Source of the DNA: Candidatus Thorarchaeota archaeon | Lineage (GTDB): Archaea > Asgardarchaeota > Thorarchaeia > Thorarchaeales > Thorarchaeaceae | Length of the DNA stretch: 46,596 nucleotides | Reading direction: 5' to 3' | Assembly (NCBI GenBank): GCA_016933575.1 | Contig: JAFGAR010000152.1 | Span: 1-46,596, forward strand | In this document: positions 1-46,596 of the stretch, piece by piece | Layout of the letters: each line of letters opens with the position of its first letter | How positions within the stretch are numbered: position 1 is the stretch's first letter | Notes under the pieces: generated by a model | What the model saw: only the letters and a program-made list of their open reading frames with translations | Databases searched by the model: none | Told to the model about the DNA's origin: nothing | Made by a program: the position numbers and the translations under genes

Positions 1-9
1 ATGCAGGAG

Positions 10-38
10 TTTATATATCTACATCTACATATGTAGAT
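10..38 (+). promoter_or_regulatory. TATA box plus palindromic operator of the first VapBC operon
   Basis: TTTATATA at 10-17 and the perfect 16-bp palindrome ATCTACATATGTAGAT at 23-38, immediately before the start codon; fits an autoregulated leaderless TA promoter. Confidence 0.6.
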
Positions 39-39
39 A

Positions 40-297
40 GTGAGTGCTATGACATCGAAGACCATTTCCGTAACGAGTGATGTCTACAATCTCCTCCGAA
101 AGATGAGATTGCCTGGAGAGAGCTTTGGCGAGACTATTGCTCGGCTCTGTCGATCTAAGACGTCTGTTTCCTTATGCCTTTGGGCAACATCCTCCGATGG
201 TTGGAGTGACTTGACATCTGATGAGGAAGCTAGACTTGAAGAGACTCTTGAGAGAATACACATAAGCCTACAGCCCGAAGAGGTCGATCTCAAGTGA
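40..297 (+). CDS. vapB: VapB-family antitoxin (archaeal DUF217/COG1753 type)
   Basis: SKTISVTSDVYNLLRKMRLPGESFGETIARL signature; overlaps the downstream PIN gene by 4 nt. Confidence 0.85.
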   Translation: MSAMTSKTISVTSDVYNLLRKMRLPGESFGETIARLCRSKTSVSLCLWATSSDGWSDLTSDEEARLEETLERIHISLQPEEVDLK

Positions 298-701
298 TTT
301 TTCTAGATACCACCTTCCTAGTTGATATTCTGAGAAAGGATACTGCAGCAATCTCCTGGTTGAGTGACTTGGAAGAACAGGCCTTGTATACTTCCGAGGT
401 CAATGTTTTTGAACTCTATACAGGTCTCTTTCGAATCTCGGAGAATTCCAAGGCAAAGCTGAAGAAGAGAACCTTTGAGCTCGAACAGCTTCTCTGTCGA
501 ATGGAGGTTCTCTCATTTGACCGAAACTCCGCCATTGAATCTGCAAAGATCTACTCTCACTTGATGAATAAAGGCGAACCTATTGGTGCTCGTGACATCA
601 TGATTGCTGGTGCCGCACTCTCTAGAGGAATAACTCGATTGGTGACTCGTAATGTCAGGGAGTTTCAGAGGATTCCATCTCTGAATGTTGAATCCTACTA
701 G
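294..701 (+). CDS. vapC: VapC PIN-domain toxin
   Basis: N-terminal FLDTTFLVD, FELYTG, D-IMIAGAAL and LVTRNVREF PIN motifs. Confidence 0.9.
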   Translation: MIFLDTTFLVDILRKDTAAISWLSDLEEQALYTSEVNVFELYTGLFRISENSKAKLKKRTFELEQLLCRMEVLSFDRNSAIESAKIYSHLMNKGEPIGARDIMIAGAALSRGITRLVTRNVREFQRIPSLNVESY

Positions 702-750
702 ACTAGTACATTACATGAGTTGCTATCTTTAAGGGCTCAGAGTAGATACT

Positions 751-845
751 GGCGGGAACGCGGCGGAATCGTCAGGTTGCCCGAGGCGCAGATGAATCCC
801 TTTACCTGTTCGTTATGTTGAGCCACCCTTTCATTTTTCACCCAT
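751..845 (+). repeat. Cassette-delimiting repeat copy 1 (subtype B core)
   Basis: GTTGAGCCACCCTTTCATTTTTC from 817; the upstream part aligns with copy 6 (GGGAA.GCG...ATCGT..CAGGTTG.CCGA.GC.CAGA..AAT..CCCTTTACCT). Confidence 0.85.
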
Positions 846-952
846 CTATCCAACTCAGTGGATTCTCTATGAATCAACATTCTCCATGTTCATTGTGCAA
901 CACACAGCCGTTGTGTTTATTACAGTAAATGTGTACAATATGGTGAACGACT

Positions 953-1204
953 ATGACAACAATCTCGATAAAAGAAGACACACGAAAGAGACTACTTCGG
1001 ATAGCAGGCGAGCTTCAGAGAAAGACACTAACAAGAGCAGATTTTGATACGGTCATTCAGTTCTTGATCGATGCATATATTGAGAAACAAATAGATATTG
1101 AAGCCTGGAACAAGTTCACAGCTCCAATTTCAGGAGTAGATTTTGATTCCATCTATAACGATCTTATTCTGGAGAGGCACCTTGATGACGAACAAGGTAA
1201 ATGA
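953..1204 (+). CDS. Putative antitoxin (small DNA-binding protein)
   Basis: MTTISIKEDTRKRLLRIAGELQ N-terminus typical of archaeal antitoxins; overlaps the PIN gene. Confidence 0.75.
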   Translation: MTTISIKEDTRKRLLRIAGELQRKTLTRADFDTVIQFLIDAYIEKQIDIEAWNKFTAPISGVDFDSIYNDLILERHLDDEQGK

Positions 1205-1610
1205 AACAACAGTACTAGATGCTGGAGTGTTGATTGCACTCGCACTTGGAGAATCTTCTACGATGGAGCTATCTCAGAATATTATCAATCATCATATATC
1301 TTATGCATGCACAGAGATTGCTCTCTGCGAATTGAGCTATATTCTCTGCCGACGATTAAGTTGGAAAGAAGCAACGGAAAAAACAGAAAACCTTGTACGA
1401 TCCTCTCTCGTCGCAGTCATTCCAACTCATGCGCTATGGACTGAGGCAGCAAAAATAAAGTGTAGAGCAACAATTGCATTACCGGATTGCTTCACAATCG
1501 CTGCAGCACGCTTAGCCAAAGGAAAAGCGATGTTTGTTCGCAGGGAAAAAGAGATAGTGGATGCAATTAATCGGAAGCTGATCTCAGATACTATCGAATT
1601 CGTTGAATAA
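1185..1610 (+). CDS. vapC: PIN-domain (VapC-like) toxin
   Basis: VLDAGVLIA, ELSYILCRR and PDCFTIAAA PIN motifs; start moved to the ATG at 1185. Confidence 0.85.
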   Translation: MTNKVNETTVLDAGVLIALALGESSTMELSQNIINHHISYACTEIALCELSYILCRRLSWKEATEKTENLVRSSLVAVIPTHALWTEAAKIKCRATIALPDCFTIAAARLAKGKAMFVRREKEIVDAINRKLISDTIEFVE

Positions 1611-1676
1611 TATATTTCCAATAATTATGAGAGCTAATTATAATCGATTAAACTTATTCAGGACGGCGCAATATCC

Positions 1677-1885
1677 GTAGCGGAAGCTGCGGATGGAAGA
1701 AGTCGAGAGTCATTCTCACTTCCATCAATCACCTCCTATGTCTTCTACTTCATAGAGGTAGAAGCAGCTTGGCTCACAGCCCTTCGGGGTTGTGAGAGAA
1801 GTACGGGCCTTCGACGGGGTCAGGTATTCACGGGTACTTTCCCATTACCTGTCTTTGTTGAGCCACCCTTTTCATTTTTCACCCA
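1677..1885 (+). repeat. Cassette-delimiting repeat copy 2 (long form with structured extension, subtype A core)
   Basis: Aligns over about 190 nt with copy 4; CAGGTA...TACCTG core; GTTGAGCCACCCTTTTC at 1857. Confidence 0.9.
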
Positions 1886-1988
1886 TCAATCAAATCCAGT
1901 GGACATTCTATCAATTGACTTAAGAATCAGTTAGGCTCTATGTTCTTTGACTTGATTTGCGTGGTAGTGATAAGGTGGCTACTGAAAA

Positions 1989-2444
1989 ATGATTAGAGAT
2001 TATTGGGCAAAATGGATCATGGTTATTACAACTCTGTTTGCCCCCTTTGGTGTGTACGCTTTCTCAGTACGCAACTCTATCCTCACGGTATCAATCCACG
2101 CTATGTTATGGGGTATCATGCCAGATTCGTCTGGAGATACTGAGTTGATACTATTTGGCACGTACATCATTATAGGAAGGGGTCTATTTTATGGCATCTT
2201 TAACATCTGGTTTGGAATAGAGGTCATCAGATACTTCAATGACTACTCTCGTAGACGAATGGCTATCCGATTGGGAATTCTATCACTAGTCTACCCCTTT
2301 GCAATGGCAATCATCTCTTTGCCTTGGCTTTTGCATTCAACGACATTTGAGTATCTTGGACCAATTCCTATCCAATTTGTTGTTGGTCTCTTGTTGATGA
2401 AGTACTTTGGAGAGCAAAAACCTCTAGGACCTTGGAGTGATTGA
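1989..2444 (+). CDS. Hypothetical multi-pass membrane protein
   Basis: 151-aa ORF with about four hydrophobic segments. Confidence 0.7.
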   Translation: MIRDYWAKWIMVITTLFAPFGVYAFSVRNSILTVSIHAMLWGIMPDSSGDTELILFGTYIIIGRGLFYGIFNIWFGIEVIRYFNDYSRRRMAIRLGILSLVYPFAMAIISLPWLLHSTTFEYLGPIPIQFVVGLLLMKYFGEQKPLGPWSD

Positions 2445-2523
2445 ACTAATTCCATTTCCTCTTCTTATGACCTGTTTCTTACAAAATCTATGAAGTTATA
2501 AGTACTTATCAACGTTATAAGTT

Positions 2524-2721
2524 ATGATAGATATGAGTGAGACCACAACGATTCCGCTGACAAAAGAGACCCGTGACCTCCTGAAGAAATATGGTCAGAA
2601 GGGTGAGACCTACGATGAGCTAATCCGTCGTTTACTTGAGATGGCAGAACAGATGGAGTTTGCTAGAGCACAGAAACGAATTCTAGAAACTGAGGAGTTC
2701 GTTCCACTTGACCAAGTTTAG
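2524..2721 (+). CDS. Antitoxin partner of the RelE-like toxin
   Basis: TTTIPLTKETRDLLKKYGQKGETYDELIRRL with C-terminal EEFVPLDQV; overlaps the toxin gene. Confidence 0.8.
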   Translation: MIDMSETTTIPLTKETRDLLKKYGQKGETYDELIRRLLEMAEQMEFARAQKRILETEEFVPLDQV

Positions 2722-2989
2722 GATTTTACTCTCGCAGACTGCAATTTCGCAAATGAGTTTACTTAATACAAAACAGAAGGCGAGGGTCATAGATGCATTA
2801 GCAAGTCTTGAGGATAACCCCTTCAAAAGAAGATCAGGTTCAGACATCAAGAAACTTGTTACTCCTACTGAGCCACCACTTTATCGATTACGTATTGGTG
2901 ACTTTCGTGCAATCTATTTTGTTATTGATAATGAGGTCAGAGTTACAGAGATTATTCATAGAAGTAAAGGCTACAAGTGGTTGGAATAG
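2708..2989 (+). CDS. relE: RelE/ParE-family toxin
   Basis: Basic 93-aa protein with LYRLRIGDFRAIY and C-terminal IIHRSKGY motifs. Confidence 0.88.
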   Translation: MTKFRILLSQTAISQMSLLNTKQKARVIDALASLEDNPFKRRSGSDIKKLVTPTEPPLYRLRIGDFRAIYFVIDNEVRVTEIIHRSKGYKWLE

Positions 2990-3013
2990 AATACTCTCAG
3001 ATGAATTGATACC

Positions 3014-3085
3014 GGCTAACGGGGTCAGGTAACCAGGGAAACTTTCCCAGTACCTGTAATTTGTTGAGCCACCCTTTTCTTTTTG
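3014..3085 (+). repeat. Cassette-delimiting repeat copy 3 (short form; best attC-like example)
   Basis: GGCTAAC-GGGGT-CAGGTAAC-CAGGGAAACTTTCCCA-GTACCTG-TAATTT-GTTGAGC, followed by CACCCTTTTCTTTTT. Confidence 0.9.
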
Positions 3086-3180
3086 CAATATCGTCAAACT
3101 CTGATTTTTTCTTTCCCTTCTATCACTGGAAACGTAGAACTCTACAAGTTTATATACCTTAATAGTGACTCAGTTACTGG

Positions 3181-3474
3181 GTGTTACCAGTGTCCACAGT
3201 GAAGTTTGACCTCAAAGATGACTTGGAAGAATTGCAGGCTCGTCTATATCTTGACACGCGAAAGCGTCTGACAAAGAAGGAGATACTGGAAATCGTCTTC
3301 AGAATTGGACTTGAAAACTATGAACTTATAGTGAATGAGATACGACTGATGGATTATCCTTTGGACGATGATGTTATTCAAAAAGTCCTCTCATTGGCAG
3401 AGGATCTTGGACCTGGTAGCGAAGACCTCTCATTGAGAGTGGATGATATGGTATACGGTGGCGATTCCACGTGA
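3181..3474 (+). CDS. Putative antitoxin
   Basis: Acidic 97-aa ORF ending DLSLRVDDMVYG, overlapping the PIN gene by 4 nt. Confidence 0.75.
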   Translation: MLPVSTVKFDLKDDLEELQARLYLDTRKRLTKKEILEIVFRIGLENYELIVNEIRLMDYPLDDDVIQKVLSLAEDLGPGSEDLSLRVDDMVYGGDST

Positions 3475-3887
3475 CTGTCCTGATAGATAGTAATGTCATC
3501 ATTGCTCTCTTGAACACGCGCGACCGCAACCATCCAAAAGCGAAAGAGATTCTTACGAAGCTCAAGGATCAGGAGTATGGAATGAGGCTTACGATTGATT
3601 ATGTCCTAGATGAAGTGCTCACGACTCTTTGGATGCATACTCACCAAAAGAGTGTGGTGAAAAAGGCTTACGAGCTCATTCGTGGTACTCCTAAATTCAT
3701 CAAATTTGATTACATAACACCTGAAGTTTTAGACCTCGCCTGGGAGAAATGGGAAAGCTATGCTAAGTGGCCTGAAAAACCCTTGAGCTTCACCGATTGC
3801 TGCATTCTATCATTCATTGATGCTAATGATGTTGGATATCTGGCTACCTTTGACTCTGACTTTGCAGGTCTTTGTCAACTAGTATAG
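3471..3887 (+). CDS. vapC: VapC PIN-domain toxin
   Basis: VLIDSNVIIA, VLDEVLT, LSFTDC and LATFDSDF motifs. Confidence 0.9.
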   Translation: MTVLIDSNVIIALLNTRDRNHPKAKEILTKLKDQEYGMRLTIDYVLDEVLTTLWMHTHQKSVVKKAYELIRGTPKFIKFDYITPEVLDLAWEKWESYAKWPEKPLSFTDCCILSFIDANDVGYLATFDSDFAGLCQLV

Positions 3888-3970
3888 AAATAATGAAATG
3901 AAGATGTTATGTCTGAAATATGATTTTTAGAGCGAAGTCCATTAATACTTCTAATTAAAGAACTCTTTCA

Positions 3971-4170
3971 GTAGCGGAATCTGCGGATGGAAGAAGTTGA
4001 GAATTCTTCATTCTCCATCAATCACCTCCTATGTTTTCTACCATAGAGGTAGAAGCAGCTTGTCTTGCAGTCCTTCGGGAATGTAGGAGAGGTACGGGCC
4101 TATGACTGGGTCAGGTAATCGGGGAAACTTTCCCAGCACCTGTCTTTTGTTGAGCCCCCTTTCAGTTTTC
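3971..4170 (+). repeat. Cassette-delimiting repeat copy 4 (long form, subtype A core)
   Basis: Homologous to copy 2 from GTAGCGGAA onward; GTTGAGCCCCCTTTC at 4149. Confidence 0.9.
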
Positions 4171-4263
4171 TTCGTAATTATTGGATGAGTGGAAGTCAAG
4201 TTTATCTTCTTACTTATCCACTTTCATGAAGATGTGTGCAAATTAACCAAGAGAGAATAATCA

Positions 4264-5031
4264 ATGAAAGTCAAATGTTTTAATTGTGATGAAGTGATTG
4301 AAGCGGACAACCTTGAAGTGCTAGCATATGCTTTTGTCACCCATGGTCAGGAGAAACATTCATGGGAGTATCCCGAGGAGGCGATAAGAAATTATGCCTG
4401 CAATTACGCCGAAGCAGTAGAGCGACTCACAGGTGATACTGAAAGAAAGGAGGAAATTGGCGAAATCACTATCCATCCGGTAACAGAGGACTCTATAGAT
4501 GATTGGCTGCAGTTTTTCGATCATGACGGTTTCGCTGATAATCCTGGGTGGGCATCCTGCTACTGCCTCCAACCACACTTACCTACGATAGACGAGAACC
4601 TAGATCGTCCATGGCGTGAATCACGATCAATCATGGTCAAACGCCTCCTAGAGGGAGTAACATTTGGGTACTTAGCATATGTCGATGACAAACCAGTGGG
4701 ATGGGTGAATGCCTCTCTGCGTAGTGACTATGAGCTTTTTCGACAAGTTGATCCAGATGGTCCCAAGTCCTCATCGGTAATTGGTATCTCGTGCTTTGTC
4801 GTTGCTCCTCCTTATCGAAGACATGGAGTTGCGTCTGCTTTGCTCGACCATGTGATTGAAGATGCTTCTACCCGAGGTGCATTATGGATTGAAGGCTACC
4901 CTCGCAATCAACCTGAAAACACCGATGCTGGACATTTTACAGGATCACAAAGCATGTATGCTAAGCGTGGATTCAAATCAGTTCTAATTCGAGAAAGAGA
5001 TACTGTGATGCGTTTGCGAGTACACCATTGA
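4264..5031 (+). CDS. GNAT-family acetyltransferase with a small N-terminal Cys/His domain
   Basis: CFVVAPPYRRHGVASALL acetyl-CoA motif; IEGYP...FTG...MY..RGF; N-terminal CFNC...H...H. Confidence 0.85.
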   Translation: MKVKCFNCDEVIEADNLEVLAYAFVTHGQEKHSWEYPEEAIRNYACNYAEAVERLTGDTERKEEIGEITIHPVTEDSIDDWLQFFDHDGFADNPGWASCYCLQPHLPTIDENLDRPWRESRSIMVKRLLEGVTFGYLAYVDDKPVGWVNASLRSDYELFRQVDPDGPKSSSVIGISCFVVAPPYRRHGVASALLDHVIEDASTRGALWIEGYPRNQPENTDAGHFTGSQSMYAKRGFKSVLIRERDTVMRLRVHH

Positions 5032-5083
5032 ATCGTATTTGGATTATCAGGAAATTACCGTTGTGATACCGTTCATTGTTAAT

Positions 5084-5253
5084 TGTACAAACTTGGACAC
5101 CAGAGTGAAGTACTCCCAGGAAACGGCACTGGGTGGACTCTATGAGGTCATGGATGTGTCAAGACAACCTCAACGTCCTGTGTCTGGCAGTAGTATATAA
5201 AGTCCAATAGCAATGGTTCAAACGATCATCTAATAGCTGTCCAACTTTGTCCA
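5084..5253 (+). mobile_element. 170-bp non-coding element with 16-bp terminal inverted repeats (MITE-like), copy A
   Basis: Ends TGTACAAACTTGGACA and TGTCCAACTTTGTCCA; homologous to the reverse complement of 11926-12095. Confidence 0.65.
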
Positions 5254-5267
5254 TATTTTTGGTAACT

Positions 5268-5315
5268 GTTAACAACCCTGAATATGTTCTTGTTGAGCCA
5301 CCCTTTTCTTTTTTC
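5268..5315 (+). repeat. Cassette-delimiting repeat copy 5 (minimal or degenerate)
   Basis: GTTGAGCCACCCTTTTCTTTTTT at 5292; only a short TTAACAA...TTGTTGA inverted repeat remains upstream. Confidence 0.8.
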
Positions 5316-5363
5316 AATTGTCAATTCGTATGAGTGAGCTTTCTATTCATCAACCAATGAAAA

Positions 5364-5759
5364 TTAATATCCCTCTATCTTGAGGTCAGGCACTCGACTG
5401 AAGTGCTTTGTATTCTTAGTGAGAAGTGTTTCGTTATTTACAATTGCAATAGATGCGATCATGGAATCTTCAGGGTCGATTGGTTGACCTTCCTTGATCA
5501 ATTGACCATGGATATTTCCAGCAAGTGCTGCACACTCCGAGTCGAGAGTTAATGTTCCCCAAGATAGTAGGATATCCATAATCTTTTTCTTCTCAGAAGA
5601 GGGTTTCTTTGTGAGACTTATTCCAACAAATAGTTCAAAGATAGAAGGTGATGAGATATTCGTAGATAGTGAATCTGCCTCAAGCATCTTTATTTTATCA
5701 ACCGCTGTTTTTCTCCCTCTCAAGAGGTCTATGATAAATGACGTATCCAGAAGCATCAA
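5364..5759 (-). CDS. vapC: VapC PIN-domain toxin
   Basis: LLDTSFIIDLLR, FELFVG, EDSMIASIA and LLTKNTKHF; paralogue of 294-701. Confidence 0.9.
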   Translation of the reverse strand: MMLLDTSFIIDLLRGRKTAVDKIKMLEADSLSTNISSPSIFELFVGISLTKKPSSEKKKIMDILLSWGTLTLDSECAALAGNIHGQLIKEGQPIDPEDSMIASIAIVNNETLLTKNTKHFSRVPDLKIEGY

Positions 5760-5992
5760 TCAGACATCTCCGTGACCATCTCAGTGATTCGATCTCTACT
5801 CCGAGATCTAATTGATGCTATTGCTTCCTGAATCACTTTGATGTCTTCTTCATCCAAGATACCAGCAATCTCACTGAGCCGCTTTCGCTCTGTCAATCTG
5901 TTAATTGTATCACTAAAACTCTCACCGGGTTTCTTCCGTGCTTTGAGTCTTGAGTATGCTTCGTCTGAAACAGAGATTGTCTTACTTCCCAT
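5756..5992 (-). CDS. vapB: VapB-family antitoxin
   Basis: SKTISVSDEAYSRLKARKKPGESFSDTINRL; paralogue of 40-297. Confidence 0.88.
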   Translation of the reverse strand: MGSKTISVSDEAYSRLKARKKPGESFSDTINRLTERKRLSEIAGILDEEDIKVIQEAIASIRSRSRDRITEMVTEMSD

Positions 5993-6078
5993 GTCTATAT
6001 GTATATGTCTGTGTACTTATAAATTCCTCGCGAATAGTAGTATCCTTAATCATCTTTGTCACTTATTGATTGGGAATA

Positions 6079-6212
6079 CAGCTTGTTCCTGCTCTTCGGA
6101 GCAGGAAGAGATACGAGCCTTCGATGGGGGGAATGCGACGCGATCGTGCAGGTTGTCCGAAGCACAGAGAATTTACCCTTTACCTCTCCTGTTGAGCCAC
6201 CCTTTCATTTTT
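6079..6212 (+). repeat. Cassette-delimiting repeat copy 6 (medium form, UUCG hairpin plus subtype B core)
   Basis: CAGCTTG-TTCCTGCTC-TTCG-GAGCAGGAA...TACGAGCC; GTTGAGCCACCCTTTC at 6191. Confidence 0.88.
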
Positions 6213-6309
6213 CTATTATTCATTATTACAATGGTCTAAAGGAGAATTGAAGGGTTAATTTCATTCTTCTATTGTTCCTTTTCGAATGTGATTTTGATGG
6301 AGATTTGGA

Positions 6310-7497
6310 TTATAGATTCTTTACAAAGTTCTTGCCAAAATCAATGCATCTCATGGAGGCTTCTTTATCGGGATTCCAAAGTTCACGGATTCCTTCACCG
6401 ATGATTCTGAAACCACCTTCCTCTAGTTTCTCATTGATCATTTTCACACCCTCTCCAGACCATCCATAGGAACCAAAGGCTGAAGCAAATTTTCCCTTGA
6501 ACTCCAGGCCTCGAATCTCCTCAAGAATACCTGCGACTGAGGAAAGTATACCCCTGCCAATAGTGGAAGAGCCTACAAGAATTGCTTTCGATTTAAAGAC
6601 CTCAGTGATGATATCATTCTTGTCAGATCTTGCTGAATTGAATAGTTTGACAACTATCTTCTTGTCAGCAGACTTAATCCCTTCAGCTATAGCTTCAGCC
6701 ATTCTTCTAGTACTATCCCACATAGTATCATAGATGATTGTGATCCGATTCTCTTGATATTTATCTGCCCACTCCATGTATTTGTTGACAATTTGCAGTG
6801 GATTATCGCGCCATATTACGCCATGACTAGTACAGATATAGTCTACAGGAAGTTTGAATCCTATAACCTCTTCGATCTTCTTAGTCACTAGTTTGCTAAA
6901 GGGAGTAAGAATGTTAGCATAGTATTTGATACACTCCTCGAAAAGTTCGCATTGGTCTACTAGATCATTATACATGTTTTCTGAAGCAAAATGTTGGCCA
7001 AAAGCATCATTGGAAAAGAGGATGTTTTCTCCAGTCAGATAACAAAACATACTATCTGGCCAATGAAGCATAGGAGCACTTACAAACACAAGTTCTCTTG
7101 AACCAAGACTCAGTTTATCACCAGTCTTGACAATGTGGAAGTTCCAATCCTTGTGATAATATCCCTTGAGTATCTTCTTTGCTTGAGCTGTACAATAGAT
7201 GGGTGTGTCCGGAATGGCCTCCATTAACAATGGCAATGCTCCACTATGGTCTGGTTCTGAATGATTGACAACTATGTAATCTATTTCATCTAACGGAATA
7301 ATCTCAGAGAGTCTGTCAACAAATTCTTTGCTAAAGGGTGTCCAAACTGTGTCTACCAAAGCCGTTTTCTCATCCTTAATCAAATAGGAATTATAGGTTG
7401 AGCCTTTATGGGTTGAATATTCCTCGCCATGGAACTTTCGTAGTTCCCAGTCAATCTTACCAACCCAGAATACATTATTTCTGATTTCAAAACTCAT
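6310..7497 (-). CDS. fprA: Flavodiiron protein (FprA/NorV-like; MBL plus flavodoxin domains, no rubredoxin domain)
   Basis: NHSEPDHSG, HWPDSM, SNDAFGQH, SHG diiron ligands and AFGSYGWSGE flavodoxin motif. Confidence 0.92.
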   Translation of the reverse strand: MSFEIRNNVFWVGKIDWELRKFHGEEYSTHKGSTYNSYLIKDEKTALVDTVWTPFSKEFVDRLSEIIPLDEIDYIVVNHSEPDHSGALPLLMEAIPDTPIYCTAQAKKILKGYYHKDWNFHIVKTGDKLSLGSRELVFVSAPMLHWPDSMFCYLTGENILFSNDAFGQHFASENMYNDLVDQCELFEECIKYYANILTPFSKLVTKKIEEVIGFKLPVDYICTSHGVIWRDNPLQIVNKYMEWADKYQENRITIIYDTMWDSTRRMAEAIAEGIKSADKKIVVKLFNSARSDKNDIITEVFKSKAILVGSSTIGRGILSSVAGILEEIRGLEFKGKFASAFGSYGWSGEGVKMINEKLEEGGFRIIGEGIRELWNPDKEASMRCIDFGKNFVKNL

Positions 7498-7613
7498 TTC
7501 TCTTCTCTCCGTCCCTAATCTATAGCTGTATTTGCTATTTAGTGCTTTAGATGTAACTTCTTTGAGAGAATTGTTCTAATCAGAATGAAAATCTCAGATG
7601 GACTTGGGGTATA

Positions 7614-7686
7614 GGCTGACGGGGTCAGGTATTCAGGGGAACTTTCCCAGTACCTGTATTTTGTTAAGCCACCCTTTTCTTTTTCA
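7614..7686 (+). repeat. Cassette-delimiting repeat copy 7 (short form, subtype A)
   Basis: GGCTGAC-GGGGT-CAGGTA...TACCTG-TATTTT-GTTAAGCCACCCTTTTC. Confidence 0.9.
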
Positions 7687-8490
7687 TTTGGTGAAGAAAT
7701 CTTGGAGTTCATCAAGAAGATTTCGCAGATCGAGACTTAGATCATAATAAGAACCATATTTCCATTCAAATCCCCACTTTCTCAGACTAGTTTCAATCCG
7801 TTTTCCTCTAATGAGTATATCACCTAGGAAGTTAGGTTTAATGAAAATGGACGACCATGTATGTTGTAAATCGAATTGGTTCGCTGGTATCTCTCTGAAC
7901 TCTTCAATGGCTGTGTATATTGACTTCAACATTGATACACTAAGGTACCATTCTGGAGAGATACAATCCTCTAATGCTCCTTCAAAGAAATCAAGATACA
8001 ATAACCTTGCTGTACAATTTGGGTAAATGAGCAACACGGTAATTTTTTGGGCTTCTCTCTCCTCACAATAATTTCCATGAAACTTTAAGGAAACCGCAGC
8101 ACACGGCAGATTCTCAGGAATGCGGGAGTTATGCCACTCTTTCAATAACTGACTGTAGCCCTCTCTTAGCTCCTGTATGGTTAGATCAGGCTCATCGTTA
8201 AAGAGTGGAAGTGGTATCGTTCTGATTGGATGCCAATAATTATCGTAGAGGACCTGTCCGGCCGTTGATCCTGGACAATTGAATCTGCCTGACAGATCCT
8301 CTCTTCTATGTTCCTTCGCAATCTCAAGGAAGATAGGGGTATAAGCATCCACAGGAAATTCACCACAAATCGTTCCTACAAGTCTAATACTACCCGGCAC
8401 TACAACCTTCTCGAAATCTATGAGATTTCTCAAATGACCCCAAATCAGTTGGAACTGAGGCGTAGTGACATCTGCCTGCGTGCTCATCAT
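7684..8490 (-). CDS. Hypothetical protein
   Basis: 268-aa ORF directly downstream of the dehydrogenase; its stop codon lies in the tail of repeat copy 7. Confidence 0.65.
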   Translation of the reverse strand: MMSTQADVTTPQFQLIWGHLRNLIDFEKVVVPGSIRLVGTICGEFPVDAYTPIFLEIAKEHRREDLSGRFNCPGSTAGQVLYDNYWHPIRTIPLPLFNDEPDLTIQELREGYSQLLKEWHNSRIPENLPCAAVSLKFHGNYCEEREAQKITVLLIYPNCTARLLYLDFFEGALEDCISPEWYLSVSMLKSIYTAIEEFREIPANQFDLQHTWSSIFIKPNFLGDILIRGKRIETSLRKWGFEWKYGSYYDLSLDLRNLLDELQDFFTK

Positions 8491-8492
8491 GT

Positions 8493-9707
8493 TTAATTAC
8501 GGCCTTTGCTCTTTTTCTCCATGGCATCCATTATTCGTTGCTGTGCAATCTCTAATGCTACTTGTCTTGGTGTGAGTTTTCTATTAATAGCATCATTAAT
8601 TACACGTTCAGTGTTTTTCTTGATCTTTGTTTCAATCATAGAGAATGCCTCTTCCTCTGTTCCATTCTTATACTCAACATAGGATCCAATCACACCTCCC
8701 GCATTAGCTAGGAAGTCAGGTATGATGATGACATTGTTTTCGAAGAGGTATCTTTCTGCTATCGGGGTAGTTGCATTGTTAGCTCCCTCAACTATCATCT
8801 TTGCTTTGATTGTCTGGCATGTTCCCTCATTTATGACATTTCCAACAGCACATGGAACAAAGATATCGCAATCAAGACCCAAGATAGCATCTCTTGCAAG
8901 GACAGCTCCTTGTTTACAATTTTTGACTGACATTCTTTCACTTGTTGCATATGCAAATGATTCTGCTAAATCGATATCTATGCCCTCCTTATTGTAGATA
9001 GTTCCCCAGTAATCGTTAAGCGCGATAATCTTGGCTCCCTTATTGCTCAGAAACTTTGCAATCCATAGACCTACATTTCCAAAGCCTTGGATGACAACTC
9101 TGGCATCTGCTAAGTCCTTTGGTAGGTCTATCAAGTCTCCAATCATCTCGTATGATTTCTCCAAAGAAACACCCACACCAAATCCCGTTGTACCGAGCTC
9201 ATGCGGGATACCACCAAGCTTCGCAGGTTTTCCAGTTGCGGCCTGACGATCGCCAATAGTTTCGACAAATGCATCAATCTCTTTTTCGCCTACATTCATA
9301 TCGGGGGCAGCAACATAACGTGTGGGTACTGATGGTGCAATTTTTTCAGCAAATGCTCTGATATATTGCAATTTATCAATTGCATAGGGGTCAGCTCGAA
9401 TTCCTGATTTTGCTCCCCCAAAGGGTATATCAGCTAGTGCACACTTCCAGGTCATTGCACGTGCGAGGCCAAAGACCTCTAAGGGTGTAACATTGGATGA
9501 GATTCTAATTCCTCCCTTGCCAGGACCAAGAGCAGTGTTATCAATGACAAGGAATCCCTGCATCCCAGTATTGGGATCATAGACTTGTATGACCTCTTCA
9601 GGGCCCCATGAGTCCAGAAATGATGAAACATTCACTTGATCAAGTACTTCTATGACATGTTTAGTACTTAGTACAGTTTTGCCATCCATTGCTGACATAA
9701 GTATCAC
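8493..9707 (-). CDS. Glu/Leu/Phe/Val dehydrogenase
   Basis: GPGKGGIR, PFGGAKSG, APDMN, QGFGNVG, EGAN and PDFLANAGGV motifs. Confidence 0.93.
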   Translation of the reverse strand: MILMSAMDGKTVLSTKHVIEVLDQVNVSSFLDSWGPEEVIQVYDPNTGMQGFLVIDNTALGPGKGGIRISSNVTPLEVFGLARAMTWKCALADIPFGGAKSGIRADPYAIDKLQYIRAFAEKIAPSVPTRYVAAPDMNVGEKEIDAFVETIGDRQAATGKPAKLGGIPHELGTTGFGVGVSLEKSYEMIGDLIDLPKDLADARVVIQGFGNVGLWIAKFLSNKGAKIIALNDYWGTIYNKEGIDIDLAESFAYATSERMSVKNCKQGAVLARDAILGLDCDIFVPCAVGNVINEGTCQTIKAKMIVEGANNATTPIAERYLFENNVIIIPDFLANAGGVIGSYVEYKNGTEEEAFSMIETKIKKNTERVINDAINRKLTPRQVALEIAQQRIMDAMEKKSKGRN

Positions 9708-9932
9708 TTAAGTATTCCAGAAACGAATATAATATAAACATAATGCATTAGGAATAAATAAAAATACCAATTAATAACACTAATACTTCATTTAATGGTA
9801 TTTTCTAACAATTATTCAGTCTCAAGGAAGGAAAAAGTGGCTTAGAATGCATTAATTTCACTATTATCTACTATTTCCTAAACTGAACTAATGTATTCTT
9901 AATATTACCATAATTGCCATCAAATTTATATA

Positions 9933-11084
9933 TTGATAGGCAATTATGGGACAAGGATTATTCATTATTGTAAAATATTAGCTATATGGATATTCAATAA
10001 TCCGAGGTACGACATGATGAAAGAACTATTGAGTGATCCTCTCAATATCGATATTCTAAGACTTGCATGTTCAGGTCAAGGTGTAGATGTAAATATCAGT
10101 GAATTATCCACCCTGCTAGGAAAACACAGAAATACCATTCAATCAAGATTTGAAAGCCTTATACAACATGAAATAATAGATCACCCTTTCCTTCCTTTTC
10201 AATGGATAATGAATGAACTTCCACTTTTTGTCATTGAAAAGATTAATCTGCCTCGTAATGCCAAAACAAATCTATGGATTGAACTCGATCCGAATATCCT
10301 TGCAGCGTTTTTCGTAAAAGAGGAAGAGTACAATACCCTAATGATTGAACTGCATCAGGACATCTATAATTATCAAGTATGGAAAGAAAGAATCATTGGT
10401 GAAAACCAGATATTATTAAAGGATGGGTTTGATCATATTCCCTCTGAACCATATTATTTGAGTACTAAGGCCATTATAAAAAATCGACCTGAATCAGCCT
10501 TCGATGATTTCAAAGATAATTTTCATCGAGGATATCATCCAAAAGTCAATGGACTAAATCTGGATGATATTGCTATAGACCTTCTAGAAGCCCTTCTCTC
10601 TGGAAAAGGCATCCACATTAATCCAAATAGTCTAGCAAAATCACTCAATGTCCATCGAAAGACAATACAACGTCGACTTGAGATGTTGCTGGATGAGAAG
10701 ATAGTACTTCCGCCAACCTGTCGTTTTCCAAGGATATGGACACCTCCTGATTATTTTCTGGTCATATCTTTGCTTGAAATTCGAAAAAACAAAAACAGAA
10801 TTGCGAAGCTACTTACCGATGATTCTCATATCACTATGCTATTCAAGGCAAATGTGGGTCGATATAACCTACTTTCATTCAACAGTTTCTACAGAATGGA
10901 TGACTACCTAGCATGGGAAGAAGAGTATGATCAGAGATTTCCTGATACTTTTGGGGCAGTGAAAAACTTCTACCTTTCTCCAGCTATGACATTTGCAATA
11001 AATCAACAATACGTATCCTTAGAGTACCTTAATGCACTAAAAGAAAAAGTTAGAGGAAAGGAACTCATGAAGACTATGCAGTAG
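9933..11084 (+). CDS. Duplicated HTH (Lrp/AsnC-like) transcriptional regulator
   Basis: Two internal repeats (NISELSTLLGKHRNTIQSR and NPNSLAKSLNVHRKTIQRR); divergent from the dehydrogenase; real start probably near 10014. Confidence 0.7.
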   Translation: MIGNYGTRIIHYCKILAIWIFNNPRYDMMKELLSDPLNIDILRLACSGQGVDVNISELSTLLGKHRNTIQSRFESLIQHEIIDHPFLPFQWIMNELPLFVIEKINLPRNAKTNLWIELDPNILAAFFVKEEEYNTLMIELHQDIYNYQVWKERIIGENQILLKDGFDHIPSEPYYLSTKAIIKNRPESAFDDFKDNFHRGYHPKVNGLNLDDIAIDLLEALLSGKGIHINPNSLAKSLNVHRKTIQRRLEMLLDEKIVLPPTCRFPRIWTPPDYFLVISLLEIRKNKNRIAKLLTDDSHITMLFKANVGRYNLLSFNSFYRMDDYLAWEEEYDQRFPDTFGAVKNFYLSPAMTFAINQQYVSLEYLNALKEKVRGKELMKTMQ

Positions 11085-11102
11085 TCAGTGGATAGAAGCA
11101 GA

Positions 11103-11168
11103 GGCTGACGGGATTAGGTATTCAGGGGTACTTTCCCATACCTGTCTTGTTGCGCCACCGTTTTTTCC
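11103..11168 (+). repeat. Cassette-delimiting repeat copy 8 (short form, diverged subtype A)
   Basis: GGCTGAC-GGGAT-TAGGTA...TACCTG-TCTT-GTTGCGCCACCGTTTTTT. Confidence 0.8.
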
Positions 11169-11314
11169 CATCTTGTATTTTGTAATTCTAGAAACATATG
11201 TATTCATTATCAATCCATGAATTTTCCTATGATTCTTAATTATCCCAAATATAGTATTATTGCAAAGTAGGCATTTTCCTCCAAAAATGATTTTATAAAC
11301 TCACGAAAATAACT

Positions 11315-11920
11315 ATGGTTATGTCTATACCATCGAGTACTGCAGTAAAAAGAGAACTATCACCAGACCAAAGTGAAGAACTGCTTAGAGTATTGAAAAA
11401 CCGTTTTGAAAAAAACATGAACCGACATAAGGGTCTTGAATGGGCAAAAATACAAGCAAAGCTGGAAGCTAATAGCGAAAGAATTTGGTCATTGAATGAA
11501 ATGGAAAGAACTGGCGGCGAACCAGATGTTGTAGACCATGATAAAAAGACAGGTGAATACATTTTTTATGATTGTTCAGCGCAGAGTCCCGAAGGTCGCA
11601 GAAATGTTTGTTACGACCGTGAAGGACAGGAAGCGAGGGAAAAGAAAGGAATTCATCCAGCAGGTAACGCTATTGATATGGCAGCTGCCATGGGCATCGA
11701 GCTTTTGACAGAAGAACAATATCGAGAACTACAGAAGCTTGGAAAATTCGATACGACGACATCGAGTTGGGTGAAAACACCTCCTGGTATTAGAAAACTC
11801 GGCGGCGCTATCTTTGCCGATTACCGCTATGGCAATGTCTTCGTGTATCATAACAGTGCACCTTCTTTCTATAGTGTTAGGGCGTTCCGTGGTTTGCTGA
11901 GGGTGCCAAACAGCTACTGA
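11315..11920 (+). CDS. DUF4256-like conserved protein (bacterial-type)
   Basis: RFEKNMNRH, SLNEMERTGGEPDV, DCSAQSPEGRR..CYD and VFVYHN...Y..R.FRG motifs. Confidence 0.8.
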   Translation: MVMSIPSSTAVKRELSPDQSEELLRVLKNRFEKNMNRHKGLEWAKIQAKLEANSERIWSLNEMERTGGEPDVVDHDKKTGEYIFYDCSAQSPEGRRNVCYDREGQEAREKKGIHPAGNAIDMAAAMGIELLTEEQYRELQKLGKFDTTTSSWVKTPPGIRKLGGAIFADYRYGNVFVYHNSAPSFYSVRAFRGLLRVPNSY

Positions 11921-11925
11921 AATAC

Positions 11926-12095
11926 TGGACAAAGTTGGACATCTCTTAGATATTTACTGAACCATTCTTATAGGTCTTTAAATACAACAGTCCAGAGATA
12001 GGATCGTGAGGTTGTCCTGACACGCATCTGACCTCACAGAGTCGTTCCCACTGCCGTTTCTGGGAGGACATCACTCTGGTGTCCAAGATTGTCCA
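11926..12095 (-). mobile_element. 170-bp TIR element (MITE-like), copy B, inverted relative to copy A
   Basis: Ends TGGACAAAGTTGGACA and TGTCCAAGATTGTCCA; interior homologous to 5084-5253. Confidence 0.65.
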
Positions 12096-12355
12096 ATTTA
12101 CAATGAACGGTGTAACCTTCGACTTTGACTATCGATAGGTCTTAAACCTGACAGAGTTTGGATATGAACCAAGTGGCTGGATGCAGGAATGACAAAGCAC
12201 AGCGCAGTTGCAATTCTTTTAGTACTAGTAGGACTTGTATCTCTCTTAGACGAGCTATGGATGTTCGGTTTGCCAATAGGGCATATACATCCGGATCTTA
12301 GCGAATGCTTAACCACTGGTTTTTGGCTACATTAAGACCGATTGAGTCAGATATC

Positions 12356-12760
12356 TTATACACAACAAGGGTTGAAATTCCAAATGGAATAACTACCAGA
12401 TAAAATCCCAATGTTTTCAACAGGAATTTGGGTATAATGCAATAAGGCAACTGAACCAACCAGTCCCATAGTTAATATGACAAAACTGATCAGGGTATCT
12501 ATTGCTGTATAGATGCATCCCAATCTCAAGATGATACTATCTTTACGAACTGTCCAATTGTAGAGCAATCCTAATACTATAACGACACTCAGTTCTGACC
12601 ACAGTGTTGGTAAAAATGCCGCCTCGCAAGAGTTGCATAAATTGAAATTATTAACATCAGAACTCCAATAGTTCCGAGAATTGCATTGTTTTTCCTATCC
12701 CTCTTTTTGAGAGTTATTCCTTCTAGAGGTTCAATGAATTCCGCCATGCCACTCTCCATT
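12356..12760 (-). pseudogene. Probable frameshifted membrane-protein gene
   Basis: Consecutive short hydrophobic ORF fragments in different frames downstream of the hydrolase. Confidence 0.35.
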
Positions 12761-13621
12761 TCATGAATCTCCAATGTTGATGATATTGCTAGGCAGTTTA
12801 ACCTCGCTATCGATAATGTCACCAACAATTTTCCAAAAGTAGAGTGGATTCTCTGTATGAAGTCCATGTCCTGCATTGGGAATAAAGAGCATTGGCATCT
12901 TTGCATCTCTTACAAGTTTCTCAGATGATAGTAGTCCCTTATTCTTCTCTCCGTAAATGAAATAGCAGTCAAAATCACAATGGGTCAATAACCTATTGAG
13001 CAAGTCACCCTTGACAGAAATAGGTGCCAGGTCCCTGCTAGACGCCCATATTGTGAATGGTCCTGCCTCTCGAAACGATGTTACAAAGTCAATCATATGT
13101 TCCTCTTCAGAATCACCTAGTATTTTGTTACAGATTTCATCAAATTTCTGTTCGAACTCTGTACGTGTCATATTTGCAAATAGGGATGAAAAGAAGGCAT
13201 CTCCTGCATCGAGGTTTCCTTCCAGATAAAATAGCCCTCTAATCTTCAAGTTGCCTCTGTTTTGTTTCTGTAAAAGTTCAATCAGTGATATCGCAATTGC
13301 TCCTCCCATCGAGTGTGCAAGTATTGAGAGATCTTCAACATGTTCTCTCTCAAGTAGTGTAACAAGGTACTTTGCCTGTTCTTTCATCGTGTATGCTTCA
13401 GTTTTGCCACTCTTGGATGAGTCACCATGTCCTAGCAGATCAGGGACAATCCAAGAGAATCTATCAAGTGAATATGTAGTGAAATGTTTGAGGAACCACT
13501 TGCGACTATCTCCCAATCCATGAATATAGAGGTTCATAATTGGTTGCGCTGGGTTCGTGTAGGTGTAATATACCATCGTTCCGTACTCGGTCTCAAGATT
13601 CTTTGTCATCAATCCAATCAT
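12761..13621 (-). CDS. Alpha/beta-fold hydrolase
   Basis: YIHGLG, PDLLGHGDS, AHSMGG nucleophile elbow and NAGH catalytic His. Confidence 0.9.
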   Translation of the reverse strand: MIGLMTKNLETEYGTMVYYTYTNPAQPIMNLYIHGLGDSRKWFLKHFTTYSLDRFSWIVPDLLGHGDSSKSGKTEAYTMKEQAKYLVTLLEREHVEDLSILAHSMGGAIAISLIELLQKQNRGNLKIRGLFYLEGNLDAGDAFFSSLFANMTRTEFEQKFDEICNKILGDSEEEHMIDFVTSFREAGPFTIWASSRDLAPISVKGDLLNRLLTHCDFDCYFIYGEKNKGLLSSEKLVRDAKMPMLFIPNAGHGLHTENPLYFWKIVGDIIDSEVKLPSNIINIGDS

Positions 13622-14244
13622 AACATAGTGCGCATAGCTTACGAGCCAATTGGCTTTTTCTCTCCGAGATATCTAATAGCCCTCTTTATATTGTCCCTAC
13701 TTAGATAGTTTCAACTGGTCTTATCACTTATGACAAATCTAATTGATGGAATATCCAGAATTGAGGTACCTACACCATTTCCTGTAGGTAGTGTCAATTG
13801 CTACTTGATACTGGTCCAAAGACCTCTGCCCAGAATCTTTGGCACTCATATGCAAGTGAGTCTCTAAGAGGCTTCATTTTTGATAAATTCATTATTAATT
13901 CCGATATCATTAGAGAATCTACGGATCTCCACATTCAGTTCATTAACGTGCTTAATAATTTCAAACTTGAAGAGCGAGAATCTCCCGGGGATGGATGTCT
14001 CTATCAAATCATCGATAATGATTGGCAAGGAATATGTCTAGTAAAGGATGACATTCCTATTCATTTCTACGTTGTAAAAAGGCAATAAAAAACTTTGATT
14101 TATTAAAGTAGAAATTACAGATGCATGTATTGGAGGAATCTTTCTTTATCTCTATGCACTGAACTGCAGGATGACATACCTATTAGGGACAGTATATGAA
14201 AGAAATCTTATATATCGTGCTCTTTCAGGCCTTGTTGATTAACT

Positions 14245-14553
14245 ATGCCTGAATTTGGAAATCCCTTTAATGTAAAGACAAATGAACGTAAATTGACCGA
14301 CTCTGAACTAATTCGTGCAATTAGGTTCATGATTTCAGCAGAATATGAAGCAATCCAACTCTACATGCAACTAGCTGAGTCTACTGACAATAAACTGGCT
14401 AAAGAGGTCTTAATTGACATTGCTGATGAAGAACGAGTCCATGCTGGTGAATTTCTAAAACTTCTCTATCACCTTGCTCCTGATGAAGAAGAATTCTACA
14501 GAGAAGGAATGGAAGAAGTAGAAGAAATCATGGAAAAGCTCGGTACTAAGTGA
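14245..14553 (+). CDS. Small ferritin-like/rubrerythrin-family protein
   Basis: AEYEAIQLY...DIADEERVHAGE diiron motif. Confidence 0.85.
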   Translation: MPEFGNPFNVKTNERKLTDSELIRAIRFMISAEYEAIQLYMQLAESTDNKLAKEVLIDIADEERVHAGEFLKLLYHLAPDEEEFYREGMEEVEEIMEKLGTK

Positions 14554-14600
14554 CTTCCATATCACTAACCTATGTGAATTGTAAAATTTCTTCCTTACTA

Positions 14601-16613
14601 CTACTGCATTTCACAGGTAGGACATCCTGAATAGAGTACCTGTAATCCATCAAGGCACCCATCACGGAAGACAGTTATCCCCTTGAGACAGAGTTCATCT
14701 GCCAGTAAGAATATTCTCTCAACATCATCAATCGTCGAATGACTTGGTAGATTGACAGTTTTGGACACTGCATTGTCGGTATGTTTCTGAAATGCCGCCT
14801 GCATCCTAACATGCCAAGTTGGATTAATCTCATGTGCGGTTTTAAACAGCTTTTTGACATCCTCTGGGATAGTTCCAATCTCTTGTATAGACCCTGTTCT
14901 GGCAACCTGCCGTTCAAGTTCTTCGCTCCACATTCCTCGCCTCTCAGCCATATCCTTGAAGAGTGGATTCACTTCGCTAAGATGAATTCCCTCAGCTAGC
15001 ATTCTGCTGTGAGAAACAGCAAACAATGGTTCAATCCCACTGGTTGTCTGAGCTATCAGACCAATACTACCTGTTGGTGCAATTGTTATCAAGGCTGCAT
15101 TTCGTTTCCAGCTGTTCCTCTGTTTCAGGTTTGCAAAATTCTCAAAGTTACCTCTGGTCCTTGCCAGTTCCGCAGATGACCGTTCAGCCCTTTTTCTAAT
15201 GAAGGCTATTACTTCTTCAGCTTTTTCAATAGCCTCTACCGAATCATAAGCAATGCCCAGTTGTATAAGGAACTCAGCAAATCCCATTATTCCAAGTCCA
15301 ATCTTTCGGTTAGCTTTTGTTACCTTCTCAATCTCACTTATTGGGTATACATTGAGATCAATGATATTATCGAGGAATCTTACAGACAGTCGTATGACAT
15401 CTTCGAGTCGTTCCCAGGTAATCCGTCCATCCTTGACCATCTTCGAGAGATTGATACTTCCCAGTACGCATGATTCGTACGGTAAAAGAGGTTGTTCTCC
15501 ACAGGGGTTTGTCGACTCTATCAATCCATCCTTGAGCGGGTGCTCTTCATTGATACGATCTATGAAAATGATACCTGGGTCTCCTGTGCTCCACGCATTG
15601 TAAACAATAGCATCGAATATGGCTCTTGCTTTTACAGATTTTCCTGTCTCTTTTGTACTAGGATTGACAAGTTTGATCTCAGTATCACTCTTCAGTGCTG
15701 ACATGAACGCCTTTGTTATGGCCACTGAAATATTGAAGTTCTTGAATGTCCGCTTATCAGATTTGCACGAGATGAACTCTATGATATCTGGATGATCACA
15801 ACGAAGTATAGCCATGTTCGCGCCTCTTCTCCGTCCACCTTGCTTGATTACATCCGTTGCAGTATCATAGACTCGCATAAAGGATACTGGCCCACTGGCA
15901 ACACCACCAGTTGTACCCACTCTTGATCCCTTAGATCTCAATCTAGAGAAAGAAAATCCCGTACCTCCACCTGACTTCTGAACAATAGCCATGTGCCTGA
16001 GCGATGTGAAAATTGAGTTCATATCATCATCGATGGGAAGGACGAAACAAGCGCTGCACTGACCAAGCTCTGTACCAGCATTGAAGAGCGTGGGACTATT
16101 AGGCAGAAATTCAAGATTTGCCATCATATAATAGAAGAGGTCGTCATACTCCTTCACATTAGCATTCTCATCATACATCTTCTCAATACTCGCTACAGCT
16201 GATGAGACCCTTCGAAAGAGCTGCGATGGTGTTTCAATAGGATTTCCATCTTCATCCTTCAGTAAATATCTCTTAAGCACAGTTGCTGCATTTGGCCCAA
16301 ACTTGAGATCATCCACAACACCTACCTGTTGGAGGATTCTTCGAATCTCGCTGTGTTTCTCTCGATATTTCATGTAACGTCGCGCAATGTCAGTATATCC
16401 TCGTAGCATCAGGGTATCTTCAACAATGTCTTGGATATCTTCGATGTTAATGATATCTTCTCCTCGCTCAGTGATTATTTGTACCACTTCTTTTGTGATT
16501 CCACGAACTGGGCTCGCATCTTGATTTCCTGCTTCGAAGGCTTTTGTGATAGCGACTTCGATCTTTGTTTCATCGAAATCTACTATTCTTTTATCGCGTT
16601 TCTCTACCTTCAC
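14601..16613 (-). CDS. nrdJ: Class II (adenosylcobalamin-dependent) ribonucleotide reductase with N-terminal ATP cone
   Basis: KVEKRD ATP cone, PNSPTLFN, SACFVL, TNPCGEQPL, IAPTGSI and C-terminal CPTC. Confidence 0.92.
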   Translation of the reverse strand: MKVEKRDKRIVDFDETKIEVAITKAFEAGNQDASPVRGITKEVVQIITERGEDIINIEDIQDIVEDTLMLRGYTDIARRYMKYREKHSEIRRILQQVGVVDDLKFGPNAATVLKRYLLKDEDGNPIETPSQLFRRVSSAVASIEKMYDENANVKEYDDLFYYMMANLEFLPNSPTLFNAGTELGQCSACFVLPIDDDMNSIFTSLRHMAIVQKSGGGTGFSFSRLRSKGSRVGTTGGVASGPVSFMRVYDTATDVIKQGGRRRGANMAILRCDHPDIIEFISCKSDKRTFKNFNISVAITKAFMSALKSDTEIKLVNPSTKETGKSVKARAIFDAIVYNAWSTGDPGIIFIDRINEEHPLKDGLIESTNPCGEQPLLPYESCVLGSINLSKMVKDGRITWERLEDVIRLSVRFLDNIIDLNVYPISEIEKVTKANRKIGLGIMGFAEFLIQLGIAYDSVEAIEKAEEVIAFIRKRAERSSAELARTRGNFENFANLKQRNSWKRNAALITIAPTGSIGLIAQTTSGIEPLFAVSHSRMLAEGIHLSEVNPLFKDMAERRGMWSEELERQVARTGSIQEIGTIPEDVKKLFKTAHEINPTWHVRMQAAFQKHTDNAVSKTVNLPSHSTIDDVERIFLLADELCLKGITVFRDGCLDGLQVLYSGCPTCEMQ

Positions 16614-17482
16614 TGTTGAATCTCCTTAGCTTTTTGTACTCTCAATATCTGAACTCAACAATCTGCTATAAGCACAACTCAAAATCTTGTGGTTGCTCGG
16701 ATTAATTATCCTTCTCAATGAGAACTAGTCTATTTGCTATTTACACATATTGGAATCTTTCCAGTCTATTTCATTTAACCTGAATTTGTCAGGATAATTG
16801 AAGTACAGAAATTGTATGATGCGGCGCGAATTTGCAGGTATCAAAGGATTGATATCTATTTATTCATTATAGTTAATTACCCAAGTGGGAGAGTACGCAA
16901 AGGACACAAAGCGTCTACGCTCTGAGTTCATTGCTCAAAACGACGAAAGAGCTATGAATGATAGAAACATTGCATAGATGGGTCGAACAAGTGTCTAAGG
17001 CTTATAATCCGCTTGGGTTTCTTCATTTTGATATTATTCTTTAAGGAACCTCAAAGTGAATTTTAGATTGAATCCGATTAGTGATAGAATCATGAATTAT
17101 ATGCACAGTTTCGAAGCAAACTGTTCTTCTTCCGACTATGGTTTTCGATTACTATGATTAGGTGTGAGTCTGACAAGAATATACACAGACTTTACTTCTA
17201 TTGATTAAGTACCTTGATTATTTCTCGAGTTGTCACAAGTGTTGCTCCATGGACTTCCTTCATGTGTCTAAGGGCAAAATTATGATTCTCTATGGAGAGA
17301 AGATATGGCTTATTCCTATATTCAGTCAGGAATATGAAAAATATGTAGTAGACACCCACGGAGATATTTCACTCAGAAGACACAATTCTATCTAGTAGCA
17401 ATGCTAATCCTAGACTTGATTGGTATTTTTCTATAAAGAATGTCCTAGTCTTGAATCAAAATATCTTGTCTTATGCCATCAA

Positions 17483-17758
17483 CTATTTCGGATATTCCTT
17501 GAATGCTAGCCATCGATTGCCTTCTTCATCTGTGAATATTATCATCTTCATGTTCAGATCCTTAGCGTATCCTCGAAGTGTATGATGGGTGACTCCCATG
17601 TATTTCTCTACATCTTCCAAACTCATGGGTTCTCCTACTTCCTTGTATTTTGCGAGAAGTTTTTTGAATCTTGGATAATTTCTCGACCGTCCCCTACGAT
17701 ATCTCAACTCTCTCTCAGTCTTAGTTTTAATTTCGTCTAATTCCACTGTATTATACAC
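17483..17758 (-). CDS. Hypothetical small basic protein, possible HTH
   Basis: MSLEDVEKYMGVTHHTLRGY resembles an HTH; AGGTG-like start context and TATA-rich upstream region. Confidence 0.55.
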   Translation of the reverse strand: MYNTVELDEIKTKTERELRYRRGRSRNYPRFKKLLAKYKEVGEPMSLEDVEKYMGVTHHTLRGYAKDLNMKMIIFTDEEGNRWLAFKEYPK

Positions 17759-17881
17759 CTAATTAGTTTCTATTATATATGATATGTGTACTTAATATAT
17801 AAGTATTATCAAATCTCTATCGTATACCTATCATAACACTTATTACAAACAATTCCTATACTATACTAAGGACTGACTAAG

Positions 17882-18544
17882 ATGAAAAATACAGACGAAA
17901 TAATAAAGAAGACAATTATTGATACATTATACTGGGATAGTAGAGTTGATGCTTCCGACGTGAAGGTCGAAGTTGATAATAGAGAAGTGACAATCCGCGG
18001 CACTGTACCAAATTACTCTGCGTCTGAAGCTGCTTTATTTGATGCCTATAAGGCACATGGAGTTACGAAAGTTGATAATCAACTACTTGTAAAATACCCG
18101 CAATTATCGAAGTTTCCCACTGATAAAGAGATTGCAAAGAACATTGAAACCCAATTGGCACTCTATGCAAGTACAAGGGACTCAGACATACAAGTGTTTG
18201 TAAAGGATGGTAAAGTCATACTGAAAGGACATGTTGATGCTTATTGGAAGAAATCACGGGTAGAACAGCTGATTTCCGATTTAATTGGTGTTGTCGGTAT
18301 CACAAATACAATTACTGTGGTTCCTACAAAGACCGTAGTTGACGATGTCATTGCAGATGATGTTGTACAAGCTATTAATCGAAGCTACATTGTTGATGTG
18401 AATGATATTGACGTTCGAGTACAGAATGGAATAGTCACTCTATCGGGAGATGTTTCAAATCGTGTAGAGTACGATGCTGCCATTGAAGCTGCATCGAACA
18501 CCTTTGGCGTCAAAGATGTAATCGATCGTCTACACATTAAATAA
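17882..18544 (+). CDS. Triple BON-domain (OsmY-like) protein
   Basis: Three repeats of D..I...I...L...I.V.V.NG.V.L.G.V......A......GV..V.N.L. Confidence 0.88.
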   Translation: MKNTDEIIKKTIIDTLYWDSRVDASDVKVEVDNREVTIRGTVPNYSASEAALFDAYKAHGVTKVDNQLLVKYPQLSKFPTDKEIAKNIETQLALYASTRDSDIQVFVKDGKVILKGHVDAYWKKSRVEQLISDLIGVVGITNTITVVPTKTVVDDVIADDVVQAINRSYIVDVNDIDVRVQNGIVTLSGDVSNRVEYDAAIEAASNTFGVKDVIDRLHIK

Positions 18545-18608
18545 TCAAGAACAATCTCTTATTGGATAAAGGATCCAATCCTTTCCCTTTTGGGTAGTTG
18601 GAATGAAC

Positions 18609-19937
18609 TCAAGAAGAGTCCTCCCAACTCACTACCTCTTTTTCGATAGTAATCTTTTTTCTAACTGGATCATCAGCCTTGAGAAGCAATAGACTAGCTA
18701 ATAGAAGAAGAATGCTAGCAACTGCAAATGGTATCATTCCAATGAGTCCTGAATGTTCAGCTCCAACAACTGGTATCGCTGTGATATCTGCTATATATCC
18801 TAGGAATAAAGGACCCAGAACAAAACCAAAGTCACCTATCATACGATAGAGTCCCATTGAGATCTCAATCTTGTCTTGGGGTGATAGATCTGTGACATAA
18901 GCTGCCATGGGACCTGATATGCCAGTGAATGCTCCATAGATTATCAAAGACAATGATAAACCACCCATATCACTCGAATAAGGAATAGTAATTGTGATTA
19001 GTGCTGTAAGCAGTAGGCATAGTACCAATGGAGCCCTTCTTCCTATTCTATCTGAAATAGATCCCATTGGCACCATTGTGATTGCAGTTGCCACTCCTGC
19101 TAGAGTCAGAACTACACCAATAGCGGTGGAATCTAAACCAAGATTATTAGATCCGAAAAGAGGAACAAGTGTACTTCTCACGCCAGTCCGAATGAAGAAT
19201 AGGGAAAATGTTGCAAATGTAGCAAGAAGATATGAACGATAAGAAAGGATTTGCCGAATGTCTTGGAAGACAGTTCTGGATTCAGTAGATTCGTAAGTTC
19301 TGAACTCATCGGTCGTAGTTGCTTTTTCAGAATTGCTTAGCCTAGGTAGAAGAAGCGTAGGAACTATTCCAAAGCCTGCAACTAATGCATAAGCAAAGAA
19401 AGGCGCATGAATATCGTAGATATCTGCTAATACTCCACCAAAGGTTGGTCCAAATATGCTTCCTAGAAGTAACATTCCCATATAGAGACTCATCCATTGT
19501 CCTCGTTTTTCTTTCCCAGAAATCTGTGCTAGAAAGACCGTTGCTGATGTGACATAAAACGCGGACCCTGCACCCTCTATCATCCTAGCAATTACAAGTA
19601 TGATATAGCTTGGTGCCATACCAGCGAGTATTGATGAAATCACTATGAGAATGAGTCCTGTTATCATTATCTTCTTCTTATCATACCTCTTAGAGAGAAC
19701 TCCTGCGGGCATGTCTAGGAACATTCTTGTGATAGCAAATGAAGAAATAACAAAGCCCACAAGTGTATACGACACCTGAAAACTCTCAGCATATGTCGGC
19801 AGGATTGGAGCTACCATATTTAGACCAAGTAAGACGCAGAAAGTTACTGAAGATAAGTTCAGGACAGTGAGCACACCACCCCTGTTATTCTTACCAAGTT
19901 CGAGGTATTGGTCTATATCCTGCGAATCTTCAGACAA
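18609..19937 (-). CDS. MFS transporter
   Basis: About 12 hydrophobic segments; GSISDRIGRR MFS motif A. Confidence 0.92.
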   Translation of the reverse strand: MSEDSQDIDQYLELGKNNRGGVLTVLNLSSVTFCVLLGLNMVAPILPTYAESFQVSYTLVGFVISSFAITRMFLDMPAGVLSKRYDKKKIMITGLILIVISSILAGMAPSYIILVIARMIEGAGSAFYVTSATVFLAQISGKEKRGQWMSLYMGMLLLGSIFGPTFGGVLADIYDIHAPFFAYALVAGFGIVPTLLLPRLSNSEKATTTDEFRTYESTESRTVFQDIRQILSYRSYLLATFATFSLFFIRTGVRSTLVPLFGSNNLGLDSTAIGVVLTLAGVATAITMVPMGSISDRIGRRAPLVLCLLLTALITITIPYSSDMGGLSLSLIIYGAFTGISGPMAAYVTDLSPQDKIEISMGLYRMIGDFGFVLGPLFLGYIADITAIPVVGAEHSGLIGMIPFAVASILLLLASLLLLKADDPVRKKITIEKEVVSWEDSS

Positions 19938-20132
19938 AAGTAATACTCACCTGCATTCTCTCGAGCTATAGCCTCCATTTAAAATACTTTGAGATTGGAT
20001 TAATGCAGTTCATGCTTAGTCATTAATGGAGCGACAGAGAGAACGTAGTTCTTATTTGGTGAACCAACTCTCAAATATTGTAATCTATAACTTGGATAAT
20101 CTCAGAATTCGTTCTGGAATAGAACTAAGGAT

Positions 20133-20636
20133 TTGCTATGTGTGAAGGATGAGAAAAAACAGATTGCACTTGCACTTATAGGACAACCCGGTGTAGGCAA
20201 GAGCACAATAGTTCGTCTTATTGATGAAACAGTAGAGAGTCGTGGTACAACGTACGTCATAGAGACCGATGCAGTCCGATACACGTTCTGGGAACTCCAG
20301 ACCTCAAGTTATGAGCCTGAAAGGCTTAGCATATTCTCAACATCATTTCTGAATGAGAGTATACCGTACAATCGCTATTTACTGATTGTCACTAATAGTA
20401 CGCAGGAAGATGTGAATCAGCTGAAGTACTCAAAGAGATACCTTAGAAGTCTATTTCCTAAGACCAAGTTTGGAATAATCGCAAATATGCAGGATCTAAA
20501 GGATCGCCTGAATCGCACTCGTATAGAAAAGATGACAAGTCTTCCTACTCTAGAGATCTCTGCAATCAATGAGAGTCATAGAAGTCGGCTTATCAACTTC
20601 ATATCCTATCTCATAAATTCTGAATCAGGATTGTAA
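20133..20636 (+). CDS. Small GTPase-like P-loop protein (divergent)
   Basis: GQPGVGKS P-loop, ANMQD (G4-like) and EISA (G5); the G3 DxxG appears replaced by WELQT. Confidence 0.7.
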   Translation: MLCVKDEKKQIALALIGQPGVGKSTIVRLIDETVESRGTTYVIETDAVRYTFWELQTSSYEPERLSIFSTSFLNESIPYNRYLLIVTNSTQEDVNQLKYSKRYLRSLFPKTKFGIIANMQDLKDRLNRTRIEKMTSLPTLEISAINESHRSRLINFISYLINSESGL

Positions 20637-20641
20637 CTTCT

Positions 20642-21184
20642 TTACCTATTCCCATAACCCATTGAGCGTCTTAACTTTGGATCTATTTTATCAAAGATGA
20701 TTTTGCATGGCGTTGGGAGTTTTGGGATTGCTCTCTTCAATGCCTCTTGTGCATGCTCAATGAATTGATTTCTACATCGGATGGATATTATTGGTTGTCT
20801 TGGTTTTATCCTCGCAGCAAGTCCGATGACCTTTCCAAAGGATAAGCGCATACCATCTTGGACCCTATCTGCGCCAGCTCCTGTTATCATCTTATTCTCT
20901 CTGAGATGATGAAATGGTTTTATCCTTATCCGCAAATGGTAGTTCTGCCTACCGACATTCTTCATCATGTATCTATTAGATGAAACTCTAGCTGCCTCAA
21001 GAGCTTGATGACGTATCTGACAACGTTCTAACCCAATAACTGATAATTTGGCATCGAATTTTCCTGAGGTGTTTCCCATATCATAGCTAGTAATCTTGCT
21101 AGCTGGTCTCCGATGGATGAAACGTTTTCTTGTAAAAGGAGGTCGATCACATTCCCGATAACATTGTCCTGGTCTTTTTCCCAT
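20642..21184 (-). CDS. rpl10e: 50S ribosomal protein uL16 (L10e)
   Basis: MGKRPGQCYR, QIRHQALEAAR and LRENKMITGAGADRVQDGMRLSFGK. Confidence 0.97.
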   Translation of the reverse strand: MGKRPGQCYRECDRPPFTRKRFIHRRPASKITSYDMGNTSGKFDAKLSVIGLERCQIRHQALEAARVSSNRYMMKNVGRQNYHLRIRIKPFHHLRENKMITGAGADRVQDGMRLSFGKVIGLAARIKPRQPIISIRCRNQFIEHAQEALKRAIPKLPTPCKIIFDKIDPKLRRSMGYGNR

Positions 21185-21207
21185 ATTCTATTGAATCCTT
21201 TACTTCT

Positions 21208-21444
21208 TCATTTCCTTTTCATGATCTTCTTTGCTGAAAGGATGTCAGTGTTTCCCAGTGTATCGTATTCCACAACCACTTGTTCTCCTTTGTCTATGGT
21301 ATCATATTCCGTTAACGCATCGACTTTCATCTTCAAATATTTCTTATCGGGAGTTTCAATTGTAATATAGCCATAACTCACTTCTGTTGCTGGTATCTTA
21401 CCAATTTGTGCACCTACTATTTCTCCCACTGTATTTTTTTTCAT
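21208..21444 (-). CDS. Small hypothetical beta-rich (OB-fold-like) protein
   Basis: AGGTG SD-like sequence before MKKNTVG; ends just upstream of the uL16 gene. Confidence 0.6.
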   Translation of the reverse strand: MKKNTVGEIVGAQIGKIPATEVSYGYITIETPDKKYLKMKVDALTEYDTIDKGEQVVVEYDTLGNTDILSAKKIMKRK

Positions 21445-21911
21445 TTTATCACCTATGATTGACAACTCGTAACCACACAAATCAAGTTAATTCTCCTTTT
21501 AGAGCGTCATTTTTTTTTCCGAATGACAATCTTCTCTGGATTTGAAGGTCTTCTCATACCAAATCTCAATTTTGATAGCTACACATGACATCACCGTAAG
21601 GATGGACCATGAAATTCGTAGTATGTCAAAGGGTTTGGCACTGTTGTCTTTCTTATACAGATCTAAGAATATTTTGATATGATATCAATTTTTCGGAATA
21701 ATAGACCTTTTTTGACTGGAATTAGCATTATTAGTACTAATTTTTACTAAATAAGAATTATAATTACTCTTTATATCCTGAGATTTATAAAGCAATTATT
21801 CGATAGTATCAGTGTAGGGTTGCTACAATAGATGGAATTGTTTAGAATTGCAATAGAAAGAATCTGGCATTTGCGTTTTGTGCATCCCTAAGAATAATGT
21901 AAGTGATTTGA

Positions 21912-22439
21912 ATGACTTCTGAAATTGATAATGAGAGTAAGACTGCTGAAGAAGCAAATGAGGCACTAATTGAAGAACTAAAACCACGAATGAAAAGTGT
22001 GAAAGTGGTCTTCAGAGTCGTGGGGAAAGGGGAAGTACGAGAAGTCAGTTCTCGTAATACTGGCGAAAAGCATAGAGTAACAGAGGCTATTGTTGGAGAC
22101 AGTACTGGTATTGTAACACTTCCTCTATGGGATGAAAGCATAGGCACTATTGAGGTGGGAAAAACCTATAGTCTTGAAAATGGATATACAGGTCTCTTCC
22201 GAGGTAATTTGCAGCTGAAGATTGGACGAAATAGCACAGTGACAGAATCTGAAACTGAGATTGGCACAGTGAATCAGGATGTTGACATGTCTGCAGAGAA
22301 TCATCGCAGATCTAGAGAACGTCATTGGTATCAACCTTCAGGTACACCTCGAGGTTACACCAGCTTTGGTAATTCACGAAGAGATAATGAAAGATACTCC
22401 CATCGTGAGCGTTATAGTCGACATAGACGGAGATGGTAG
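21912..22439 (+). CDS. ssb: Single-stranded DNA-binding protein (single OB fold, Arg-rich tail)
   Basis: HRVTEAIVGDSTG.VTL.LWD...GYTGLFRGNLQLKIGR, typical of Sulfolobus-type SSB/RPA OB folds. Confidence 0.85.
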   Translation: MTSEIDNESKTAEEANEALIEELKPRMKSVKVVFRVVGKGEVREVSSRNTGEKHRVTEAIVGDSTGIVTLPLWDESIGTIEVGKTYSLENGYTGLFRGNLQLKIGRNSTVTESETEIGTVNQDVDMSAENHRRSRERHWYQPSGTPRGYTSFGNSRRDNERYSHRERYSRHRRRW

Positions 22440-22449
22440 TGTAATAAAG

Positions 22450-23406
22450 ATGGCCTCCAGAACACCAAGTACGGTACAGGAAGAAAAACCGACAAAACCC
22501 AGCCGGTTCACCTGCCCTGATTGTGGGGCTCACAAAGATGTTCAGATTTTACAGACTGGTGATATTGTCTGTGCAAAATGTGGTCTAGTTGTAAGTGAAC
22601 GACAAATTGATCCGGGTCCTGAATGGAGAGCATTTACTGCTGATGAAAAACGTGCAAGGACTAGAACTGGTAGCCCCATCCGCTACACATCTTCTGATAA
22701 AGGACTCTCAACTCTAATCGGATGGCAGAACAAGGATCGTTCTGGTAAAAATTTCTCACCAGAGCGTAGAGCCGCAATCACACGAATGAGGAAGTGGCAG
22801 ATTCGTTCGAGAGTGCACAGTTCTGTTGACAGGAATCTATCCCAAGCGAACTCAGAAATTAATCGGTTGATATCCCAGTTGGGGCTGAAAGATGGGGTCA
22901 AGGAACTTGCTGCTATGCTGTATCGAAAACTTATTGTGAAACGGCTCGTACGGAGTCGTTCTATTGATGCACTTGCAGCTGCATCAATCTATGCTGCACT
23001 CCGTCTGAGAAAAATACCCCGGTCACTAAAAGAGATAGCGAAGCATTCACATCTGAATTATAAGGTAATTGGGCGATATTATCGCCTCCTGGTGAGAAAA
23101 CTCAATCTGAAAATGCCTGTTCCTGATCCAATGAATTATGTTCCAAAGTTTATCACTAAACTCAATCTTCCAGGCGCGATGCAAGCAAAAGTATTGGATG
23201 TTCTCCAAGATGCTAAGGATTATGGGGGTCTTATCACTGGTCGCGATCCCCGTGGTCTAGCAGCTGGTGCGATTTACATAGCTTCCATACTTACCGATAA
23301 TCGGGTGACTCAAAGGGAGATTGCATACGCCACTGGTGTTACTGAAGTCACTGTTCGAAATCGCTACAAGGAGCTTGTCAGAGAGCTAGAGATAGCCCCT
23401 CTGTAA
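22450..23406 (+). CDS. tfb: Transcription initiation factor IIB (TFB)
   Basis: CPDC/CAKCG zinc ribbon, IDPGPEWRAF, two cyclin repeats and VTEVTVRNRYKEL; start set at ATG 22450. Confidence 0.95.
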   Translation: MASRTPSTVQEEKPTKPSRFTCPDCGAHKDVQILQTGDIVCAKCGLVVSERQIDPGPEWRAFTADEKRARTRTGSPIRYTSSDKGLSTLIGWQNKDRSGKNFSPERRAAITRMRKWQIRSRVHSSVDRNLSQANSEINRLISQLGLKDGVKELAAMLYRKLIVKRLVRSRSIDALAAASIYAALRLRKIPRSLKEIAKHSHLNYKVIGRYYRLLVRKLNLKMPVPDPMNYVPKFITKLNLPGAMQAKVLDVLQDAKDYGGLITGRDPRGLAAGAIYIASILTDNRVTQREIAYATGVTEVTVRNRYKELVRELEIAPL

Positions 23407-23513
23407 TTGTACTTGTCCAATTCACAGATACTTGTGTAATAATAATTTAGGACGCCTATGTTTTATATAAATCTCTAGAATTTGGCAAGTTTGTGAGTTC
23501 ATCATTTCTTGTT

Positions 23514-25343
23514 CTAAACACACTCATACCATAATTTGTTGGCGCGTACTTTTACAATCTTATCAAGAATTTGCATTAGTGGTATCGACCCTATAAGAGC
23601 GATTGCGCCAGTTCCGGTTTCGATTGAAAAGAGATCCCCAAAGTAGACAAAGATACCACTAAAGATGATACTCAGAACAATGACTACAAAGAGAACAGGT
23701 AACCATACCAAAACAGCAGCTCTAAACTGAAATCTATGTCGAAAAGCTGAGAGTGCAATTACAAAACAGACTCCCGTTAAAACGGCTGGCAAGAACCAAC
23801 CTGCAAGTAAGAAACTCATCCCATAGAGCTCGATAAATGCGAATATGGAGAGACCTGCTCTTCCTGAGATTGTTATGAATGGCTGAAGAAAACCTGCGCT
23901 GAGTGCGAGGATTCCTATTATGTATGGCACTTCACGAACAATGTGTACCTTGCGAGGTTGCCATATCTGAAAGTGGAGCAGGAATAGTATTCCAATACTA
24001 GATATCACCAATAATATTGGAAAGAAGCTGGACCCAGCACTCCCTTCATATATATCGGATGAGGTTTGAACCAAGTCTTCCTGTATTGTAATGACAAAAA
24101 ACAGAATCTTTCCAGTATCAATAGGTATTATCTCACCTGCATAGATATTGGTGGCACTACCAATCTCTGCCTTTAGCTCTGTGTGGAACCATATAGCTCC
24201 GGGTTCACTTGACCTCCAACACAAGAATACGCTATCTGTGTTCTGTGTTTCCGCACGTATTTTGACAGTGTTTCCTTGAAGGTTTAATTCGCTGTAATAA
24301 TCAATACGGGACTCCGGCAATGGCTCGCCAGATCTGAAATGAAGGTCAATCCATCTAATGATATTGGTACTCCATTCGAGCGAAACACTATGACCCCAAT
24401 TAGGTACAATGTTCAGCGTAAGCTCTGATTTTATTGATTGGACTGTATCAATCATTGATGTAATTGGGAAGAATTGGTCATTTGTTCCAAACATCATAAA
24501 GACAGGTTTAGTGATGTATCTTGTATATGCCAGTGGATCAAACCACTTGACCACTTTTGCCATCATTTCTGATTCAATACGATATGATGGTACTATTACA
24601 GTATTAAGAAGAGACCCTGACATAATAGAATTGAGAAGATTCCCAGCCGAAATCATGGGAATTGATCCATCAACACGAGTATCAATACCTGATAAAATAA
24701 AGGTGGCAAGACCCCCCATAGAATTTCCTGCAACTACTAAAGCATCACTACGCACTTGAGGTAGCGACTCAAGAAGCGTTATTGCGCGTGCTGCTGCCCA
24801 GACTGAGTGGTACAGACTGGCATCCTGAGGTCCATTGGTTACATTCAGGAATGTATATGGACTGAGAATGGGAAAGCCTGTCGAGTTGCCTGAACCTGGT
24901 TGATCTATCCCCATCGCAACAAAACCCGCAGCAGCAAACTCTCTAAGCATCTGCATGAAGTCCGCATATTGCTCGCCATAGCCATGGAGATAAAGAATTG
25001 CTGGAGCTGGCGTCACAAGATCTATTCTAGTTATAATGACCGAATTAATTCGTACAGTCGAGTTCCTGAACGTTTCACTCGCATAATCAAAATACCAATC
25101 ATTAACACTTACTGATGTATTTTGATAATCAACATCAATGCTTCTTGTTGAATGATTCACCACATCTAGCGGACTTGAGTATGCATCCGTTAGATTCCAA
25201 AAACTAGTATCATAGAAGTCATCTAAAGGCACTGGCGCTGTTCTCTCAGGAAAATTCGAACCTGCAAAAAACAACATTGCTGTAATACTGCCCATAAATG
25301 AAACCATTACCACTATTGCAATAACAGAAATTCTACCTGACAT
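23514..25343 (-). CDS. Membrane-anchored secreted alpha/beta hydrolase (esterase/peptidase-like)
   Basis: N-terminal TM segment, LHGYG, GNSMGG, GTNDQFF, GH and C-terminal multi-TM region. Confidence 0.8.
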   Translation of the reverse strand: MSGRISVIAIVVMVSFMGSITAMLFFAGSNFPERTAPVPLDDFYDTSFWNLTDAYSSPLDVVNHSTRSIDVDYQNTSVSVNDWYFDYASETFRNSTVRINSVIITRIDLVTPAPAILYLHGYGEQYADFMQMLREFAAAGFVAMGIDQPGSGNSTGFPILSPYTFLNVTNGPQDASLYHSVWAAARAITLLESLPQVRSDALVVAGNSMGGLATFILSGIDTRVDGSIPMISAGNLLNSIMSGSLLNTVIVPSYRIESEMMAKVVKWFDPLAYTRYITKPVFMMFGTNDQFFPITSMIDTVQSIKSELTLNIVPNWGHSVSLEWSTNIIRWIDLHFRSGEPLPESRIDYYSELNLQGNTVKIRAETQNTDSVFLCWRSSEPGAIWFHTELKAEIGSATNIYAGEIIPIDTGKILFFVITIQEDLVQTSSDIYEGSAGSSFFPILLVISSIGILFLLHFQIWQPRKVHIVREVPYIIGILALSAGFLQPFITISGRAGLSIFAFIELYGMSFLLAGWFLPAVLTGVCFVIALSAFRHRFQFRAAVLVWLPVLFVVIVLSIIFSGIFVYFGDLFSIETGTGAIALIGSIPLMQILDKIVKVRANKLWYECV

Positions 25344-25774
25344 CGATGTATCACAGCTCGTTCTAATCGTTGTTTGCCAGTAAAACCAGAATCACTCCAA
25401 TACAGACGTAAAGACTTGGTATCATCTATCTTCTTAACTTGTTTCTCCCTTTGCTTTTTAGTTAGCTTCCTCCGTTCATCTCTGAGCCATTTTATCTCTT
25501 GATGGTCTTCAATTTCGTCTAGATAGTCTTTGTCAATTTTATGCCAATTCTCTGCTAGTTGAAGAAGCTGCTCTCTCTTCTTCCAGATTTTTGAGATTCT
25601 TACACTGAACAGGTATTGCTTATCCCGTTTCAAATCTCTAACAAGCTTCTGAACGTTTTCATCAACTTTCAGAATCTCTTGCTTAGTAAATGTTTCAAGT
25701 GGCGGGTATGTTATGGTTTTTTCAATCATTGTCAAGACAAGTATTGATCGTGTATCCAAATCTGCCTGTTTCAT
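25313..25774 (-). CDS. Hypothetical basic protein
   Basis: 153-aa ORF with no recognised motif. Confidence 0.45.
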   Translation of the reverse strand: MKQADLDTRSILVLTMIEKTITYPPLETFTKQEILKVDENVQKLVRDLKRDKQYLFSVRISKIWKKREQLLQLAENWHKIDKDYLDEIEDHQEIKWLRDERRKLTKKQREKQVKKIDDTKSLRLYWSDSGFTGKQRLERAVIHRCQVEFLLLQ

Positions 25775-25833
25775 TTCTCGTATTTTTTAATCAGGTCTTC
25801 CAAACGAGCCATTCTTTTACCTTCTTTCTACCT

Positions 25834-26758
25834 TCATTTTGATATTATTGTTCCTTCAAGTCCTGATAGGGCTTGATGTGCATTTGCCATTGAGGTGATC
25901 ATCGATTGTTACCCGCCTTCTTCTACGAACTTGATGGCTGCTTCAATTTTTGGTCCTATACTGCCTTGTGCAAAATGCCCTCCTCTGCCAGTTTCTTAGC
26001 CTCTTCAAATGACAGATGAAAAAGCGGTTTTTGATTAGGACGATTGTAATTTGTATAAACATTATCAACATCTGTGAGAATCAGGAGAATATCTACAGAC
26101 ACTATTTGAGCCAATAATACAGAAGATCGATCTTTATCAATTACTCCTTCTACACCGCTAAGAGTGCCATCGTCTTCAATGACTACAGGAACTCCTCCCC
26201 TTCCTGATGCTATCACAATTGTACCTTTGTTGAAAAGGGTCCTAATGGTATCTTCTTCCATAATTCGAATTGGCTGAGGCGAAGGAACCACCCGTCGAAA
26301 GCCTCATCCACTATCATCTACTATTGTCCATCCTTTCTCCTTCCTAAGTCTGGATGCTTCCATGGCAGTATAGAACGGTCCCACTGGTTTTGTTGGGTGT
26401 TTGAAAGCAGAATCCCTTTTGTCTACAAGTGTCTGTGTGATAATTGTAGCAATACTGCACTCGAGTTCTGCTAGTTGCATCTCCGAATACATGCTCTTTT
26501 GAAGCATATATCCTATCATTCCTTGGCTTTCACTGCTACAAATATCAAGAGGCATTGGGGGTGAAAGCCAACTCATTTTTCAGTAAAATATCACCTACCT
26601 GTGGACCATTCCCGTGAGTGATTGCCAGCTGGTAGCCTTCTTGAATAAGATCAACTAGCACTTTTGATGTTGTTCTGATTTTTCTGAACTGCTCTGCTGC
26701 CGTTCCTTGTTCTTTATGCTTTAGAATCGCATTTCTCCCGAGAGCTGGTAATCATCAT
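25834..26758 (-). pseudogene. arcC: Carbamate kinase pseudogene
   Basis: Fragments ALGRNA, THGNGPQVG, SQGMIGY, PTKPVGPFY, G*GFRRVVPSPQP, VIDKD and GSIGPKIEAA, interrupted by frameshifts and stop codons. Confidence 0.88.
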
Positions 26759-26760
26759 GC

Positions 26761-27861
26761 CTATTGTAAATCATCTAACCAAGTTACAGTTTTATTCATT
26801 CGCTTTGAAAAGACAAGTCCTAAATCATTCGGGTCCTTAGCCTGATGATACTTGAAGAGAAATTGCCCATCTCTAATTCCAAGCACTTCGATCTTCCCTG
26901 TTGGATGTGACATGATGAATCTAAATCTCTTAGCATGGCCATCTAATCTACCACGAGCACTCTCTATTATTCTGCATGCATCATATAATGACACTTGGAA
27001 TTGTTTCTTGACACGTTTCACTGGCCGACATTGAAAGACATAGTATGGAATCACACCTATTTCAATAAGTCCTCTCTGAAGTCTTGCCATTACATCTGGA
27101 TCGTTATTAACTCCCTTCAATAGAACAGTCTGATTACTCACAATTACTCCTGCTTCTGAAAGTAGTTTTATTGCTTGTACTGATCTCTCAGTGACTTCTC
27201 TTGGATGATTATATTGTGTTACAAAATAGATGCGTTTTCTTTGATGCGCATATTCTCTCAGTATACGAACTAGTTCCAGGTCATGAGTAATTCTCTGGGG
27301 GAATGTGACTGGTACTCTGGTTCCAAATCTAATGAAATCAAGATGATCAATTTTTGAGAATGCTTTCAGAAAAGCCTCAATCCTGTCATTTGGGAGAACC
27401 AGTGGGTCTCCTCCTGTAATCAGGACATTAGTAATCTCTCTGTGGTTCTCTACATAATCCACAGCACGAGGGAGATCCTGCAGTGTTTCATCTGTATCTA
27501 AACCCACTAGACGTTTTCTAAAACAATGTCTGCAGTACATTGCACACTCATTAGTAGCTAAAATTACAGCAGTCTGTTGATACTTGTGTTGAAGTCCTTG
27601 AAAGATAGTGTTTGGTCTTTCACCACTGGTATCATAACTGCCCTCCAAGTATTTCTCGTGAGGAATGGGCACTGCAATCCTTCTTATGGGATCAGTCCTA
27701 TCATCGTTATCGATTAGCGAGAGATAGTATTTTGATATCCTCAGAGGATGTTCATTACAAATATCTTGCAGTATCTCCTTCTCTTTTTCCTCAATATCAA
27801 ATAATAGTACTAGTTCATCCACTGTCGATATGCTATTCTCAAGTTGTTTCTCCCAGCTCAT
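26761..27861 (-). CDS. KamA-family radical SAM enzyme (lysine 2,3-aminomutase-like)
   Basis: GLQHKY, CAMYCRHCFRKR, ITGGDPL, NQTVLLKGVN and PYYVFQCRPV; start set at MSWEKQL. Confidence 0.9.
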   Translation of the reverse strand: MSWEKQLENSISTVDELVLLFDIEEKEKEILQDICNEHPLRISKYYLSLIDNDDRTDPIRRIAVPIPHEKYLEGSYDTSGERPNTIFQGLQHKYQQTAVILATNECAMYCRHCFRKRLVGLDTDETLQDLPRAVDYVENHREITNVLITGGDPLVLPNDRIEAFLKAFSKIDHLDFIRFGTRVPVTFPQRITHDLELVRILREYAHQRKRIYFVTQYNHPREVTERSVQAIKLLSEAGVIVSNQTVLLKGVNNDPDVMARLQRGLIEIGVIPYYVFQCRPVKRVKKQFQVSLYDACRIIESARGRLDGHAKRFRFIMSHPTGKIEVLGIRDGQFLFKYHQAKDPNDLGLVFSKRMNKTVTWLDDLQ

Positions 27862-27871
27862 AAAACACACA

Positions 27872-28081
27872 TCATCTAGAGGGAAGATTTCGTTCTCCTT
27901 GTACCGTTTTGTCAGTGAGCGAAGAAAGGATTTTGGCATTTTCCTGTAATTCAGGAATATCTTCTTGTGTCCGTACAAGGGGAGGATCGCTTGTCATTCG
28001 AGCAATGATTGCCATCTTCCTTTCTATTTCTGGCCATTCTGCAATTGGTAATCTCTCTTCGTATTCATTTTTCCTATTCAT
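27872..28081 (-). CDS. Small hypothetical protein upstream of the KamA-like gene
   Basis: 69-aa ORF ending 10 nt before the KamA start. Confidence 0.35.
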   Translation of the reverse strand: MNRKNEYEERLPIAEWPEIERKMAIIARMTSDPPLVRTQEDIPELQENAKILSSLTDKTVQGERNLPSR

Positions 28082-28339
28082 TTGATTCAACTCACAGATC
28101 GGAAATGACGTAGAGGTCTGCACAAGTAGGTTGTTTGTTGTCATTCCGCTGTCTATTTTTGAAGAAACACACATCTTTCTAGTAGTTCTTTATTGTGAAT
28201 TCTATGTGTGCATTGCTTGTGTTCCTGTCTAATAGTCTATATTTTGAAAATTTGCTTATTAATCTATCTTTCTTTATCCTTTTAAACATTATAAAGGAAT
28301 TATAGTTCTTTTTAAATGAAAAAAAGATTTATGAGTTCT

Positions 28340-29323
28340 TTATTCTGTCACATTATAGATTGGGATATCGTAGGACTTGTCAATTACAATGTCAAGTGCT
28401 TTGACTAGATCCTTGTAACGATTTCGAACTGTGACTTCAGTCACCTTGGCTGTAGTAGCAATCTCCCGTTGGGTCTTTCTGTCATTTTCTAAGATTCCTG
28501 CGACATAAAGGGCTGCTGCAACGATACCACTGGGATCTTTGCCTGTTGTCAAACCTCGATCGATAGCATTTCTAAGTATAGACACAGTCCTCTGCACAGT
28601 TTTTGGCTTCATGTGCAGTTCTGACGACAACTTCGTAACAAAATCAAGAGGTGATAGCAATGGTACTTTAGGCGTAACAAATTGCAATATTTTTCTCACA
28701 CAGAAACCTAATGTTTTTCTTCCAACCTTTGCTTCTGAAGCGATTTCATCCAACTGCCTTGGTATTTTACAGATTCGACATGCCAAATATACTGAGGCTG
28801 CGACCATGCCATCAATAGTACTTCCTCTTACGAGTCGTTTCTGTACTGCTTTCCTATAGATGAAGGCGGCAGGTTCTCTAGTTTCTCGTGGAATACCTAG
28901 TTGAGATGTAAGTCTGTCCATCTCAACCATAGCTTGAGAAATATTTCTATGAATTGTTCCGTGGCTCATTGCTCGGATTTGCCACTTCCTCATTCGATAG
29001 AGTGCAGCTCTTTGGCTACCTGAAATAGAGCGTCCCGATGCGTCTCTATCACTCCAACTTATCATAGTCGTAAGACCCTTATCTGAGATTGTAAGTGTCA
29101 TCGGCAATCCAGTTCTTCCTCTAGCCTCCCTTTCCTCTGCAGTGAAGGCTCTCCATTCAGGACCAGTATCAATCTTATATTGACTGACTACAATTCCACA
29201 GGATGTGCATGTCTGCTCCCCTCGTTGATAATCTTCGATGAACTTTCTTCCTCCACAATTCGTACACACTACTGATTCATTTTCATCCTGTGCTCGAATA
29301 TTCATTGGTCTTGCCACTTTCAT
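28340..29323 (-). CDS. tfb: Transcription initiation factor IIB (second TFB paralogue)
   Basis: CTNC/CTSCG ribbon, IDTGPEWRAF, GKDPSG and VTEVTVRNRYKDL. Confidence 0.95.
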   Translation of the reverse strand: MKVARPMNIRAQDENESVVCTNCGGRKFIEDYQRGEQTCTSCGIVVSQYKIDTGPEWRAFTAEEREARGRTGLPMTLTISDKGLTTMISWSDRDASGRSISGSQRAALYRMRKWQIRAMSHGTIHRNISQAMVEMDRLTSQLGIPRETREPAAFIYRKAVQKRLVRGSTIDGMVAASVYLACRICKIPRQLDEIASEAKVGRKTLGFCVRKILQFVTPKVPLLSPLDFVTKLSSELHMKPKTVQRTVSILRNAIDRGLTTGKDPSGIVAAALYVAGILENDRKTQREIATTAKVTEVTVRNRYKDLVKALDIVIDKSYDIPIYNVTE

Positions 29324-29899
29324 CAGTCATCTCCTACAGATCTATCTGCATCATGCCGCAGTGGGACTGATTGTAGTGTTGCTGACAATTAACTCTCAAT
29401 CATCTCATACCGCCTGCTCAAGAGAACGAAACAATGCAATTGAAGATAAGAAGAAAATCCGTAATTCAGACTATTTGCCTGCACTTGTATACAGCTCAAA
29501 AGAATTGCCGTGTATTTTGCTATCTTATTCAGTATAGAGTAATCTATATTCTCTTACTATAATACAGTATGATTTAGTAGCTTATTAGCATTCGGTTATT
29601 TACCAAAGAATTTGAAATAGTCCCTTTTTGAGGACTGAAACGATTCTGCACTAAAAAATTGCGAAAAAAGAAAGATAGCTGGTGAGTCACTCAATAAAAT
29701 TAAAGACATCTTTGAGCCAGTTCACCAGCATCTGTCGTCACTTCTTTTTCTTGATCGGAACTAGAACCAAACAAGAGGGACTCCTTGCTTGCTTGGTGTC
29801 TCACTCGAATATTGTCCGAACTATCCAGATTATTGTTTAAATGGGTGAATGAATTAGGTTGATGATAGACCGTTCTCTTGATGTGACGAAACTCCTGTT

Positions 29900-29977
29900 T
29901 TACCAGTCATCATCATCATCGTCGTCCCAGTCATCGTCGTCATCGTCTTCCCAAACATCATCGTCATCGAAGATCAT
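29900..29977 (-). CDS. 25-aa Asp/Trp micropeptide MIFDDDDVWEDDDDDDWDDDDDDDW
   Basis: GAGGTG SD 5 nt before ATG, mixed GAT/GAC codons, upstream TATA-like tract, paralogue at 38219-38299. Confidence 0.65.
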   Translation of the reverse strand: MIFDDDDVWEDDDDDDWDDDDDDDW

Positions 29978-30238
29978 GTTTTCACCTCATAAGGTATCGT
30001 ATCAAATCAAGAGTAAAGCATGCCCTATATATTTTAGAAACATCATTTAGTCCATAAATCTAAATTAAAGCCTATAAAACCTTTAAAATAATAAAATAAA
30101 TCTATCAAACTATTTTTTATACTCTAGAAAGATAAGGTTATCATAAAAAAGATTTTAACGTCTATGCCCATCGCGCTTAGGTGTCACCCAAGTTTGTGTG
30201 CATTAATATAGTGCGGTCACATTATTGATACGGATGGA

Positions 30239-31084
30239 TTGAATGCTTTGGAAGAACTGAATATCGAGAGTATCAATCTTACACGATTCGATTTAAAGGG
30301 TACATCCCGACTCATAGTCCTTCTAGGCTCATCTGAGGGGATTAAAGGCGCTTCAAGAAGACTCAAACAATATGATGATTTTGTTCGAGTTGGGCGAGGT
30401 CTCTTTATTGCACACAATCTCAGTAGCGAATATAGTGACATCCTTCAATCGCTCCCCACTCTGTCATTTCTACGTACTCGTGAGATACCTGGAATCAATG
30501 AGCGTTTTAATGATCCTTATGCTAATCGTGTGTATTCCATTGTATCCTACACCTTCCGCAATCCAACAGCAGGGCAGAAAAAGAAGGTTGAACGACTTAT
30601 CAGAAAATCAGCAGGTATCCGTTTACGACCTGGAGTAATCATCTTTCCAGTATTGCGGGCTAAGGAACATAGGAAATTATTCGATCAAGATAACGGACCA
30701 TCCCTACTCGACTCAAAGGATTTTAATCATGAATTGAAATCATTGGGGGCTGTATCGATTCGGTGGTCTCGATTAAGGCTTACTTCTGTATCTGACTCTG
30801 GTCAAATCGAAGCTGCTATTGAAAGAACCCTCGTAAGAGATTTGCATTCTGTTGAAACTAAACTTCAGGATATTCGAGAGTCAATCAAAGCATCACTCAC
30901 CTCGACAGACAATCTCCGAAAACAATTATCAATTGTGTCACGCCGATATCGTGAACTCAAGTTCAAATGGACAATTGCAAAGGCAATATGGCATTATGAT
31001 TCTATTAAACCATTAAAACGAGTCTACAATCTGGGTCTGAGCACACGCAATATGATTGATAATCGTGCGGCTGACTCAAGCTGA
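30239..31084 (+). CDS. Hypothetical protein
   Basis: 281-aa ORF, basic, with a C-terminal coiled-coil-like region. Confidence 0.65.
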   Translation: MNALEELNIESINLTRFDLKGTSRLIVLLGSSEGIKGASRRLKQYDDFVRVGRGLFIAHNLSSEYSDILQSLPTLSFLRTREIPGINERFNDPYANRVYSIVSYTFRNPTAGQKKKVERLIRKSAGIRLRPGVIIFPVLRAKEHRKLFDQDNGPSLLDSKDFNHELKSLGAVSIRWSRLRLTSVSDSGQIEAAIERTLVRDLHSVETKLQDIRESIKASLTSTDNLRKQLSIVSRRYRELKFKWTIAKAIWHYDSIKPLKRVYNLGLSTRNMIDNRAADSS

Positions 31085-31496
31085 CTTATTCAAACACCAT
31101 TCTATGGACTATTCTCTCAAACAAGGAAATGAAGAACAACAATCAGGCTCTATGCCATCTTGCTGTCCCTCGTTTACCTATTCCACTAGGTGTTCTAAAC
31201 TGGAATTATGACACAAGTTCATAATTACCAGGGTTCTGTTGGATTTTCTGGAGGTCCGCTCATGATAATCAAATAGACTCTCTAATTCAGATATTCAAAG
31301 TATAACGAAGTAAATTCACATCTAGAACTAAACTTGCTTCCCAGAGAACAACTATCAAATCATTCTCTCGTAAGAGGGACTACAATTGCCTTCGAATATT
31401 GCAGTTACAAGCTCTCATCTCATGACTTTGGGATGGACAGTAATTTCAAAATGCACACCACAATCTCTTAAGGGCAAATGTTACTCTAGCAAATCG

Positions 31497-33134
31497 ATGC
31501 AATCTATTGATTCCAAGATTATAGAGCTCTGGCGTAGTTGTTCAAGAATATTGGACGAACGTTTCGGACTCAATCCTCCTGATATACCACAAACAATCGA
31601 TATGACTAGTGCGTTGCAGGTGTATCGTTTTGGAGGCCATTATGATCCGGAATCAATGGTATTTGCATTAGACGGTGACAGCATTTCAAATGGTCTGTCC
31701 CTGCTTGGTATCGTCTACCGAGAATGTCTTTTCAATGCGCTACCTACAATACTCTGTGAAGAACTCAGGCACGATCTGTCTTTACAATTTGCTCTGTATA
31801 ATATAGAAAAGAAAGAGAAAGGACGCTGGACTTCTGAGTGGAACTCTCTGCCAAATCGTAGAATTCGTTCGAATCTCGTTTATGGCTCATACAGAATGAT
31901 GAATTGGATTCATACTCTTGGCGGAGAAAAACAACTAGACTCTCTTCTACACGAATTCGTTTGCATGGCCAAGTATGGAAAACCTGTTGATTTCATCGAT
32001 TATGTTGAGTATATGATGCGCAGGACCCAAGAAATTGAGGTTGGCTTCTCTCACGCTGAGGCAAAAATTCTTGATACCCTTCTCAAGAATGAGAATGCCT
32101 CCTATCGTGAAGTTGCTAAAATAACAGGATTCAGTGAATCATGGGTCTCCACAAGAATTAATCGTCTGAAGAACAAGTATGTGTTGACCGGTCTCACTAT
32201 AACCCCTTTCTCTAAGATTGGCATCCGTACATTTCATGTGTTACTCTCTGCTCCATCTTGGTCTAATCCAACTCATTTCCTCACCGATTGCCCGTTCCTC
32301 TACAGTATACAACCAGTTCTCAGTGGACCTTGGCAGGTCTTAGCACGATTAGCAATCCCTGACACAGTAGAAAACATTCAATCTTTGAACAGAATGGAAT
32401 CCACTTTACATGAGAATGGAATCGCCGTTGATATAGCTGAAACATACTCTGCTGGGATCTCTAACTCATTCTATCATTATAAGGTGACAAACCATAGATG
32501 GGAAATACCTTGGGTAGCGATGGAAGGCTGGGGTCATCGAATCAAGAAGGAGTCACTCGATAAAGTTGTCGAATGTATTGATTTTCCCTCCAAGACCACC
32601 GATACATATCTTGATCCTATAGATATGCAGATTCTTGGGTTAATACATCGCGGGAACTCCTCCACAAGAACAATCAGAAAATCTCTATCAATAGGCCAGA
32701 ATAATCTCATAAAACGAATAAAGCGGCTCACATCTGCAGAACTCATTCAAAAAAGATGGTCTGTATACAATCTCGGACTTGTTGAGAGAGTCTCTCTCCG
32801 TACAACGGACAAGCGAACTGCCAGTATCTTAGATGCTTGGGTGCGGGACTTGCCTCGAACATACTTGCATTACGGACCCAAGAGAAAGCTCTTCATGATT
32901 ACTGAATTACCAGCTGGCGGATCTACAAAATTGATGAGTGTTCTTCACAATCTGAGATGGCCAGTTATTGTTTCACCTCTAGGAAGTAGTGTCTGGGGAC
33001 ATTGGACTTTTCCTGATAGTCTTTGGTGTGTAGAAACCCAAAGCTGGCAGACTCCCAAGAAGGAGATTGAAATTTGGTTAGACAAACTTACAGTCAGCTC
33101 TGAACTCCTAGCACAAAACCAGAACTTTTCTTAG
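31497..33134 (+). CDS. Large multi-HTH (AsnC/Lrp-like) regulator
   Basis: ASYREVAKITGFSESWVSTRINRL HTH and a second LDPIDMQIL...HTH; start set at MQSIDSK. Confidence 0.65.
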   Translation: MQSIDSKIIELWRSCSRILDERFGLNPPDIPQTIDMTSALQVYRFGGHYDPESMVFALDGDSISNGLSLLGIVYRECLFNALPTILCEELRHDLSLQFALYNIEKKEKGRWTSEWNSLPNRRIRSNLVYGSYRMMNWIHTLGGEKQLDSLLHEFVCMAKYGKPVDFIDYVEYMMRRTQEIEVGFSHAEAKILDTLLKNENASYREVAKITGFSESWVSTRINRLKNKYVLTGLTITPFSKIGIRTFHVLLSAPSWSNPTHFLTDCPFLYSIQPVLSGPWQVLARLAIPDTVENIQSLNRMESTLHENGIAVDIAETYSAGISNSFYHYKVTNHRWEIPWVAMEGWGHRIKKESLDKVVECIDFPSKTTDTYLDPIDMQILGLIHRGNSSTRTIRKSLSIGQNNLIKRIKRLTSAELIQKRWSVYNLGLVERVSLRTTDKRTASILDAWVRDLPRTYLHYGPKRKLFMITELPAGGSTKLMSVLHNLRWPVIVSPLGSSVWGHWTFPDSLWCVETQSWQTPKKEIEIWLDKLTVSSELLAQNQNFS

Positions 33135-33300
33135 TATTATAGCCGTTAGCAGATCAGTAGCAGTGTTCTTCTAAAAAATAATAATACTATATATTTGCTA
33201 CTGGATTTCTTCGATCCTCCATGAAAAGATTGATTCTAAGGCATGTAGAGGCTGTTTTAACACATCATTAACTGCTTATATTCAGCAAAATCCACTGTAT

Positions 33301-33486
33301 CGTAGGGACCATGGACTACTACGATGGGGGAAAATCGTAGCGAAGAACCCTGGAGGGGGGAACCCATACCAAAGCCTGTCACGCGGGTCCATGGGTTCCC
33401 ACCTCAACCCTGGACAAAACATGTGGGCATAGAATGATACACATAGAGCATCTAGTCCCGCAGGAATGTCACCTGTGTGACTTTTT
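33301..33486 (+). ncRNA. Candidate structured RNA or leader upstream of the CARF-HTH gene
   Basis: GC-rich island with several stems, a TTATAT box about 25 nt upstream, and a terminal GTCAC-CTGT-GTGAC hairpin plus T-tract. Confidence 0.45.
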
Positions 33487-33512
33487 ACTTGTCTTATGGA
33501 GCTGAGAAACAC

Positions 33513-34205
33513 ATGAAAAAACCAGTAATTCACGTTGCCCTATTGGGTTCACAGACCCCACTTGCTACGGAACATCTTATTATTCGGCGCAGGGTCGATG
33601 AGATTATTATCGTGTACACGAATGAATCTGCTAACCAAGCAGAGTATCTAGTTGATAGATTCTCATCACTCTATGTACCGATTCTGCCTGTTCTTGTTTC
33701 ATCTAATGATTTTACAAACACTCTGTCTTCTATCTTACGAGCATTAGATACACAACAAGCAAACGAGTACAACATTGAATTTAGTATCGGAGCTTCAACT
33801 AATACGTTGACGCTTGCCGGGTGCATTGCAGCTGCTATCACGCATGCCTCAATTCTTTATTCTAACGGTGAGAATCCAAATGAGTTTGCAGAGATTTGGC
33901 CTTCTGAACTTGTGAATCTTACTCATAAGAAGCGTGAGATTCTAAAATTTCTCGAGAGTCAGGCTTGTTCGACAAATCAAAAGATAATCTCTGAAGAAAC
34001 GGGAATGATGCAATCAGGAATTTCCAGGCATCTAAACGATTTGGAAAAGGCGGGTTATGTGACACGATCTAGGGAATCCAGAAGTAAGCAAGTTCAGATT
34101 ACTGAACTTGGTTCATCTGTACTTCATCAGAAACAGATTAGAAAAAGGAGAGTCTGGGGGACTTATGCACTTCGAGCACCATCGAGTTACGGAACAGTTG
34201 GATAA
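33513..34205 (+). CDS. CARF/Csa3-like Rossmann domain plus winged-HTH transcriptional regulator
   Basis: IHVALLG...DEIIIVYT...IEFSIG...LAGCIAA N-terminal pattern and C-terminal QSGISRHLNDLEKAGYV..ITELG wHTH. Confidence 0.7.
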   Translation: MKKPVIHVALLGSQTPLATEHLIIRRRVDEIIIVYTNESANQAEYLVDRFSSLYVPILPVLVSSNDFTNTLSSILRALDTQQANEYNIEFSIGASTNTLTLAGCIAAAITHASILYSNGENPNEFAEIWPSELVNLTHKKREILKFLESQACSTNQKIISEETGMMQSGISRHLNDLEKAGYVTRSRESRSKQVQITELGSSVLHQKQIRKRRVWGTYALRAPSSYGTVG

Positions 34206-35154
34206 TGTATCTCAATTCTCCAATTTGTTAATCCTTGAGCCTGGCACCGACTCCATGTTCAACGAATATACAGCATTGCACAACGTAGTTAATTCATATG
34301 ATAATCCTGATCATATCGAAATTGGCCCAGATTATTTTCAAACATCCTATTCATACCCCGGAATCATCCTATCTCGGGACATAATTCTCGGCCGCAGTTC
34401 AAACGGAGAATTGGTTGCTTCAGGGACCATCTTTATACATAGCACTAATCCTCCAAGTGCTAGAATTATGATCCAGGTTCATCCAGACTACCGACATCAG
34501 GGCTTTGGATCGAAGATACTCGAACACTTGATTCGGCGTGCAAGAGCACGACGTTTTTCAGAAATTGTCTGCAGAATACCTACCTTTCGTCCGGATGCAA
34601 TCCATTTTGCAGAAAAACATGGATTTCGTCACAGTCATACTTTGATAAAGATGCAGTTGGAATACGAGTTCCCAAAGAGAACTATTATTGTACCGACTGA
34701 ATTGAAAATCCGCGAATTGGATTTGGACCATGAACTTGATTTATGGGCCAGTCTACAAAATTCCATCTTCCGTGAATCTGAGAACTATAAGGAAATTACC
34801 ATCGATTCTCTTGCATCTCTAACCAAGCATGTTGGATTCGATTCGGATTTGCTAATCGTAGGTGAAGTAGATAATATAGCAATAGGATATTGTCTAGGTA
34901 TGGCCCTAAATTCTGTAAATGGACAGAAATCTGAAAAAATCCTACAAATTCAAGGAATTGGTGTATTGCACGAATATCGTGGAAGAGGCTATGCGCAGGC
35001 TCTACTGAATGGTGTTCTTACTAGAGGGTGGACTAAAGGTTATACAAAATCAGAGCTTCTTGTTCTTGGGTCAAATACTGGTGCATTCCAGCTTTATCAA
35101 AAGAATGGATTCACGGATAGATTTGGTTACCTCTGGTACAGGCGTGAGTGTTAA
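34165..35154 (+). CDS. Tandem GNAT acetyltransferase (MshD-like architecture)
   Basis: Two acetyl-CoA motifs, VHPDYRHQGFG and VLHEYRGRGYA; start uncertain. Confidence 0.85.
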   Translation: MHFEHHRVTEQLDNVSQFSNLLILEPGTDSMFNEYTALHNVVNSYDNPDHIEIGPDYFQTSYSYPGIILSRDIILGRSSNGELVASGTIFIHSTNPPSARIMIQVHPDYRHQGFGSKILEHLIRRARARRFSEIVCRIPTFRPDAIHFAEKHGFRHSHTLIKMQLEYEFPKRTIIVPTELKIRELDLDHELDLWASLQNSIFRESENYKEITIDSLASLTKHVGFDSDLLIVGEVDNIAIGYCLGMALNSVNGQKSEKILQIQGIGVLHEYRGRGYAQALLNGVLTRGWTKGYTKSELLVLGSNTGAFQLYQKNGFTDRFGYLWYRREC

Positions 35155-35178
35155 TAGTCATTCTAATTATGTACTTGG

Positions 35179-35976
35179 TTAGCCTGCACATGTTGCTCGA
35201 ACGAAAAATACAGGGTCCGCTTTGGAGTACATAAATCCCATACTCTCATAGAGTTTCTGAGCTGGCTTATTATCTGCAAAAAAGTGTAGTATAGCAATCT
35301 CAGAGTCCTTAAGCACATCGTCAACAACAGCCTTGATACAAGCAGCTGCATATCCTTTTCGTCTATGGTCCGGATGGGTTGCAACATTTCCAATCTCAGT
35401 ACCATAGCTAGTAGTAAAATGAATCCCCGCCACTGCTGATATTGTACCGTCACTTTCGATGATACCATAAAACGGACCAAGACTCATCGCATTTGGAGTC
35501 CAGGCTGGTGTACCACTGAGCCGATAGAGTTCCTTCAGTTTCTCTACATCCTTTATTGTGAGCCTGACTGGATTTTGTCTGCATTCGCATGTAAGCTTCG
35601 TTGTCCTATCAGCTACCATCTGCCGTTCCTTAATTGGTTTCAGTATTATGCAGGCTTGCCCAAACTGGTCCAGTTGCTCCTTCGTGCATATTGCAACAAA
35701 CTCTTGCCTAACAAGAAGGCTAGCAAAATCCTCCATGATTCTCCTTAATGAAGCAGTATCTCTACACCAAAAAGCAGTTGCTAGAAAATCGAGGTCACTG
35801 TATAATGAGAAAATTGCATCAATTTGACCATCGGTCAGTAGCACTCTAATATCGCACCATTCTCTAAGTTGCGTACAATCAGCTATCAGAACAATGTTCG
35901 AGAGCGGATCTTCTGCCAGAATACTCAATACATCTGCAATAATATCCGCTGATAATTGTATAATTTCGGTTGCCAT
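35179..35976 (-). CDS. GNAT acetyltransferase (C-terminal FR47-like domain)
   Basis: EIGNVATHPDHRRKGYA and N.PAQKLYESMGF. Confidence 0.87.
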   Translation of the reverse strand: MATEIIQLSADIIADVLSILAEDPLSNIVLIADCTQLREWCDIRVLLTDGQIDAIFSLYSDLDFLATAFWCRDTASLRRIMEDFASLLVRQEFVAICTKEQLDQFGQACIILKPIKERQMVADRTTKLTCECRQNPVRLTIKDVEKLKELYRLSGTPAWTPNAMSLGPFYGIIESDGTISAVAGIHFTTSYGTEIGNVATHPDHRRKGYAAACIKAVVDDVLKDSEIAILHFFADNKPAQKLYESMGFMYSKADPVFFVRATCAG

Positions 35977-36593
35977 TGATTGTAGTCAATTCATTTTTCT
36001 TATCAAGAGTTCTTTTCTGCAATCTAATTCCCAGAAAACTAATCTCCATGATTGTAAATCAAATATTCATTGTTTCAACCCTGTTCAAATCTTTCAAGGA
36101 GGATGTTCTTTCAGGAAAATCGAAGTATTATGATTTCTTCACTGCAGTAAAATCAGGTACTCCTGAAGTGATGACAGAGTTCTTCAGAGAGATAGTCACT
36201 TATGTCAAGTATCAAAAACATCCTAAAATCGTTAAGGATGCTTTTCGTGAGTTAGTGCAATTACGTGACATCATCGTTCTTGAGAAGCTCCGACAGTTAA
36301 TGCCCATCTGGAAAGACTCGTACTATATGGAGTATGCATACTTGTTAGCTCTATTGGAAAATGCGAGTTCTGGAAAGAGGTGTAACTGCGACATCTACAA
36401 AGACTCTACCTATAATGTTGCTCCCTATCAAGAAGAGCTTGAGATAATTGGACGAGACAATCATAGGTATGATGATCATTTTGAAACCCAGATAGTCTAT
36501 GTTCGATGCAGAATCTGTACTAGAGAATGGGAGGTTGAAATTGATGATTCATATCATTATCCTCATTCTCATTGGAGACCGAAGCAGAAGTAG
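35970..36593 (+). CDS. Hypothetical protein with Cys motifs
   Basis: CNC and CRIC motifs; start uncertain. Confidence 0.55.
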   Translation: MPLIVVNSFFLSRVLFCNLIPRKLISMIVNQIFIVSTLFKSFKEDVLSGKSKYYDFFTAVKSGTPEVMTEFFREIVTYVKYQKHPKIVKDAFRELVQLRDIIVLEKLRQLMPIWKDSYYMEYAYLLALLENASSGKRCNCDIYKDSTYNVAPYQEELEIIGRDNHRYDDHFETQIVYVRCRICTREWEVEIDDSYHYPHSHWRPKQK

Positions 36594-36664
36594 ATCTCTG
36601 GTGTTGCGCCAGAGGCTGTCCTTTTATTGGCTATTATCAATCACAATTTGAGATGCAAATCCCA

Positions 36665-38113
36665 ATGAAAATATATAGAATCCTATCACTCTCACTGATA
36701 TTGATTCTTTTTACAATCTCTGTTTCTTCAGTATTCTCTTCTGACTTGCATCTTGCACAAGAAAAAATAGGAACCTCTAACGAAAAAACCGATCTAATAC
36801 ATAATTCAATAGAACTGGATGAAAGGGTTGAGGAGTGTAGTTCTGTCATTGTTACTGGTAGTGCGGCTAAGGATGGTCGTGCAATTCTCATGAAAAATCG
36901 TGATTGGGCTGATGACCATTTCAACAATCCAATATATATTCCATCCACCTCCAAGACCTTCGCGTATGTTGGAGTAAATACCAATACGATGGGGATTAAC
37001 GAAAGAGGATTAGCAGTGATGAACACCGCAATGCCAATCTTGGAAACCGAGCCTGGTTATGGAAATCTCGAGTTAAATAGAAAGATCCTTCTATACTTCG
37101 AATCTGTTGCAGAAGTCGCTAACGCACTTAATGATACATATTCAATGATTGGCCCAACTTACAGGTCCAGTTCAGGAGCAGTGGCTACTTGTATTGGAGT
37201 GATTGATCGCTTTGGCGCAGGTGCATTCTTTGAGATTAGCAACACTGAAGCATATGTTCAGTACATTGTTGATGGATACGATACAAGAGCCAATCATCCT
37301 CGCATCTTTCCAGGATTCGCCTCAGGGCCCAATGGAAGGGATCAATACCTACTTGATGCATTAGATGCAGTCTATGAAAAAAATGGAATTATCTCATGGG
37401 CGGATGTAATGCAGAACGCATCGAGATATGTCCGTGAAAAAGAACTTGGTACATCAAGCTTCTCGATTGATGGTGAAGTATGCAATCCATCCACTGTGGC
37501 CGCTATGGTTGCTGTGAGTGGCGATGAGCGATATAGTGGAAAACTGAATGTCATGTGGGGTTCCTATGGATTTACACCACTGATTGGAGTCTTTGTTCCC
37601 TCAATGGTGCTTGCTGGCGAAACACCTGAGTGTATTGCAGACCTATGTCATTCTACGAATGAAAAGTGGTCTACTGCGAAGGCATTGAGCTCTTGGGATC
37701 TACTGAATCCTTATCGTGTCCGCGAGCTCCAAGATGTAGCTTTCTATGTTGAAAGATACACCATTGAAGAATACGATTACCTTCTTCACATAGTTCCGGA
37801 TGATCTTTCCGATCTTCAGATTCAAGCCTATATATCTGAATATATAGATAGAACCGTTGAATTTACAGCTTCATCTTACATTCAAGAGAGTAAGTCACTT
37901 CCTATCCCACCAAGATCTATTGTGAATCTTACAACACCCTCAATAATTCCTTCTACAACAACCACATTCCCCACTAGTACGGTGTCAGGTACTGAGAATA
38001 CTACAACACAAAATCATACAGCCTTCGATGGCAAAAGACTCTTACTTGGTGTTGGCATAGGTTTCTCTGCAATTGTGCTTCTTGTTTCTGTTCTCAAAAA
38101 ACGATGGACATGA
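36665..38113 (+). CDS. Secreted, membrane-anchored Ntn-hydrolase (peptidase C45/C69-like)
   Basis: Signal peptide, EE-CSSVIVTG N-terminal nucleophile, KNRD, GINERGL, Thr-rich linker and C-terminal TM segment. Confidence 0.8.
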   Translation: MKIYRILSLSLILILFTISVSSVFSSDLHLAQEKIGTSNEKTDLIHNSIELDERVEECSSVIVTGSAAKDGRAILMKNRDWADDHFNNPIYIPSTSKTFAYVGVNTNTMGINERGLAVMNTAMPILETEPGYGNLELNRKILLYFESVAEVANALNDTYSMIGPTYRSSSGAVATCIGVIDRFGAGAFFEISNTEAYVQYIVDGYDTRANHPRIFPGFASGPNGRDQYLLDALDAVYEKNGIISWADVMQNASRYVREKELGTSSFSIDGEVCNPSTVAAMVAVSGDERYSGKLNVMWGSYGFTPLIGVFVPSMVLAGETPECIADLCHSTNEKWSTAKALSSWDLLNPYRVRELQDVAFYVERYTIEEYDYLLHIVPDDLSDLQIQAYISEYIDRTVEFTASSYIQESKSLPIPPRSIVNLTTPSIIPSTTTTFPTSTVSGTENTTTQNHTAFDGKRLLLGVGIGFSAIVLLVSVLKKRWT

Positions 38114-38218
38114 TTACAACATGCAAATGAATATATGTGACAGGACGAAACTAACTTATTTTGTCCTGTCAACAGAATGAATTAGCTAGAACCGATTCTG
38201 ACGAAAGAGGATTAACGA

Positions 38219-38299
38219 CTAGAAATCGTCGTCGTCGTCATTCCAATCATCGTCATCCCAGTCTTCATTATCATCCCAATCTTCATCATCGAAGTGCAT
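38219..38299 (-). CDS. 26-aa Asp/Trp micropeptide MHFDDEDWDDNEDWDDDDWNDDDDDF
   Basis: GAGGT SD 7 nt before ATG; same MxFDD start and D-rich/W pattern as 29900-29977. Confidence 0.65.
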   Translation of the reverse strand: MHFDDEDWDDNEDWDDDDWNDDDDDF

Positions 38300-38371
38300 T
38301 GAATCTACCTCTGGATAACAAATTGGCAATATAGGATACGATTGGGCTTTTATCCATTATCTTAATGAATT

Positions 38372-39184
38372 CTAGAATATGTCAAGGTCTTTACCTGATA
38401 CTACTTCTCCGGAATATAGACTAGTTATCTCTTGGACCAGCTCGATTTCAGTACGATTCCACATAAGCTGATGGTATAGAACAAGTAATGAAGGCTTTAC
38501 TATATTTGCAATCTTAGCAAGCTCGTAAGTTGAAGTATGGACTGCTCTATGATATTTCTTCCATTCTTCTGAACGTTCTAAGAGACCCACAGCAGTGTAG
38601 ACCTCATGAATGAGGACATCACATCCTTTTGCATTTTCAATCAATTTAGGTGATGGTCTTGTATCTCCTGAAACTACAATGGTCTTTTCTGGTGTTGAAA
38701 ACTTGTATCCAAAGGCTTCGAGAGAACCATGGTCGACAGTAAACGCCTCAACAGCAATTTTAAGGTCTTGGTACACAATTCCTTCTGCGATTTCAACTGC
38801 GTTAACAACATAACCATCAGCTATTGCGGGTTCTAAACCACTTAATCGCTCCTCAATATCCTCTGCATAGGCTGATTTGATATACTCTGTCATCTTGTTA
38901 AGCCCTGGTGGACCATATACTTCAAGGGGCTCAATTCTCCCCGTAACTGCTGGTGTGTATATAAGATCCGGATAACCCACGGTATGATCTGAGTGTAAAT
39001 GGGTAAGAAACGCTCGTTTCAATTGTGCCATTTTAATTCCAGCCGCTGCGGCTTGCCTCACAACTCCTGGTCCAAAATCAACAATATAGACCGAATCGTC
39101 ACTTACTATTGCTACCGAAGGTCCTGATCTTTTTGGATCTGGATTTGGCGTGCCTGTTCCTAACAGAATGACACGACAGTCCAT
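38372..39184 (-). CDS. Metallo-beta-lactamase fold hydrolase (RNase Z/arylsulfatase-like)
   Basis: LLGTGTP, THLHSDH, SGDT, LIHE and HTS motifs. Confidence 0.9.
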   Translation of the reverse strand: MDCRVILLGTGTPNPDPKRSGPSVAIVSDDSVYIVDFGPGVVRQAAAAGIKMAQLKRAFLTHLHSDHTVGYPDLIYTPAVTGRIEPLEVYGPPGLNKMTEYIKSAYAEDIEERLSGLEPAIADGYVVNAVEIAEGIVYQDLKIAVEAFTVDHGSLEAFGYKFSTPEKTIVVSGDTRPSPKLIENAKGCDVLIHEVYTAVGLLERSEEWKKYHRAVHTSTYELAKIANIVKPSLLVLYHQLMWNRTEIELVQEITSLYSGEVVSGKDLDIF

Positions 39185-39222
39185 CTTTCACCCCTTCTAA
39201 GAGAATTTCACTCTAGCTACTC

Positions 39223-39690
39223 TCACAGCTCGTCTTCTGGCTTATCATTCGTACTCGAATCGAGTGCAATTAGATTGTCAAGGATTCTATGTAGGTATCT
39301 CTCAAAAATACTAATTTCCTCATCATCGAATCCGTCATAGAAGATCTTTGTCATCTCTCTTGAGAGTTTAATGTATACATTCTGAAGTTTTCGTGTTCTC
39401 TCCGTCAATTTGATTAGAATCTTCCTACGATCTTCGTCTGACTGAACTCGTGAGATATATTCTGCATTCTCCAGATTGTCCAATAGCTCACTCAATGTTG
39501 ATTTCCTTAAGAGTGTCCGCTCAACAAGATCATTAATTGGAACACCATCCTTCTGCCATAAAGCAAAGAGAATTCTTCCCTGTCCGGGACCAATATCAAT
39601 CTCGTTCTGTTTCAGTAATTCTGTGAAGACCCTTCTTCCTAAATGATGAATCTGAGTTATGAGAAAACCACCTTCTCGTTGTGACATCAT
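39223..39690 (-). CDS. MarR-family regulator
   Basis: QGRILFALW, KSTLSELLDNLE and EDRRKILIKLT. Confidence 0.9.
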   Translation of the reverse strand: MMSQREGGFLITQIHHLGRRVFTELLKQNEIDIGPGQGRILFALWQKDGVPINDLVERTLLRKSTLSELLDNLENAEYISRVQSDEDRRKILIKLTERTRKLQNVYIKLSREMTKIFYDGFDDEEISIFERYLHRILDNLIALDSSTNDKPEDEL

Positions 39691-39696
39691 ATCGCA

Positions 39697-40167
39697 TCAC
39701 CTAAGCTCCAGAGTGAATGTTTGACTTCCACTCCATCCTTTTACTCTATCTGGAAATAGACGCAGAACCGTGTGATCCGGGTCATCGTGACCAGTCAGAT
39801 AATATTTTAACCACTCAGGATGCCAGATAGACTCCTTGACATTCGAGTCCTCCACTATTTCTATGAGACCACCAAACATAGCACCTTGCCAGGTGATCGG
39901 ATCACAATAGTAAACAGAGACCGCTCTATTTTCATGAATGTCGCTAACCTTCTTCGAGGATGTATTGGTTGTAAAAAGTATCATGAAGTCTTCCTTGTGA
40001 GATTCAAATACATCGATTAATCTTGGAAAACGATCTCTGTTTCTAAGGTTGAACATCGCTCTTGTCTGTGGAAATCCTGCTTTATCCACTGATGTCAGAT
40101 ATGCTGGCCATGCAGTCTCAGTAAGATTGAGACTAAACTTTCTAATCTCTTCTTCGTTCAAAATCAC
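39697..40167 (-). CDS. Pyridoxamine 5'-phosphate oxidase-like (general stress protein 26-type) protein
   Basis: GFPQTRAM, FTTNTSSKKV and DDPDHTVLR. Confidence 0.82.
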   Translation of the reverse strand: MILNEEEIRKFSLNLTETAWPAYLTSVDKAGFPQTRAMFNLRNRDRFPRLIDVFESHKEDFMILFTTNTSSKKVSDIHENRAVSVYYCDPITWQGAMFGGLIEIVEDSNVKESIWHPEWLKYYLTGHDDPDHTVLRLFPDRVKGWSGSQTFTLELR

Positions 40168-40208
40168 TCACCCGGATTTTGTTCGAACCCTAATTGTTCG
40201 GCACCGAA

Positions 40209-40619
40209 CTATATACCTTTTGGTCCGTGCTTTCCTATAAGATCATCAAAGGATTTTCTTAGATTATGGCGCTTCACTGCTTCGGGGTCGCCTGTCTTTC
40301 TCAATTCCTCAAGATTGGTAATTGTCACTTCATCATGATTTTGCTTTACTTTAACCTCTTTGAGTACAAGCATCTCATCATGGTCCAATAATGATGTTAG
40401 TTCTGTCTGCATCTCATCATCAGTCATAATCAGTCCGAATGAAAACATCATCTGGTCTAGAAAGGTCCACAGTCTGTTCAAGGCCACACCTAGACCTGAC
40501 TCTCCATGTCCAATCTCTTGAATCGATGTATTGATGGCAGTCACAAGGTCATAAGCAGATTCCAAGATCCACTCTTTATTTGCCCACCGTATAGCTATAT
40601 CATACAGCGATTCTTCCAT
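40209..40619 (-). CDS. Hypothetical protein
   Basis: 136-aa ORF within a minus-strand gene run. Confidence 0.55.
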   Translation of the reverse strand: MEESLYDIAIRWANKEWILESAYDLVTAINTSIQEIGHGESGLGVALNRLWTFLDQMMFSFGLIMTDDEMQTELTSLLDHDEMLVLKEVKVKQNHDEVTITNLEELRKTGDPEAVKRHNLRKSFDDLIGKHGPKGI

Positions 40620-40690
40620 TAGTATCTCGTTCTGTAGTATCCATGCTTCCTAAGAAGATTATGTACAGAATGAAAGATGGGTCTTGAATC

Positions 40691-41557
40691 TCAGTTATTC
40701 TTTTCACCGCTTCTCTTATCACGCACGATGTCCATGAACTCTGGTGTTATTACTGTCACTCCTTGTTTTTTAGCAGCCTTAACAACGCCCTCAAGAACGC
40801 GTTTTAAGAAGACTCTGGGGACGCCTACCATTTTTGCAGCCGCCTCCTCAGTCCATTCCACGGTTGGATCAAATCGCTTAGCTGCATACATAACAGTATT
40901 TACATTGGTCCCCTTATCCTCCGGGATTCTAACCTTGTAGGGTCTTTTAACCTCAGCAAACCAGAAATGGATATTGTCCCTAAAACCATAATCGATTGGT
41001 AGATTTGGAATGGATTTATCATCCATACCTCTTATAATCGCATCCTTGAACTTCTTCTTAAGAAAAATCTCCTCTACTCTGAGTAAGAAATTATCACATC
41101 CAGGGATAAGCTAGTGTGGATATAATCGATCTCATGTACACTCGAATATTTGTACAGACTCCTCTACAACTTCAGGATAATTGCTACCATTACCATTATC
41201 TGGTCGCATTGATGGCATTAAGGTAAAGATACTATTGACCATCTTCTCCTCAGTTGTTTCTCCTGAAAAACCGAGGACTACACAATTCTCCATGTATCTT
41301 TTCTCATCAGGTATGAAGTTTAACGCGCACACTCCCGTTCGTTTGATATTCATCGCAGTATTACTGTCTTCTCGACATATTAGCATCATTGCATACTTGC
41401 TCTCTCTTGCAATAAGATGAGGAAAACAGAGTGAATATGGACCGAGATTTGTTTGACCTTTTTCTGCTAATGTACTTACCAATACTACTGGCACTGGAAA
41501 GAAGGAGCTCGTCTGATAGAAATTATCAAGTATTCTGATTTGTTCAAAGTCTGTCAT
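40691..41557 (-). pseudogene. Flavin-reductase-like gene interrupted by two in-frame stops
   Basis: PVVLVST..NLGPYSLCFP N-terminal part and the downstream 111-aa ORF are in the same frame, joined by FECT*DRLYPH*LIPG. Confidence 0.6.
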
Positions 41558-41754
41558 TGCGGTCTGTCCCTAGGACATATTAATGTATAATCAATGCATG
41601 ATTGATGAACTACTGTTCTTAGGTTCGCCGCCCTGAGTATCACCTAAATAAGTATCTCGAATCAATATCAATCAAAACGCGAATCTGAGATGCACATCAT
41701 CATCGGAAAAAAAAGAAGATAGGAAGCAGAACTCCTGCTTCCAGTTAGTCTGTT

Positions 41755-42702
41755 CTAACGTCTCTTGGCAACAACTGCTACTAAGAGAAGAACTACAACA
41801 GCTCCACCAATCAAGGTAAGGGTCATTGGGTCTAGTACGAACCCTGCAGATGCTGGTTCAATACCAAGAATAGGATCGTACTCAAGAGTGTCTTCACCGA
41901 AGTTCTCGAATGATAGATAGACTGCCTCTCCAGCCTCTAATCCTGTACTCTCGCCATAGCTGGCCTTGACTTGAAGTGTGTTATTAGCTGCAAGAGCCGT
42001 TTCTTCGTACTCAAAGTATCCGTTCTCGAACTGGAACATGGTACCAGTCCTATGGAAACCAGTTGGGTCACTGTCACCTTGAACCTGACCGTGATTACTC
42101 TCTGTGATGTTGAATTGAAGGACAAGAAGAGAGTCCTCATAGGTCCAGTCCCATCCATCAACGATAAGGTCGAATTTCATCTCTCCTGGTATAGATAGGT
42201 TGAGATGAACTCTCACTTCAATTGAGACGTTGAATGCATCCAAGTTTGGCAGGCTACCATAATCCATTCCTGGTCCTTCTGCACGTGGATCGAACTCTGT
42301 TGTGGTTGTGAAGTTGAAATGAACTGCAGTGACGTTTCCATCAACCTCGACTACTTCAAAACCACTAAAGTCCCATCCAGTAGTTGGCAGAGCAAAGGGA
42401 GCTCCAACCATAGTGTCAGTACCATGAGTATAGACACCATCAGCATTAGTGTCATTAGCCTCAAACATCTTCACAAACATAACATGATAGTCCACTGTTG
42501 GATTATTTGGATCCCACCAGTGAAAATGCGGAGCTTGGTTATTACCCGTAACTCTGATAGAGATATCATCTGTATTCAGCGTGACAATACCTGCTGAATA
42601 CTGATACTCTATGCTATTACCTTGGGCAGACGCAAGGGGTACGCCAATACCCACAATCAATACTGCAAAGGCAGCAAGAATAATTTTCTTGTAAGTGTCC
42701 AT
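41755..42702 (-). CDS. Secreted/cell-surface protein with C-terminal membrane anchor
   Basis: Signal peptide MDTYKKIILAAF, many N-x-T/S sequons, C-terminal TM segment plus KRR. Confidence 0.75.
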   Translation of the reverse strand: MDTYKKIILAAFAVLIVGIGVPLASAQGNSIEYQYSAGIVTLNTDDISIRVTGNNQAPHFHWWDPNNPTVDYHVMFVKMFEANDTNADGVYTHGTDTMVGAPFALPTTGWDFSGFEVVEVDGNVTAVHFNFTTTTEFDPRAEGPGMDYGSLPNLDAFNVSIEVRVHLNLSIPGEMKFDLIVDGWDWTYEDSLLVLQFNITESNHGQVQGDSDPTGFHRTGTMFQFENGYFEYEETALAANNTLQVKASYGESTGLEAGEAVYLSFENFGEDTLEYDPILGIEPASAGFVLDPMTLTLIGGAVVVLLLVAVVAKRR

Positions 42703-42851
42703 TAGATCACCAAGATATGCCATGAATTTTGTATATATAGCCAATATTGACTAGCAACAATATTTGGCTTATAAAAAGGTGTTATAATTACCATAAATTG
42801 GAAAATAAGGTTTATGAAATCTTTTAACAGTTCATAATACCTCTATTATTC

Positions 42852-44870
42852 CTATTTATTTAATAGCGTTCTTGCCTTCTGGATGACGTTCTCCACAGAG
42901 AATCCATACTTGTCAAACAGAACTGATGCAGGAGCCGATGATCCAAAGGACTCAATGCTTAGAGATGTACCTCTCTCTCCAACCCATCGCTCCCAACCCT
43001 GAGCAACTCCTGCTTCGACTGAAAGACGAAGCCTGATGTCTGGAGGTAAGACAGAGTCTCTGTATTCCTGACTCTGAGCTTTGAATAACTCCCAGCTTGG
43101 AAATGATACCAAACGTACATTGATTCCTTCTGAGAACAATCTCTCTCCTGCATCCACGATCAGACTCAATTCTGATCCTGACGCCATCAATATGATCTCT
43201 GGGTTCTCTCCAAGATCAGCAAGTACATAGGCTCCCTTCTTTGCGCCTGAAGCTAGAGCATACTTGTTGCGATCCAGAACTGGTACATTCTGACGTGTCA
43301 ATGCTAAGAGGGTTGGTCCTTCCCTATTGACAATAGCTATTTTCCATGCTTCAGTGACTTCGTTTGCGTCACCTGGCCGAATCACAATGAGATTAGGAAT
43401 AGATCTCAATGCCGCCAGGTGTTCAATAGGTTGATGCGTCGGGCCGTCTTCTCCAACTCCAATACTATCATGTGTAAAAACCCAGATGCTGTGGTGCCCT
43501 GATAACGCAGATAGGCGAATTGCTGGTCTCATATAATCAGAGAACATCAAGAAGGTAGAAGCGTATGGAATGACTCCTCCATGTGCAGCCATACCATTGA
43601 CTGCAGCTGCCATTGCATGTTCTCGAACACCATAATTCAAATTGCGTCCATTGTATGAATTCGATTGGAATCTAGGGCTTCCATCAATCCATGTCTTGTT
43701 TGAAGGAGTGAGGTCTGCAGAACCTCCAATCATCTCAGGAAGTCTGCCTGCGAGAGCATTGATTACTTTGCCGGATGCACTCCGAGTTGGTATTCCCTTA
43801 GAATCTGCTTGGAAGATTGGCAAGTCCTTATCCCAATCAATAGGGAGTTCACTTCTCATACGTCTATCCAATTCTCTTGCCAACTCTGGAAATTCCTTTG
43901 AATAGGTGTCAAATTGCTTTTGCCAATCTGACTGTATATTCATCCCATTGTGCTTGATTTCATTAAAATGTTCTAATACATCATCGGGCACAAAGAACTT
44001 GGGCTCCAATGGCCAGCCAAGTTTCTTCTTTGCTCCTTCCAGTTCTTCCTCTCCAGGAGGTTCTCCATGGGCTTTCGAGCTATCTTGCTTGTTTGGCAAT
44101 CCAAAACCAATATGGGTTCGGCACATGATAAGTGATGGACGTGGGTCTTCCTTTGCCTTACTTATAGCTCTATCTATCGCATCTATATCATTCCCATTAT
44201 CGACTCTTTGAACATGCCACCCGAATGCTTCAAATCGAGCTCCCCGGTCTTCTGTGAAAGTGAGATCTGTACTACCATCAATCGATATTAGATTATCATC
44301 ATAAAGGAGTATTATCTTTCCAAGACGTAGATGACCTGCAAGAGAAGCTGCCTCTGATGAAATTCCCTCCATTAGGTCTCCATCAGTTACAATCGCGTAG
44401 ATATGATGATTTATGATTTGATGATGATTCCTGTTGAAGACTGCTGCCAGATGCGCCTCAGCAATTGCCATTCCGACGCAATTTGCCAATCCTTGCCCTA
44501 AGGGTCCTGTTGTGACCTCTACTCCAGCTGTTAGAGGATACTCTGGATGTCCAGGAGTCTTGCTTTTCCACTGTCGAAAATCCTTCAAATCATCTAATGA
44601 TACATCATACCCCGTAAGGTGAAGAAGTGAATACAAAAGCATCGAGCCATGCCCCCCTGATAGTACGAATCTATCTCTGTCCCACCATTGGGGATCTTCA
44701 GGATTGAAGCGAAGGTGGCGAGTCCAGAGGGTATATGCCATTGCTGCTGCACCCATTGGCATGCCGGGATGTCCAGAATTCGCCTTTTGTACAGCATCTG
44801 CTGATAGAAAACGGATTGTGTTGATTGCACGTTCCTGAAGTGATGAATCTGTCATAGAGGGCTGCTCCAT
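42852..44870 (-). CDS. tkt: Transketolase (single-chain, bacterial-type)
   Basis: [34 protein letters not shown] and [15 protein letters not shown]. Confidence 0.97.
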
Positions 44871-44979
44871 TGCATCTGTTTGATTTTCTTGCTGACCTTT
44901 TAATAAGGTGCCTTACTTGTCAACTTTCTTTTGGTTGTTATGATTCGCGGAACAGTCCTACCTTTCACTCTTTCGCTAC

Positions 44980-45549
44980 TCATGCTTCACCAATCTGAGT
45001 TCCAGGAGGACATTCTTCAAGGAACTCATTTCTGGTCACATCCATAATAACAAAGTCGTGAAATTTTCCCATCATATATGTTGCCTGTCTGAGAATCCCG
45101 GTTTTCTTAAAGCCTGCTTTCTCATATGCTCTCTGGGCTCTCTCATTTTCTGCCAAGGTTCTCAAAAATATGCTATTTAGTCCAAGAATATGAAAACCAA
45201 CCCAAAGCATCACCCTTGTCGTATCAGTTCCATATCCCTTTCCAAAATTCTCTGGTCTATGAATTGCGATACCAAATTCAGCGCTCTGGCTCTGTTTTGA
45301 GATGTCAAAGAAACTCACTGTCCCTAAGAACTCGCGATTCTTCTTGTCTTCGATAGCAAGCACCAATCCTCCATCTTTCCAAGGGTCCATAGTAGTAGCC
45401 CTCTCTAGCCACTGTCTTTCTGCATTTCTCGACATGGGCCATGCGGTCGCAAGAAACTGTCGCATCTCTAGATTATTCCAATTCTCCAAAATGACATCTA
45501 GATCTTCGAGCTCCAAAGCTCTAAGATGGACTTTCTCTCCAAAGTACAT
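44980..45549 (-). CDS. RimJ/RimL-family GNAT acetyltransferase
   Basis: AEFGIAI...GKGYGTD and NERAQRAYEKAGF. Confidence 0.88.
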   Translation of the reverse strand: MYFGEKVHLRALELEDLDVILENWNNLEMRQFLATAWPMSRNAERQWLERATTMDPWKDGGLVLAIEDKKNREFLGTVSFFDISKQSQSAEFGIAIHRPENFGKGYGTDTTRVMLWVGFHILGLNSIFLRTLAENERAQRAYEKAGFKKTGILRQATYMMGKFHDFVIMDVTRNEFLEECPPGTQIGEA

Positions 45550-45652
45550 AGATTGAAATTCTTCTATATCGGATAAAAATACTCCTCAAAGCCTTGTTCG
45601 ATAAACTCATTATCATCGATAATGAGCTAATATCTAAAGGAGATTACACTAC

Positions 45653-46249
45653 TTGAGTCCAAAGAAATACTACTTTGATGAACCTCTTGTTCGTGTTTCA
45701 CTCTCACGCGTGCGATTTCCAAAGATATGTCCAGTATGCGGTGCTCCATCTACAACTACGACTCGATACACAATAGAGACCGGAAGAAAACAGTATCTTC
45801 TTCGGTCATGGGATCCCTATTATGCTCCCAATGTCCGTCGAAGACAAGGCATTATTACACCAAACTTGAATGTTCTACAGATTAATGTCTGCGAGAAACA
45901 TTACTATTCAGATGAGGGAGAGTACCGTTACAAGTCACTCTGCTTAGTCACTGATGGTCTTGCAATAGCTTTCATGGTCTTCGGTCTGATGTTCATCGGT
46001 GATGCTATATCCAGAAGCCGTGCAATACCGTTCTGGGCTATGATCTTCATATATTTCTTCATTCTATCAATGATTGCATCAGCTATCGCTTTCAGGCCGA
46101 ATAAACTCCTCAGGTCAGTCCGAATTATTGGATTTGATCCAGGAATGCAATATGTTCTCCTAGCTTTTGAAAATCCATCATATCGCGAGGTTTTCTTGAA
46201 GGAGAATCCAATGAACTCAGAGCTTGTCAGCTGGGTCTTGAAAGCTTGA
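45653..46249 (+). CDS. Hypothetical membrane protein with CxxC/CxxH zinc motif
   Basis: FPKICPVCG, VCEKH, two TM segments and FENPSY. Confidence 0.7.
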   Translation: MSPKKYYFDEPLVRVSLSRVRFPKICPVCGAPSTTTTRYTIETGRKQYLLRSWDPYYAPNVRRRQGIITPNLNVLQINVCEKHYYSDEGEYRYKSLCLVTDGLAIAFMVFGLMFIGDAISRSRAIPFWAMIFIYFFILSMIASAIAFRPNKLLRSVRIIGFDPGMQYVLLAFENPSYREVFLKENPMNSELVSWVLKA

Positions 46250-46282
46250 TAATAACCGAGCGATTTCTGAAAAATAGCAATA

Positions 46283-46314
46283 AAGTACTCATGTTGCTTC
46301 TAGCATGAGTACTT
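46283..46314. terminator. Inverted repeat, possible terminator between convergent units
   Basis: AAGTACTCATG...CATGAGTACTT 11-bp arms. Confidence 0.4.
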
Positions 46315-46402
46315 CTTCGTTTGTCATACCCTGACGATTAGCCTTGTCAGTGGGTACTGTATTAGAAACATCTTGAGAGTAGCTTTCTTGGGTCATTATC
46401 AT
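46289..46402 (-). CDS. Short peptide ORF 3 (37 aa, MIMTQESY...RQGMTNEEVLMLEAT)
   Basis: ATG directly follows the previous stop codon; weak shared motif with peptides 1 and 2. Confidence 0.35.
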   Translation of the reverse strand: MIMTQESYSQDVSNTVPTDKANRQGMTNEEVLMLEAT

Positions 46403-46489
46403 CTACCTGTATGTGTATGCATGAGTGATTGCATCAGTTGAGATTCTCTTGTTTCCGTACTTTGTGTATGTTTTCTTTACTAGAGCCAT
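46403..46489 (-). CDS. Short peptide ORF 2 (28 aa, MALVKKTYTKYGNKRISTDAITHAYTYR)
   Basis: GGAGGT SD upstream; homologous to the ORF just upstream. Confidence 0.55.
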   Translation of the reverse strand: MALVKKTYTKYGNKRISTDAITHAYTYR

Positions 46490-46496
46490 TGTTGAT

Positions 46497-46596
46497 TTAC
46501 CTCCGGTATAGGTATGCGTATGCTACAGCCTCTGTGGAGAGGGGATTTCTCTTGTGCTTCTGCACGACTTCAGTTCGGTTGTTCGTTGTTAGAGCC
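46497..46596 (-). CDS. Short peptide ORF 1, truncated by the window edge (..ALTTNNRTEVVQKHKRNPLSTEAVAYAYLYRR)
   Basis: Begins GGCTCTA like the ATGGCTCTA of peptide 2; shares the C-terminal ST[ED]A[VI]xxAYxYR motif. Confidence 0.5.
   Translation of the reverse strand, partial: ALTTNNRTEVVQKHKRNPLSTEAVAYAYLYRR

Follow-up and report, generated by a model that had tools for sequence, protein, structure and literature searches.

At issue in this locus is whether the long repeat copies separating its genes encode a new structured RNA or carry the imprint of a known one. The window analysed here (the whole stretch of 46,596 nt) belongs to a Thorarchaeota (Asgard) archaeon, and its repeat copies are the junctions of a cassette array composed mostly of toxin-antitoxin modules. 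The sequence-only reading had proposed that the repeat is, or derives from, a functional ncRNA of ~200 nt ending in a U-tract. Derivation from a functional RNA with a U-tract held, whereas the supposed new ncRNA corresponds to the 16S 3′ end, its trailer and a terminator. The long copies (1673–1880 and 3971–4170) are very probably a duplicated 3′ end of the 16S rRNA gene together with the pre-16S 3′ trailer, the source being the genome's own 16S gene. The 16S part comprises the GGAA-looped helix 45, a hairpin of ~30 nt specific to the lineage and the anti-Shine-Dalgarno (anti-SD) tail; a trailer of ~150 nt follows, with a helix masking the anti-SD, a variable UUCG-capped side arm, leader-pairing strands and an oligo-T terminator. 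No published description of these 16S-tail cassette boundaries was found.

The identification is based on contig C186 of the same genome (G000), on which the final 280 nt of an archaeal SSU rRNA were identified (RF01959, 189 bits, E = 4e-53) and which continues past the 16S end as the sequence of copy 2, with 93% identity over 147 nt and an identical UUCG arm. The homologous C186 stretch aligned to helix 45 of the RF01959 model and to model positions 1440–1478. In both long copies, a GGAA-capped helix 45 precedes the anti-SD CACCUCCU (copy 2: 1677–1690 and 1728–1737; copy 4: 3971–3984 and 4021–4030), and they share 83% identity over 210 nt. The GTAGC-GGAA-GCTGC hairpin (1677–1690) and the GATGGA...TCCATC stem (1692–1726), both described in the sequence-only reading, were recovered, as were the hairpin equivalents in copy 4 (3971–4088) and copy 6 (6081–6107). 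The 16S body is absent upstream of the window copies: toxin genes precede them, and Rfam gave no SSU match in the window. The window copies are copies of the gene end and not rRNA genes.

Table: Repeat copies in the window and the component parts of copies 2 and 4
Feature	Position	Strand	Evidence
Copy 1, short: distal domain type B, core and T-run	745..845	+	
Copy 2, duplicate of 16S helix 45, ATCCGTAGC-GGAA-GCTGCGGAT	1673..1694	+	93% over 147 nt to C186 16S 3′ end; RF01959 helix 45
Copy 2, ~30-nt lineage-specific hairpin GATGGAAG...CTTCCATC with inner GAGA/TCTC, from helix 45 to anti-SD	1692..1726	+	
Copy 2, anti-Shine-Dalgarno tail ATCACCTCCT	1728..1737	+	
Copy 2, anti-SD-masking helix ACCTCCTATG / CATAGAGGT	1731..1759	+	Pair counts across copies
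Copy 2, GCTTG, trailer strand predicted to pair with leader CAAGC	1767..1771	+	RNAcofold of leader and trailer, relatives
Copy 2, variable UUCG-capped side arm	1773..1796	+	Sequence identical to arm behind G000 resident 16S
Copy 2, GAAGTACGGGC, trailer strand predicted to pair with leader GCCUGUACUUC	1798..1808	+	10–12 contiguous pairs, 5/5 species
Copy 2, distal domain type A, GACGGGGTCAGGTA...TACCTGT	1813..1852	+	Pairs with leader in G017
Copy 2, core GTTGAGCCACCC (3′ strand of basal processing helix) and oligo-T run	1857..1879	+	Compensatory leader/core changes, 5 species
Copy 3, short, type A	3014..3084	+	
Copy 4, remnant of helix 45 with its 5′ arm cut at GTAGC and a broken loop-closing pair, extra hairpin 3986–4019, anti-SD 4021–4030	3971..4030	+	
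Copy 4, proximal trailer: masking helix to 4050, GCTTG 4058–4062, GAGGTACGGGC 4089–4099	4031..4099	+	
Copy 4, distal domain type A, core GTTGAGCCCCCT (4149–4160), T-rich tail	4103..4170	+	
Copy 5, core and T-run only	5291..5313	+	
Copy 6, same trailer, cut off at GCTTG	6081..6212	+	79% to C186 resident trailer
Copy 7, short; matches trailer behind G017 canonical-form 16S from TCTCAGATGGACTTGGGGTATAGGC onward	7590..7684	+	
Copy 8, short, last and most diverged	11102..11165	+	

All copies have the same 3′ end, and they are truncated from the 5′ side to nested extents, the most extreme leaving just the core. The UUCG arm of copy 4 (4063–4088) contains one mismatch, and its proximal trailer is homologous to copies found behind the same VapBC-like cassette in genomes G001 and G027. 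In copy 6, the UUCG arm (6086–6107) is followed by GAGATACGAGC (6108–6118), a type B distal domain, the core (6191–6202) and a T-run. Compared with the archaeal SSU rRNA 3′ end (RF01959), the helix 45 GGAA loop and the ATCACCTCCT tail are alike, whereas the window copies are detached from the 16S body, often lacking the helix 45 5′ arm, and the Thorarchaeota form inserts the ~30-nt hairpin after helix 45, ahead of the anti-SD. The resident 16S genes of G000, G001, G015 and G029 contain this hairpin too; its outer stem is paired in 36–39 of 39 copies, and the inner pair 41–55 varies among TA, TG and CG. Within the anti-SD, CACCTCCT is unbroken in all 14 resident-type copies and in 21 of 25 array copies, resident-type copies being called by an upstream ACAAGGTA motif that array copies of G035 can carry too.

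Behind a real 16S gene, each of these parts would have a role. Helix 45 and the anti-SD are parts of the ribosome, the next helix could mask the anti-SD, and GCTTG, GAAGTACGGGC, the distal domain and GTTGAGCC would pair with the 5′ leader into a long processing stem, with the UUCG hairpin as its side arm and the oligo-T run terminating transcription. Since the G000 16S 5′ leader falls outside the assembly, pairing was computed with the leaders of relatives; RNAcofold predicted 53–64 intermolecular base pairs between leader and trailer in five species. The core helix shows compensatory double changes (GGCUCAAC:GUUGAGCC, UGCUCAAC:GUUGAGCA, GGCUCGAC:GUCGAGCC and UGCUCAGC:GCUGAGCA). The conserved 'attC-like' core GTTGAGCC is thus, according to the predicted duplexes, a strand of the rRNA processing stem, and its covariation with the rRNA leader makes a DNA-level reason for its conservation unnecessary. 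The arrangement resembles the archaeal pre-16S processing stem, in which the trailer is complementary to the leader over > 50 pairs, with covariation, and an oligo-T terminator follows. An unsystematic look at the predicted duplexes found no evident bulge-helix-bulge motif (two 3-nt bulges, 4 bp apart). GCTTG and GTACGGGC, previously taken as the two sides of one stem, are better explained by pairing with CAAGC and GCCUGUAC of the 16S 5′ leader.

The RNA-level character of the signatures and their assignment to the + strand were borne out. As + strand RNA, copy 2 folded at −87.2 kcal/mol (z = −6.8; 0 of 200 shuffles as stable), compared with −68.7 kcal/mol (z = −3.75) for the minus strand, and the G-U pairs likewise favour + strand RNA. 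The C-UUCG-G hairpin with differing yet pairing stems was analysed in 48 non-identical copies from about 25 genomes, comprising 43 distinct arm sequences (UUCG loop in 32); the mean ΔG was −10 to −13 kcal/mol against −3.3 kcal/mol for shuffled arms. When the arms were aligned on their loops, 88% of stem cells were paired, whereas shuffling the 3′ arms gave 70% (maximum 76%), and each stem position showed 3–6 canonical pair types. The covariation suggested for the repeat was present in a larger alignment, both in the UUCG arm and in the anti-SD helix, one pair of which occurs as TA (20), AT (15), GT (3) and CG (1). The complementarity of TTCTAC and GTAGAA, interpreted earlier as a possible pseudoknot, does exist, but it overlaps the anti-SD helix and would form a mutually exclusive alternative helix; as these columns hardly vary, covariation is uninformative about it. 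The alternative helix, TCTTCTACTTC with GAGGTAGAAG, was preferred in folding once the anti-SD was omitted. The UUCG, GGAA, G-U and covariation signals are explained by inheritance from constraints on the pre-rRNA, namely the ribosome, the masking helix and the processing stem. RNA signatures and covariation can thus pass passively to DNA repeats derived from an rRNA precursor, which calls for caution in ncRNA discovery.

Of the family's 36 genomes, 30 contain the repeat, compared with 0 of 24 genomes from other families. In seven related Thorarchaeota genomes, the array begins right at the 16S 3′ end, with a full or partial 16S identified directly upstream by Rfam. In this family, the array has been built up directly behind the 16S gene; in G000, contig C186, which carries the 16S end, would be linked to contig C139. 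The 16S gene is unlinked to the 23S gene, which lies about 60–70 kb away on the same strand. A family-wide Asgard cassette array tied to the 3′ end of a single 16S gene bears on the origin of 16S/23S unlinking in this lineage. A census of 132 array ORFs included PIN (18), VapB (9) and ParE (6) as well as HicA, MazE, Fic and GNAT, and the same cassette modules occur in differing contexts across G001, G012, G017 and G027. No recombinase or RT genes were found among the 25 commonest of the 88 families in these ORFs, and no matches to PF00589, PF00239, PF01797 or PF01548 lie inside the arrays.

The array copies could alternatively be functional RNAs in their own right, such as 3′ UTR modules recruiting rRNA-processing enzymes, decoys pairing with the pre-16S leader, anti-SD regulators, or the ribozyme, RT template or recombinase-guiding RNA suggested previously. 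The strong + strand fold agrees with this, and the window copies retain complementarity to the leader of a congener (G017; 46–73 predicted pairs), although the net energy gain from this pairing is modest against shuffles. In the UUCG arm, both substitutions distinguishing copy 4 from its G001 homologue give wobble pairs. The proximal domain is as conserved in array copies as in resident-type copies (match to consensus 0.89 and 0.885, respectively); this equal divergence and the mostly intact anti-SD suggest that the copies are young, gene-converted or under some selection. Nevertheless, the resident pre-rRNA already explains every structural feature, and nested 5′ truncations reaching the core alone argue against an independent RNA. 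Helix 45 cells were paired in 183 of 225 cases (81%) in array copies versus 123 of 126 (98%) in resident-type copies, the 5′ arm often being cut off, which would be unexpected for an RNA selected for its own fold; UUCG arms were also weaker in array copies (−10.1 vs. −13.3 kcal/mol). The ribozyme, RT-template and guide-RNA proposals found no support: a search of positions 600–11300 against Rfam 15, including the IS110 bridge RNA among its ribozyme and guide-RNA families, gave no match, whether the gathering threshold or E ≤ 1 was applied; neither the commonest cassette families nor the recombinase searches yielded an RT or a partner recombinase gene, and the IS110-type genes of G000 sit on other contigs. 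A new ribozyme or guide RNA is thereby removed as a false lead, and a function of the array copies as RNAs appears quite improbable. Far less credible still is an assembly or binning artefact, in which rRNA-flank reads of several strains collapsed into one contig. G000 is a MAG of 215 contigs with 6.9% contamination, and its 16S gene is interrupted by the end of a contig, but the copies differ from one another (66–93% identity) with unique genes between them, and 30 genomes assembled independently show the same layout, in some cases on contigs of 120–243 kb. Furthermore, DNA run X1, which may be the source sample, contained 99% of the sampled words of window positions 600–8000, and X1 contigs tile C186.

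Sedentary chromosomal integrons and CALINs (attC clusters without integrase) have been reported in Archaea, and Ghaly et al. (2022; PMC9668308), whose paper nowhere mentions rRNA, list Thorarchaeaceae MAGs in which attC clusters occur without IntI. If the repeats were attC sites of the integron type, the folded single strand would be recombined at G/TTGAGCC by a tyrosine recombinase that is still unrecognised or has its gene elsewhere, the 16S trailer would be an attI-like entry site, and imprecise events carrying the 16S end with them would have produced the long copies. The array shares with CALINs its co-oriented cassettes of 1–2 genes rich in toxin-antitoxin and acetyltransferase (GNAT) genes, as well as a GTTRRRY-like 3′ boundary, and the Thorarchaeaceae attC sites of that paper might correspond to these repeats. 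The core GTTGAGC fits the attC R′ consensus GTTRRRY, type A copies are imperfect palindromes, and the constancy of the 3′ end is in line with such sites. In contrast, type B and core-only copies lack the type A palindrome geometry (R″/L″/L′/R′), and the core-only copy 5 is unable to fold as attC. Homology in one shared cassette ends mid-repeat, where the proximal trailer domain meets the distal one, which an attC travelling whole would not do, and homology breakpoints extend beyond one crossover point. Unlike integron repeats, those described here are rRNA trailer copies whose core covaries with the leader, favour + strand RNA through their G-U pairs, and in some cases contain part of the mature 16S. 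No IntI was found; PF00589 was absent from G017, G012 and G035 and had no match adjoining any array, and the gene upstream of 16S is an M1 peptidase. An attC identity therefore seems unlikely, and the rRNA-trailer origin bears on the interpretation of archaeal 'integrons' reported without integrases.

Integrative elements accrete in tandem at the 3′ ends of tRNA and tmRNA genes, as in archaeal SSV/pNOB8-type elements and the tycheposon islands of Prochlorococcus. The 16S-tail array is alike in that the 3′ part of a stable-RNA gene is directly duplicated, with partial copies between accessory blocks and the intact gene adjoining; a direct duplication of the target-gene 3′ part, here 16S, flanks the insert. 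However, the target is the end of the 16S rRNA gene plus spacer, the modules measure 1–2 kb and lack an integrase, and copy lengths are nested rather than fixed. Cassettes might enter and leave by recombination within the shared tail sequence. With each entry, the 16S gene would keep one tail copy and a second would be displaced behind the cassette, so that the 5′ extent of a copy would record the tail length carried by the cassette. Because no dedicated recombinase was found, homology-driven recombination would be the simplest agent. The 5′ boundaries of array copies fall inside or just before the helix 45 5′ arm, and at two closely read 5′ junctions (window 3062 and 1849), cassette homology begins at or just before TGTTGAGCC, a position that attC recombination could also account for.

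The array copies are probably no more than terminators and stretches of homology for recombination, and not free-standing ncRNAs. It is doubtful that the tail copies constitute a working reservoir instead of inert scars. Were this the case, transcripts of the array, with their anti-SD and a strand complementary to the leader, might link the expression of cassettes with ribosome biogenesis, and Thorarchaeota would own an integrase-free gene capture system using the rRNA processing stem as its recombination site. Among congeneric species, the 16S 3′ end is either canonical or carries the 30-nt hairpin before the anti-SD, and the hairpin form is present as array copies in G017 and G012, where the resident end is canonical; under the same doubtful reading, recombination with array copies may time and again exchange the 3′ terminus of the sole 16S gene.

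The repeat copies in the window are best understood through C186, another contig of the Thorarchaeota MAG (G000; 215 contigs), which carries three further copies on the minus strand. Read along that strand, C186 (locus L001) starts with the final 280 nt of an archaeal SSU rRNA (RF01959, 189 bits, E = 4e-53), and the long repeat is directly continuous with this 16S. Copy 2 of the window was 93% identical over 147 nt to this resident tail, i.e., the tail behind the actual 16S gene, and the UUCG arm was identical. An Rfam scan of the window gave no relevant match at the gathering threshold or at E ≤ 1, because each copy holds just ca. 65 nt of 16S, which is too short for the SSU model. A 16S/23S motif search across G000 detected no rRNA pieces beyond those on C186. 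Two metatranscriptomes from the same study, compared with C186, yielded only short contigs covering universal 16S stretches; one of these runs on with a canonical anti-Shine-Dalgarno (anti-SD) sequence and probably derives from other archaea. In the resident 16S of G000, a second additional hairpin of ca. 29 nt (TCGATTCACGTTTCGTGAACGACGG...) was also observed (C186, 3109–3138, minus strand), located between GUCGUAA and ACAAGG at the helix 44/45 junction.

Repeat copies in the window (contig C139) and elements of the resident 16S tail on C186
Feature	Position	Strand	Remarks
Terminal pattern of copies 1–8 (TGTTGAGCCACCC + oligo-T)	817, 1857, 3063, 4149, 5292, 6191, 7663, 11149	+	Pattern search
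Long copies	1673–1880, 3971–4170	+	83% identity over 210 nt
Medium copy	6081–6212	+	
Helix 45 (GTAGC-GGAA-GCTGC)	C186 resident tail		
Anti-SD tail (ATCACCTCCT)	C186 resident tail		
Additional ca. 30-nt hairpin (GATGGAAG...CTTCCATC)	C186 resident tail		Between helix 45 and anti-SD

All eight copies in the window lie within the first 11.2 kb of the 46.6-kb contig. The terminal pattern matched nine times in the window (eight of these being the repeat copies) against 1.7 expected, and at least nine matches occurred in 0 of 100 shuffles. Between the copies are small modules, including VapB/PIN pairs, one ParE pair and one GNAT gene, together with some larger blocks. The sequence-only reading had regarded the long copies as a covarying structured RNA, and every hairpin it listed was located where it had been placed. 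The predicted fold of copy 2 was more stable on the plus strand (−87.2 kcal/mol, z = −6.8) than on the minus strand (−68.7 kcal/mol, z = −3.75), a difference that fits the G-U pairs on the plus strand.

The RNAalifold consensus from the MAFFT alignment was poor and partly wrong, and pairs were counted by custom scripts instead. The UUCG arm occurred as 43 distinct sequences among 48 non-identical copies, with a UUCG loop in 32, and its stem positions 2–8 each showed 3–6 canonical pair types. Paired cells in this arm amounted to 88%, compared with 70% (maximum 76%) when the 3′ arms were shuffled. One pair of the anti-SD helix appeared as TA in 20, AT in 15, GT in 3 and CG in 1, and one inner pair of the ca. 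30-nt hairpin as TA, TG or CG. These counts bear out the covariation proposed for the long copies, the source of which is the diversity of pre-rRNA trailers between species. The possible pseudoknot TTCTAC/GTAGAA did not survive: since it overlaps the anti-SD helix, it represents an alternative helix, and its columns are nearly invariant.

The pairing partner of the trailer is the 16S 5′ leader. The leader holds GGCTCAACA..GCAGGTA, complementary to TACCTGT..TGTTGAGCC of the trailer, and GCCTGTACTTCATCAAGC, complementary to the trailer segments GCTTG and AGAAGTACGGGC on either side of the hairpin. RNAcofold predicted 53–64 intermolecular pairs between the leader and resident trailer in five species (all relatives, the G000 leader being unassembled), with the UUCG hairpin as a side branch of this stem and a second side arm in trailers with the type B form of the distal domain. 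The basal helix showed compensatory double changes across species (GGCUCAAC:GUUGAGCC, UGCUCAAC:GUUGAGCA, GGCUCGAC:GUCGAGCC and UGCUCAGC:GCUGAGCA). Therefore, what maintains the conserved “core” preceding the oligo-T run is pairing at the RNA level within the rRNA precursor. The GCTTG/CGGGC stem of five pairs suggested previously is better read as two strands, each pairing with the leader (5–6 and 10–12 pairs).

The resident 16S end takes two forms within one genus: it is either canonical (GGATGGATCACCTCCT; relatives G017 and G012) or contains the 30-nt hairpin before the anti-SD (G000, G001 and G015). The proximal trailers also differ between the canonical (L022 of G017 and L029 of G012) and hairpin (L001, L031 and L035) ends. 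The hairpin form was also found among the array copies, which form the junctions between cassettes, of G017 and G012. This finding hints at exchange between array copies and the 16S gene end. As for the hairpin itself, a mini-intron was rejected: only two cuts restore GGAUGGAUCACC, both within a perfect 8-bp helix. Two 3-nt bulges with 4 bp between them, as in a bulge-helix-bulge intron, could not be fitted.

Array copies showed signs of relaxed constraint. Their starts fall in a ca. 20-nt stretch from TAACAAGG to GCGGAAGC, inside the 5′ arm of helix 45 or directly ahead of it, and the shorter copies are nested 5′ truncations with the core alone as the minimum. Helix 45 cells were paired in 183/225 cases in array copies versus 123/126 in resident-type copies, which were assigned in alignment A1 by the upstream ACAAGGTA motif, and the UUCG arm was somewhat weaker in array copies (−10.1 vs. 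−13.3 kcal/mol in resident copies). The divergence of the proximal domain in array copies was not above that in resident copies, and the anti-SD was intact in 21 of 25 array copies. The array copies may thus be recent, kept uniform through gene conversion or subject to a degree of selection.

Among 36 other genomes from the family, 30 contained the repeat, compared with 0 of 24 genomes from other families in the phylum. Rfam placed a 16S gene (whole or cut by the contig end) immediately upstream of the array on the same strand in seven relatives (G017, G029, G030, G035, G012, G015 and G001). An M1 aminopeptidase gene is the neighbour across the 16S promoter. The 23S gene is unlinked on the same strand, ca. 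70 kb past the 16S in G017 and ca. 60 kb past array copies in G035; unlinked rRNA genes in Thorarchaeota were already known (PMC8997704). Two opposite-strand copies were observed in G012 (L028, G012:C81, about 53.9–54.5 kb), ca. 14 kb upstream of the 16S, and the repeat family is therefore not strictly limited to the downstream array. In another Asgard family (L073 of G048), the last ca. 30 nt of 16S and the trailer start are duplicated ca. 1 kb downstream (305–400 and 1283–1400), flanking an ORF with a LAGLIDADG-like motif. No comparable 16S-end duplicate occurred within 15 kb in four other non-Thorarchaeota Asgard genomes. A 21-nt probe (helix 45 and the hairpin start) also hit one contig in a MAG labelled Chloroflexia and one in a MAG labelled Deltaproteobacteria (L048 and L049), which could be due to chance or mis-binning, and viral contigs scanned with three patterns gave no match.

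Modules of the window were found again in other genomes in different contexts. At the two 5′ junctions read closely (window 3062, compared with G001, and window 1849, compared with G012), homology begins at TGTTGAGCC or immediately ahead of it. Homology with G001 extends through the VapBC-like module and the long copy behind it as far as GTACGGGCC at 4110, where the distal domain changes from type A to type B. The distal type is mainly A in G017 and G009, mainly B in G001 and G012, and mixed in G000. Breakpoints therefore fall at more than a single site within the repeat. PIN, VapB, ParE, HicA, MazE, Fic and GNAT genes predominated among 132 array ORFs surveyed at 14 loci. The ParDE module (2477–2990) is preceded by a membrane-protein gene in the window and by a GNAT gene in G012, and its 5′ junction (window 2460–2490) has no repeat copy in either; some modules therefore join without a tail copy.

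Searches for tyrosine, serine, HUH and IS110 recombinases revealed no candidate inside or adjoining the arrays, and PF00589 had zero matches in several array-bearing genomes. For this reason, we favour homology-driven exchange, in which cassettes would be excised and inserted by recombination via the shared tail sequence. The main rival is a putative site-specific enzyme acting at the core. HNH nuclease genes do lie within the arrays of two relatives (G017:C205:135182–135304, immediately upstream of a long copy, and G029:C14:41994–42122), but none was found in G000 or G012, and all LAGLIDADG matches were outside the arrays. Thorarchaeaceae MAGs with attC clusters and without IntI have been reported (Ghaly et al. 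2022; PMC9668308); rRNA is never mentioned in that study, and the core motif was not found in its supplements. Our literature search found no paper on 16S-tail copies as cassette boundaries.

A dispersed repeat of ca. 170 nt (window 5084–5253 and, inverted, 11926–12095) flanks 6.7 kb of the array. Further copies lie close to the ends of contigs C212, C101, C163, C215 and C34, where a MITE or IS end that disrupts assembly would be expected.
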